DNA of 64,000 nucleotides. It comes from Eledone cirrhosa (taxonomy: Eukaryota). Below are positions 1 to 64,000 of the stretch, piece after piece. The translations under genes were made by a program, and so were the position numbers. Numbering within the stretch: the first letter of the stretch is position 1; each line of letters opens with the position of its first letter. The notes beneath the pieces were generated by a model. The model did no database searches and was not told the DNA's origin. It saw only the letters and a program-made list of their open reading frames with translations. The stretch is from positions 6,262,001 through 6,326,000 of the forward strand of contig OZ024753.1 in NCBI GenBank assembly GCA_964016885.1, in the 5' to 3' direction.

Positions 1-632
1 ACGAAAAAGAGGATTAAGGAGAACAAGAAGAGACGGAAGAAGAAAATGGAGAGGGTGGAGAGGAAGGAGATGAATAGGCGGATGATCAGGATGATGGAGA
101 TGAGGAGTATGATGAGGAAGGGGAAGAAGTGAAGTGGAAGGCGAAGAAAGGGAAAGAATTAGAAGAATGAACGAGAGGAGATGGCAGTGGAGTAATATAT
201 CCACTAGAGAGATCGTTGATTATCGTACCTAATTCTCCCAGAAAAAAAAAAACATTTCATACGATTGGTAAACACTATATACAGTATGAAACAAACACGA
301 TAGATTGGAAAGCTTAATGGATGAAGACATTTGTTTGGAAGTGTAGTTTATATAGATTTAATATTAAGGAGAAATTGCTTTATAAATACCCCCACAATTT
401 TTGTAAAATACCCCCACAATTTTTGTAACATAATTGGCAATAACATGCATAGCATGGTACATATAGTAGTAAAAGAAAATAGAACGATGCTCAAAAATTA
501 TCAGGAAATGTATTTTTAAGAAATGAATGAATCAAAGTAATTGAACTGTTGGATTTAAGTACGAGTGGAGTGAAAATCAATTCTCCCGTAGCGATATATA
601 TATATATTTGTATACATATCTCTCTCTCTCTC

Positions 633-716
<84 letters not shown>

Positions 717-2175
717 CTGCAAATTTATAGTTCACAAAGGGAGAACATAATTCATGCAAGATAAATATTTCTTTGTTTTAAGATTTGGGTTTGCAGCGAG
801 ATGGGACCTCTTTATGATGGCAAGGTTAGCGTCAACAAATATAGTTATTAGGAAGTGCACTTATGAGATATTGAGGTCCAGCCTCTGCTACGCAGATTCT
901 GTTACAAGCTGAACAAGGGATACATGTTTACATTAATTTCATATTCTCTAACTGTTTTGCTTTGTTTTTCTCCTATATATCGCTTAATATTTACTACATT
1001 TTCCTGTTTTGCTCAAACGATTTTCAAACCACCCGTATTTATTCATGTATATATACATGATAGCCGCAAACTCTGCTAAGAGTATTGCAATCGCTTGTCA
1101 GATTATAGTGTTGGGTGCACTTTTAGGCTATGGCCAGCGACACAAAGCTGTGCTTTGAAGTTTTTTTTTAATTGGGGTAAGACCTTGTACTCAACTAATC
1201 CCACTCTCTGAGCATCGAAAACACGATCTGAAAAGGAGAACCGGTCAACATCACCGGATGCTTCCGAAGCCGCAGGTCATTTTTCCATAGTTTCCCTCTC
1301 CTAGAAAGGTGATGTGACAACAATTGGGGGCCTTTTATGCCAGGTGGAAAAAATAAATATATATATATATATATATACAAGTATACAGATATACATTTAT
1401 ACTTGTATTTGTTATCCTCGAAGCACGTGGATGTGTTACTAATTGTACCTGAGCTTAAAGAAGTCAGAAATAAAACATATGAAATTATAAATACGCTCCT
1501 CTAATGGAATTATAACAATAGATATATTATTACAGAAATGTAGCAAGCAATGACTGCATATGCACGTGTCTAGAAATATATGAATATGGGCACATACCAC
1601 TTAAAACATACAGATCCACACATTCAATGTCATGCATACTCGAGCATACATGCATGCACACATGAGCACGAGTACGCACATGGTGTCAGAGATACAGAAT
1701 TAACCGGTTAGTGGTTCTAAACACCTATGACACATTTTTATTTTGTGAGAAATATTGTTTTGTTAAAATGGTAGCAGAATAAGTGTTTGAACTAAACTAA
1801 ACACCGCTAAAATGTGACATTAATAGATCCCCATCCAGGTGCATTTGCAATACGATTCTTACATAATAGAGAATTATAACTCAAATACATAGCTACGAAT
1901 GGAACGACAAAAGTAATAAGATTCGTGCTGACAAGCCATTTGACAAATAAGATGATAGTAAATAGTACTGTAACCTAGCAAATGATTGTTATTCTTTCCT
2001 AGATATGAAATGTCTCAGTCAGCAATCAAACAATGATTTTTATACTGACTCATTCTGTAGTCTGTCCATTGTTACTGACTTCATCTATATCTAATGGCTT
2101 CAGTTAACATTAGAATGGTGTGGTTCTTAATATTTGAATGTATTTGATGTATATCGTTCAAATCAGATGTAAACG

Positions 2176-2560
2176 TAATAATTGTTTCTACTTTTGGCAC
2201 AGGGCCAGTAATTATCCCAGTACAATACTGGTACTTTATGTTATCGACCCCAGTAAGAATGAAAGGCAATGTTAACCTCGGCGGGATTTGAACTCAGCCG
2301 GTAAAGGGCCATAACTCTATGCTGCAAAGCATAGTGTCTGACCCTTTACCGATACTGCCAATCCACCAAAATAACTGTTTCTACTTTTGGCACAAGGCAA
2401 GCAATTACCTCAGTGTATTACTGGTGCTTTATTTTATCGACCCCGAAAGGATGAAAGGCAATGTTAACCTCGGCGGGATTTGAACTCAGCCGGTAAAGGG
2501 ACGTAACTCTATGCTTGAGAGCATGGCGTTCGACCCTCTACCGATACTGCCAATCCACCG
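2176..2560 (-). mobile_element. Tandem pair of tRNA-derived SINE copies (dominant SINE family of this window)
   Basis: Two ~190-bp units (2176-2367, 2370-2560). The reverse complement reads TGGCAGTATCGG (A box) ... GAGTTCAAATCCC (B box) ... TTGCCTTTCATCCTT(A/T)CGGGGTCGATAAAATAAAG(T/C)ACCAGT ... CCTTGTGCCAAAAGTAGAAACA. Confidence 0.92.
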
Positions 2561-4253
2561 TATCTGTCAGGAATTGAAACCATTTGCAGGAAAGGTTTTA
2601 CACAGAGCTAAATATTATTCTAAAGCGAAATGAAGATATTATTGTTATCATTAGTTTCGTATCCTTTGTCCTATGCATTCAATTGAGTGTTTGGGAAGGC
2701 CAGAAAATAAACAAATTTTGAGTATTTGGAGCTAGAGTGAATTGATTTCAAGACATTCAATTTATCACAAAAATATATTTTAAAACTAACTATAGATGTG
2801 CTAAAATAATTGAAAATAAAGGAGCATAGTAATTTCCATAACTCTTTTGTTGAGAAAATTGGAAAATAATTTGCCATCGACCACTTTTATAATTTTCGTC
2901 GTCTTATTGTGATTCCTATTCGTTCTTACTTTCTTCTATTGTGTGTTTTTTATCTTTATACTTATATTTATCTATATTCTTATAGTGTTCTATTTTTATA
3001 TACTTCTAAACCTTTTTATTTATTTTTTTACTCCCATCACAATCTTGTCCGTATTATTCTTAGATTACTTCATTATTATTTTGAGAGCTGCTAAGTTCTC
3101 TTGAATTCATCGAACGCATTATACACAACATAATTTCTTATAGATTTTGTTATTGTAGAAAATAACGGAAAATATTTTATATCGCCATTTCATTTGTGTA
3201 TTTATTTGATTCCTCTTATAGTTTTGTTTCATTTCGTAACTTTTATGACGAATTTATCCCAGGTGTTTTATTTAATTTACATCGTTTCTTTCTTTCCTAT
3301 TTGCCAGTATTCTCAACATTAATATTATGTCTATTTCCACACACACGCAGTGGAACACACACACAGATATATTTATATACCTATACAGCACACGCACACA
3401 CATTTGTATGTATGTGTGCGTGTATATATATATATATATAGGTTTGTATTTATGTGTGTATATATATGTATATATCCTGGTAATATGAAAAAAGGGGCAA
3501 ATAAACACAAAAAATGGCTTCAGCATCAGATGTAGAAATACATTATAAATAAATTATGTGTCTCTAGTAAAATAAACACAGCTTTACCCAAGAAATGAAT
3601 TTATACATTTGAATAACATTTCGTCGGAAAGAAATCTCAGACCAACTCCTTTTTGTTATTTTTCATCATCACAATTATATACTTTCCTCTTTTCTTTAGA
3701 GCGTATTTATCCTCGCCATATTCTAACGTTTAAACGACTCCAACATTTTCTATTTCTGTTTGTTTATGAGTAATATTTTATTGCGTAAGACAGACAATAC
3801 ACTAAAGGCTTTTAGCGAGCTAGACACCATTTATAAAACGTTTCGTAGATTCAGTATTCTGCAGGTGCGTATTACAAAAATGTTTTTATCTCTACTCAAT
3901 TAGAAATTTGTTTCAGTTTCATGGAAAATGTTATGTTACATGTCCTTCTAATGGGTTATGATGTCACATGTATACATTCCATAGAGATGTCTAGAATGTG
4001 GAGCAAGTCTATATCGTCTCGGTCTTCAGCTAATGAAAGATAAAATATAACCGATATAAATATCCAGCCAAAATACAGAAATCGGCATATATATGTTTTA
4101 CTCACATGGGAATGGAATAAGAATTCTCTTAAAATAGATAGAACTAACATTGTTGTATATTATACGTCTAATATGGACTTATAGTAACTTGTGCACACAT
4201 GACACCATGTTAATATCGTTATACACAGTTTCCATGAACTTAGTGGTTAGAAC

Positions 4254-4570
4254 TCCATGGCTTAGTGGTTAGAGCATTGGCCTTGCAATCGAAAGGTTGA
4301 GTTCAATTCTCGGACCGGGTGATGTGTTGTTTCCTTGAGCAAGACACTTTATTTCACATTACTCCAGTTTACTCAGCTGTAGAAATGAGATGATAGACTG
4401 GAGTCCCTATCATTCCACTGGAGGTGCCACGGCAAAAGAGCACCCATCACTCACTGTAAATGAGGTTGGTGTTAGGAATGGCATCCAGCTGTAGAAATCA
4501 AGCCAGAATCAGATCCCGTCCCACCCTTGCAAGTAGGGAAAAAGCGGACGTGATGAAATGATGATGATAT
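4254..4570 (+). mobile_element. tRNA-derived CORE-type SINE with RTE-LINE-like 3' tail
   Basis: TGGCTTAGTGG A box, GAGTTCAATTC B box, CORE-like CCTTGAGCAAGACACTTTATTTCAC. The tail ATCCCGTCCCACCCTTGCAAGTAGGGAAAAAG...(ATG)n matches the RTE 3' end at ~7700-7750. Confidence 0.85.
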
Positions 4571-4629
4571 TCGCGCACACTGAGAGAAGTTCATTCATGC
4601 ATATATACATAACCACCAACAGAAACGAA

Positions 4630-5120
4630 CAAAGACTGCCATATCTCACCAGTCTTAATTTCCAAGACATAAACTTACATCTTTTCAGATACACACACGT
4701 CCGTTTATAAGACTCCCGTAAACGCTAGGCATATATATAAAAAAAAGAGCCTTGCCATCCTAATATAGTTTTCGAAAACATCATCAAATATATCCACAAG
4801 AAATTAATAAACTTCTTTTCAATCAAAGCTATCTTGGATAGAACCACACCTAATATAACGCAGTCCTCATCAGCAGTGTCTTTATGAGGAAATATCGTAC
4901 TCTACAGATCCCCACCCTATATCCAACAAGAGGTGTGTGTGGGTTTCGCCCCCATTTACGCCCAACATTAAAACTAACATGAGTAAAATGTTCCTAGAAT
5001 GATTGGATGCTCACGTCTCTGTAGGCCGTAATCCCCGTCAGATATTTAATCATTAAAAAGTGTAAATTGATTTCTCGTGTGCTGAAACATGAAATTGTGC
5101 ATTACAAACAAACACAAGAA
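4630..5120 (+). pseudogene. Decayed Penelope-like (Naiad-type) reverse transcriptase thumb-region fragment
   Basis: Manual translation across stops and frameshifts gives CHPNIVFENIIKYIHKKL ... KRCVWVSPPFTPNIKTNMSKMFLE*LDAHV...IFNH*KV*IDFSC, matching the W(F/Y)xPP...FL..LD.HF...IFN..VK.SYSC pattern also seen at 17.9 kb. Confidence 0.7.
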
Positions 5121-5199
5121 CCTTTCACCTTCCGGACCCTCTGGCAGAAGTCCAGAAGCAAGCCATCTTCATCAGTGTATCAATCCAGCGGTACTCTGC

Positions 5200-5470
5200 G
5201 AAGCAGATGTGATCTCCACCAACATTACATATATTTATATCATATGCCTTTGGAGTTAATTCACCGTTACCAAGTATTATCTTAAGCCTTAACCTATCCA
5301 ACTTCTCCATCTTGTCTTTGGTCCAAATCAAAATAGCTCTTCTATGCCTATCAACTAGCAGAGCTCAGACATTGAGATCGTTAATCCAGTTCTTCCTAGT
5401 TGATTTCGTTTTCAGTAGCAATTCTAAACTATTTTCAAACCCTTCACACTTGCTTTCATCTCATTTAGAA
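5200..5470 (-). pseudogene. R4/Dong-like non-LTR retrotransposon RT-region remnant
   Basis: Minus strand reads LELLLKTKSTRKNWINDLNV*ALLVDRHRRAILIWTKDKMEKLDRLRLKIILGNGELTPKA, resembling the R4-clade ILKSKLN..N.I.AIN.WA...WT..EL..LDR..RK motif. Heavily decayed. Confidence 0.5.
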
Positions 5471-5696
5471 CTGTATCAAACTGCATAGTGCTCAGAGATG
5501 TGTACCCGTTTTCGACTATCCAGCAGTTAACTCAGTCCTGCCATTATGCCTACCTCTCTTCGTAATCAGAGTGGGACAATTTGCAATACTAAACCGCCCC
5601 TCAATGTCCCCAAAACACCAATGGACAGTTGTGACCAGTGAATCAACATGATTCATTCCTGATAAAGTGTTTCAGATCATCCATTAAAAGTAGATG

Positions 5697-5965
5697 AAGC
5701 AGCAGTAGTAGCAGCAGCAGGAGCTATAGTAGTAGTAGTAGCAGGAGTTGTAGTATTAGTAGTAGTAGCTGTAGTAGCAGCAATAGTAGTAGTAACTGCA
5801 GTATCTACAGTAGCAGTAGCTGTAGTAGCAGCAATAGTAGTAGTAGTAACTGCAGTATCTACAGTAGCAGCAGCAGTAGTAGTAGTAGCTACAGTAGCAG
5901 CAGTAGTAGTAGTCGCAAGAGTAGTAGTAGTAGTAATAGCCGCAGCATTAGTTGTAGTATCATTG
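5697..5965. repeat. (GTA/GCA)n trinucleotide array with an internal ~55-bp higher-order duplication
   Basis: Runs of AGT/AGC. The block GTAGCTGTAGTAGCAGCAATAGTAGTAGTA(GTA)ACTGCAGTATCTACAGTAGCA occurs twice. Confidence 0.9.
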
Positions 5966-6579
5966 CTGTTGTTATTTTTGATTACCGCTTTTTTATGCCT
6001 TCTTTCGTCATATCATTGGTTGATATAGTATATGCTGTCATAACTTCATTATTAACTCATTGATTTTCAGAATGTTTTATTTTTACGCTTTTGTTATCAT
6101 AAGTTTCCATTGTAAAACCGTACTTGTGAAGTCCACATTCATGGCAGCTTAAGAAATTGTACATCTCATACAATTCAAATATAACAATAAATATTGAAAA
6201 TACAATCTCTGTCTGTTTATTCAGGTCATATAACAACAAGACATACTAGACAACGGTTGTTGAATGCCAAAACCAAAGTCATTTTTATGGTAGCTTAATT
6301 CATTTTATGGCCGGTTCTTAGATTATACAAAGATTGTTCTTTTGTCATGTGAAAAGATTATGAAAGTTCGTAAGAAGTCAACGAGGAAAAAAAATATCTG
6401 AAATATATTGCAGAACATATCTGTAATAATGAAATATTTTTTAGACATTAAATGGCATAGAATTGCACAATAGGAAACAAAGAAAAAAAGATGAAACTAG
6501 GAACATAAGAAGGGGAGGGGGTAATCAAACAGAAAAGGAAATATACACATATTCACATAAACATATAAGCATGTGTATG

Positions 6580-6612
<33 letters not shown>

Positions 6613-6715
6613 ATGTATGTATATATATATGTATGTATATATATGTGTGTGTGTAATTTGACATGTATATATGTGTGTATATATATAGTTGTGTGTATAT
6701 ATATATATATATAGT

Positions 6716-6758
<43 letters not shown>

Positions 6759-6813
6759 GTGTGTGTGTATATATATATATATATATAGGTGTGTTTATGT
6801 ATATATATATAGT

Positions 6814-6856
<43 letters not shown>

Positions 6857-7139
6857 ATACATAATAAGCACTATCCTTATACAATATTACTGTCATCGTT
6901 TGATTTGGGAAATATCAATTACAAAAGAACATTATTATTTGGTAATGAAATTAGGTTTATTTTTCTTCCATGTTTCTCCTCTCAACAAACAATACTTATG
7001 TACATTTTAAGAATCAATACAATCTTCTATTAAGGGGATATGATTTTATTATTTGATTCAAATACTCTGGTATTTAATTCTGTGTCCACTCAATTAAATA
7101 TGATTTCCATTTGTAGTTCCATTCCTCATATGTGAATTA

Positions 7140-7752
7140 TATGTTGCCTGTGTGAGCTACCCGATGCTGTACGGTAGTGAGACAAGGGCAGCAACTGCAG
7201 AGGTTATGCGATGGCTGGAGAGAAATGAAGCAAGGATGCTCCATTGGATGTGTTATGTCAATGTATGTGAACGGCTAAGTATAGATGTGTAGAGAGAGAA
7301 ACTGTGTATAAGAGGGATAATTTGTAGTGTGCGGGAGAGAAGACTGCTCGATGGTATGTATGGACATGTGATGCGCATTGAGGGTGACCGCTGGGTAAAG
7401 AAGTGCCAAGAAATCCCCGTAGAAGGAAGATGGTATGGACATGTGATGCGTATGGAGGATGACCGCTGGGTAAAGAAGTGCCAAGAAATCCCCGTAGAAG
7501 GAAGATGGTATGGACATGTGATGCGCATGGAACATGACCGCTGTGTAAAGAAGTGCCAAGAAATGCCAGTAGAAGACGCAATAGAGGAAGACCACGAAAA
7601 ACATGGATGGAGGTGGTGAGAGCAGACCTCAGATTGCTGAAGCTCACGGAGGAGATGACGAAGGACCGTGACAAATGGAGAGATGCTGTGCTGAATAGGA
7701 TCCGTCCAACCCTTGCAAGCAGGGAAAAGAGGATGCAAAATGATGATGATAG
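7140..7752 (+). mobile_element. 5'-truncated RTE-clade LINE 3' end containing a triplicated 75-bp segment
   Basis: YGSET...MRWLERNEARMLHWMC, WYGHVMRMEDDRWVKKCQEIPVEG (x3), RGRPRKTWMEVVRADLRLLKLTEEMTKDRDKWR; ends in (ATG)n. Confidence 0.92.
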
Positions 7753-7884
7753 TCCACATTCGTGATTATAACTGATAATAGAATTTGAACGCGCATTGAA
7801 AGCTGGGAATAAATGAGTTACTATAATAGCATCTGTACAAAATATAATTTAGAGATATATCAGATGAAAGAATGGTATTTAACT

Positions 7885-8800
7885 AATGTAATGGTACGCG
7901 ATGGGGCCCACCCACAGCCCCGTCGGACAGAATGGAGAAGGCGTTTCCCCGGAGGACGGCAAGGGAGACGCGCTGAAAAATCCACTCCAACTCGCGGGGC
8001 TCACACCTGCGTCTGGCTAGCTCAGCGCCTATGGTGGTGAGTAGGGAGGTGGGCCAAGGACACCAGAAGTCTCCACTGTCAGGGGAACGACCGCAAACCT
8101 ATCGGAGAGCGACCGGTATTTGAGGAGTTTGGCCCCCTCAGCGCGACGTGCAGCAGAACCTGGGTCAGTCGCAGACAGCACCAGGTTGCGGCTGCAGAAA
8201 AAGTCGGTGCAAGTGACTCCCAGACGAGAGGTTTGCCACCGCGGAACCTGACGTTAGTCAAGCCATCTGGCCTTTTGCCGTCCTCTCGAACAGCCCCACC
8301 GGCTCGAGCTGAGAAGGGAAGCCTGCAGCGTCCAAGCCATGCTTAATGACCTCGTTGAGGGAAGCATGGCGTGGAATGCGGCTGGCACTGTGGCGACAGG
8401 AAAGCGGGTGGATGCCGAAAGAGTCCACGGTGGAACCGCAGCGACATTGGTGTGGCTTCAGATCCGGAGGCCGAGCCTCAGGGAAACGCCGATTCGCAGG
8501 CTATGGTTGTCTAGCTGCGTACCAGTGGAGAAGGAGGGCAGGGCATGGAGCCAGGCACCACTGTGGTGTTTGGGGGCCGCACGAAAACAAGCTAGGCGGT
8601 GCTGGTCGAGCTGGCGCGTGAGCCTGTCTAAGGCCAGGCTGCACTGGATGGCATCCCAAGTGCGTTGGGGGGACTTGACGTCAACAGGGGGAGAAGGAGG
8701 AGGGACGTCTACTGGGCTGAGTCCCAGCCGGTCCCACGTCTCACAGGCGGCCTCGCGTTCCCTGAACACAGAGGGTTCTGTTGTTGTAGTCCGGAATACG
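7885..8800 (-). mobile_element. CRE-clade non-LTR retrotransposon, C-terminal zinc knuckle + restriction-like endonuclease (frameshifted)
   Basis: SGAWLHALPS...LRIGVSLRLG, CRCGSTVDSFGIHPLSC...RHASLNEVIK, DGKRPDGLT...GKPLVW, and C-terminal IFQRVSLAVLRGNAFSI, all CRE-type motifs. GC-rich island in AT-rich DNA. Confidence 0.88.
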
Positions 8801-9047
8801 TCAACATTATAAACGTACGTATTTATATACATATATACACAAATCCAAACAAACATACCGACATACATACATTACATATAGGCATACATGTATACATGCA
8901 TACATTCATAATTACATGCATACATACATGCATGTATACATACATACGCACATGCATATATACATACGTACATACATACATATATACATACTTACATGCA
9001 TATATTCATTGATACATACATGCATGCATTCACACATATATACATAT

Positions 9048-9382
9048 TAACCATCTTGCCAACAACAACCCTGAGCACCTTTTTGAATTCCACGTGAAAC
9101 ACACCCGTCAGCATACCTACATGTCAGAAAACACCACAGCTCCCATGACTTTCGGAAACATGTATTCATGCTGAAGCATGGAAGAAACCTCAATGCATCC
9201 TGAGATTCGCCAACACTACACCAGATGTCCCCCCGCCATACATACATACGTACACATGTATATCATGACTCATACACTGTTCACTTTCCTGACATTTGTA
9301 AATTATTCTCTGTCCTATATATGCACCTTTGATGAATTGTAGTACACCTGAGCACTGTACACAGTAATTTTATTATTATTAT
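9048..9382 (+). mobile_element. CR1-group LINE 3' end (internally deleted); same family as 61445-62050
   Basis: Shares ACCATCTTGC(C)AACAACAACCCTGAGCACC...GTATATCATGACTCATACACTG...CACCTGAGCACTGTACACA and an (ATT)n tail with the minus-strand copy at 61.5-62 kb. Confidence 0.75.
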
Positions 9383-9384
9383 AC

Positions 9385-9495
9385 AAAATCCCGCCGAGGT
9401 TAACTTTGCCTTTCATCCTTACGGGGTCGATAAAGATAAAGTCCCAGTAATGTACTGGGTAATTGCTGGCCTTGTGCCTAAAGTAGAAACAATTA
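9385..9495 (+). mobile_element. 5'-truncated copy of the dominant SINE
   Basis: AAATCCCGCCGAGGTTAACTTTGCCTTTCATCCTTACGGGGTCGATAA...GTAGAAACAATT. Confidence 0.9.
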
Positions 9496-10387
9496 TACAT
9501 ACATATATTTATACGTACATATATATTTATATATGATATGACATTATACATATATCTGTATATAGATTCGATATCGATAACTACTGTAGACATATACATA
9601 ACACAAGTTAGTCTCAGTGTGCGTGTATATATATATATATATATATTGATTGATTGTAGAAATTGGAGAAAGTATGAAGTAAACCGTATTGAGATGATCT
9701 GCTTTTCTGAGGATTCACTCCTATAAAATAACTGAATAAGTTCGAGGTATAGATCAACAAAATGAATTGATTTTACAATTATGGTTTGAATCTTTCTATA
9801 TCAAACTAGAATCAAATATTTTATTAATAATTGTTTCTACTTTTGTCACAAGGCCACCAATTACCACAGTGTATTACTGGTGCTTTATTAATACTATATT
9901 CCAGAGTGGACTGACTATGAATGAGTGATGCTAGAGCTGTTACATCTTGCATGATTTATTTCAACTATTCTTATTAACCGCATAATCAGTTTCCAGGGAC
10001 TATACTGAAAACATTAAACACAGTGGGCCATTTGGTGAGAGTATCTTGGTCAGTGTAACCTGTCATTTCAAAGGCCGAAGGGTGCATATGCTGAATTCAT
10101 GTACTTTCAGCCTATGAACTTTTCGGTAGATCCTCCTATAATCATTAACAATTATCACAGATTCAACTTTTGATTCCGATGTATAAATATGAATTAGATG
10201 AAGCTCATATAACTATCACATGGTGACTACGTAATTTCCTGCAAGAAAATTTGGATCTCGTATACGAAGAACTGTTATTAGAATAGACATATTTCTCTGT
10301 AATTAAAATCTGAATTAATTTTCTGAATATGTACGATACCCCGTGAAATATTATTTACATGAAATATCTTGATGTAATTATATAATA

Positions 10388-10552
10388 GGCCAGCAATTAC
10401 CCAGTGCATTACTGGTACTTTATTTTATCGACCCCGTAAGGATGAAAGGCAAAGTCAACCTTGGTGTGATTTGAACTCAGATCATAAAGGGACGTAACTA
10501 TGCTGGAAAGCATGGCGTCCGACCCTCTACCGATACTGCCAATCCACCGCCC
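10388..10552 (-). mobile_element. Dominant tRNA-derived SINE
   Basis: Near-consensus reverse-complement copy ending at GGCGGTGGATTGGCAG. Confidence 0.9.
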
Positions 10553-12356
10553 TTTTAATTATATAATAATGAATGTAACCTGTGTTTTAGGCGACTAATT
10601 GGCAGAATAGTTAGAATATCAAATAGAATGCTTTGCGGTGTTCGTTTCAGCTCCGTTCAATGAGGTCAATTTTGCCTTTCATCCGTTTAATGTCGATAAA
10701 AAGAAGTACCAGACTTGTACTGCGGTAGTTTCCTCCTCAATGACACTTTCTCACTTCCTTTCCCTCACTCTGTATTCGTCTCGGTAAGAAATCTGTTGCG
10801 TTCACAACTGGAATTGAAATGGGCTCCGCTAAGTTTTAAAATGCCCTAGCAACGCCATATGTCAATATGGCGCCCGCACGACACTCTCAAATGTTACGGA
10901 TCCATCCATAGATACATTACATATTTTAGATATGAAATTTAACTTTAGTTTCTGATATGAATGCAAATATATAATTAATTACACAGAACTTTGTCTCTAT
11001 TAGGATTACACCAAAGACAGAGATTTCAGTGACCTGTGATACATGCAGCAAAAACTCTTTATTTGTCTCATAAATCCCATTTGTTTACCCTATTGCAGTC
11101 AAGCAATTACTTATAATAGTAGACTCACTATTCTTAATCCAACATATTAGAATATATTGTTTTGAAGAATATAAGAGAAAAAACAAACGATTTTAGTTGC
11201 TGAGAGTATTTAATTGTAATAACTTTATGATATATGAAGATGTACGAGAATATCTATGAAAACGAATGCACAGAAATTTATGTCGCCGAGTTTGATCAAT
11301 CATATCGACTTATTTAATCTCAGATTTTAGGAACATTGTTTATTATATATATTTAACGTTGGTGTTTACATTCAGGTCATCTCACATCGATTAATACTTT
11401 TTCAGGTTTAACCATGTTATCTTGGTTTTTCATATTTAGTGTATCTAGCAATAAATTATTACAATGTCTACCTATTGCTTTAATATGGGAAGATGTGATT
11501 AGAGTGTGATTGCGCGACTACAGATTACAGACGGAATGACACAGTTGGTGTATATTTTAGTATATTTAAAGCTTTATTGCACGTGATACGCAGCACATAG
11601 GAGACTTCAAGTAAGAAACATCAATAAATGGTCCCAAAATTCATCATCCTTATCACAAGAGACGTAATTTAGTATATTCTACGCGGCGCCATTTTCTGTA
11701 GAAGTATTTATATCCTCTTTTTTATAGTTCTTTCTCTATCTACTAAACTGATTTGCTTAATATATTTAGGAATATAGATACAATAATTTTTTGCAGAATG
11801 TATTACAGGAATTCAGATAACCATAAACAATATTTTCTTTGACATTGAGTCCCCTATTTTATTGTGTTGTCAGCTATTGTATAATTTCTTCTGAAATTCA
11901 TATCATTTATTCTTTACTTCGTTACGTGGAATTGTTTATCTACCGTTTCTTCAATTTGTGTGTATTTTTTTCTTTCATCTTTTCTCTTCCTTTTGTGTTG
12001 TTTTTTTTTTTGTTCTTTTTTTTTCATGGAATCTATACTACCATTTTACAAAATATCAGAAAATTTGGATTAACCCTTGTTCATTTTTGTATTTCGTTTA
12101 TTGTGTGAAAGTTTTATTGTTCTTTTAATAGCAGGATATTACGAAGTTTGACAATGAAATCAAGAAAATATTCCAAGCTCTGTAATTTATTACTCTACAA
12201 ACTATTGTCTGATTTATAGCTCTGCTCCAAGAATAACTAACTTCCTAACATTGATTCCTATGTGAGACTAATATCATGATACATTCTTGGATTAGATCAA
12301 TTCTTCCATTATTGCTTTGTCTTTGATGACAGTAAAATACAATATAACTGATGATG

Positions 12357-12391
<35 letters not shown>

Positions 12392-12892
12392 GACGACTGC
12401 TACTACTACTATTATTAAGCAGTAGGAGGAGCAGGATGAGTGGGATTGGTAGGACATGGAGGAAAAAGCAGGAAAAGTAGAATCATTATTATTGTTATTA
12501 TTGTCATCATTATTATTATCATCATTTTGTTGAAAGATGGGTGAGAGAGGCAAGAATGGCCCGAGTGAATGGACCTACTCAGAGTATGTGTCTGTAAATT
12601 AAAGGTGGAAAACTGGGAGAGGGCACTTGCCCTGCTGCTCAGGGTCACTGTGGCCTTTTAATGGACTTTCTCCATGAATGTCCCTCGGAAGTCTCCCCCC
12701 TATTGGGGAATTTTTCATTGTTATTTTTTTTGTTACATCCTCTGTTTTCGTTTTTTTTTACACGCAGAAATGCCCATTTGTACCGTCCTGTATTGTCCTG
12801 TACTGTCCTTAATGTCTACTTTGCGTAAACCCTTGTGGTTAATACAGAAAGCATTATTGTTATCATCATTATTGTTATCATTAGTGTTTACA

Positions 12893-13085
12893 GGGTGGTG
12901 GATTGGCAGTATTGGTAGAGGGTCGGACGCCATGCTTTGACGCATAGAGTTACAGTCCTTGCCATTCTGAGTTCAAATCCCGCCGAGGTTAACCTCGCCT
13001 TTCATCCTTACGGGGTCGATAAAATAAAGTACCAGTAATGTACTGAGTATTTGCTGGCCTTGTGCCTAAAGTAGAAACAATTATT
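12893..13085 (+). mobile_element. Dominant tRNA-derived SINE, full length
   Basis: GGTGGTGGATTGGCAGTATTGG (A box) ... GAGTTCAAATCCC (B box) ... central GCCTTTCATCCTTACGGGGTCGATAAAATAAAGTACCAG ... GTAGAAACAATTATT. Confidence 0.93.
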
Positions 13086-13508
13086 ATTGTTATCATTATT
13101 ATCATCATCATCATCATTATAATTGCAACAGGTATGTATATATATTTATATATTTCTGTATCAATTATTTCACTTTTCTTCTGCAGTCTGGGACACTTTC
13201 TTTTCATATTTTTAGTTCTCTCTCCAGTAATTTCTGTAAAGAAAATTATCTTTAGTATTTTAACTTTAGTGTTTACATTTCCTGTCGTAAAAAAATATTA
13301 CAATTTTTATCTGGCATATTTTCATTTTTTCAGGATTTTTTTTTTTTTCTCCTTTTTGGTGAATGTGCATTTGTTGCATTACGGACGATTAATAAATGTT
13401 TTATAGGGTCAATACATGAAAATACAGATTGTAGTAACTTGACTTTACGCAGCAGAACAAACATCCAAACGTATTCAATATCGTTTGTATGATGTTTCAA
13501 TATTGCCT

Positions 13509-13545
<37 letters not shown>

Positions 13546-13689
13546 CACAGTTCAAGAGTAACCAATCTTAAAGAGAGAGATGGAGATAGGAGAGGAGATA
13601 TGAGAGGAGAGATTGGTGAATTAGTTAGAGCACATGCCTTTACGCTTTGGCTTCTATGTGCAATATGCAGTAGAAAGCAGCTAGGTGGA

Positions 13690-14365
13690 TGGGTTCATGC
13701 AGAAGTTAGGTGCGCAGCCTATAGTCCAACCGAGGGAGACAGTGACGTAAGTGTGGAAGAGTTCCATGAGGAGGTGTGTAGAGCTGTCAACACCATCCGA
13801 GCACACAACATCCTGATTGTTTTGGGGGACTTCAATGCACATCTGAGTAAGGAGGGCAGTGAAGATCCTTGATGGTACTTCCATAACACCACCAACCGAA
13901 ATGGAAGACTACTGAGAGACACCCTGCTCGAGGTGAACTTGATACCGACCAACCTAAGGTTTAGGAAGGATCCGGGAAAGATGTGGACCTACATCTCAGA
14001 TATGCACCTGTCCAAGTCCCAGATTGATTTCATTCTGGTGAGGAAAAATTGGCGGAATAGTGTTCTGAACACAGAACCATACAACTATTTCAGTACACTG
14101 GGTAGTGACCACCGGCTTGTTATGAGTGAGGTCCGGGTGAGCTTAAGAAAGAGCAAGGCTCAGCCCCGGAGAGCAATCTATGACTGGGGGGATTTCAAGG
14201 AAGATAAGCTACAGGAGAGGTTCACAGTGGAAGTGAGGAACAGGTTCAGTGCTCTGTGTGGAGAGACAGAGGAGAGAGAGATTGGATGAACTGAGGAGAG
14301 TGTTACGAAGAGGTATGGGCACTTCACCAATGCAGTGGTGGAAGCAAGTGAGACCCTGGTGCCGA
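13690..14365 (+). pseudogene. LINE apurinic-like endonuclease (APE) domain fragment, RTE-related group
   Basis: AYSPT...IVLGDFNAHL...TNRNGRLL...SQIDFILVRKNWRNSV...GSDHRLV...RFTVEVRNRFSAL; one in-frame stop at ~13870. Confidence 0.9.
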
Positions 14366-14569
14366 TACATGTTTATATCCAAAGTCCCCTATTGACCATT
14401 TGAAAACATTGTCCTTTCTAAATATATTATTTTAAACAATATTTTACGAAATATTACTTGTGATTTTGTTTTACTAAATTTATTCTCATGTTTACTCTTT
14501 CGTTTCTAGCTTTCCAAACCAAATCGTAAACTTATTTTTCTTGTATGATATGCACTCAAATGTGATAGG

Positions 14570-14960
14570 AGACGTGTCCTCTCAGAAGCAACCGTCTCCA
14601 ACTGATCCGGCTGGGTCTCCTGCTGGTTAGATTTGCCGGTAAAATTGGTCCAGTGATTCTTTCCTGAGACATTCTAACCACATGCCAATGATATTTAGAG
14701 CTGTGATCTCTCAATTGGGAGAAGTAGCAGCTCTATCTGGAGTGTCTCAGATCTCCGAGCTATACACTCTATCGACTAAAGTTACTGTAAAACACTTCAG
14801 AGGAACACCGTTTGTATTTGCGATCGTATTTTGTTCATTACCCAAGATTCATGACCATACGTAAGGGTTGACATGAATACTGAATTGAAGATAGTGAGTT
14901 TGGCTTTTACACCTACCCCCTTTCTTATGATTACCGAATGCTGAAGTTAGTATAAGCCCT
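14570..14960 (-). pseudogene. RTE-clade LINE RT C-terminal remnant
   Basis: Minus strand KAKLTIFNSVFMSTLTYGHESWVM ... LLLPIERSQL*YHWHVVRMSQERI. Confidence 0.7.
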
Positions 14961-15022
14961 GCAGTTTAATATTCAAAACCATACTGCATAGAATACTATA
15001 CAGACAGATCAACAGAAGTTAA

Positions 15023-15520
15023 AACGTAGATCAAATAATTGTTTTTACTTTTGGCACTAGGCCAGCAATTAACCCAGTGCATTAGATACTTTATTTTATC
15101 GATCCTGTAAGGATGAAAGGCAAAGTTAACTTCGGTGGGATTTCAACTCGGATGGTAAATTTGAATTTGAACGTAGATGAAATAATGATTTCTAGTATAG
15201 GCACAACGTCAGTAATTAATTTTCTTTTTTTTGGGGGGGTGCTTTATTTTATCGACCCCGTAAGGATGAAAGGCAAACTAATCCCCGGTGGGATTTGATC
15301 TCAGACCGTAAAGGACCGTAACTCAATGCTGAAAAACATGCTGCCTGGCTCTACCGATACGGACTCTACCGATACAATTCACCGCCCTTGAACGTAGATC
15401 AAATAATTGTTTCTACTTTAGGCACAAGGCCAACAATTACCCAGTGCATTATTGGTACTTTATTTTATCGACCCCGTAAGGATGAAAGGCTAAGTCAACC
15501 TCGGCCGTAGATCAAATAAT
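15023..15520 (-). mobile_element. Three consecutive partial SINE copies separated by a repeated ~17-bp motif
   Basis: SINE pieces at ~15035-15160, 15185-15388 and 15403-15505. The motif AACGTAGAT(C/G)AAATAAT occurs at 15023, 15170, 15391 and (partial) 15506. Confidence 0.85.
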
Positions 15521-15804
15521 GACGTCAATTTTTTAATACGTCGGTTAAACGAATGTCGATGTACAGTATCATGTATTTGAATATTTTGACATCCCTATAC
15601 GAATTCAGCAATGTAGTTTCTTTAATATTAATAACATTTTCGAGAGTAGATGTTGGTGTTTTCCAAGTACAGTTAAGCCAGCTAAAACACAAGCCATCAA
15701 TCATTTGAAATATAAAACAATACTTTGCTGGAAACAGAATGGAATATATCTGATTTATAAGTGTGTGATGTCTATCTCTTGAGACACTCACTCCCCCATA
15801 TATA

Positions 15805-15839
<35 letters not shown>

Positions 15840-16011
15840 ATATATATATACAGAATGTATGTTTATTTATATATATATATATATATATAATATATATATA
15901 TACACAGAATGTATATATATATGTATGTATGTTGATATATATATATATATATATACACAGAATGTATATATATATATATGTTGATATATATATACAAAAT
16001 GTATCTATATT

Positions 16012-16048
<37 letters not shown>

Positions 16049-16107
16049 AAATTGCAAGTATTTATATATATACATATATTTATACACAAAGTGTATGTAT
16101 ATTTATA

Positions 16108-16139
<32 letters not shown>

Positions 16140-16412
16140 GTATATTTATAATATATATAGTATAGATAGATATAGATAAAACTGTGTGTGGGTGGTGTGT
16201 ATACACAGAAAAAGAGAGATAGGTAGATGCGTAAATAAACGTAAAATTATACATACATATACATATATATATATTTATTTGTGTGTCGATATGTATATAT
16301 GCGAAGAAATCTATATATTCACATTAATCATTTTCTATCCTTTATATTTTATATTTACGTGGCCATCTACACAGAAACACACACACACTATATGTATATA
16401 TATATATATATA

Positions 16413-16570
16413 TAACGAAGAGGGTGTGGTAAGATACCAGGTGGACCATAATGCACCAGAGTACTCAATCCTTAGAGTAGTAATGTGGATAATAGGAAAA
16501 GAGTCAGGACCCCGACGGCTCTTTCTGTCGAAATGGCAGGAGCTCACCCGTTGGGGTCCTGACTCTTTTT

Positions 16571-16572
<2 letters not shown>
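16413..16572 (-). mobile_element. Short non-autonomous PLE-like repeat (half-hammerhead family) with terminal fold-back
   Basis: Same tail as the 43.7- and 45.3-kb copies (GAGTACTCTGGTGCATTATGGTCCACCTGG on the minus strand). Inverted repeat GGAAAAGAGTCAGGACCCC / GGGGTCCTGACTCTTTTTCC at 16495-16572. Flanked by (TA)n. Confidence 0.75.
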
Positions 16573-16621
<49 letters not shown>

Positions 16622-16632
16622 TATACACACAC

Positions 16633-16663
<31 letters not shown>

Positions 16664-16804
16664 TATATATATATATACACACACACATATATATATATAC
16701 ACACATATATATATATATATATACACATATATATATATACACATATATATATATATACACATATATATATATATATACACACATATATATATATATATAC
16801 ACAC

Positions 16805-16835
<31 letters not shown>

Positions 16836-16854
16836 TATTTATATATATATACAC

Positions 16855-16887
<33 letters not shown>

Positions 16888-16918
16888 CATATATACATAT
16901 ATATATATATATACACAC

Positions 16919-16963
<45 letters not shown>

Positions 16964-16968
16964 CACAC

Positions 16969-16999
<31 letters not shown>

Positions 17000-17048
17000 T
17001 ATATATATATACACACATATATATATACACACATATATATATATATAT

Positions 17049-17135
<87 letters not shown>

Positions 17136-17140
17136 CATAC
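16573..17140. repeat. Compound (TA)n/(CA)n microsatellite
   Basis: Direct reading of the sequence. Confidence 0.97.
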
Positions 17141-17818
17141 AAATGGAAGGTTAGTAAAATCGAAAATTGAAAACTGCGGCAAGCAAGCCATTGCCACATA
17201 ATACATCAAAGCAACGAAAATACATTCAGGTTAGATATATTTTTTATATATATATATATATATATAGTTAGGAGATTGTATATGTGCTTTACTGTGTAAG
17301 CATGTGTGTGTGCCGTTGTTCGACTTTGCGTACATCGGGTCACTAGTATAGCTAGGTACTGAATGGTACGGTGTCAGAAACTGCGGCCATCATTGAGACA
17401 ATCTATTTTACATAATTGTTTTAACAACTCGATGTGCATAAACTTATAGACACAGATGGATATACATACATACTAGTTTCTCGACACTTGCAAATAAATA
17501 GTGACGTGAACACTAATTTTACTGGTGTAATAGTGTATATAGTAGTGTATATAGTAGTGTGTTTATGGAGGCTAACCAAAGATAAACAAAACAGTTCTGA
17601 AACGGATAAACAATGACTGAGAAATAACTGAGACATCTAATTCAATGGACGACGTTTAATTCCATCAGAACAACAATGCACATACTGACGCCCACCATGT
17701 ATATATATATGTATGTATATATATATATATATATATATATAGGAAAAAGTATGACCCCGACGGCAGAGCTCAATCCGTTTCGACGGTATATACTTTCAAC
17801 CATCTGGCAGGAAGGTAT

Positions 17819-17861
17819 ACGATGCTGACGATAGCTAATAAGCTTGAAACTAGTACATCGT
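17819..17861 (+). ncRNA. Type I minimal hammerhead ribozyme motif
   Basis: Stem I ACGATG/CATCGT; core CTGACGA (17825-17831); stem II AGCT-AATA-AGCT; GAA + palindromic ACTAGT; predicted cleavage after GTA (A17855). Confidence 0.85.
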
Positions 17862-17879
17862 TCCTGTGTCAGTGTTGAA

Positions 17880-18860
17880 CAAAAAGGTGACATGGTATAA
17901 CCCTCCGTACTCGGTAGCTCCACGTACCAGCCTGGCTAGAAAATTCTTTAGAGTACAGTACTGGATAAATGTTTCCCTAGGGCCCACAAGTACTATAATA
18001 TATTCAACAGGCACACGGTGAAACTTTCCTAGCCCAGCACATAGCTGGCATAAATAGGAATAGACACTAATACCACCGTAAACCGCGGAGACACCCAACT
18101 GAACCAGCACGCGGGACGCACCAGAACCCGGATAAGCCCAACTAGCACACCGGGACCCAACGACCTTGTGCTGATTGCGGAGGCTACCCAGCCAACCCTG
18201 AGTGATGGTAACCACGCGGTACATGTGGTGGGGCTTATGAAGTCATGTAATTGTAGAGACCCACCATTATGCCCTCTTGGTAATCAATGCATGACGAAAA
18301 ACGTAGTCTACAGGTGAAAGGTCACAACCCCTAACTCGGAGCACCACTACATAGGATCCACAGCGACGAGCTTCAAAGATAGGTGGTATAACCATCGCCA
18401 TTCCTTTAACAGAATAAATAAGAGGAAATGTACGGCCCTTTCTGAATAGATCTGGAAGCTCAAACGTGAAAGACCCTGCACTCTCTGGTCTGGTCCGTGG
18501 TTAGAAAGGTTCCCCCAGACAGAGGCGGGTCTGGTATTTGCAACCTCTGTCTTAGTGAGACACTCGAGATACTTCATGGCTGAACCAAGCTATTAAACAG
18601 AAGGGCCGACTTATTCGGTGCCTGCAGACACCTAAGGACGGGAACTTCCTCAAGCTATATGGATAAACCCCGGTTAAGGCCTCCCACAACGCCCCCACCC
18701 CCTGTAGGTCACCTGCATCCCGCAGGTTCCCTACACCTCGCACCAATGTCCAATGGACAACAACAACCACATAGTTTGTGGTTACTATGGTGGATGGTCC
18801 ACTGGATCCTCTACTGGTTAGGAGTCATGAAAACCACGTTTTATTGAACCTGATGACCCC
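17880..18860 (+). mobile_element. 5'-truncated Penelope-like retroelement (Naiad-type): RT thumb, Cys-rich linker, GIY-YIG endonuclease
   Basis: KVTWYNPPYS...LARKFF...LDKCFPRAHKYYNIFNRHTVKLS; SCNCRDPPLCPLGNQCMTKNVVYR*KVT...HYIGSTATSFKDRWYNHRHSF...LSE*IWKLK; CNLCLSETLEIL...LLNRRADLFGACRH. Contains frameshifts and stops. Confidence 0.9.
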
Positions 18861-19002
18861 CCCGCCCCCGCAGCGGCCACGCAGGAAGAACAATTATCCC
18901 AAGGTACTAACCCTATACGCATAATGAGTGCACGCAACTGTGCATTGTGTGTGTATACTGGGACACACTCATGTGAACGCAACGTAATACTAATACCCCA
19001 GG

Positions 19003-19121
19003 TATAATATATATATATATATATATTATATTATATATATATATTATATTATATATATATATTATATTATATATATATATATATAATATATATATATAAT
19101 ATATATATATATATAATATAT

Positions 19122-19153
<32 letters not shown>

Positions 19154-19159
19154 ATATAT

Positions 19160-19190
<31 letters not shown>

Positions 19191-19247
19191 ATATATATAT
19201 ATATACAATATATATATATATATAATATAATATATATATATATATAT

Positions 19248-19279
<32 letters not shown>

Positions 19280-19349
19280 AATATATATATATATATAATA
19301 TATATATAATATATATATATATATAATATATATATATATAATATATATA

Positions 19350-19394
<45 letters not shown>

Positions 19395-19473
19395 AATATA
19401 TATATATATATAATATATATATAATATATATATATATATAATATATATATATATAATATATATATATATATAT

Positions 19474-19505
<32 letters not shown>

Positions 19506-19580
19506 AATATATATATATATATTATATATATATAATATATATATATATTATATATATAATATATATATTATATATATATA

Positions 19581-19625
<45 letters not shown>

Positions 19626-19948
19626 TGTATACATAATATATATATATATAATATATATGTATACATAATATATATATATATAATATATATGTATACATAT
19701 ACATAATATATATATATATATATATAATATATATAATATATATGTATACATAATATATATATATATAATATATATATATAATATATATATATATATAATA
19801 TATATGTATACATAATATATATATATATATAATATATATATATATATAATATATATGTATACATAATATATATATATATAATATATATGTATACATAATA
19901 TATATATATATATAATATATATATATATATAATATATATGTATACATA

Positions 19949-19980
<32 letters not shown>

Positions 19981-20575
19981 TATATATATAATATATATGT
20001 ATACATAATATATATATATATAATATATATGTATACATAATATATATATATATATAATATATATATATATATAATATATATGTATACATAATATATATAT
20101 ATATAATATATATGTATACATAATATATATATATATATAATATATATATATATATAATATATATGTATACATAATATATATATATATAATATATATGTAT
20201 ACATAATATATATATATATATAATATATATATATATATAATATATATGTATACATAATATATATATATATAATATATATGTATACATAATATATATATAT
20301 ATATAATATATATATATATATAATATATATATATATATAATATATATGTATACATAATATATATATATATATAATATATATATATATATAATATATATGT
20401 ATACATAATATATATATATATATAATATATATATATATATAATATATATGTATACATAATATATATATATATAATATATATGTATACATAATATATATAT
20501 ATATAATATATATGTATACATAATATATATATATATATAATATATATGTATACATAATATATATATATATATATT
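19003..20575. repeat. ~1.57-kb almost pure A/T satellite: interrupted (TA)n, then a higher-order unit containing TATGTATACATA
   Basis: Direct reading. The 12-bp palindrome TATGTATACATA recurs from ~19625 to ~20555. Confidence 0.97.
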
Positions 20576-21869
20576 CACATGGCCATTTTGAGTGGCGTAT
20601 AATGGTGATACAAGAAAAATAGAAAATATTTTTACGCTTTTAAGCTTTATATTCCTTTCCTCTGTTTTATCATATGAGGAAATGGTTCACTGAAGACTTT
20701 AACATTTACTGTATGGAAAGTGATGTCAAAATAAGTTTGTCATAGATTTACTCAAAGGAGAACTATTGTTTAGTTATAAAACTACACAATTTAAAATATA
20801 AATATAAATTTAAACATTTTCCAGCTCAAATTTCCTGGTTATTTTGCTGTTTCTTATTTTCTAGTATTTCACCTTTGTTTTCAATCTTTATAACCAGCAA
20901 TTTTGCAATTACCTTCTTTGAATTTCTTATTATTTATTATTTCTTCTACTCATGTTATACATTTATTTCCATTTTATTTTTCTTCTCACATTGATTTTCT
21001 TTACGACTTGTAGTTCCTTATTATACACATACTTTTTCTTGATATTTATTACTTTATTCCATTCGCTACTTCTCTCCTTCCATGTTTCCGTTATAAAAAT
21101 GTTCTCTTTTATTTTTTTTCTCTGGGAGTCACTTACTAAGGCTTCTTTTTCTCTATCAGTTTGTTTTTCACCATTTGTTGTGATACTTCTATTCTTTATT
21201 AAACTTTATGTGACAGCATTCTAGTTTCGTTTTAAGGCAAATTTAAATCGAAAAAGAACAAAGTAACGTTTTTACAGGCTTAAATGAATTTTTGAATGAC
21301 ATTCTCGGAAACTGAATGCAACAGTACATAATAAAAAGAAACCATATAGATTAGTATCGCATTTCTCTTGATCTGATAAGGAATAAAAATAAAATTGGCA
21401 TGGCTTTCTTTTTAAGCTAGATGAGAATTTTATGACTCTCTTTTATTCCCTATATGGTTGTAAATATAGAGGCCATTATAGGACTTGCTAAGATACATCC
21501 AATATTAACTTGCTGGAGTATGTCTACTGATGAGAGTTACCCTAGGGCTAAATAAATTATCCCTATATCAATCCAGTGTCATTTATCTCCCAATAAGAGG
21601 TATTATAGATGTCTAAATTCCACCAGGACCGAGGTTGTCTGAATCTTATTTTATCACTAATAATAAAGCATTCTGAACAAACTGGTAAATAGAATTATTT
21701 TGGTGGACCATTCCAAATAATGAATATTAACATATGATGTGTGTCAGAAAAGAAACAGGACTGGTGTCGCCAACAAATATTTCAAATCCAAACAAATTTT
21801 CCCCTTCGAAATAATATCCCACGAGTCTAACGCAGTTTTCCCTCCTCTGTCATGCCTCTATATCACTCC

Positions 21870-22130
21870 TGTGGTGCGATGTATCTTTCAGCAAGACACT
21901 TTATTTCACGTTGCTCCAGTCCACTCAGCTGGCAAAAATGACTTGTACCTGTAATTCGAATGGTTAGTCTTGTCACGTTCGGAGTCACGCTAAAACTCTC
22001 AGAGAACTACGTTAAGAGTACGCGTGTCTGTGGAAGGCTCAGCCTCTTGCATGTTAATTTCACGAGCAGGCTGTTCCATTGATCGGATTAATTGGAACAC
22101 ACGTAGTCGTAAGGGACGGAGTGCCAGTCA
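21870..22130 (+). mobile_element. 5'-truncated CORE-type SINE with an alternative 3' region
   Basis: GCAAGACACTTTATTTCACGTTGCTCCAGTCCACTCAGCTG is shared with the 4254 and 32262 copies, followed by a different tail ending GTCGTAAGGGACGGAGTGCCAG. Confidence 0.7.
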
Positions 22131-22467
22131 GTCATATATATATATGACGTGAGTCTACATGAGGAGCTTTCGATTCCAGAGTCAGGAACGAACATAATTC
22201 GATCGTTCCTCGAGCTGATCGTCATGGAAACATGTGTAATATATATGATGCATTACTGATTCTATTTATCATATTTTTTTTATTATTACTATTAATATTA
22301 TTATTATAATATATATATAAGATAGCATAGTATCGTCTTCCTGTCTTCCTCCGGTTGCAACGTTTTTTTAAATATCCACTTCTGCGTTTACAGATTGACT
22401 TTGTTAGTTTCAGGAGATCCCGTTAATGCTGAAAGCAGCGATTCTTTGCTTAAACTTTAATCTGTTA

Positions 22468-22521
<54 letters not shown>

Positions 22522-24171
22522 AATTTGTCGGTTATTAAATTGCCATAACCATTACGAATCATTTTAGTCTAAGTATTGAACCATTATTATTTCTTTAGTA
22601 AAGGAAGATATATTGTAGATTATTGATGAAGAAAATACCCTGGATTACTTAAATCAAAATATCTCTCTCCTCTTGTACGGGTGTATAAAATGATTTGCTG
22701 ATATTCTAAAATTGGTTTCTGTACGTAGCATTATAATATATATAAGAAACTTTACTTCCTCTAACATTTGATATTAATCCAAAATTTCTAAGAGAGTTTT
22801 ATAACAGCTCGGTACACAACACCACCAAGAGCAACAATGACGACGATAATAATAATAATGATGATAATAATGATAATGACAACAATGGTGATAATAATGA
22901 CCATTTTCTATGAGGTATTTTTGTTTCGTTTTAAACAGTAAATAGTTTTAAGTGTGTACTGGTCAGACATCAAATTCCTTTCGTCCGTAGTTATAATGAA
23001 TCTGTGTGTTGAAAAGACGAATAAACATTCAGATTGTCGCTTAGCAATGATTGGGCATTCAGCAAATTCTTGCAAACACAAACGCTATACTAAGTCACTT
23101 TTATTATTCACTGACTTGCTTCAGAAGCCATCTGTAAGTTTCCATTTCACTGGTTTTTCAGAAACTCTAACAGGGAAACGCAAGTGTTTATATCTGAGGT
23201 TTATAGATCAAATATATCTTATTGCTTCTTGTCATGGCCTCACGATGAAATTCCGTAACCGGGTGATGTGCAGTTTTCCGTTCTCCTCGAGGGAGAGATG
23301 TATCGAAAGAGATAGATAGATAGATATATAGAGAGAGGGCGGAAATACAGAGAATTGAAGAGGGGAAGTGAGGAAAAGCAGTGATAATGAGAGAGGAAGA
23401 GAAGAGAGAAATAGAAGAGGGAAGTGAGAAAAGGCAGTGAGAGAAGGAGAAATAGAAGAGTAATGAAAAGCAGTGATAATGAGAGAGGAAGAGAAGGAGA
23501 GAAATAGAAAAGGGGAGTGAGGGATAGCAGTGAAAATGAGATAGAAAAGGGAGATATATAGAAAAAATGGGTGAAAATAAATTATATAAATTGGAGACGA
23601 AAGAGAAAAGCGCAAGAGAGAAGAGCAGAAATAAAGAGATAAAGATAGGGAAGAAACGGGTAATACAATATTCAAGTAAGATAGAAATGAAGATCAAGAA
23701 ATAAAGGTAGAGAGACAGAAAGAAAAGATATATGGATAGGAAGAAAGAAATGAAATAATAAAAGCCAAATAGGGGTAAGCTGGAAGAAACTTATAAACTA
23801 AGGAAGTAAGAGAGAAATGAGACATCGAAAATCTTTTAGATTTCCTTGTGTTCTACAATCTATGAGAAAATAGCTTGGAGTAGATTACGAAAATAAAACA
23901 TGGTATCCTAAATAATAATAAATACTAAACTACATTGAATACAAAAGTAATATAAAAAGACAGTCAACGAAATAACTATGTGTATACAGCAGATATTTTT
24001 TTTCGACATCTTACAATTGACTGACTTACATAAATATTCGTCAATTGATAGTAAGCAAAAATTAATAGATTTCACCGTAAAAAGAATCGATTCTATACGC
24101 TTATATTTCATTGCCAGCAGTTTCACTTTTTCGATCAGTGAACCACCCTTTGGTATATATCTATACACACC

Positions 24172-24247
<76 letters not shown>

Positions 24248-24293
24248 CAACTCTCAATCTCCTGCTGAACTCACGCATACATATGCACTTATA

Positions 24294-24335
<42 letters not shown>

Positions 24336-24598
24336 CACATTTGGGCACACACGGATGAGTATAAGACTCAACACATAATCTATAAACTGAGAATATTTAC
24401 ATTATGTGTGATTTATTTATTTGGGTGGGGGTGACATTACGTAAAGGCTTTGTAATTTTACATTTATCCAGCATTCTCAGACGCGAAAGAGCACAAGTTA
24501 ATTTGAGGGGGAATGTGCATTGCACATGTCTTTTCAGCACTCTTGTTTTGTGTGTCAAGATAGCAAAACACCTACTGATTTGTCCGTATCCTCTCTCA

Positions 24599-24679
<81 letters not shown>

Positions 24680-25726
24680 TCTCTCGCTCTCACTCTTTCT
24701 CTCGCTCTCACTATCTCTCTCCCTCGCTCTCACTCTTTCTCTCTCTCTCTCTGTCTCTCCCTCGCTATTTTTCTCTATCTCTCTATCTCTCTTTCTCCTT
24801 CTCTCTATCTATCTCTTTCTATCCCACGCTCTCTCCCTTCTCTTTTTGTCCATCTCTCTATCTCTCTATATAATGTTATTTTTGTTGTTGTTGATGTTTT
24901 TTATTGTTTTTATTATTATTATGACCACCATCAGTTGCAGCAGGTGCATCCTCATCAACAACCCCATAATCCCTATTCAACACCTCTTTTTCTTTTCCTC
25001 AAACCTCACCTTACCTCACGTGTACTTTCAAACGGTGTTCACGATGATCGTAATGGTATTCCATATATTATTTTCCTGAATCAATTTCTCTAAAATATTC
25101 CTGTAAAACCATTAATTCAATAACCTATGCAAATTTTATATATTGAAAATTATTGCATTTTATATTTTCCTTTTATTACACATCTGACAATCATTATATT
25201 TCCTTTATTTTACTGCAATTGGCCTTCTTTTTATGACTGTTGTGCATACTCGCATGCACGTGGCTTTACTTTTATGACTTGTGCGCATACTGGCATGCAC
25301 ATAATTTTTGAACAATTTAGTTACATTTGAAATTTAAATAAGAAACGCATGAAATAATATTGAGCAAATGTCAAAAGAATGTCATTTTCATATTGTATAA
25401 ATTAACCTCTAACATATTTTTAAAAAAATCAAAATTACATTCTGCTTCTGCTAACAAACTTATTCTAATATAATATCTAAATATCAGCTGTATGTGTGAT
25501 TCATTGTTTCTGTTCAGATCTTTGAAGCTGGAATTTGCTGAAAATGCGATTTTGTTGAACTGACATTCAAATACCATTGGGAACCAAGCAGATATTAATG
25601 TGTGCATATATATTTAGAATAATATAGGAGAGTCGGTTGTGAGTTACGGAGATGAGGCAGTTAATTCTACCAAAATCGAGATAATTTATTAACACACTTT
25701 CTTTTGCTACTATAAACATCTATAAA

Positions 25727-25918
25727 TACGATGGTGGGCTGAAAATCTCATAGACAGTATACGAAGAATGGATGCTAGGCCTGAGAAATCTTGCATGCCT
25801 TAAAGTCAACTCTTCCTATTCATAATTACATTCTCTTTCCAAGGATATGCTGAAAAATAAACCCCATGTACTCATTCCATGAGAGTATCTTGGTCAACCT
25901 TTTCAGCTAACGTTCGTA
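25727..25918. mobile_element. Mariner-like MITE (related degenerate copy at ~9900-10140; partial duplication 25925-26020)
   Basis: Imperfect TIRs TACGATGGTGGGCTGAAAA / TTTTCAGCTAACGTTCGTA with flanking TA. Internal TGAGAGTATCTTGGTCA is shared with ~10036. Confidence 0.55.
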
Positions 25919-26239
25919 TAATAAGTGCATTCTTTCTTTCCAAGGACTATGCTGAAAAATAAACCTCATTTGGTAATTCCATGAGAGTATTTCATTCAAT
26001 GAAACCTTTCAGTTGACGCTAGGACATCAGAGAACAGAATTGAAAAAGAGCCATGAACGGTGAACTCACCGGAACAGTTTAAGTATTAGATTCACACAAA
26101 TATCGAATTAATGCCAGGCAATCGTTCAATGTGTGATGTTTTTCTTCGTATTTTAGATTTGGAATATAACGCGAACTCACACACAGTTAATAAACGTTAA
26201 AATACTAGTAACTTAGACCCACGAATATCTGTCGTTGTA

Positions 26240-26480
26240 CGTAAAAGGATAGTAAAATGTGCTGGCCGCTACCCTCGTGCCACCTCTAAGACTGTGTCTC
26301 TATTAGTGCTTTGGAAACCATAAGCAGTCGCAAATAACAGGGGGTGCAATCTCTCCTATCCCGATGTCATCTCCAGATATTCTGGTATTGAAATCCAGGA
26401 CTTGGCAACGGGAATGAACAACAGATCGATGTGGAAATCAATTGTTGAGTAGATTTCGGCTGAGGCCGCCGGATAATGAA
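26240..26480 (+). pseudogene. RTE-related LINE extreme 3' ORF remnant
   Basis: AGRYPRATSKTVSLLVLWKP ... SYPDVISRYSGIEIQDLATGMNNRSMWKSIV. Confidence 0.55.
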
Positions 26481-26962
26481 CACCCATTAATGACGTTATC
26501 AAATAAGAGAATGTTTTTTTTTCAAAAAATATTTAAACATCATTTCGACAGGTAAATGGCAGTGGATTAGCAATATCGCTTTGGTGTTGGACAACGTACT
26601 TTGCTGAGAGGAATTACGGCATTTTACCTTCTGAGTGAAAATTCTACCGAGGTTAGCTTTGCTTTTCATCATTACGTACCAGTAACGCACTGGGGTCGAT
26701 TTAATTGATTCCCCCCCAACCCCCAAATTGTACGCATTGTGCCAAAATAAGAAACCATTCTTTGGACGGAGAATTTTACGCAAAGATATAGCTTTGTTAC
26801 ATAGCCCAATTTTATATCGATCTTTATTTTCTCTCACTTAACTACTTTTGAAGAAGTTATCTTGTATCCTTTTGGTTTACTTTTTTATTACTAGCACAAT
26901 TGCAATTCATATCACATCCACGTGTCTCTCTATATCATATTAGCATTCGTATCTATATTAAA

Positions 26963-27140
26963 ATAATTGTTTCTACTTTTGACACAAGGCCAGCAATTAT
27001 GCCAGTGTATTACTGGTACTTTATTTTATCGACCCCATAAGGGAAAGTTAACCTCGGCAGGATTTGAACTCAGACCATAAAGGGCCGTAACTCTTTGCTG
27101 CAAAGCATGGCGTCCGACCCTCTACCGATACTGTCAATCC
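26963..27140 (-). mobile_element. Dominant SINE
   Basis: Reverse-complement consensus match with a small internal deletion. Confidence 0.88.
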
Positions 27141-28376
27141 AGTAGAATAATGAAATTTTGTTATATAGGTGTGTATGTTGAAAAGTTATTTACAACAGAA
27201 AAGGTTTTAATTTTATTCGATAGGATTCGCAAAGTTCACTTCCTTTGTCTCGGCCATATTTAGTCTTGAAAATTCTCTTAGGCTTGAATAATTGAATAAA
27301 GATATACGAATGTCAGTAGAGTAGTTAAATAATTATATTGTGAGCTACACCTGTTGAAACAGCCCAGTTTCATTAAAGAATACGCTATTTTAAAAAAAAT
27401 TAAATTAATAATTTATAATTTAATCGTAGATTTCAAATATATGTGGAATTCACTGCTGGAGGGAATGTTTCTCAAAACTGTGCTCCATCAGCACTAAACA
27501 CTTTAAAGAAAAATATATATCATATGAATATATATGTGTGCGTCTATAAACATATATACATATAGAAAGAGAGAGAGTGGGAGAATATATCCAGACCTCG
27601 GCGCTAAGCAGTTTCGTCTTGGGTTTTCAAGCCCTTGAAAATGCTTGCTGTACAGACATTCTACATTTCACTAGGCTTTGAGCACTCCCATGAATAGTGG
27701 ACACACTGGTCTCAGCACCACATACTCTCTCTCTATCTCTCTCTCTCTCTCTCTCTCTCCTCCCTCTCTCCCCCTCCCCCCTCTCTCTCTCTCTCTATAT
27801 ATATATTTGTGAAGGACCATATAGTGGATAATAGTAATTTAAATATTTAATTTTGCATCACAAACATCAAACGCATATGCGGCGGTATTTGTTGTGTGGT
27901 ACAAACGTTCCATCCCCTTGGGTTGCGACCACCCTCCTTGTGAAGATGTTGGTGGCCGTATCCAGCTATATTTTCATGTCGTAGATATTGATGTCCCATT
28001 GTGTAACACAATGGGACATAAAACATCAATATATCTTCGATGATAAACATTTCTAACATGGCCTATTTATTATAACATCAAAATTATACATTTAATTAAC
28101 GCCTTTAGATTTTTGTAAAGCCCCAAATGATTTCACTCTGGATGAAGCTAGACTAATAAATGATTCCAATTTAGCAGCGAGGTAAAATATATGAAAGCGC
28201 CAAGCCTTTGCAAAGGGCATCACTATTCCTGTTAAATCAGAACGTTCTTATTTGAAAAAAAAAGGAAGAGACATTCGATAAAGCATTCCTCGATATAATA
28301 TACACGAAAAAAATGATAGTATTCTTTAGGTATATTCAAGAGATGTGAGTTCGATTTCTCTCAACTAGTATTTGGT

Positions 28377-28552
28377 AATAATTGTTTCTACTTTTGGTAC
28401 AAGCCCAGCAAATACCCAGTGCATTACTGGTACTTTATTTTATCGACCCCGTAAGGATGAAAGGCAAAGTTAACCTCAGCGGGATTTGAACTCAGAATGG
28501 CAAGGGCCGTAACTCCATACATCAAAGCATGGCGTCCGACCCTCTATCGATA
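28377..28552 (-). mobile_element. Dominant SINE
   Basis: Reverse-complement consensus match. Confidence 0.9.
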
Positions 28553-28794
28553 TAATGTGGTGAACATAATAGTTTCACGAGATAGGCAATCCAGCATTTT
28601 TGTCTACGATCAGAATTTAGAATTTAAATACCGTACAAGTCACTCTATCATTTGATTTTCGTGACTTTTTTTTTAATCGAGCTCAGCTGTCAAACGATCA
28701 TTTCCTAAATGTTCATGAGATTATTCTGCTTCTGTCAGGCAATATTTATATCTTGGAGGTGAGACTATATACAATAGAAAATAGTAACATGAGT

Positions 28795-28935
28795 AAACAT
28801 GAGAACGTCCGAGCCCCCACTGTCATCGCCTCCATCTCTCTCGCCCTCCCCATCTCTCTGTATGGTGAGCAAGTGGGGTCTCACGTGCTGGCCTCCCCAC
28901 AGCCCCGGTGGACAATGGCGAAGGCGTTTCCCGGT
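28795..28935 (-). mobile_element. CRE-family 3' end/3' UTR fragment (related pieces at 34885-35148, ~42095-42190, ~60645-60705)
   Basis: CCCACAGCCCCG(G)TGGACA...GAAGGCGTTTCCC is shared with 7911-7950. CTCCATCTC...CCATCTCTCTGTAT(A/G)GTGAG is shared with 34928-34961. Confidence 0.7.
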
Positions 28936-29115
28936 GTCTTCTTGTACTTCTTTTTCTAGAGGTCAGAATTGTTCCCATCGCCAGAAATAAAGCTACACTA
29001 CAATATATAGAACCAGAAATCTATAAATTTATAAATTTATAAATATATAATAAATTGAAGTGAAAGCAACTGGTGCGTGTGTTTCTTTATTGGCAACATG
29101 ACCCTCCCAAAGTAT

Positions 29116-29156
<41 letters not shown>

Positions 29157-29597
29157 TGTGTGCGCGTATAATATTGGCCACAATTCTTCTTGACGAGTGG
29201 TGACATGGGCATTGAGCAACAGAAACAAAGGATGATTGAAACAATTCGATTACTCATGCTAATAAACCACAACAAATAAAACTATTACTAGCTAGTGCCA
29301 ACATAAGATATCATTATAATTAGCGCTGACACATCAGCGAATAGATTCGGTATTTATTCACTTACTTCCAATACTTCACTAATTATTTCTCTGAACAATT
29401 TCCTATGGACTCTTGTAATAGAATAACAAGAGATATCACGCTTGCTACAAACTTTTGATTTTTTTTTTTCTCTAAACTCATAAATAAATCTTTGCACGTA
29501 AGATGTGTCAACGATCTAAGGCTCGTGTCTCGAATATTATAAATATATATACACGCATACATATGTATATACATACTCTTGCACACATACATATTTT

Positions 29598-29649
<52 letters not shown>

Positions 29650-29650
29650 A

Positions 29651-29787
29651 TTTAGGGTAGTAGAGTGGGTAATAGGAAAATGTTTGACCCCCGACGGCAA
29701 GCTCAAGCCGTTTCGACGGCTATTTCTGGACTGAAATAGCCGTCGAAACGGCTTGAGCTCTGCCGTCGGGGTCAAACAGTTTCCTAT
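29651..29787. mobile_element. Half-hammerhead PLE-like repeat with fold-back palindrome
   Basis: Arms 29672-29726 and 29733-29787, loop TGGACT. Each arm carries GAAACGGC-TTGAGCT(C)T-GCCGTC-GGGG(G)TC. Flanked by (TA)n. Confidence 0.82.
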
Positions 29788-30076
29788 ATACACACACATA
29801 TATATATATATATGTATATACATACATACTCTTGCACACACACACATACATATTTTTGTGTGTGTATATATATATATATATATATCAGAGCAAACAGCAC
29901 GGACACTCTATCTCAAAATTATTTTTGAAAAGCATTTAGAAATGCGCAGCCGGTAAAAACTTAAAAACTTAAAACCACAACTGAATACTAACCCATACAA
30001 TCACTAATACTCTTTTATTCCTAATTAAACCATTTTTCAACTGTGAACAATTTGTCAGCATTTTCTATTCCGTTTA

Positions 30077-30110
<34 letters not shown>

Positions 30111-30241
30111 GATAAATCTACCAAGAGTTTACGGTAGTGTCCAATCCGTATGAAGAACTCAATGTATTCCGGATATCATGGAAAGAAGAGATGTAATGAA
30201 AAACCACTTTCGGTGAAAGATAAACGGTATACAGAGTCAAG

Positions 30242-30627
30242 ATAAAATATTAAACAAATAATGAATAAACAATTCCTTATATTAAACAAAAAAAGTTCAT
30301 TATTTAACGATCGTTTCTAGGATATATATGTGTTATAATTGGTATGCATATTCAACAGATCTATGTACAAAATTATACAAAATTATACAAATTATCAAGA
30401 TTAAATATACATACCAAACACATTATTTCTGAAGACGGCGTATATATGTGTTTGGTATGTATATTTAATCTTGATAATTTGTATAATTTTGTATAATTTT
30501 GTACATAGATCTGTTGAATATGCATACCAATTATAACACATATATATCCTAGAAACGATCGTTAAATAATGAACTTTTTTTGTTTAATATAAGGAATTGT
30601 TTATTCATTATTTGTTTAATATTTTAT
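30242..30627. repeat. 182-bp-arm inverted repeat (PLE-type inverted terminal duplication)
   Basis: 30242-30423 reads as the reverse complement of 30446-30627 with no mismatch I could see; the 22-nt spacer contains CTGAAGA. Confidence 0.93.
30421..30571 (+). ncRNA. Type I hammerhead ribozyme motif with very long stem II
   Basis: Stem I CATTATTT/AAATAATG; CTGAAGA 30429-30435; ~116-nt stem II region (TATATATGTGTT/AACACATATATA, TGGTATGTATATT/AATATGCATACCA); GAA + palindromic ACGATCGT + T (T30563). Confidence 0.8.
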
Positions 30628-31692
30628 ATATATATATATTTAGGAATTTCCTGATAATTTCGTTCGAATGAAACAGTTCTCGTCCCGTAGAAGCCATTTA
30701 TATATTAAATGTTATTGATTATGCTCTAGTAATGTATTGAGAACCTTACTGGTTGTGGTTACCCCCTATTGAACACGGGACTCACACACTCACACACCCA
30801 CACACACACACACACACACGCACGCACACACTTTCTCTGTATGTTTTGTCTTTAATCTAAACTTTGCTTACAATGCTATATTCTCAATAGATTATAACTA
30901 AATATAATTTGTATGAATGATGATCTGTGAAATACGAAAGCGTACTAGAAAGAATATTAGTTTGATAGATATTCAAACAGCTGCGTGTTAGTGGGGGCAA
31001 GATGCTGTCCAGCCCACCTTCTAGGGAAAAAATCAGATAAAGAGAGTTAACTTAGGGGGCTTTATAGAAAAACAGATAGAATATTGTTTTACACTGTTTA
31101 TGTTAATATTCCATATTGCTAGATATATAGAAATAGCAGGAATGAACGAACCTGGAAAAATAAGGGTTAAAAACATGTGGCTTTCTTCAGGATAAATAAG
31201 AGTGAGATTTATTAAAATTTTCATAGAAATTGAGAGTTCCTAGAGCTTTTTAGGGCGTGGCAACTGTGGTGTACGTGTGTAGGATACATGGGAGTAGAGG
31301 GCTTATTCGATTAGATGGACTCAGTCGATTGTAGAATATATTTGAATATGGATATAAGGACGTGGATCCGGGCGATTTTTACAGTGCAACAAATAAATTT
31401 ATACCACGCCACAAATCGACCCTCAGATTCAGTGATCTTCCAGCTTTGGGTAATTTTTGCGGAGTAGGATAAACAGTAAGACTATATATATATATATATA
31501 TATATTCCATTTCAGGTAGACGCGCTCCATCATCCACTTTTCTAAAAAATAAATCATACACAAAACGCCAGCATCAACAGTTTTCCAAGCGATGTCAACA
31601 TGGATGGACCTGTTATTTTTATCTAAAGAGATTTTTTTTTTTTTAAATTCCACCCCACCCGTCCCATTCAATCTTTCTAATTTCCCATTCTT

Positions 31693-31728
31693 TCTTCTGG
31701 TGAAGGACTTGCGTCCGAAACGTTAAGA
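31693..31728 (+). ncRNA. Minimal hammerhead motif with a mutated core (CTGGTGA)
   Basis: TCTT-CTGGTGA-A-GGAC-TTGC-GTCC-GAA-ACGT-T-AAGA. All stems pair, but core A6 is G, so it is probably inactive. Confidence 0.65.
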
Positions 31729-31806
31729 CCCTCTTCCTGTTATTTCAAGCGTTAACCTTATATATTCGTTCCATTTACTGTACCGACTGTGTTATTTCTG
31801 TTTACC

Positions 31807-31838
<32 letters not shown>

Positions 31839-32183
31839 CACACATACAGAGAGAGAGAGAGAGAAGGCGCGTTGTGCCTCCACAAAGGTAGACCAACGAT
31901 GCTTCCAATGTTTGTACGATTGCATTTTCGGGAATTCTTTCTACACACCAGGCCTGTTGGTCTGTAAACCTGGTCCTTTGCAGTGAATTATTCAATTCAT
32001 TTGGTTATTATTATTTGAATGATGCATAGAAACACTTGTAGAGCACTAAATGATTTAAGGAGGTTTTTCTTCTTATGTGAATTTATTATATATATATATA
32101 TATAGTAATAATAATAAATTTCAGAAGATCCCGTTAAGGTTGAAAGCAGCGATTCTTTGCTTAAACTTTAATCTGTTATTTTA

Positions 32184-32261
<78 letters not shown>

Positions 32262-32264
<3 letters not shown>

Positions 32265-32385
32265 GAAGGCGTGTGGCTGAGTGGTTAGAGAATTGGATTC
32301 GCAATCGTAAGGTTGTGAGTTCGATTCCTGGACCAGGCGATGCGTTATGTCCTTGAGCAAGACACTGTATTTCACGTTGCTCCTT
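32262..32385 (+). mobile_element. CORE-type tRNA SINE, 5' part
   Basis: GTGGCTGAGTGG A box, GAGTTCGATTCC B box, GTCCTTGAGCAAGACACTGTATTTCACGTTGCTCC. Confidence 0.82.
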
Positions 32386-32628
32386 CTACCTGGAGTTGCG
32401 ACCGATAGATAGTATTAGCAATTGGAAAGACCAACGGAAACATTGTTCCCTCGGTCCGATTTGACGAAAGTCGATCGTCTTCTATATATATATATATGCA
32501 AAAGTTCTATTTAAAATTGTTGGGATACAACAAGTAAATATTTTTATAACTGATATAAAGCACTCAACAAATATTTGGAGTAGATATACGATATTAATTA
32601 ATGGAAACTATATTTATAAAACCATATT

Positions 32629-32693
32629 TATTTCATTATACATATTTCAGGGATACCAAATTAAATTATGGTATGCCTTCATCAGACAAAATA
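32629..32693 (-). ncRNA. Hammerhead motif of the AT-rich PLE-like family (degenerate)
   Basis: Minus strand TATTTTGT-CTGATGA-AGGCATACC...GGTATCCCT-GAA-ATATGTAT-A-ATGAAATA, in the same flanking context as the 51.8- and 52.5-kb copies. Confidence 0.65.
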
Positions 32694-32819
32694 CAATATA
32701 TAACAGTTTTACAAATAAGCTTTGACGTACCCTATTAAAATGCAACCATTGTTTTTGGAAGCCATATATATATATATATATATAATCAAACATTAATATG
32801 GTTCATTGATGTTTGATTA

Positions 32820-33006
32820 GGCAGTGGATTGGCAGTATCGGTAGAGGGTCGGACGCCATGCTTTCCAGCATAGTTACGTCCCTTTACAATCTGAGTTCAA
32901 ATCCCGCCGAGGTTGACTTTGCCTTTCATCCTTACGGGGTCGATAAAATAAAGTACCAGTAATGCACTGGGTAATTGCTGGCCTTGTGCCTAAAGTAGAA
33001 ACAATT
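32820..33006 (+). mobile_element. Dominant SINE, full length, with 19-bp target-site duplication
   Basis: Near-consensus body. ATTAATATGGTTCATTGAT at 32792-32810 and 33004-33022. Confidence 0.93.
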
Positions 33007-34364
33007 AATATGGTTCATTGATTACTCAATGAATATAGTTTTATAATAGATTAAAAGCACTCTCAAAAAGGTTCTCTGGAGTTATTAATATTATTCAAAA
33101 TATTAATAAATGAAGTCATAGTTTAATAAAAGAAAACATAATTTGATGATGTGAATGTCTTCATTTATTAATATTTTGAATAATATATATATATATTTAT
33201 ATATATTTATATATATATATATATGTATGTATATATAATTATTCTTTACTTAGGATTTAAACTCATAATCAATTCTATTATCAAATAGATTATCATTCTC
33301 TGGTGTTTCCTTATGAGTTGATTTGATCCTACATTAATGTCAAACGTTTATGAGTTTATCGTGTAAATATCGTCCAACATTGAAATATTATCAAGTTTAG
33401 TATCAACCATAAACCGAAACTCCCACCGAAAAAGAATGAAAATCATACTAAAGAATGGTTTGGATTTTTATGTGGTCATTTCTACCATTAATAGATGTTG
33501 GTAACAATCAACAAATAACTTACCATCAACGTACATCAGTACTACAATTACTTGCGGAAAGAAAAAAAAAATGCACAAAGTAAAACTACAAAACACGAAC
33601 ATAAATAATAACTATTATCAATAATAATAAATTTGATAACCAAATGACCATCAGTTACAGCAACGAAGAGAAGTGAAAATCAAAGATGAGATTTGACATA
33701 AACACATCTTTTGATTTTCCTTTTTTTTTGTTGGTCTTTCGGTTTATTTGTATAATTTTTTCATTGTTTCTTCCCTGTTTGTCTATTCTTGCAGCAGTAT
33801 GTCATCGGACAATTTTTTTCTTTCCCCTTTCTCATCCTTTAATAACCAAGTCTGTTAAAATTACGTGTTTGTCTCGATACGTGACGGGTAGCTTCAAGCA
33901 ATTTCTGTAGGAATTAAATTGAATATTGGCCTCATAAATCATTACCGATATCATACCTGAACACTACTGGTCAATGTTTCAAATTTATTATCTTTCAATA
34001 ATAATCCCTGTTAAAAGCTTTCAAAGTGTTGTCATATTTCATTATTCTGCTCTTTCTTTTATTTCTACTCTCTCTCACATCTTTCCTATTATTCATGTTC
34101 TTGTTGTTATTTTTCACTTACTTTGTTTTTGTTTTTTCCTATTTATTCCCCTTCCACTTCCTCCCATAATTGTTATTTTATTTCTACGTTGTTTATTTGT
34201 TGTAGGTGTTATTGTTTTCCTTTGTTGTCTCCCTTCCCCCTCCTCTTCCATCTTCCCCCTCCACGTCCATCTTCCTCTTCCATCTTCCCCCTCCTCTTCC
34301 ATCTCCTCTTCCATCTTCTACTACTACCACTGCTACTATTACTACTGCCACAACTACTACTAAT

Positions 34365-34525
34365 AATAATTTTCTACATTTTGGCACAAGGCCAGCAATT
34401 AATCCAGTTCACTACTGGTACTTTATTTTATCGACCTTGTAAGGATGAAAGGCAAGGCTAACCTCGGCAGTATTTGAACTGAGAACGTAAATGGCCGTAA
34501 CTCTATGCCGCAAAGCAGTGCGTCC
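34365..34525 (-). mobile_element. Dominant SINE (partial)
   Basis: Reverse-complement match to the central domain and tail. Confidence 0.82.
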
Positions 34526-34529
34526 CATG

Positions 34530-34738
34530 AATATAATAGAGTATATAATAGAGTATATAACATAGTATATCATAGAGAGTATATAATAGTATATAATAGA
34601 GTATATAACAGAGTATATCATAGAGAGTATATATAATGGAGAATATATATAATGGAGAGTATATGATAGAGAATATAGGAGAGAATATATATATAATAGA
34701 GAGTATATAATAGAGAATATAACAGAGAATATATAATA
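34530..34738. repeat. 12-bp minisatellite (GAGTATATAATA-like)
   Basis: Degenerate tandem units read directly. Confidence 0.85.
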
Positions 34739-34884
34739 AAACAACGAAATTAATTTATGTCTAATGAAATAATCAAGATGAGATTGAATACTGAAAAAGT
34801 GAATGTAACACGATTCTACAGATTGGAGGAAATTCAATAAGTAATTGATAAAATGTCACGAAGCAGTCGATACATAATTGAAGT

Positions 34885-35148
34885 ATATGGTCCAAACGTG
34901 GAGGAACCGACCTCTCACTGTTATCGCCTCCATCTCCCTCTCCATCTCTCTGTATAGTGAGTAAATGGGGTCCCACATGCTGACCTCCCCACAGCCCCGG
35001 CGGACAGAATAGAGAAGGCGTTACCCTGTAGGATGGTTAGGGTAAGGGTTAGGGTAAGGGTTAGGGATGTGTTGGAAGAGCCATTTCAACTCGCGAGGCT
35101 CAAACCTGCTGCTGGCCAGTTCAGCGCCTATGGTGGTGAGTAGGGAAA
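34885..35148 (-). mobile_element. CRE-family 3' end with an internal telomere-like hexamer run
   Basis: Colinear with 7905-8047 except for GGTTAGGGTAAGGGTTAGGGTAAGGGTTAGGG at 35035-35066. Confidence 0.8.
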
Positions 35149-36465
35149 GTAGGGAAAGAGTATTCAATTGTAAGAAAGTCGCTTTTAGCAGAATCATAAG
35201 TCGGTGGGGAAAATCATTTCATGCTCTTCTTTCAAATGCCCGTGAGTTTCATGTGGCCTTTACGTCTTCCTAGCTCAGATGCTGAAGTAATATGGTTGTT
35301 TCCTCAATTTGTTTAAACATACATTGATATGTACGGATCAGACCTGTGGTGAAAACAGATTTCATCTATGTTCATGCATTTTCTTTCTCAGATATAGTGA
35401 AGGGTTAAGTTCATTATCTAATATCCATTTTAATGATGGAAGATTGTAAACGCGGTGATATTTGGTTGCTTATTCCAGTGAAAAACGTAAACACGTTTCG
35501 ACACATTTGTCTTAAACGAGTAATCATTGTCATGCTTGTTCATATAATGGCCGGCGCCACGTCCAGCAAATTGTGTATCAGTTGCTGAAAATATATATTA
35601 ATAATATTGTATGGTGATGATGGTGAAAGTAAGGGCGTCATATATCACCAAATATAATGTATTTGTCAACATTTAGAAGCCTTAATATTATATCTTCTCA
35701 GATTCAATCAGTTTTAAATTGGCCACACATCATATGCTCGGTAAAATAAGTATTAGACCTGAAATGAAGATGATTCCATCGACGACTCTATCGTGCAAGT
35801 GTAAATTGTTGGTCTTTTATCAAACGTAAAAAATCAATATCTGTGTTTTTCTTCTCTTTAATAAAACCTTGCTCGAAACATAATTAGTTTATCGTGCTAC
35901 GAAGAATTAGAAGTTAATTTCGTGTGATTGTTAACTCAACTTGTCAATGTAAATTACAAAATTATCACAGCTCTAACGCTCTTGTTATCTTCCTCTTTCA
36001 AAGCACCTGTACTTTCAGAATTAATTGCAAGAGAAAGAGAAATGCTGCGATGTAAATCTAAACTGATATGTACTTTAACGTTGAGGGGAGTTTTCCAAAA
36101 GAAGACAAAAACAATTAATAGTAAAATCTAAACGAAATATTCAGGGGGGAAATGATTCTACAAAATATATTGATCAACTAATACAATGTGAAATGAAAAC
36201 GAGTGCATGTACCATAACAGTTTATAATTCATTTAGGTGACTGTGTACGTATTGTGACATGAGATTATGATCGGGTAGTATAAAGGAATGTAGTAGTGTA
36301 TAAGGAACGAATGTGCAAACTAATGAATTTATATCAAGTATAACGCAACGTATTTTTAATTTGGAGAAATAGCAATAAGTACAATTACTAGAGTTGAAGT
36401 CATAACAGCTGAATTGAAATGTCATACGTAGTGATGAAATTCGTTTCAATTCTCTACTATTGGCA

Positions 36466-36660
36466 ATTAATTGTTTCTACTTTTGGCACAAGGCCAGCAA
36501 TTACTCAGTACATTACTGGTACTTTATTTAATCGACCACGTAAGGATGACAGGCAAAGCAAACTTCAGCGGGATTTGAAATCAGGCGGTAAAAAGCCATA
36601 ACTCTATGCTGCAAAAAAGCATGGTGTCTGAAGCTCTACCGACACTGCCAATCCACTGTC
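36466..36660 (-). mobile_element. Dominant SINE
   Basis: Reverse-complement consensus match, moderately diverged. Confidence 0.85.
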
Positions 36661-37095
36661 TTCAAATGTAACGAAATAATATGGGCTGACATATCATGAG
36701 AGTTTACGTTTAATACAAACAAATAATTATTTCATATTAATGAATTATAGTAAACTATGTACATTTTTATTTGACGAAATATGTGAATGTTAACATCTTG
36801 TTGCAACACGTTGGACAAGAATGAACACGGATACGCATTTGTATAGAGACAAACTCAAGTTGTGTACTGAAGATGACAAACGACCAGAAACCTTGTGGCA
36901 GTAATTACACGGATTTTTCAAAATACTTTTTGTGAGATTCGGATGAGAAAGGAAAACGCCAAGACAAAACTATATTAAACTAAATAATTTAAAATCTAGC
37001 GTCAGTCTAGATGGAATCTGCTTAAACGCCTGGCTTTCAGTTGGTCGACAACAACAGTATCTGAGGCGTTAGATTAATATATATATATATGTGTT

Positions 37096-37269
37096 TGTGC
37101 TTAAAAATAAGAATTCAAAGAAAGTAAGAATGGAGGAAGTTCTCCTCATCAGATGTCTGCTGGGGGTCTCAGATATTTCTACGTAGAAATATCCGAGACC
37201 CCCAGCAGACATCTGATGAGGAAAACTTCTCCCGTTCTTGCTTTCCTCTTATTCTTATTTTGAAGCACA
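37096..37269. repeat. Loop-less ~87-bp-arm palindrome with hammerhead-like motifs
   Basis: Centre TTTCTAC|GTAGAAA (37182/37183). Inner ~39 bp nearly perfect, outer arms diverged. The right arm contains GAAATATC and CTGATGA. Confidence 0.88.
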
Positions 37270-38344
37270 CCTTATCTAGCGACTACACAGCCAATTCTTT
37301 TCCTCATATATTATATATTATATATATATTATATATATTTATATAAGGATATTTTTACAGACACGCATGCATTTAATATAATTCTGAAATCGAAATTGCA
37401 TCAAATATTTATGGCAGATTTGGGAAAATAAATCACCAGTCCAAACAATACTATAGGCTGCTAATTAATTTCCCTCTCCCTATTGTTCCTCATATGGCTT
37501 TAGTAAACAATGTGTTATGTAATACAGCTCCTCACAATGGTAAGACGCATTTGTTAAACATCACGGCCATAGATGAAATCATAACCTATTAGATGAAGAA
37601 ACAAATATAAGATATTACGAATTCTTAGACATCAATACAGTTGACAAAGGGCACCAGAGACAAATGAAAGAGACGCTTCTGGTGGGATATTATGTGACAA
37701 AAGATTTAATACTGGAATGAAAGCTGAAAGCAAATGAAAAATACTAATCGGCTTCAACAGATTTCGTCTTAGTAATACGTTATCCTAATGATATTCTGAA
37801 GTGAAATCCAAACGATCTTGCAAGTCAGCTCAACAAAATAAAGAATAATTTATTCGGAAAATGCCACATAATACATGTAACATATTATATTATGAATACG
37901 GAGTATTTGGTTGTCTTTAAGAAACAGTTCATTGTATATGTTATCGTAATATACAAAATAGTTTAGCATAGAAAGTGGAAGCATAAAGTATGAAAAATAA
38001 TTTTTGTGAAAAAAGAAGAATAAAATGAAACATATGAGATAAAATGAACCTCGTCGTCATTTACATATTAACAACAATGGTACAATTAAACGACGTATCT
38101 GTAAATAGAGTATTAATATAAGGAGGTTAAGAGAAATTGTTTGACAATATTGTAACAGATCAAAACCGAGAAGCAAAATAAATCAGGAAGATCAATATAA
38201 TATTTCTTTCGAATTTTTTAACAATAAAGTTTCTGTAGTTTAATCTAGTAAGATTACATACACAGAATTGACAAAAAGATATCTCATATGAACGCTGCAC
38301 GAAGCATCTTCCTACTTACTCAGCCACGTGGTGCTCTCAACAAC

Positions 38345-38680
38345 CAGCTCCATGCGTTCCCAGTAGTGCTATCTTTTGTATGCTCTGTATATTTGTAAGT
38401 TCTGGGGTTTTGGTATTACTCTGTGTGTGTGTTTTTGTTATTGTAGGTATTGTTTCTGTTTTCATTTGGAATATTCGAGTAATTTCTACCTCTAGATCTT
38501 TACATTTGGAGAGTTTCTCTATTTTCTTGGAAGATATATTGTCGTCTGCGGGGATAAATACATCTATTAGAGGCATTATTTTCCTTTTTAGACTATAATA
38601 TCTGGTCGGTTGGCTTTGATCTCTATGTCTATGTATTGGCATATCCCAGAGAATCGTAACTTTCTCATTCTCTGACACTT
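38345..38680 (-). pseudogene. R4/Dong-like restriction-like endonuclease remnant
   Basis: ENEKVTILWDMPI..IEIKANRPDIIV..IDVFIPADDNISSKKIEKLSKCKDLEVEI..IQKIALLGT (PD..D and K..KY.DL motifs). Confidence 0.82.
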
Positions 38681-38723
38681 TTTTTGTGTATTATTATTAT
38701 TATATTTATTATTGTTATTTAAA

Positions 38724-38915
38724 GGGCGGTGGATTTGCAGTATCGGTAGAGAGTCGGACGCCATGCTTTCCAGCATAGTTACATCCCTTTACGGTCTGAG
38801 TTCAAATCCTGCCGAGGTTAACTTTGCCTTTCATCCTTACGGGCTCGATAAAATAAAGAACCAGCAATGTACTGGGTAATTTCTGGCCTTGTGCCTAAAG
38901 TAGAAACAATTATTA
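38724..38915 (+). mobile_element. Dominant SINE, full length
   Basis: Consensus match from GGGCGGTGGATT to GTAGAAACAATTATT. Confidence 0.92.
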
Positions 38916-38917
38916 TT

Positions 38918-39240
38918 CGTAACGCGAACCATAGCCAAAGAAACTTTGGGCCGTACCTCCTTCAACTTTCCGATACCATTCTTAGAATTCATGCCGTTCC
39001 TAGCCAAGCTGTTTTCTACAACAATCCCGTCTTGTTGGTAGTTCCTAACTTCCGTAGCTATCCATCCAAACTTCTACCAACTGCTCCCAGTCCACAATTG
39101 GTACCACTTCTACGTGTCCGATTCTCCAAAGTTTGCTGATTTTTCTCTTTAGCTCCTGATATTTCTCAACTTTATCAATTTCCTTCTCATTCACCCGCTG
39201 ATACCACAGTGAAGCAATATCCGCAATACATGCCTTGTTA
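38918..39240 (-). pseudogene. Second R4/Dong-like endonuclease/3'-end remnant
   Basis: ACIADIASLWYQRVNEKEIDKVEKYQELKRKISKLW..VEVVPIV..KTAWLGTA*ILRMV. Confidence 0.72.
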
Positions 39241-39246
39241 TAATAT

Positions 39247-39552
39247 AATAATTGTTTCTATTTTAGGCACGAGGCCAGCAATTACTCAGTACATTACTGG
39301 TACTTTATTTTATCGACCCCGTAAGGATGAAAGGCAAAGTTAACCTCGGCAGGATTTGAACTCAGATCGTAAAGGGACGTAACTATGCTGGAAAGCATGT
39401 CCGACCCTCCACCGATACGGCCCTTTATAGTCTGAGTTCAAATCCCGCCGAGGTTAACTTTGCCTTTTATCCTTACGGGGGTCGATAAAATAAAGTACCA
39501 GTCACGCACAGGGTAATTGCTGGACTTGTGCCAAAAGTTTGAAACTATTATT
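39247..39552. mobile_element. Two SINE copies fused head-to-head (minus 39247-39418, plus 39419-39552)
   Basis: A reverse-complement copy directly abuts a 5'-truncated forward copy. Confidence 0.88.
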
Positions 39553-40759
39553 ATTATTATTAGTAGTAGTATCTATATTCTTATTATATATATATTATCT
39601 ATCGTCATTAATTTAAATAAACAAAGAAAAATTAACTACAAGCTAAATTTTAATGGATATTTTAAAATTGATGTAGGTTGTTGTAAATGGTGAAATAATG
39701 AATGATTAATTGAAAAGTGAAAACAATTTCGAAGCACACGGTACATTAAATCTAAATGAAACAGAATGATATAAAATGGCGGTTAATATGTTTATAATGG
39801 AAACCACTAATTGCCTTATTTTCTCTGTGTGCTTAACATATTGTCACTTATATATATATATATATATATAGGTATATATATATATATATATATACATATG
39901 TAGGTGTGTATATAGATATACATACACACACATACATATACATACATACATACACAGGCATATATATATATATATAGGTATACAATACACATACATATAT
40001 ATGTATACATGTATAGATATACATACATACACACACACACACTTATATATATATATATATATATAGCACGGAAACGGAAAATGAATGAGCGATATATTTA
40101 TCTCCCATTGTCCGATATTGTGTTATGATTATTATGTTAAATACATCATTGAAATAAGTAATTGTGGTTCCAAATCATAGAAATTATATAACGTCTGCTT
40201 AATTTTTACGATTGTTGTATACATCTGCTCCAAATTTCTAACGGATATATGTTTTTCATAAAGGATGTAAATTATAATCATTGTTCATTTTAATTATGAT
40301 TATTTCCTAATAGCTCATGAAATATATCACCCGGGAATCTTTTAAAATGTGACAAAGTCAGACGATATTTCAGAGATTGCAGAATTCTCTTCACATTATT
40401 CTGTGAATTATTTTCTCATCATAAAATTATTCATTCATGAGGTTCATTTCTCAATATATTTTCAAATTTTTTTTTTTGTAATTAGATTGGTATCAAACAC
40501 CAACACTTTCCTTTTGGAATCTGACTAAATTAATCTTGTTTTTCGTTCTGCTACATCAGCGTCTTATCATAGTAATGGAATCGTACGAATTAATTTTTAT
40601 AATACTCAGAAGAAAATTTAACTGATATTAAAATGCAGATAAACTAATTGTATGTTTTCTCAGCCGTACATCAATTTGCTTTAAGTACGAGACAAAATAT
40701 AACGCTCAACATTTTAAATCTTGTTCGTAGTTTGTTTCAAGATGCTGCAGATTTCAATC

Positions 40760-41100
40760 TAGTCTTCTTCTTGTCGTGTCCACCAGAGTCAGTTACAAAG
40801 CTTGGCTAGATATGGTTCCGCCATAGCTGAACACATTGCTGTCCTTTCTCATTAAACTCCGCCAAGTCCAATGCTGTGCAGGGGTGTTCCAGCAGGGGGC
40901 ATATCAGGAGATGCTGCATAGTCTTGATACCGCAGTCACACACAACGTCCCCATCCTTTAAATATCCCCGTTTTGCAAGAGTCACTTTTGCACGTCCAAC
41001 AACAGATCTTAGTCTGTTTTAGCATGTCCACACTGCATTTACACACTGCACAGTTTGTATCTGCTCCAGAGGACAGTGCTTCGCTCGCCGTTACTGATGG
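40760..41100 (-). mobile_element. Vingi/Ingi-like LINE 3' end (same family as 48890-49450)
   Basis: Minus strand LKDGDVVCDCGIKTMQHLLICPLLEHPCTALDLAEFNEKGQQCVQLWRNHI*, ending GGACACGACAAGAAGAAG. Confidence 0.78.
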
Positions 41101-41607
41101 GAGGGTATTAAGTCTTCGATCTAGTAAAACTTTAATATCAACGGCCCTTAAAATTAGTCAGTATATATGCAGTCCTTAGTACAAATCGCTGCGTATAGAG
41201 AAATCACTGTTATCTACGACTGTTGAAATATAAATATTAAGTGTCGGTAAATACTTCGTCGGCCTAAACTGCAGATATAAAATTATTTGTATGTGTTTTC
41301 CACCTCTATTTCGATTCTTTGACAATAATACTTAATTAGTGAATTTAATGTAAGGTTTTGTATGACCCAAAATATATTAATACTGCTTTTTCACGAAATA
41401 GTTCAAACTCATCGACGATACGAGATTGAGTCTAAAGGAAAATCTCCGTTAGGACTCGAATAATTTGTAAAACTAGAAAGCAAATGCAATGTAACAAATC
41501 AGAAACAAATGGAAAATTGTTTTAGATTAAATCAAATATATCATTATGATCACGTTTGTTTTCAGAATTATCATGTTATTCATTTATCTAACTAATATTA
41601 TCTATCC

Positions 41608-41900
41608 AGGTGGATTGACAGAATCGGTAGAGCGTCACACACCATGCTTTGCAGTATAGTTATGGCCCTTTACGCTCTGAGTTCAAATCCCACCGAGGTT
41701 ACCTTTGCCTTTAATCCTTACGGGGTCGATAAAATAAAGTACCCCCTCCGAAAATGTTGGCCTTGTGCCTAAATTAGAAACAATTATATTATTGATGTGA
41801 AGGCGGCAGATTGGCAGTATTAGTAGAGGGTCGGACTCCATGCGTTGCAACATAGAGTTATGGCCCTTTACGGTCTGATTTCAAAAGTAGAAACCATTAT
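41608..41900 (+). mobile_element. Tandem SINE copies (one near full, one internally deleted)
   Basis: Two heads (GGTGGATTGACAG..., GGCGGCAGATTGGCAG...) and two GAAAC(A/C)ATTAT tails. ATTATCTATCCA flanks both sides. Confidence 0.82.
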
Positions 41901-43194
41901 CTATCCAACTAATATTATACGCATGTTCCAGCAAGTTCCCTATCAATTAATGTAGTCTAAACAAAAAAAGGTAATAATTATTCGTAAAATTTAAATAAAT
42001 CTATAAGATGCCAACCATTATAGCACATCTCAAATAAATTCCATAGACTGCTTCACTTTCAACAATCGAGGAAACAAACCAAATTCCAAGTGCTTACCAA
42101 TGTGTCCGAACACAGAAGAGCCGAAATCCCACTGGCATCGCCCCAATCTCTCTCGCCCTGCCCATCTCTTTCGCCCTCCTCATCTTTCTATTTTATACTC
42201 TTTTACCTGTTCCAGCCATCCGGCTGAGGCCATGCTGGAGCAGTTAATTATATTCGCAGACTATAAATAATTGGCCAGGAAGGAAATAATATATTTTTGT
42301 ATCAATGTATTAAAACACCGAAGAAATTAGAGGATATAATAACCTTAGCTTTACCTCAATTCTACAACTTCCCGGTCCTTTGAGGCTTCATTTAGATTCC
42401 TTCGATAAAATATTTATCAGTAATATATTTGTAACAACGAGAACAATTATATAGCACGTTACAAATATTTTCATTGCGCTTATTCACAAAATGTCTATTC
42501 ATTATATATAGTTGTAAGGATATAGTAAACATTTCTCTGAGAACAATTGCTATGACAACAAAGTATTATGGCGAATGAAAATAAGAACTTCTGAAGACTT
42601 AGAAATCATTCAAATGTAGACCATGTTTGCCATAAATAATATCTAGAAGGAAATTTATCACGCAGCCGACGTAGGAAGTTTTAGAAAATCAACAGAACTT
42701 CTGTAAAGTGTCAGCTGTATTATTTACTTTAAAGGAAACCGATATTTTATTAGATTTCTTAGCGGCATTAACTGCTTAAAGTTATAGATTCCTGTTTTTA
42801 TCGCTGGCACTTCTAACATTGCAATCGTTATTGTCATTGATTGTGATTTTACATAATTTACTATGAAAGAAAGAATGAATGTACAAGACAATACGAGATT
42901 ACCAAGACTCTGACATTCAGCAAATGATCGTTTTACGCACTATGAGTTTTAAACTTGGTAACTTTCATACCTAGTTGTCATGCTTCTTTCTGGCATCGTC
43001 ATAACGTATCTTTATGCATGTCAGCTTAAACGAGTTATACGTGTAATATATTGATATGTTATGTCCTACATTTAAGTCCTTTTCATGACATACAATCTCA
43101 TACAGACATATGCAAACATGTACAGACACACATAAACATGCACAGACACGCACAGCTACACAGCTACACATACACACATACACACACGCACAGA

Positions 43195-43340
43195 CACACA
43201 CAGACATATACAAACACACACATACAGACACTCACATACAAACACTCACATACAAACACTCACATACAAACACTCACATACAAACACTCACATACAAACA
43301 CTCACATACAGGCACTCACATACAGGCACTCACATACAGG
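43195..43340. repeat. 14-bp minisatellite (CATACAAACACTCA)n within a CA-rich tract
   Basis: Direct reading. Confidence 0.85.
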
Positions 43341-43657
43341 CACGCGCACACACACGTCCAGACATGCACACACGCGCATACACACACGTACAGACACTCA
43401 CACACACACAATCACACACAGACATACTACACACTCATATAACTTTCCCTCTCTCACACGCAGTCACAAGCACGCATATATATGTATACATACACAAAAC
43501 CGGAAGCAGAGTCGGATACACTCACACGCAGACACGCACACACACACACACACGCACACACACACACACACGCACACACACATATGCAGGCATACACACA
43601 CACATGCAGACATACACTCGAAGACATACACTCGCAGACATACACACACTCAGATCT

Positions 43658-43790
43658 ATCTGTCGAAACGGCCGAAGCTCAGCCGTCAGGATCCTGACTC
43701 TTCTCCTATTACCCACTCTACTATCCCTATGTATTGAGTACTCTGGTGCGTTATGGTCCACCTGGCATCTTACCACACTTTGTCATAAAT
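43658..43790 (+). mobile_element. Half-hammerhead PLE-like repeat (no fold-back)
   Basis: TCTGTC-GAAACGGC-CGAAGCTCA-GCCGTC-AGGATC...GAGTACTCTGGTGCGTTATGGTCCACCTGGCATCTTACCAC, then (TA)n. Confidence 0.75.
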
Positions 43791-43954
43791 ATATATATAT
43801 ATATATTGTTTTGCGAGATTTTTTACATGAAATCGTGTGTCGAAACAAATATTGTTACACTTGGGGAGGGTCATATTGTTATAATATTGCCAGAAATAAT
43901 AACAAAACACACTCACTCTTTCGTTTGGTTAGGTTTTCGCTTCTGCATCATTTA

Positions 43955-44115
43955 TATCGGTAGAGGGTTGGTGCCATGCTTTGACGCATAGAGTTACGGC
44001 CCTTGCCATTCTGAGTTCAAATCCCACCGCGGTTAACTTTGCCTTTCATCCTTACGGGGTTGATAAATTAAAGTACCAGTAATGCACTGGTAATTGCTGG
44101 CCTTGTGCCAAATTT
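43955..44115 (+). mobile_element. Dominant SINE
   Basis: Consensus match, slightly 5'-truncated. Confidence 0.88.
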
Positions 44116-45058
44116 TGACATGACTCTCCCCAAGTATAACAATATATTACTTTCAAAAATTTGGAACAAAGCTTGACATGTTGGCTAAAGTTGCTAACTT
44201 ACAGCTATGTTTATACCTAACATAAGTAACATAAGTAATATATGTAAGTTTAATGAGACAAGGTGGCATTTGGTGCTTAATCACAGCGTAGTCTATATAA
44301 TAGCGTAATGTGTGTAGACATGCCGGTTCAATTTTGCTAGATTTTATATATTATAAGGGAAAGGGATAGTCAAACCCAGTGCTCTAGCTGTGGTTTATTT
44401 TATCGACCCAGTAAATATTCATAGCAAATCTAACTCCGGCGAGATTTGAACTCAGTACCTAAAATACCGTGGCTATATGCAACAACGCAATTTTTCTGCT
44501 CTCAAACGCCCCAATATATGAAAGTAATGCCTCTGAGGCATTGCTATAGAAATGTTTCATTAATTTTTGCTTGTTGATATATGTCTAGCGCAATTTTCCT
44601 AATTATTAGTAATTGATTGATCTTATTCCATTATCATTGTCATGATTCTTGAATGATTATTATATTAAATATCCGATTTGATGTTTTGTTGCATTTTTCA
44701 TAAACGGACGTTAATGAGAATATCACAGCTGAATCCATGTATTGTGTGTGACAGTTGATAATTTGTGAAACTTACAGTCATATTGATGCACAAGTGCTGA
44801 TTCTGATCGTTCTTCCAGGAGGTATTATATTAGAGTCAGTATGATATTTGTTAAATATGCTAGTCGAGGCGATATTAATATACGAAGTGGTTGTACGGCA
44901 TGACTATTCCATATTTTGTTTTCTACCGGTAGAAGAAAGTAAGAGGTAAAATCTACACCTATCTACATGTCTATCTGTATATCTATTACTCAGTCCAGTC
45001 CATCTATTTCTCTTTCTAAATATATATATAAGATTATATATATATATATATACATCTA

Positions 45059-45103
<45 letters not shown>

Positions 45104-45256
45104 AATTAATCGTATATAGAGATAAATATAAAAACGGGTTTTGATTGTTACTGGTAATACACTTTCCATAGAGGTTTCTATAATCGGGGATTCGGAGAGA
45201 ATGATTGAGGTAGTTCTGTCAGTTATTTATCTCTCTCTCTCTAAATATATGTATAT

Positions 45257-45453
45257 ATAGGAGAAAGTATGACCCCGACAGCAGAGCTCAAGCTGTTTCG
45301 ACGGCTATTTCTGGACGCTCCAGAAATAGCCGTCGAAACAGCTTGAGCTCTGCCGTCGGGGTCATACTTTCTCCTATTACCCACTCTACCACCCTAAGTT
45401 ATGAGTACTCTGATGCGTTATGGTCCATCTGATTCCTTACCACAATTCCTTTG

Positions 45454-45456
<3 letters not shown>
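45257..45456 (+). mobile_element. Half-hammerhead PLE-like repeat with 59-bp fold-back palindrome
   Basis: Arms 45257-45315 and 45319-45377, loop CGC. The right arm continues into the family tail. Flanked by (TA)n. Confidence 0.85.
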
Positions 45457-45493
<37 letters not shown>

Positions 45494-45524
45494 GCACAAA
45501 CACATATACTCATATACATATATA

Positions 45525-46062
45525 CATTGAAGCACTTCAAAGGTCAATTACCAAAACGATAGATGGCATGACAGGCCTCGACTATTGGGGTTGACTAAAA
45601 TTGCTCAAACTGTATTCTCTCCAACGCCACCAGAGCGATACATTATATCCATGATGTGAAAAATATTTCATCAACATTGCCCAAATGATGTTGACATTAT
45701 CTTTAGTACAACAAATCTTGTGCCCCGTGCTATCCACCAAACAAACAAAAATCACAACATAGCAGCAAATTTATTTCATCACATTACAGCGCAATTATTT
45801 CATCTCAATTGGCCCCGCTCTCTTTAACATTACACCTAAACTCATAAAAACAGAAACAGACCTCATAAAGTTTCAGAGGTCTTTGGACAAATTCCTTCAA
45901 GAAATCCTGGATAAACCTCCTACACCAGGATATGCCTCCGTAAACAATAACTCGCTACTTGAGTGGGCCATGATGCCCAAATCCTGATTTGAAAGACTTC
46001 GCCAGTTGGTGCTATTAAGTTAAACATGGCCTGGACCAATACCGAAACCTATCAAAGTTATC
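45525..46062 (+). mobile_element. CR1-group (Zenon-like) LINE 3' end
   Basis: IEALQRSITKTIDGMTGLDYWG*LKLLKLYSLQR..ERYII ... GPALFNITPKLIK..FQRSLDKFLQEILDKPPTPGY..NNSLLEW. Confidence 0.8.
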
Positions 46063-46115
46063 TATACATATATAAATATATGTATATATATGTATGTAAA
46101 TATATACATATGTAA

Positions 46116-46162
<47 letters not shown>

Positions 46163-46237
46163 TATATATATACACACACACATATATATATATGTAAATA
46201 TATACATATATATATGTAAATATATACATATATATAT

Positions 46238-46270
<33 letters not shown>

Positions 46271-46289
46271 AATATATGCATTTATATAT

Positions 46290-46458
46290 AGAGGTTAAAT
46301 TTCGTTATAATGGATATCATTATAATTAATTTTCAGTGTAACGAACATTTTTTCAATCCCTGGCCACACGCTCGATGTGTTAGGTCGATCTCGTCATAAA
46401 GAATTTTACGTTACAATTTTTATATACTCGGTGAATTTCGTTATAACGGAATTTCTCT
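46290..46458. mobile_element. Possible Tigger-like MITE
   Basis: Ends AGAGGTTAAATTTCGTTATAATG / CGTTATAACGGAATTTCTCT, with the repeated CGTTATAA motif. Confidence 0.4.
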
Positions 46459-46461
46459 TCC

Positions 46462-46534
<73 letters not shown>

Positions 46535-47227
46535 AAATATACAGATGAATAATAAGGAAATCATTTTTAATGGTAACTCTTCTCTTTTGAAGTACCCAAT
46601 CGGTCATTTTAAGCTATTATACACTGCAATTAGACGTTAGCATCGGAAAGCAAATGTATTTAAACATGTCATATATCGTGTGTGAATCAGAAGAAAATAT
46701 AGAAATCAGTTCATCTCAACAAAAACATATTTCAACGTCTTCAGTATTGATGTATTTCTCTGTAATCCACAGATATTACTAAATCTAGTTTCATTTATTT
46801 TCTAAAGCAAAAGATCTTTATATTTCAATGTCTACGTTGTGTAGCAAGTAATTATGGAATCTAAACATGCCGACTGAGACGAAAGCATTGATATATGGCT
46901 TTCTTTCATGATTTGATCGAATAAATGGTATTGGAGAAATTAGCAATAATCAGAAGTTTGCATAGAGAATAAATAGAAAGTTTCTAGATAATAGAGGTTG
47001 CAGGGTCCACGTACTGATGCGTCTCATTATAATACCGTGCTATGTTCTGAGAGTAAATGAATATGTGCGTGTGAATGAGAAGTCTTGCCTAACCCAATAA
47101 ACCCGGACAGTTTATGCTTTTCAGAAGAATCCACTAAAATCTTTATTGATCATAAAAGTATTAATGAAACTATTCAGCTAAAAGGAATCAGAAGTACATA
47201 ACAAAAACAACAACAATAACAATAATA

Positions 47228-47555
47228 ATAATAATTGTTTCTATTTTTGGCACAAGGCCAGCAATTACCCAGTGCATTAATGGTACTTTATTGTATCGAC
47301 TCCGTAAGGCTGAAAGGCAAAGTTGACCTCGACGTGATTTGAACTCAAATAATAGTAATAATAGTAATAGTAATAATAATAATAGTAATAATAACAATTT
47401 CTACTATGAGAACAAGGCCAATCATTTTGGTGGAGGGGAAAATTGATTAAATTGACCTCAGTGTATTACTGGTGCTTTATTTCATCGGACCCCGTATGGA
47501 TGAAAAGCAAAGATAACCTCGGCAGGTTTTGAACTCAGAGCGTAAAGGGCATAAT
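47228..47555 (-). mobile_element. Two partial SINE copies separated by (AAT/AGT)n
   Basis: Reverse-complement matches; the second is the longer-tail variant. Confidence 0.8.
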
Positions 47556-47809
47556 AACACATGTATATCGAGATTTAGAAAATACTTAATGTCCTAGCGT
47601 CTGCTTGTTTATAGTGCTGGTATCTGTAGTGTACTGTCTCCATTTATAATAGTGGAAATCCCACTAATTTTAAACAGATATTTGTTACACATGTAGATCA
47701 AGAGTTAGGGAATGATCAATGTGATTGCGTTTGTTTGTTATAGTGTTGGTATTTGTAGTGTAGTGTCTGTATTTATAATATTGTAAAGTCCGGTAATTTA
47801 GAACAAATA

Positions 47810-47965
47810 CCGTATTTCGCGGCGTCGAAGACGCTATTTTGTCCCTAAAATAAGTCTCAAAATTCTACCATGCGTCCTGGAGGCTGAAGGTTGTTTATTT
47901 TATTTTCTTTTCAAAATTAGGGTGCGTCCTCGAGGACGAAGCATCTTCGGCGCCGGGAAATACGG
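47810..47965. mobile_element. 156-bp Tc1/mariner-superfamily (Tc2/pogo-like) MITE with TA target-site duplication
   Basis: TIRs CCGTATTTCGCGGCGTCGAAGACGCT / AGCATCTTCGGCGCCGGGAAATACGG; TA at 47808-47809 and 47966-47967. Confidence 0.85.
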
Positions 47966-48496
47966 TATTTGTTAAAAGATTAACTGGGAAATGGTAATAT
48001 TCTGATGTTCTTACCACATTATTTTTGTATATAACATCATTGAGATCTAGAACTGACGTACAAATTGTAATGCAATTGACAGTTTCTATACTAAAATGAT
48101 ACGAAAGAAGGAAAAATAGATGACCTCACAAACGTTACATTTATCAAACTTCCACACGATTACAAATAAATAAAATAAGAATTTCAATCACGAATCGTGA
48201 GGAATCATCTTTTTGCATGACATTAGTCTATTTGGCAAGGGCTACGGATTACTCACAAAATAAGTTGATAATAATGTCACGCAAGGACATTTATCGGTCT
48301 AATACTCCATTTTGTGTGTATGTGTCTGTGTGTGTTTAATCCCTCGGCATTTATGGTATAGTTTACAAGAATCTTCCCTTTCCTTATTGAAAGCAAATAA
48401 ATATAACCAAAAGAAATCGGCAGTGACATGCAGCATATATACGATATATGTTCAACTAATGTATTTGTTTAAATATATACATACACAGTTAGTTCC

Positions 48497-48540
<44 letters not shown>

Positions 48541-48889
48541 CCAGTAGCATTAAGTAGTGTTTTGTATATTATATGTTTATATACAATAATGAAAAAAAAC
48601 ACTTTTTTTTCTCTCTTTCTTGGTTTGTGAACATGCCACACACGCTCCCACCGCATACATACACACGCATATATATATATATATATGTGTATGTGTGTTA
48701 TTAGATAAATATGAGGCATCAATCGAAATACATATGCCAGATTTTTGACTTGTTGAAATGTTAAGTATGATGCTACACTGCAGCATAACCTTGAGTTTAT
48801 ATACAAATCAAGATTGCGTAGCTTATCGCTCAGCCGCGTAGTCCTTGCAGATATATTTAAAAAAAAAACTGGAATTATATGATATGATA

Positions 48890-49450
48890 CACTGTCTTGT
48901 AGCAATCAAGAAAGAGCGTCAACAACAAATTACAGATCAAAAACATCCTCTCTTCAGCCATGTGCCTGCCAAAAGCTGCCTTAAATCTAGGAAAAGTTGC
49001 CTCAAGAGCGTCACACCCCTTGGAACATCAAGCATAAGTATTGAAAGAGTCACTCGCTTAGAAACAAACTTAACAACCTCCCATCTATAACAACAATGGG
49101 GCTAAAGGTGAGCGTGGCACTGCGCACCCCACCCCCACATCCAGGAGCAGATACAAACTAGGCTGTGTGGAAATGCCTCAACAGATTAAAGACCTGGTGT
49201 TGGTCGAGCAAAGCCAATCTGGCAAAATGGGGATATTTCAAGGATGGGGACGTTGTGTACGACTGCGACATCGCACCACAGACTATGCAGCACCTCCTCA
49301 TATGTCCCCTGCTGGAACACCTTTACACTGCATTGGACTTGGCAGAGTTTAATGAGAAAGGACAGCAATATATTCAGCTGTGGCGGAACCACATCTCGCC
49401 AAGATCTGTAACTCACACTCTTGTGGACACGATAAGAATAAAAAGCAATC
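48890..49450 (+). mobile_element. Vingi/Ingi-like LINE 3' end
   Basis: KHPLFSHVPAKSCLKSRKS ... WKCLNRLKT..LAKWGY..DCDIAPQTMQHLLICP (C-terminal zinc knuckle), ending GGACACGATAAGAA. Confidence 0.8.
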
Positions 49451-50397
49451 AACCTAGAAGAACATAATTAACTCCAACATTAAACAAAGCACGACTGTTA
49501 AGAAAAATCCAAAGAATTGAATTATTCATACACAAGAATGTATTTCAACGAAGATATATCGCTTTATTTACTCCGACTAAATCTCAGACTTTCCTTAACA
49601 GGATAGGAAATGAAAAATGGTGTTGTCATTATGTATATAAACATTTTGCATATGTATAATTATATATCTTGCAAACTACATTCTTATACATTCATATATA
49701 TATATATTTATATGATTATAATATATAAATAAATATATATATATATATAACCAAAAGTTAAACAAGGTTCATTGATTAATCAAGGAATATAGTTTTACAA
49801 TAGATTAGAAGCGGTCAGCAAAAAGGTTTTCTGGAGTTATTAATATTAATTCAAAATACTAATAAATATAGACATTCACGTAATCAAAATATGTGTGTAT
49901 ATATATGGATATAGATCTATATATATAATAAACACAAACACTACAGGGAGCCTTACCACAGAAAGAATTTCTATAGACTTCTGAGATGAGGAATGCTCTC
50001 AAAACTGACCAATGGGAAGTTTGACATGTTTTGGTTATTTTGTTACTTGCCACCTTGTTCCTTCTACCACTTTATCAATCTTTTAAGCTAACTCCAACAA
50101 TAACAACACTACCAACACAAGAATTGAGGTCAGATGTACCTAACAATAACAAGAACAACAACTACAGATTGGCTTGCCTCAGAACGAACTGCTATAGACT
50201 TTTGAATGAGGAATGTGCTAACAACTGACCAATGAGAGGAGAAGAGGCCCTTTGACACTGAAATTCGTTTGTTTGAATTCATATGATTCCAGTTCCTCAA
50301 TGAAATAACAACCCAACCAGGAACTGGGCATATCAGAGTATTGACAAAATTATACACCTCAACAACATATGTACTTGTCTATACCACACTAATTCGG

Positions 50398-50452
50398 ACT
50401 GCCTGAAGAGTTCACAGCCAAAGATGGCTGTCACCGAAATATATATAGCAGT
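50398..50452 (+). ncRNA. Type I minimal hammerhead ribozyme motif (intact core)
   Basis: Stem I ACTGC/GCAGT; CTGAAGA; stem II ACAGCCA-AAGA-TGGCTGT; GAA + palindromic ATATATAT + A (A50447). Confidence 0.87.
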
Positions 50453-50682
50453 AATAAACGAAGCTAAATTTTAAACATTTGCATATATATGTAATGATAA
50501 TAAATATGAAGACTAAAATCCATTCTTTACTCTCATCTCCTCCTCTTTTTCATCCTTTCCAACCCCCCTCCCTCAATTTTTTTTCTCCCAATATCACACA
50601 TCAATCAAAAACTACTTTTCATATGTTGATTTAAACTGCACTATTCACAAGTGTTTTTAACCTTCATATCATGTCTCCCTAT

Positions 50683-50744
50683 TTTATCTGACGAAAACGC
50701 AAATGTCATCGCATGATATTTGTTTTTGAAATGCGCATAATAAA
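50683..50744 (+). ncRNA. Type I minimal hammerhead ribozyme motif (intact core)
   Basis: Stem I TTTAT/ATAAA; CTGACGA; stem II GCAAATGTCAT-CGC-ATGATATTTGT; GAA + palindromic ATGCGCAT + A (A50739). Confidence 0.85.
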
Positions 50745-50879
50745 TTACATGGAACTCTTTTAACCATCTTTTGATCTTATATATTATTATTTATACTCCA
50801 GTCCTACAAACTGTAGAGTGCTACTTATCCGATATCTGCATTGCTTTATTGTACTACAATAAAACTCACCTCCTACATA

Positions 50880-50928
<49 letters not shown>

Positions 50929-51554
50929 GCATCTAAGATTGCAAACATACACAAATATATGTACGCTCACATGTACATACACAAATACACTTATACGTAT
51001 ATAACATAAAACATACTCGCCCCCTGCACACATAGATATATGCATACGTATTTACACATACACATTCACACACAAGCGAATATATACATAAAACATATAT
51101 ATATACATACTCATATACGCATAAATATATATATACACACACATACAACATACAAATAAAGGCAGACATATAGTAGTGATACAAGAGTTAAAGTATATAA
51201 ATTTTAAGTATCAAGTGAGCATAAAATAATAAGAGTGGTAGGAAGGGGGGTAAAATATTTTCAATGAAGTGTCTAAAAATATATTTTATCAGACTGTCAT
51301 AAATGAAACGATACATTATTAAGGAAGTAAATATAAAAATATATTTTTGACATAAGATACTGTCAAATAGGGCAACGTATGTGGATAAAGAGGAGTGGGA
51401 TCGAATCTAATGTTATTCAAAGAGGAAAAAAAAATTAAATATGCAAGCCAGAGGCGTATAGAGGAAAAAGAGGAATAAGTTATTTAGATAAGAGAAAGAA
51501 AAGATGTTAATCATGTTGGTGCCTAGCAAAAGTACGTAGATGTGTTGGCAATTA

Positions 51555-51606
<52 letters not shown>

Positions 51607-51781
51607 TTTAAAGGTTAAACAAGGTTCGATGAATAAATCAAAGAATTAGTTTTACAATAGATTGGAAGCACTCAACTGTGAGGTTTTCCGGAGTTATTAA
51701 TAGTTCTATTTTTGTTAATATTTTGAATGGATATATATATAATATATTAATAAATGGAAACTATATTTATAAAACCATAAT

Positions 51782-51845
51782 TATTTTATTATATATATTT
51801 CAAGGGCAACCAAGGCAATCTTTGTGCGCTTTCATCAGATAAATA
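51782..51845 (-). ncRNA. Minimal hammerhead motif, AT-rich PLE-like family
   Basis: Minus strand TATTTAT-CTGATGA-(stem II)-GAA-ATATATAT-A-ATAAAATA. Confidence 0.72.
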
Positions 51846-52294
51846 CAAAATATGTTTTTATAAATAGTGCCATAACCGTGGAAAACAACCTTGACGGTTG
51901 AAAAAGGTTTGTTGGAATCCCAGCAAATTAAATATAACTTCTGCATATATATATATATATATATAAATTGCCAAGACTGGAATTGAACTATCAGCACAGT
52001 TGAAGTATGTCATACATCAATTTATTTTATCTGATGAGGACGTACTAAGGAAATAGCACTGTACCTCTGAAATATATTTGATCACATGAATGTCTATATT
52101 TAGTAATATATATATACACACTCACTCATACCGTTTTGTAAGATTAGTTATCTGATGAAAACGTGTGTTGAAACATATTATATTTTGTGAGGGTCATGTT
52201 GCCAATAAAAACGCACGCACCTGTTATGTGGTAACACACAAAAACAACATGGTGTAGGACAGAACAAAGGAAAGAGACACATCATAAAAACCTA

Positions 52295-52337
52295 GTCACT
52301 GAGGAGTTCACAGAATGTGTGACGAAAGAGCTTTGGC
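52295..52337 (+). ncRNA. Minimal hammerhead motif inside a short element with inverted ends (~52178-52462)
   Basis: GTCA-CTGAGGA-GTTCACAGAATGTGTGAC-GAA-AGAGCT-T-TGGC. Flanking inverted repeat GAGGGTCATGTTGCCAATAAAAAC / GTTTTTATTGGCAACATGACCCTC. Confidence 0.7.
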
Positions 52338-52471
52338 AATATATAAACAATCTTCCGGTTACTGGAACCAACCAAGCAACCGCAATTTTATAATAAATTG
52401 AAGTCAAAACCATCAGGTGCATGTGTTTTTATTGGCAACATGACCCTCCCAAAGTGTAACGATATCTATAT

Positions 52472-52819
52472 ATATCAATGATATTAATAAATGGAAACTA
52501 TATTTATAAAAACCATATATTGTATTATATATATTTCAAGGGTATCACCACTTTGGTACGCACTCATCAGATAAAATACAAAGCTTGTTTTATAAATATT
52601 GAAATATCCAGGAATGAGACCTTAACGGTTCAAATTTTACCTGGTTAGGGTTAGGGTAAAACTTGAACTGTTAAGGTCTCATTGCTGTCAATATTTATAA
52701 ATCAAGCTTTGTATTTTATCTGATAAGTGCGTACCAAAATGTTGGTACCCTTGAAATATATATAATAGAATAAATATAGTTTTATAAATATAGTTTCCAT
52801 TTATTAATATCATTGATAT
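52472..52819. repeat. ~165-bp-arm inverted repeat, one hammerhead per arm, TTAGGG repeats at the apex
   Basis: Minus-strand hammerhead 52518-52578 (CTGATGA), plus-strand copy 52712-52772 (CTGATAA); the loop region contains GGTTAGGGTTAGGGT. Confidence 0.88.
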
Positions 52820-52907
52820 TATACTCCAGAAAAGCTGTCGAGTGCTTCGAATCTGTTATAAATATATGTATTTGTTGAATTACCAACAAATTAAATATCC
52901 ATTTGCT

Positions 52908-52939
<32 letters not shown>

Positions 52940-53449
52940 ATTTAATTATATAGTATTCCTTGCTTTACAACATTTCAGAGAGTCATATGTATAAAATGTT
53001 CCAAAAATAATGATAAGTTGTATGATTCTCAGATGATTTCTCTGCGATGCCTTGATGCCTGGTAGTTAAGCATTAACAATAATTTAGATGCTAGCTGTGT
53101 TACTTCAAACTACATTATCAATGTATGCCTTTACATCTCTTAATATATCGAATCACCGCTTCGTGTAGTTCTTACTTTTATGACATGAATAGAAATTCTA
53201 TATAAACAGGATGAATTGTAAGTAAAATTCTCTACTACGATAATTCCTAGCAATTAAAGATAAAAGATGTATAACAGGACATGTCAACTAACTGCCCTGC
53301 AAATGAAAGCCTGATAATATCCAGTATAATGTTGTTTTGCGCTCTAAGCGAGATTTTAAATCTTAAATTTAGTAATGATTATTTACTATATTTGATATAT
53401 ATTTATTAATAATCTCATTTATTGTCACAAGTTTAACACACATACACTC

Positions 53450-53500
<51 letters not shown>

Positions 53501-53575
53501 AGAGAGAGAGAGAGAGAGAGCACTGGAAGGTAATATCCATAGTGGAAAGCACTCAGTCCATGGGACAAGTTAGGT

Positions 53576-53690
53576 AGCAGTGGTTACACAACAGTTAGTT
53601 GACCATAACGAGAACAATTGTTTCACCTTAGCGGATCCTCAGCTGAGGAAACTGTTCACGGTATTGTGAACTAACTGTTGTGTAACTGCT
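53576..53690. repeat. Imperfect fold-back containing a minus-strand hammerhead motif (53609-53644)
   Basis: GTTACACAACAGTTAGTT / AACTAACTGTTGTGTAAC arms. Minus strand CTGAGGA-TCCGCTAAGGT-GAA-ACAATTGT-T-CTC. Junction palindrome TCCTCAGCTGAGGA. Confidence 0.72.
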
Positions 53691-53818
53691 TATATATGTA
53701 TGTATGTATGTGTGTGTATGTATGTATGTGTGTATGTATGTATGTGTGTATGTATATGTGTGTATGTATATGTGTGTATGTATATGTGTGTATGTATATG
53801 TGTGTATGTATATATATA

Positions 53819-53851
<33 letters not shown>

Positions 53852-53918
53852 GTGTATGTATATATATGTATGTGTGTATATATATATATATATGTATGTA
53901 TATGTATATATATATACG

Positions 53919-53965
<47 letters not shown>

Positions 53966-55258
53966 GTATATATATGTATGTATATGTATATATATGTATG
54001 TATATGTATATATATATATGTATGTATATGTATATGTATGTATATGTATATGTATATATGAATGTATATGTATATATATGTATATATGTATATGTATATA
54101 TATGTATATGTATATATATGTATATGTATATGTATATATATATGTATATGTATATATATATGTATATGTATATATATATATACATATATGTATATATATG
54201 TATATATATGTATATGTATATATATGTATATATATGTATATGTATATATATGTATGTGTATATGTATGTATATGTATATGTATATATATGTATGTATATG
54301 TATATGTATGTATATGTATGTATATGTATGTATATGTATATGTATATGTATGTATATGTATATGTATGTATATGTATGTATGTATATGTATGTATATGTA
54401 TGTATATGTATGTATATGTATATGTATGTGTATGTATATGTATGTATATGTATATATATGTATATGTATGTATATGTATATATATGTATATGTATGTATA
54501 TATATATGTATATATATGTATATGTATATATATGTATATATATGTATATGTATATATATGTATATATATGTATATATATGTATATGTATATATATGTATA
54601 TATATGTATGTATATGTATGTATATGTATATATATGTATGTATATGTATATATATGTATATGTATATATATGTATGTATATGTATATATATGTATATGTA
54701 TATATATGTATGTATATGTATATATATGTATATATATGTATATGTATATATATGTATATATATGTATATGTATATATATGTATATATATGTATATGTATA
54801 TATATGTATATATATGTATATGTATGTATATGTATATATATGTATATATATGTATATGTATATATATGTATGTATATATATGTATATGTATATATATGTA
54901 TATGTATATATATGTATATGTATATGTATATATATGTATATGTATATGTATGTATATGTATGTATATGTATATGTATATATGTATGTATATGTATATATA
55001 TATGTATATGTATATGTATATATGTATGTATATGTATATATGTATGTATATGTATATATATATGTATATGTATGTATATGTATATGTATGTATATGTATA
55101 TGTATATATATGTATATGTATATATATGTATATATATGTATATATATGTATATGTATATATATGTATATGTATATATATGTATATGTATATATATGTATA
55201 TGTATATGTATGTATATGTATATGTATGTATATGTATATATGTATGTATGTATGTATG
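53691..55258. repeat. ~1.57-kb compound (TATG)/(TATATG)/(TA) microsatellite
   Basis: Direct reading; source of the 400-540-aa spurious ORFs. Confidence 0.97.
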
Positions 55259-55733
55259 TTTTCTCTTTCTCTTAATTTCGAGTATATTTTTTTGACCGGC
55301 AATGTTGTAAAAGAAAAGAAATTGTCATCCCTTGAATCGCAAGAATGTTTTCCAAATTTTGAAGGTGCCAGCTATCGCAGCCATTTGTAGACTATGGATT
55401 AGGGAGCTGCGCTTTTTGTCCGCAAATCCAAGTTCAGTCATACTTTGGTCCAAGCGGGTTGGTATATAACCCGTAGCTCCAATAATGATGGGTATGAAGC
55501 TAAATGTGTATCTTGGATACTGGATTTGCAAACTCCTCATCAATGGTCCGTAGATGTCCTCCTTCTCCTGTATTTTTCTGACAACGTTTACATCAAGTGG
55601 GCAGCTGATCTCCACAACAGAACACGTTTTCAATGTGTGGTCCCAAACTACAATATCAGGCTGGTTGTGCTTTAATTTGGTGGCAGTTTTTATTTTCAGG
55701 TTCCACCAGTATTCCTTAGTGCCATCTGTCTCA

Positions 55734-55735
<2 letters not shown>
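55259..55735 (-). mobile_element. 5'-truncated RLE-type non-LTR retrotransposon (R4/NeSL-like) with uninterrupted endonuclease reading frame
   Basis: [71 protein letters not shown] (stop at 55325), then a short 3' UTR running into (CATA)n. Confidence 0.88.
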
Positions 55736-55764
<29 letters not shown>

Positions 55765-56195
55765 TGTATGTATGTATGTATGTATGTATGTATGTGTATA
55801 TATGTATGTATGTATATATATGTATATATGTATATATATACATATATATATATACATATCTATGTACTCTGATGTGTTGACCAGTTTTAAACAATGTATT
55901 TGAGATGGATTGACGAAACCCCAAGCGATTAGCCAACTCTAGACACACCTGATCAACGAAACAATCGCCAGTACTTTAAATAAAGCCCCTTATTGTACAG
56001 CCTACCAAGTTACTCTTCTTCCTTTAACTATTATTACTCCAAGTATAACCTACATAGAAATTACCGCGAACTCGCTGCATAGCTATGGAAACATCTTGTT
56101 GGATCAAACAAAGCCGTACGTTAAAACTATCCACGATGCTGAATACTCTAACTGGATTACCTCTAAGTGGATTACCTATAGCGATAACTTGTTAT

Positions 56196-56238
<43 letters not shown>

Positions 56239-57261
56239 TATGGGGATTTTGAAGAGAAAATATGTATATTTTTGTCTATTATTTCCTCGCATTTATAATT
56301 TGATATACATACACCACACCATACCACACCGTACGTACATACATATATTGTGTGTGTAATGGGCGTAATCAGCAAATTCTAAACACCAGGAAGAAACATC
56401 CCTGCAGCTACAACATCTTTCATTCGGTTTAAACCATAAATATTTCTCTATTAATATAATTATGTGTTCATAATTACGAAACGAACTTTTAATTCGGGAG
56501 CTTCTTCGTGTATAAGTTTATTTTCCTCTTAAAATTTATTGATTATAATTTTAGCTTTGGTGATTAGTTCATTTGTTTAAATATTAAAGTGTGTATAATT
56601 AGAATATTCATACATTTTCATTTTTCTCCTTATCCAATACACCAGTATATCTAGTTGAATATTTTATCGTGTATTGTTTCTCTAATTTATAATTATCTTT
56701 TTCATTTGATCTTGTACCCAAATCTCATAATAGATATTATTTCATTTACATATTTTTGAAAAATTGATTTTGTATTCTACATCGTTAATTCTAATTAAAA
56801 AAACCCACTAATTAAAGATATGTCACTATATTATTGTGAATATATCGATAACAATTTGCTTGAAATACCTTTGTGGGTTTGTAAATGGGTAACATAGAAG
56901 TCAACAGTTGTCTTATGATAGTATTAACTGCTAGGCGTATATCCACAGGCAACTGTTTTTATTGTAACACCGTTCAAATGTTTGGAATCGTTAGCTGTTG
57001 CCTATTACCTATTACCTTTATCAGAATGCTGAAAGATGCCATTCATACCCTAGTGTGTTTTATTGGCTAATAAAGGTGTGTTTTAGAGTCGTGATAAACC
57101 AGCATGTGAGTGATCTTCTTGTGTTTCGGAAACGCACCAAATTATATATTATCATTTATGAATAACTGGTTGTTTCATGTTCAATTGCAACAGATATCTT
57201 TGAGAGGTGAAGCATTTCTATTTTGCTGTGTTGTAACCTCGCATCTGATCTGACGAATGTC

Positions 57262-57595
57262 AAGTAGAGATTTGGACACCATGCTTTGACGCGTTCAGTT
57301 GCAGCCCTTGCCATTCTGAGTTCTAATCCCACCGAGGTTAACTTTGCCTTTCATCCTTACGAGGTCAATAAATAAAGTACCAGTCACGTACTGGGGTCGA
57401 TTTAATCGACTTTCTCCCTGCCCTAAAATTGCTGGCCTTGTGCCTATATAGGAAGCATTAACGCCCTTGCTATTCTGAGTTAAAATCCCGCCGAGGTCAA
57501 CTTTGCCTTTCATCCTTACGGGGTCGATAAAATAAAGTCCCAGTAATGTACTGGGTAATTGCTGGCCTTGTGCCAAAAGTAGAAACAATTAATTA
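57262..57595 (+). mobile_element. Tandem SINE copies (long-tail variant followed by short-tail variant)
   Basis: First has GTACTGGGGTCGATTTAATCGACT...AAAATTGCTGGCC; second has GTACTGGGTAATTGCTGGCC. Confidence 0.87.
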
Positions 57596-58928
57596 TACTA
57601 TTGATACATTTGTTGATTTTGTTCCTCATGTAACACTATCATAAGCAAAGTATTAATGGAGAGCGGTAATGACATTAATGACACAACATTTCTTAAAACA
57701 TGTATGTTTATGATGATAAAATATGGAAGCAGAATAATCGTTAAAGAATGAAAAATAATGAGATGATAATAAGTGTGAATAGGTTATGCCTGGAAAGAAG
57801 GTTGGCTGTGAGAGAAGCAGAGGCCGGCAGCGGAAGCCATGGTTTGATAATGTCAGCCTATCGACTATACTTGATCTCTGCTCTTTAAATTCTGCTGTTG
57901 GTCATCGAACTTTGTGGAGAAAAATATATTATGTTGATGCGGAGTCTGCAACTGGCGGAGTTTAACGTCAAAGTAGTATTATCCCTTTATCATTTACCTT
58001 ACTTTATGCTTTGTATTGTATTTTCATGGTAAACACTTTATATATTAATCATCTAATATAATATCGAATCTACGAGATTTTTATATAATTTATTTTGAAA
58101 CAGTACCTTAACATTGGTATGAGTGAGATGAGAGAATTGTGGCCGGATACGGCCGGTTTGAAGGCTAAAGGGTTAAGATATTTCATTATCAAAATTTCCA
58201 ATGATAGCACTCTTTAAAAGCTGAGCACAATTAGTCATATTTTGAACTAGCAACATATCTAACAAAAATGATGGCAACAAAATACGTCAAATGAAATAAC
58301 ATTTATACCTAATACAATATTCTCAATTTAATGGTAATGTAGTATTAAAATGCTAAAGAGCTCTAACATTAACTAAGCTATGTGGTAACTATATCTATGA
58401 AAAAAGATCAATGCCATATCCTGCAGGGAGAAACAGCGACATTTATTCGAAAATGTAAATTTTTTACCGAAATCAAATATTTAGTTTAGTATTTCATTTC
58501 TTTCAACAAAATCTACTACAATCCAGGCAGGGATTAGTTAATGGTGGCAAATTAAGTTATGACGGGATTTCCGGGTATAGTGCTGTCAAGGAATAAAGCT
58601 CATTAAATACGGTTCCTTAAAATGTAGACATGTAAGATTTTGAAAACATATGGTAGGTTAGTATGACTCAGAATATTAATCACCAACCAAACATTTATCC
58701 CACTGAGTAGAAGCCCGTTTTCAGCAGATCTGCTTCGTACAGTTATTTAATAGGGCTTCAGAAAAATATTGAAAGGTAAAATAAGTCCACTGTTTTAATA
58801 GCAAAGTTATCAACAGCCAGAGTTCAGTGAGTCTTATCTCAATATTAAATACAATAGACATATAACAGCTCTCTTTTAAAACTTTCATATTGATTGAAAT
58901 AAATTGAATAGTAGATATTTCACGATAT

Positions 58929-59020
58929 AGTTACAATGATACGATACACGGTTTAGATATATTATTATTATACATATATAATAATAATATATCTAAAACT
59001 TGTATCGTATAATTGTAACT
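58929..59020. repeat. ~92-nt hairpin
   Basis: AGTTACAAT..ATACGATACA..TTTAGATATATTATTATTATA / TATAATAATAATATATCTAAA..TGTATCGTAT..ATTGTAACT. Confidence 0.8.
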
Positions 59021-59210
59021 GGGGGTGAATTGGCAGCATCGGTAGAGCGTCAGACGCCATGCTTTACAGCATAGTTATGGCCCTTTACGTTTTGAGTTCA
59101 AATATCGCCCTGTTAACTTTGCCTTTCATCCTTACGGGGTCGATAAAATAAAGTACCAGTAATACACTGGTATAATTTCTGGTCTTGTGCCAAAAGTAGA
59201 AACAATTATT
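59021..59210 (+). mobile_element. Dominant SINE, full length
   Basis: Consensus match. Confidence 0.9.
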
Positions 59211-60104
59211 ATACATATATTTTTAAGAGAGGAAACCATTTATCCTGAATATGTCTCCTTGATATTGTACTGTGGCTAAATCTACTTGCGTGAAAGTTTG
59301 GTGAGACAATAATGCGTTCTTTCATCAACAACCATGTCAATAAAAGATCTCATTAATTTTTCGGGAAATCTGCGCAATGCATCTTTGTGGGGTCAGTGAT
59401 GAAATCCCTTATTGATTTCAATGTTGAAAATCTTTATTAAGTATGTTATAGGTGATCAGTTGATGAGATGACCCTTGAAACATATGAACGTACATTGACA
59501 GTGCTTCATATCAGTGTGCTTTTTAGCAAATATGAAATTATGAATATATATGTTAAAGGAAGAAATACATCATTGTGGAGAATGGTATAACGTTTCTTTC
59601 AACACTTTTACTATGAAACAACAATCTAAGCCCGAAGAAAATGATAGCATTTAATATCTTTGTAAGATTTATAAAACCATACTAGTTTTTCAGTGGACAA
59701 AAGACTTGGATATTAAGCAACCGCCTGGGGATAGTGCTCACATAGTTTGCAGAATATTCGGATTTCTAACATTTTGCTTTTTGGGGATAATATTTTGTTT
59801 TTCAACTAAATAGCAAAGAAATAATTCACGCGAAAATGTATTTGATAAACAATTTTATAAATGCATGAATATATGTAGGTGATTGACGCACTCAAACTGT
59901 ATGCACATACGTAAACCTTCATAGACACACTACCAACATATGTATGCATTTACATATATACATTTGTATGTAAGTAATCAAAGACAAAAGGATGTATGCA
60001 GCTCTATAGGGAAGTATGAGCATGCGTGTTGCCACAGGAGATCTCTCACGTGGTCTGAACACGTACATATAAAGGCATACAAACACACACACATATATAT
60101 ACAA

Positions 60105-60161
<57 letters not shown>

Positions 60162-61084
60162 CACACACGCACACACACACATATGTATGTATATATATAT
60201 ATGTATAAACATATACACATATATACAGATATTTGTATACATATATATATACATACACAAACGCACGCACACATCTATATATATATATATATACAGACAT
60301 TTGTTTATATATATCTATATTTATACATATTTATACATGCACACATATTTATACATATATTTTGATGTGTGTGTGTGTATATATATATATATATGTGTGT
60401 GTGTTTGTGTGTGTGTTATTCGCATCCTTACAAATATTCCACTTACGTGTATATATAAAAAGAAGGCTAGATATGAGAAATAAAAATGTTTCTGTCATAT
60501 CTTAATGTTATGAGGCAAAAAAGAGAGTAATAATATAGAAAATATGTTAAATAAACTGTTTCAATACCGTATAACAATATACTTAACTCTGCATGCTAAT
60601 TATTCAAAAGTTCTATATAGAGTAGTGTATACCTGATTATGGAGGGTGAGAAAGATGGAGGCGGTGATAATGGGAGTTCGGTTCTTCCGTGTTCGGACAC
60701 ATTTGCCAAACTAGGTTTTATATTACCTCAATGGCTTTCTAACTATCTCTTTACTTTACTATAACAACGTCTGTGTGTTGTTTTGTCTTAAAATAAAATG
60801 AGGGAGAAAAGAAACAATTCAGTATAGATACATCATTTATAAACTTACATATCTGAATTGATTATTACTTCATGTTCCATTTTCACGTAAGGTGGAGGGA
60901 TATAGTTTCCATATGAAACATTGCAGTTATTTACATGTCTAACCAATATACTTTAAGTGTTAAGGAATATCAAATAATATTTATATGATTTTATGTCGGG
61001 TAAATGTGTGTGTACGTTGGTATATGCTTGTGTATCAGTCCGTATTTGAATGTGTTGTTCACAGCCCTGCTTTTCTGTATAATA

Positions 61085-61443
61085 ATAATTATTTCTACTT
61101 TTGGCAAAAGGCCAGCAATTACTTCAGTGCATTACTGGTACTTTATGCTATTGACCCCGTAAGGATGAAAGGCAAAGCTAACCTCTGCGGAATTTGAACT
61201 CAGAACGTAAAGAACCATAACTCTATGCTGTAAAGCATGGTGTATTACGCTCTACCGATACTGCCAATTCTACTAATTTTCTACTTTTGGCACCAGGCCA
61301 GCGATTACCCAGTACATTACTGGTACTTTATTTTATCCACCCCGTAAGGATGAAAGGCAAAGTCAACCTCGGCGGGATTTGAACTCAGATCGTAAAGGGA
61401 CGTAACTATGCTGGAAAGCATGGCGCCCGACCCTCCACCGCCC
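61085..61443 (-). mobile_element. Tandem pair of dominant SINE copies
   Basis: Two reverse-complement units (61085-61270, 61276-61443). Confidence 0.9.
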
Positions 61444-61444
61444 T

Positions 61445-62050
61445 TCTAATAATAAAAATAATAATGAAATAATTGTGTACAGTGCTCAGGTGCATTACAA
61501 CTCACCAAAGGTGTATCTATAGTACATAGAATAATGTATAAATGTCAGGAAAGTAGACAGTGTATGAGTCATGATATACATGTGCATGGGGGGGGGGGTA
61601 TCAGGTGTAGTGTTAGCGAATTTCAGGAAGCATGGAGGTTTTAAAGGTTGCAATGTCTCGACAGCTAACCACTGATGCAGGTAGTTTGTTCTATGCTTCA
61701 GCAACTCTGAGCGTGAAAACATGTTTCAGAAAGTCATCAGGGCTGTGCTTTTTTCTGACTTTGTTGGCATACCGACGGGTGTTAGACACGTGAAATTCAA
61801 AAGGGTGCTCAGGGTTGTTGTTGCAAGATGGTAAATACTTTTGTGGGTGTTTTCCAAGTCAGTTTCCAGACGTCAGAGCTTTAGTGTATCTATTTGTCCA
61901 AGGAAGCAAGGCGTTCAGAGTATGGTAGATGCTTGATGGAGGGTATTCGCTTGGTTACACGTCTCTGAACAGTTTCCAGGAGGTCAATATTCTCAGCAAG
62001 ATAGGGGTTTCAGACTGGTGATGCTAATTATAAGTGTGGCCGCACCATAA
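61445..62050 (-). mobile_element. CR1-group LINE 3' end
   Basis: Minus strand FTLRVAEA*NKLPASVVSCRDIATFKTSMLPEIR; 3' UTR shared with 9048-9382; (ATT)n-like tail. Confidence 0.8.
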
Positions 62051-62512
62051 CTATATACAGCTTTAAATAGATAGCTGGAGAGCGGCTGACAAAGGTCTTG
62101 CCGAGTGATGTGTATCAATCACATGATCAGGCCGCTAATTTACGTCCAAACAAACAACTTCTTACATTCCAATTACGTTAATGTTTTGAGGGTTTTTTTC
62201 GTATCATTATACTGTAAACTGCTTAAATACAATCCCAATGTTGAAAGTAATTAACAGCGTGTTCTTTGTTTTTGGAGCCTCAATGAATTTTTGAATAGTG
62301 TTTCTATGTTTATCTGAAGTGTCGGCTGTCGTTTTATATGGGATAGTTTACATTTTGCATTTTGTCATGCGACACATATAATCACGTTTAATTTAATTCA
62401 TATGAATGGAATTAAAGAACATATCTAAACTATAATAAAAGAAGGTCTGGGGGGACTGCGTTCGGTTTGTTTTTTTATCCCGTTATTAAAATAAGTTGGA
62501 TTACTTTGACTA

Positions 62513-62702
62513 AATAATTGTATCTTATCTAGGCACAAGGCCAGCAATTACCCAGTGCATTACTGGTACTTTATTTTATCGACCCCGTAAGGATGAAAGG
62601 CAAAGTCAACCTCGGCGGGATTTGAACCCAGATCGTAAAGGGACGTAACTATGCTGGAAAGCATGGCGTCCGACCCTCTACCGATACTGCCAATCCACCG
62701 CC
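62513..62702 (-). mobile_element. Dominant SINE, full length, near consensus
   Basis: Reverse-complement match; probable TSD TTGA(C/A)TAAATAAT. Confidence 0.92.
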
Positions 62703-63680
62703 TTTGAATAAATAATGAATGAATATTACATAATTTATCTACTAAATTTCGTAAACAAAAATAATTTATTAAAAATAAATAATTGAAAATTGACTTCTTT
62801 TCAAAGTTCCGGTATATAGTTACCACCACCACCACTTCAACTACCATATATATATAGAAAGAGAGAGTGAGTGATGTCAACACTTCCGGTGGCGATCACT
62901 GAAATAAACATACTAACTTTCTGTTACTAATTTTCTCCTAATGCATTTTATATATAATATCGTCTTTTTTTAATGTATCATGATTACGTTACTGATTACA
63001 TAATGTAGTCTTCGTTCAATTTCTGTTTATATTGTCAATTACGATTTTATTTGATGTATCATAGCAACATGTATATATACTTGCGTATAATATCAATATA
63101 CACACTACACATGCTAGCAGAAAACCAACCGAAGGGTGGTTTTTTCTGCTAGTTCTTTTAATATAGGGGAAAACTGTAAGTTTCCTATTAATAAAAAACA
63201 AAAAAGTTTACAATTTGATTTGTCATTGAAACATAAACATATAATGATTTCAAAATATCATATATATTGATGCAGTGTAATATATGTTATAAACAATCGT
63301 TAACTTTTATAACACCATTAATAACTCCGCTAAGCCAATGTAGCATAATTATATATATCAACAAGATATACATTGTAATTTGAAATGATAGTCAATGACA
63401 GGAATGATCTGTCATTGTAATCCATATATAATAATGTATTTAAACAATTCATGCATTGGTCAACGCAATTGAAGTAGCATTAATATAAATTTGATATATT
63501 TGGACATAACGTAGTATAAAGTCTAGAAAAGGCAATTTTAGTCAATGCTTGTTTCCATAGTTTTGTTTCCATAGTTTTGTTATAGTTTAGAAATTAAATA
63601 TAGATTTGGCCTTCCAGCAAGAATGATCAAGAAACCCTCTACATATTCCAGTAATGTAGAACATTTTCCCAATTCATTAT

Positions 63681-63862
63681 TTGGCAGTATCGGTAGAGAG
63701 TTGGACGCCATGCTTTCCAGCATAGTTACGTCCCTTTACGGACTGAGTTCAAATCCCGCCGAGGTTAACTTTGCCTTTCATCCTTACGGGGTCGATAAAA
63801 TAAAGTACCAGGAATACACTGGAGTAATTGCTGGCCTTGTGCCAAAATGTAGAAACAATTAT
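63681..63862 (+). mobile_element. Dominant SINE
   Basis: Consensus match from TTGGCAGTATCGG to GTAGAAACAATTATT. Confidence 0.92.
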
Positions 63863-64000
63863 TTAGTCAAATAGGAGGTGGATTGTCAGTATTGGTACTT
63901 TGTTGACATCAGTTGTGGCATAGTTATAGCCTTTTATTTTCTGGCAAAGTTACGTTTGCATTTATTCCTAACTAGGTTGATAACATAACTTACCAGTAAC

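Follow-up and report, generated by a model that had tools for sequence, protein, structure and literature searches.

A repeat family of Eledone cirrhosa carrying the 3' half of a hammerhead-like motif, with a clustered 5' boundary and frequent head-to-head inversion

The window analysed here is a 64,000-nt stretch of the Eledone cirrhosa genome (assembly GCA_964016885.1, contig OZ024753.1, positions 6,262,001 to 6,326,000). The five related loci reported in it by the first-pass annotation are all present, and BLASTN within the 64-kb window groups them into one family, of which eight arms were counted. Three of the five loci (16.5, 29.7 and 45.3 kb) are inverted head-to-head pairs. At 45.3 kb, the short arm (45257-45316, minus strand) starts with GTCC at the common boundary of the family, 17 nt before GAAA, and has the short 3' end (…CCTAT), which adjoins a TA tract. 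The turn (45317-45318) consists of copy-specific letters and leads into the long arm (45319-45456, plus strand), which starts 16 nt before GAAA, contains the half-hammerhead core and continues into an extra 3' tail of 79 nt, followed by (TA)n. This tail (45378-45456, plus strand) is present on that arm only and spans the interval between the two main 3' ends of the family. At 29.7 kb, the longer arm (29651-29732, minus strand) starts with AGTCC, 18 nt before GAAA, and ends midway in the tail; the short arm (29733-29787, plus strand) starts 12 nt before GAAA and has the short 3' end. The inversions annotated at 29.7 and 45.3 kb are confirmed, with loops at the turn of 6 and 3 nt, respectively, but a third, asymmetric inversion at 16.5 kb had been overlooked. 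It pairs a long-tailed arm of the second subfamily (16413-16519, minus strand), which starts after GAAA and thus lacks both GAAA and the 5' strand of stem III, with a short-tailed arm (16520-16572, plus strand) that has a fuller 5' side, starting 10 nt before GAAA. The two solo copies are a 17.7-kb arm (17739-17786, minus strand), which starts 5 nt before GAAA, has the short 3' end and is flanked by TA on both sides, and a 43.7-kb long arm of the second subfamily (43651-43790, plus strand), which starts 14 nt before GAAA with a 4-bp hairpin at its 5' end.

The ends of the arms follow a common pattern. The start lies 5-18 nt before GAAA in seven of the eight arms, within the range of about 5-20 nt that had been ascribed to all of them; the exception is the 16.5-kb long arm, which begins in the 3' strand of stem III. 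TA repeats adjoin the 3' end of all eight arms, and in all three inverted loci the tail is one-sided or unequal, the two arms having different 3' ends. None of the arms starts at the predicted cleavage site, in keeping with the earlier view that the 5' ends are not set by self-cleavage.

The conserved core of the family reads GTC-GAAA-CGGC-N9-GCCG-TC-GGGGTC. In the 45.3-kb long arm the hammerhead-like 3' half occupies 45335-45363 on the plus strand, with GAAA at 45335-45338, a stem III at 45339-45342/45352-45355 that contains an A·C mismatch, a 9-nt loop with an AGCT palindrome, UC at 45356-45357, a predicted cut at 45357^45358, and GGGGTC as an orphan stem I strand. A strict descriptor (C-GAAA, four Watson-Crick pairs, UH) was passed by four of the eight arms, which have C11.1-GAAA, helix III and the NUH triplet; the 45.3-kb long arm fails it because its private A at 45340 breaks stem III. 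The half motif arose on either strand in 13, 3 and 9 of 5,000 dinucleotide shuffles of three arms (0.06-0.3% per arm), and the descriptor also matches three unrelated places in the 64 kb. The two subfamilies diverge ahead of GTC-GAAA, within the 9-nt loop and downstream of GGGGTC, and are alike at those positions which a 3' hammerhead half would hold constant.

CTGANGA occurs in none of the eight arms, so the claim that only the 3' half is carried stands, except that the 16.5-kb long arm lacks GAAA too; GACCCC-CTGA is absent throughout the window. The 5' strands of helices II and I are missing from the arms, save for the 4-bp hairpin at 43651-43662 at the 5' end of the 43.7-kb copy. No stem II is thus demonstrable, and the proposed placement of the break inside it is presumptive. 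Rfam gave nothing beyond miRNA-like hairpin noise and a Hammerhead_HH9 match at chance level (12.3 bits, E 2.9; gathering threshold 52). An apparent compensatory pair in the 45.3-kb short arm consists of two CpG-type changes, and was therefore rejected as covariation. Judged from sequence, the half motif is probably of hammerhead origin, though it is no ribozyme as it stands, and self-cleavage by the family arms is not expected without the core strand.

These results bear on the reading that the family has nothing to do with Penelope-like elements (PLEs), being a fold-back or MITE-like DNA element or the terminus of some other retroelement that targets (TA)n, with a chance likeness to the hammerhead and inversions made by repair. 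The chance-level Rfam match, the lack of any compensatory change free of CpG decay, the missing coding link to PLEs and the inversion, in the same window, of an unrelated SINE-like family (39262-39536) all speak for it. We nevertheless consider it very improbable, since the two subfamilies share conserved letters only at the hammerhead positions, the motif has the low chance rate given above, the solo arms are polar, and unequal outer ends with varying centres are the reverse of what characterizes a MITE. A MITE or TIR-type DNA element was rejected on the unequal outer ends, the existence of solo arms and a centre that differs in each copy. Any target-site duplication would be masked by the microsatellite around the arms.

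The arms of one locus resemble each other more than they resemble those of another, with 1 and 3 differences per 48 nt within loci and 5-7 between the 45.3-kb and 29.7-kb arms. Furthermore, both 45.3-kb arms have two rare private variants in common (45340/45294 and 45371/45263). The copy-specific variants had been taken to mean that one arm was copied from the other; their sharing is confirmed, but it implies only a common template, not which arm derived from which. At 16.5 kb, the arm richer in 5' sequence is the poorer in 3' sequence, and as each arm has sequence absent from the other, neither can be a simple snap-back copy.

Snap-back remains the main competitor of the explanation that we favour below. 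A PLE-type enzyme would prime on a single strand, the cDNA would run off at the RNA 5' end and fold back through chance microhomology or added bases, extension would be carried out by the RT of the element or by host polymerase theta, and the copied arm would then be cut or joined at the short end. The private variants common to both 45.3-kb arms are in its favour, as are the 29.7-kb locus, where the longer-tailed arm is also the more 5'-complete, and a 30.4-kb palindrome of another family, whose arms are identical, stop at equal 3' ends and overlap by 3 nt at a loop of roughly 20 nt. Self-priming has been proposed for PLEs, in a description of rotifer Penelope copies with inverted pLTRs, a junction palindrome and a one-sided tail (PMC3846280), so that this explanation of PLE head-to-head palindromes, dating from 2013, is not new in kind; snap-back after full-length cDNA synthesis is reported for R2 proteins in cells, mostly so for one protein (PMC11371274). 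Against this, the copied arm must end where solo copies end too, the main-subfamily cDNA 3' end is predicted to be unpaired, and loop-free turns and the 16.5-kb structure need extra steps: snap-back requires that one arm contain the other, which fails at 16.5 kb unless a deletion occurred later. On balance we regard snap-back as possible, though rather unlikely.

To look at the family beyond the window, we compared 45250-45466 at 82% likeness with public runs, namely two contig sets from one sample (X1 and X2) and reduced-representation reads carrying the same species label (X21). The family matched 12,020 contig pieces in X1, 11,270 in X2 and 18,154 of the 12,467,656 reads of X21. A fourth set (X15), possibly of RNA, gave no match, which counts neither for nor against expression. 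Pattern scans for family members found none in viral contigs and none in genome contigs; four candidates in metagenome contigs were GC-rich, had no family flanks and were dismissed as chance matches.

The commonest 5' boundary of the family lies about 16-18 nt before GAAA. Loose ends before 45319 were seen in 152 X1 contigs, where this is the top site, in 125 X2 contigs and in 911 reads, and the mirror boundary, behind 45316, in 46 and 36 contigs and 357 reads. As the reference has no sequence upstream of 45319, the pile-up there collects every copy that reaches the boundary. The letters upstream of it are mixed (agreement 0.41-0.49), with a common part of only about AATTTAG in the three runs. 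The low agreement indicates that most copies diverge within roughly ten letters, which may hide a minority of longer copies, and the common AATTTAG indicates that some extend at least 6-7 nt past the boundary. The sequence ahead of the boundary looks like a splice acceptor (TTTAG/TTCAG), which is a weak lead; another weak one is its resemblance to what we take to be the initiator motif TCAKTY.

The 3' side has two ends. Behind 45377, loose ends run into (TA)n in 145 X1 and 136 X2 contigs, with the mirror at 45252 in 86 and 79 contigs and 1,177 reads; the long end lies at about 45456, also against (TA)n, 97-99 nt past the predicted ribozyme cut.

The turn differs from copy to copy, and there is no single constant loop. 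Eight indel rows near the turn total 146 row-counts in X1, the largest being 40, and rows may co-occur on one contig. A one-letter deletion, which alone gives a loop-free palindrome, was found in 24 X1 contigs, 20 X2 contigs and 12 reads. In 12 of the 15 joints listed, out of 50, one arm ends at 45310-45316 and the other starts at 45342-45409, or as far on as 45417 in a second tabulation; where the first arm reaches 45314-45316, the second starts between 45348 and 45417. Several second arms lie wholly in the tail, and the joints listed have 0-2 shared letters or short fillers such as ATAT. One of them, from 45316 to 45402, could be read as a pair of non-overlapping arms, on the strength of one or a few loci. 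Read depth in X21 falls to 93-98 at 45317-45318, compared with 910 at 45316 and 1,734 at 45320, but such dips were not taken as proof of a boundary, as depth may fall by read length and drops just as far at 45394-45401, a stretch in which the reference differs. These data support inversions formed anew in each copy.

The first-pass annotation had explained the boundary and the turn together. Full-length elements would have a whole hammerhead, the RT would stall in stem II, and the hairpin of the cDNA would prime the second strand. Several observations agree with this scheme. In both subfamilies the boundary coincides with the expected place of loop II, and its distance to GAAA is similar although the sequences differ; the 43.7-kb copy has its 4-bp hairpin at the 5' end; TTCT precedes AATTTAG in two of six loose-end consensus rows and could pair with the downstream AGAA; and rows of 17 contigs may represent further turns of the 29.7-kb type. 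The 5' breakpoints do cluster, as described above, but among the turns none dominates. The full-length copies with GACCCC-CTGANGA upstream did not appear either: CTGANGA is absent from the 18 loose-end rows listed, of 576, as it is from the arms, although a rare full-length master could still exist. Stalling itself would be expected at the 3' foot of the hairpin, whereas the arms run beyond stem III, the sole demonstrable hairpin, and beyond all of the putative 3' strand of stem II, and end where no pairing is predicted. As to priming, the only copy with a hairpin at the cDNA 3' end (43.7 kb) is solo, and a programmed primer is difficult to reconcile with the heterogeneous turns and with the 16.5-kb arms, each of which has private sequence. 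We thus hold stalling and priming by the ribozyme hairpin to be improbable.

Other palindromes of the window, found by a masked self-comparison that served as a control, tell against this scheme as well. At 52467-52823 a complete hammerhead motif is present in both arms, and the turn precedes the core by about 65 nt. The palindrome at 30245-30624, whose arms match without a difference for 186 nt, turns in stem I; the complete type I motif of its plus arm has a stem II region spanning 116 nt (from CTGAAGA at 30429 to GAAA), an 8-bp stem I and a palindromic stem III. A short palindrome at 53583-53686 turns directly before a CTGAGGA core, and a loop-free one at 37096-37269, with 87-nt arms, has GAAA preceding CTGATGA and no recognisable hammerhead. 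Inversion is thus common in the window and untied to stem II. The 30245-30624 palindrome is young, and its long stem II region would escape standard short-stem descriptors.

A coding partner was sought in several ways. The 41-aa open frame across the 16.5-kb arm has no protein match, and the two subfamilies differ by 2 nt within it, which makes coding unlikely. Ten chosen ORFs of the 97 in the window gave no match to the RT or GIY-YIG Pfam families, and the motifs of the family were not found in the supplementary files for Naiad, Chlamys and Hydra, save for one chance 11-mer. No autonomous partner was thus found, and PLE membership is putative, given the missing ORF link and the incomplete hammerhead. 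The window also contains LINE remnants at 55325-55975 and 38337-38690 (minus strand) and at 13438-14289 (plus strand), which have no DNA similarity to the family studied; 13873-14289 gives a weak Exo_endo_phos_2 match (E 0.01). Two of the remnant frames, with no Pfam match, resemble what we assume to be the restriction-like endonuclease ends of R2/R4-type elements.

The half motif, the inverted ends, the one-sided tail and (TA)n nevertheless make a Penelope-like origin likely, as had been proposed. In the EN+ PLEs (Arkhipova et al. 2013, PMC3846280; Craig et al. 2021, PMC8557442), as in this family, copies are inverted head to head, the junction forms a palindrome, a single end bears the tail, the targets are AT-rich or (TA)n and 5' truncation is heavy. 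The family differs from them by its 50-200-nt stubs with no ORF found, its 5' boundary clustered inside a ribozyme motif, its 79-nt tail instead of the usual 30-40 nt, and its 3' half motif where the pLTR of EN+ PLEs has a complete hammerhead. The type I hammerheads of PLEs (Cervera and de la Peña 2014, PMC4209133), some of which were noted as opposite-strand pairs 100-700 bp apart, have in common with the family C-GAAA, a helix III with a palindromic loop core and the NUH site; the family lacks their CUGANGA, helix II and 5' strand of helix I. Its helix III (4 bp and a 9-nt loop) is larger than in the metazoan minimal motifs, nearer to the fungal and protist variants described there. In Poseidon from Anolis (PAc; Frangieh et al. 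2024, PMC11167929) the hammerhead is whole and protein-assisted and the ORF starts in stem II, in contrast to the half motif without a found ORF in our family; we saw neither fixed 5' ends nor inverted products described for it. Non-LTR retrozymes (PMC7229834; bioRxiv 10.64898/2026.07.22.740005) are likewise short non-coding PLE-related repeats with a type I hammerhead sequence, but they are described as head-to-tail tandems of whole ribozymes, unlike our solo or head-to-head half motifs. A retrozyme was rejected, there being no tandem in the window and no backward-going joint among the 15 joints listed of 50. The 2026 O. vulgaris annotation counts 190 PLE families, making up 6.83% of the genome (PMC13282606), and the family studied here may already be annotated among octopus PLE families. 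In the open-licence papers searched, we found no description of a family breaking inside its own hammerhead.

Inversion is also known from non-LTR elements. L1 twin priming inverts non-overlapping parts of the RNA, whereas the arms of the present family mostly overlap, and neither L1 nor R2 is known to have such a 3' ribozyme. R2 insertions resemble the family in that target-primed reverse transcription leaves inverted sequence at their 5' junction (PMC11371274). Together, these comparisons suggest that the family likely behaves as a non-autonomous PLE stub, a variation on a known PLE stub structure and not a new ribozyme function.

From the anatomy of the copies, their clustered 5' boundary, their two 3' ends and their copy-specific turns, we infer a course of priming, run-off and joining that we favour tentatively, at slightly less than even confidence. 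PLE-type cDNAs would be primed at two internal sites and extended until they run off the RNA at its fixed 5' end, and pairs of these cDNAs would be joined head to head. In this proposal, a Penelope-like retroelement enzyme would prime cDNA from cut target DNA at either of two internal RNA sites, and the cDNA would run off an RNA 5' end situated inside the probable hammerhead. If one target strand is primed, a solo arm would result; if both are, two cDNAs of the same or a sister RNA would meet at their 3' ends. Blunt or microhomology end-joining of the two would then yield a head-to-head pair with unequal tails, turns of 0-6 nt or asymmetric ones, and short fillers. The fixed boundary would be the start of the RNA, set by an internal promoter or by the terminus of a short non-autonomous master, rather than a stall, and the half hammerhead would be an inactive passenger.

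Several lines of evidence are consistent with this proposal of paired run-off cDNAs. First, the short 3' end also ends the 17.7-kb solo copy and therefore looks like a priming site. Second, the PLE protein of PAc has two internal start sites on its RNA in vitro, located 85-92 nt beyond the ribozyme cut (97-99 nt for the long end of our family), and it is described as nicking and extending both target strands, preferring AT-rich DNA and using uncleaved RNA (PMC11167929). Third, inverted 5'-truncated copies, one-sided tails and a (TA)n bias are given as general PLE traits (PMC8557442), and Drosophila Penelope has an internal promoter (PMC2377424). Fourth, the window holds several intact type I hammerhead motifs of other families, which we counted for a PLE-type reading. 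The evidence against it is also substantial. The search described above (the 41-aa frame, the 10 chosen ORFs and the supplements) yielded no RT or GIY-YIG coding sequence with a link to the family, and the tail is longer than usual. The Penelope downstream promoter motif RGACGTGY, as given in PMC2377424, is absent from the arm. The pile-up at 45319 gathers all copies reaching it, some of which go further, as noted above. Finally, the geometry of the 29.7-kb and 45.3-kb loci suits snap-back equally, and the asymmetry at 16.5 kb could be due to a later deletion at the palindrome centre.

A stricter form of the proposal, which we consider unlikely, is that the RNA starts inside its own hammerhead, so that cDNAs from the two sites run off as strong-stop products, of which a dimeric enzyme writes one per target strand. 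If this were true, the 5' ribozyme copy would always be half and inactive, and the inverted pLTR and one-sided tail of PLEs would be paired strong-stop cDNAs; thousands of natural junctions would then allow the formation of PLE tandem and inverted structures to be tested directly. How PLEs make these ends is still called undefined in the text of PMC8557442, and a very abundant family, whose 5' boundary and two 3' ends are fixed and whose turns differ from copy to copy, is suited to telling dual priming from snap-back by junction counts in one assembly.

The window contains further repeats related to these subjects. The 10-mer CGTTATGGTC is common to the tail of the family and that of the 53583-53686 palindrome, possibly as a common PLE signal or by chance. 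A second hammerhead-bearing family (32508-32701, 51732-51903 and 52467-52823) has intact cores and (TA)n ends, and its 52.6-kb copy is arranged head to head around a loop with two telomere-like GGTTAG units. A very abundant SINE-like family, with 39262-39536 and about 25 other segments, also occurs as inverted pairs, some of them around a 200-450-nt spacer, and has what we take to be a tRNA B-box-like motif. Lastly, hammerhead-like motifs of unrelated sequence cluster within about 2.5 kb (50385-50460, 50680-50750, 52031-52070, 52152-52190 and 52299-52345), and those at 50403 and 50688 pass a strict type I scan.
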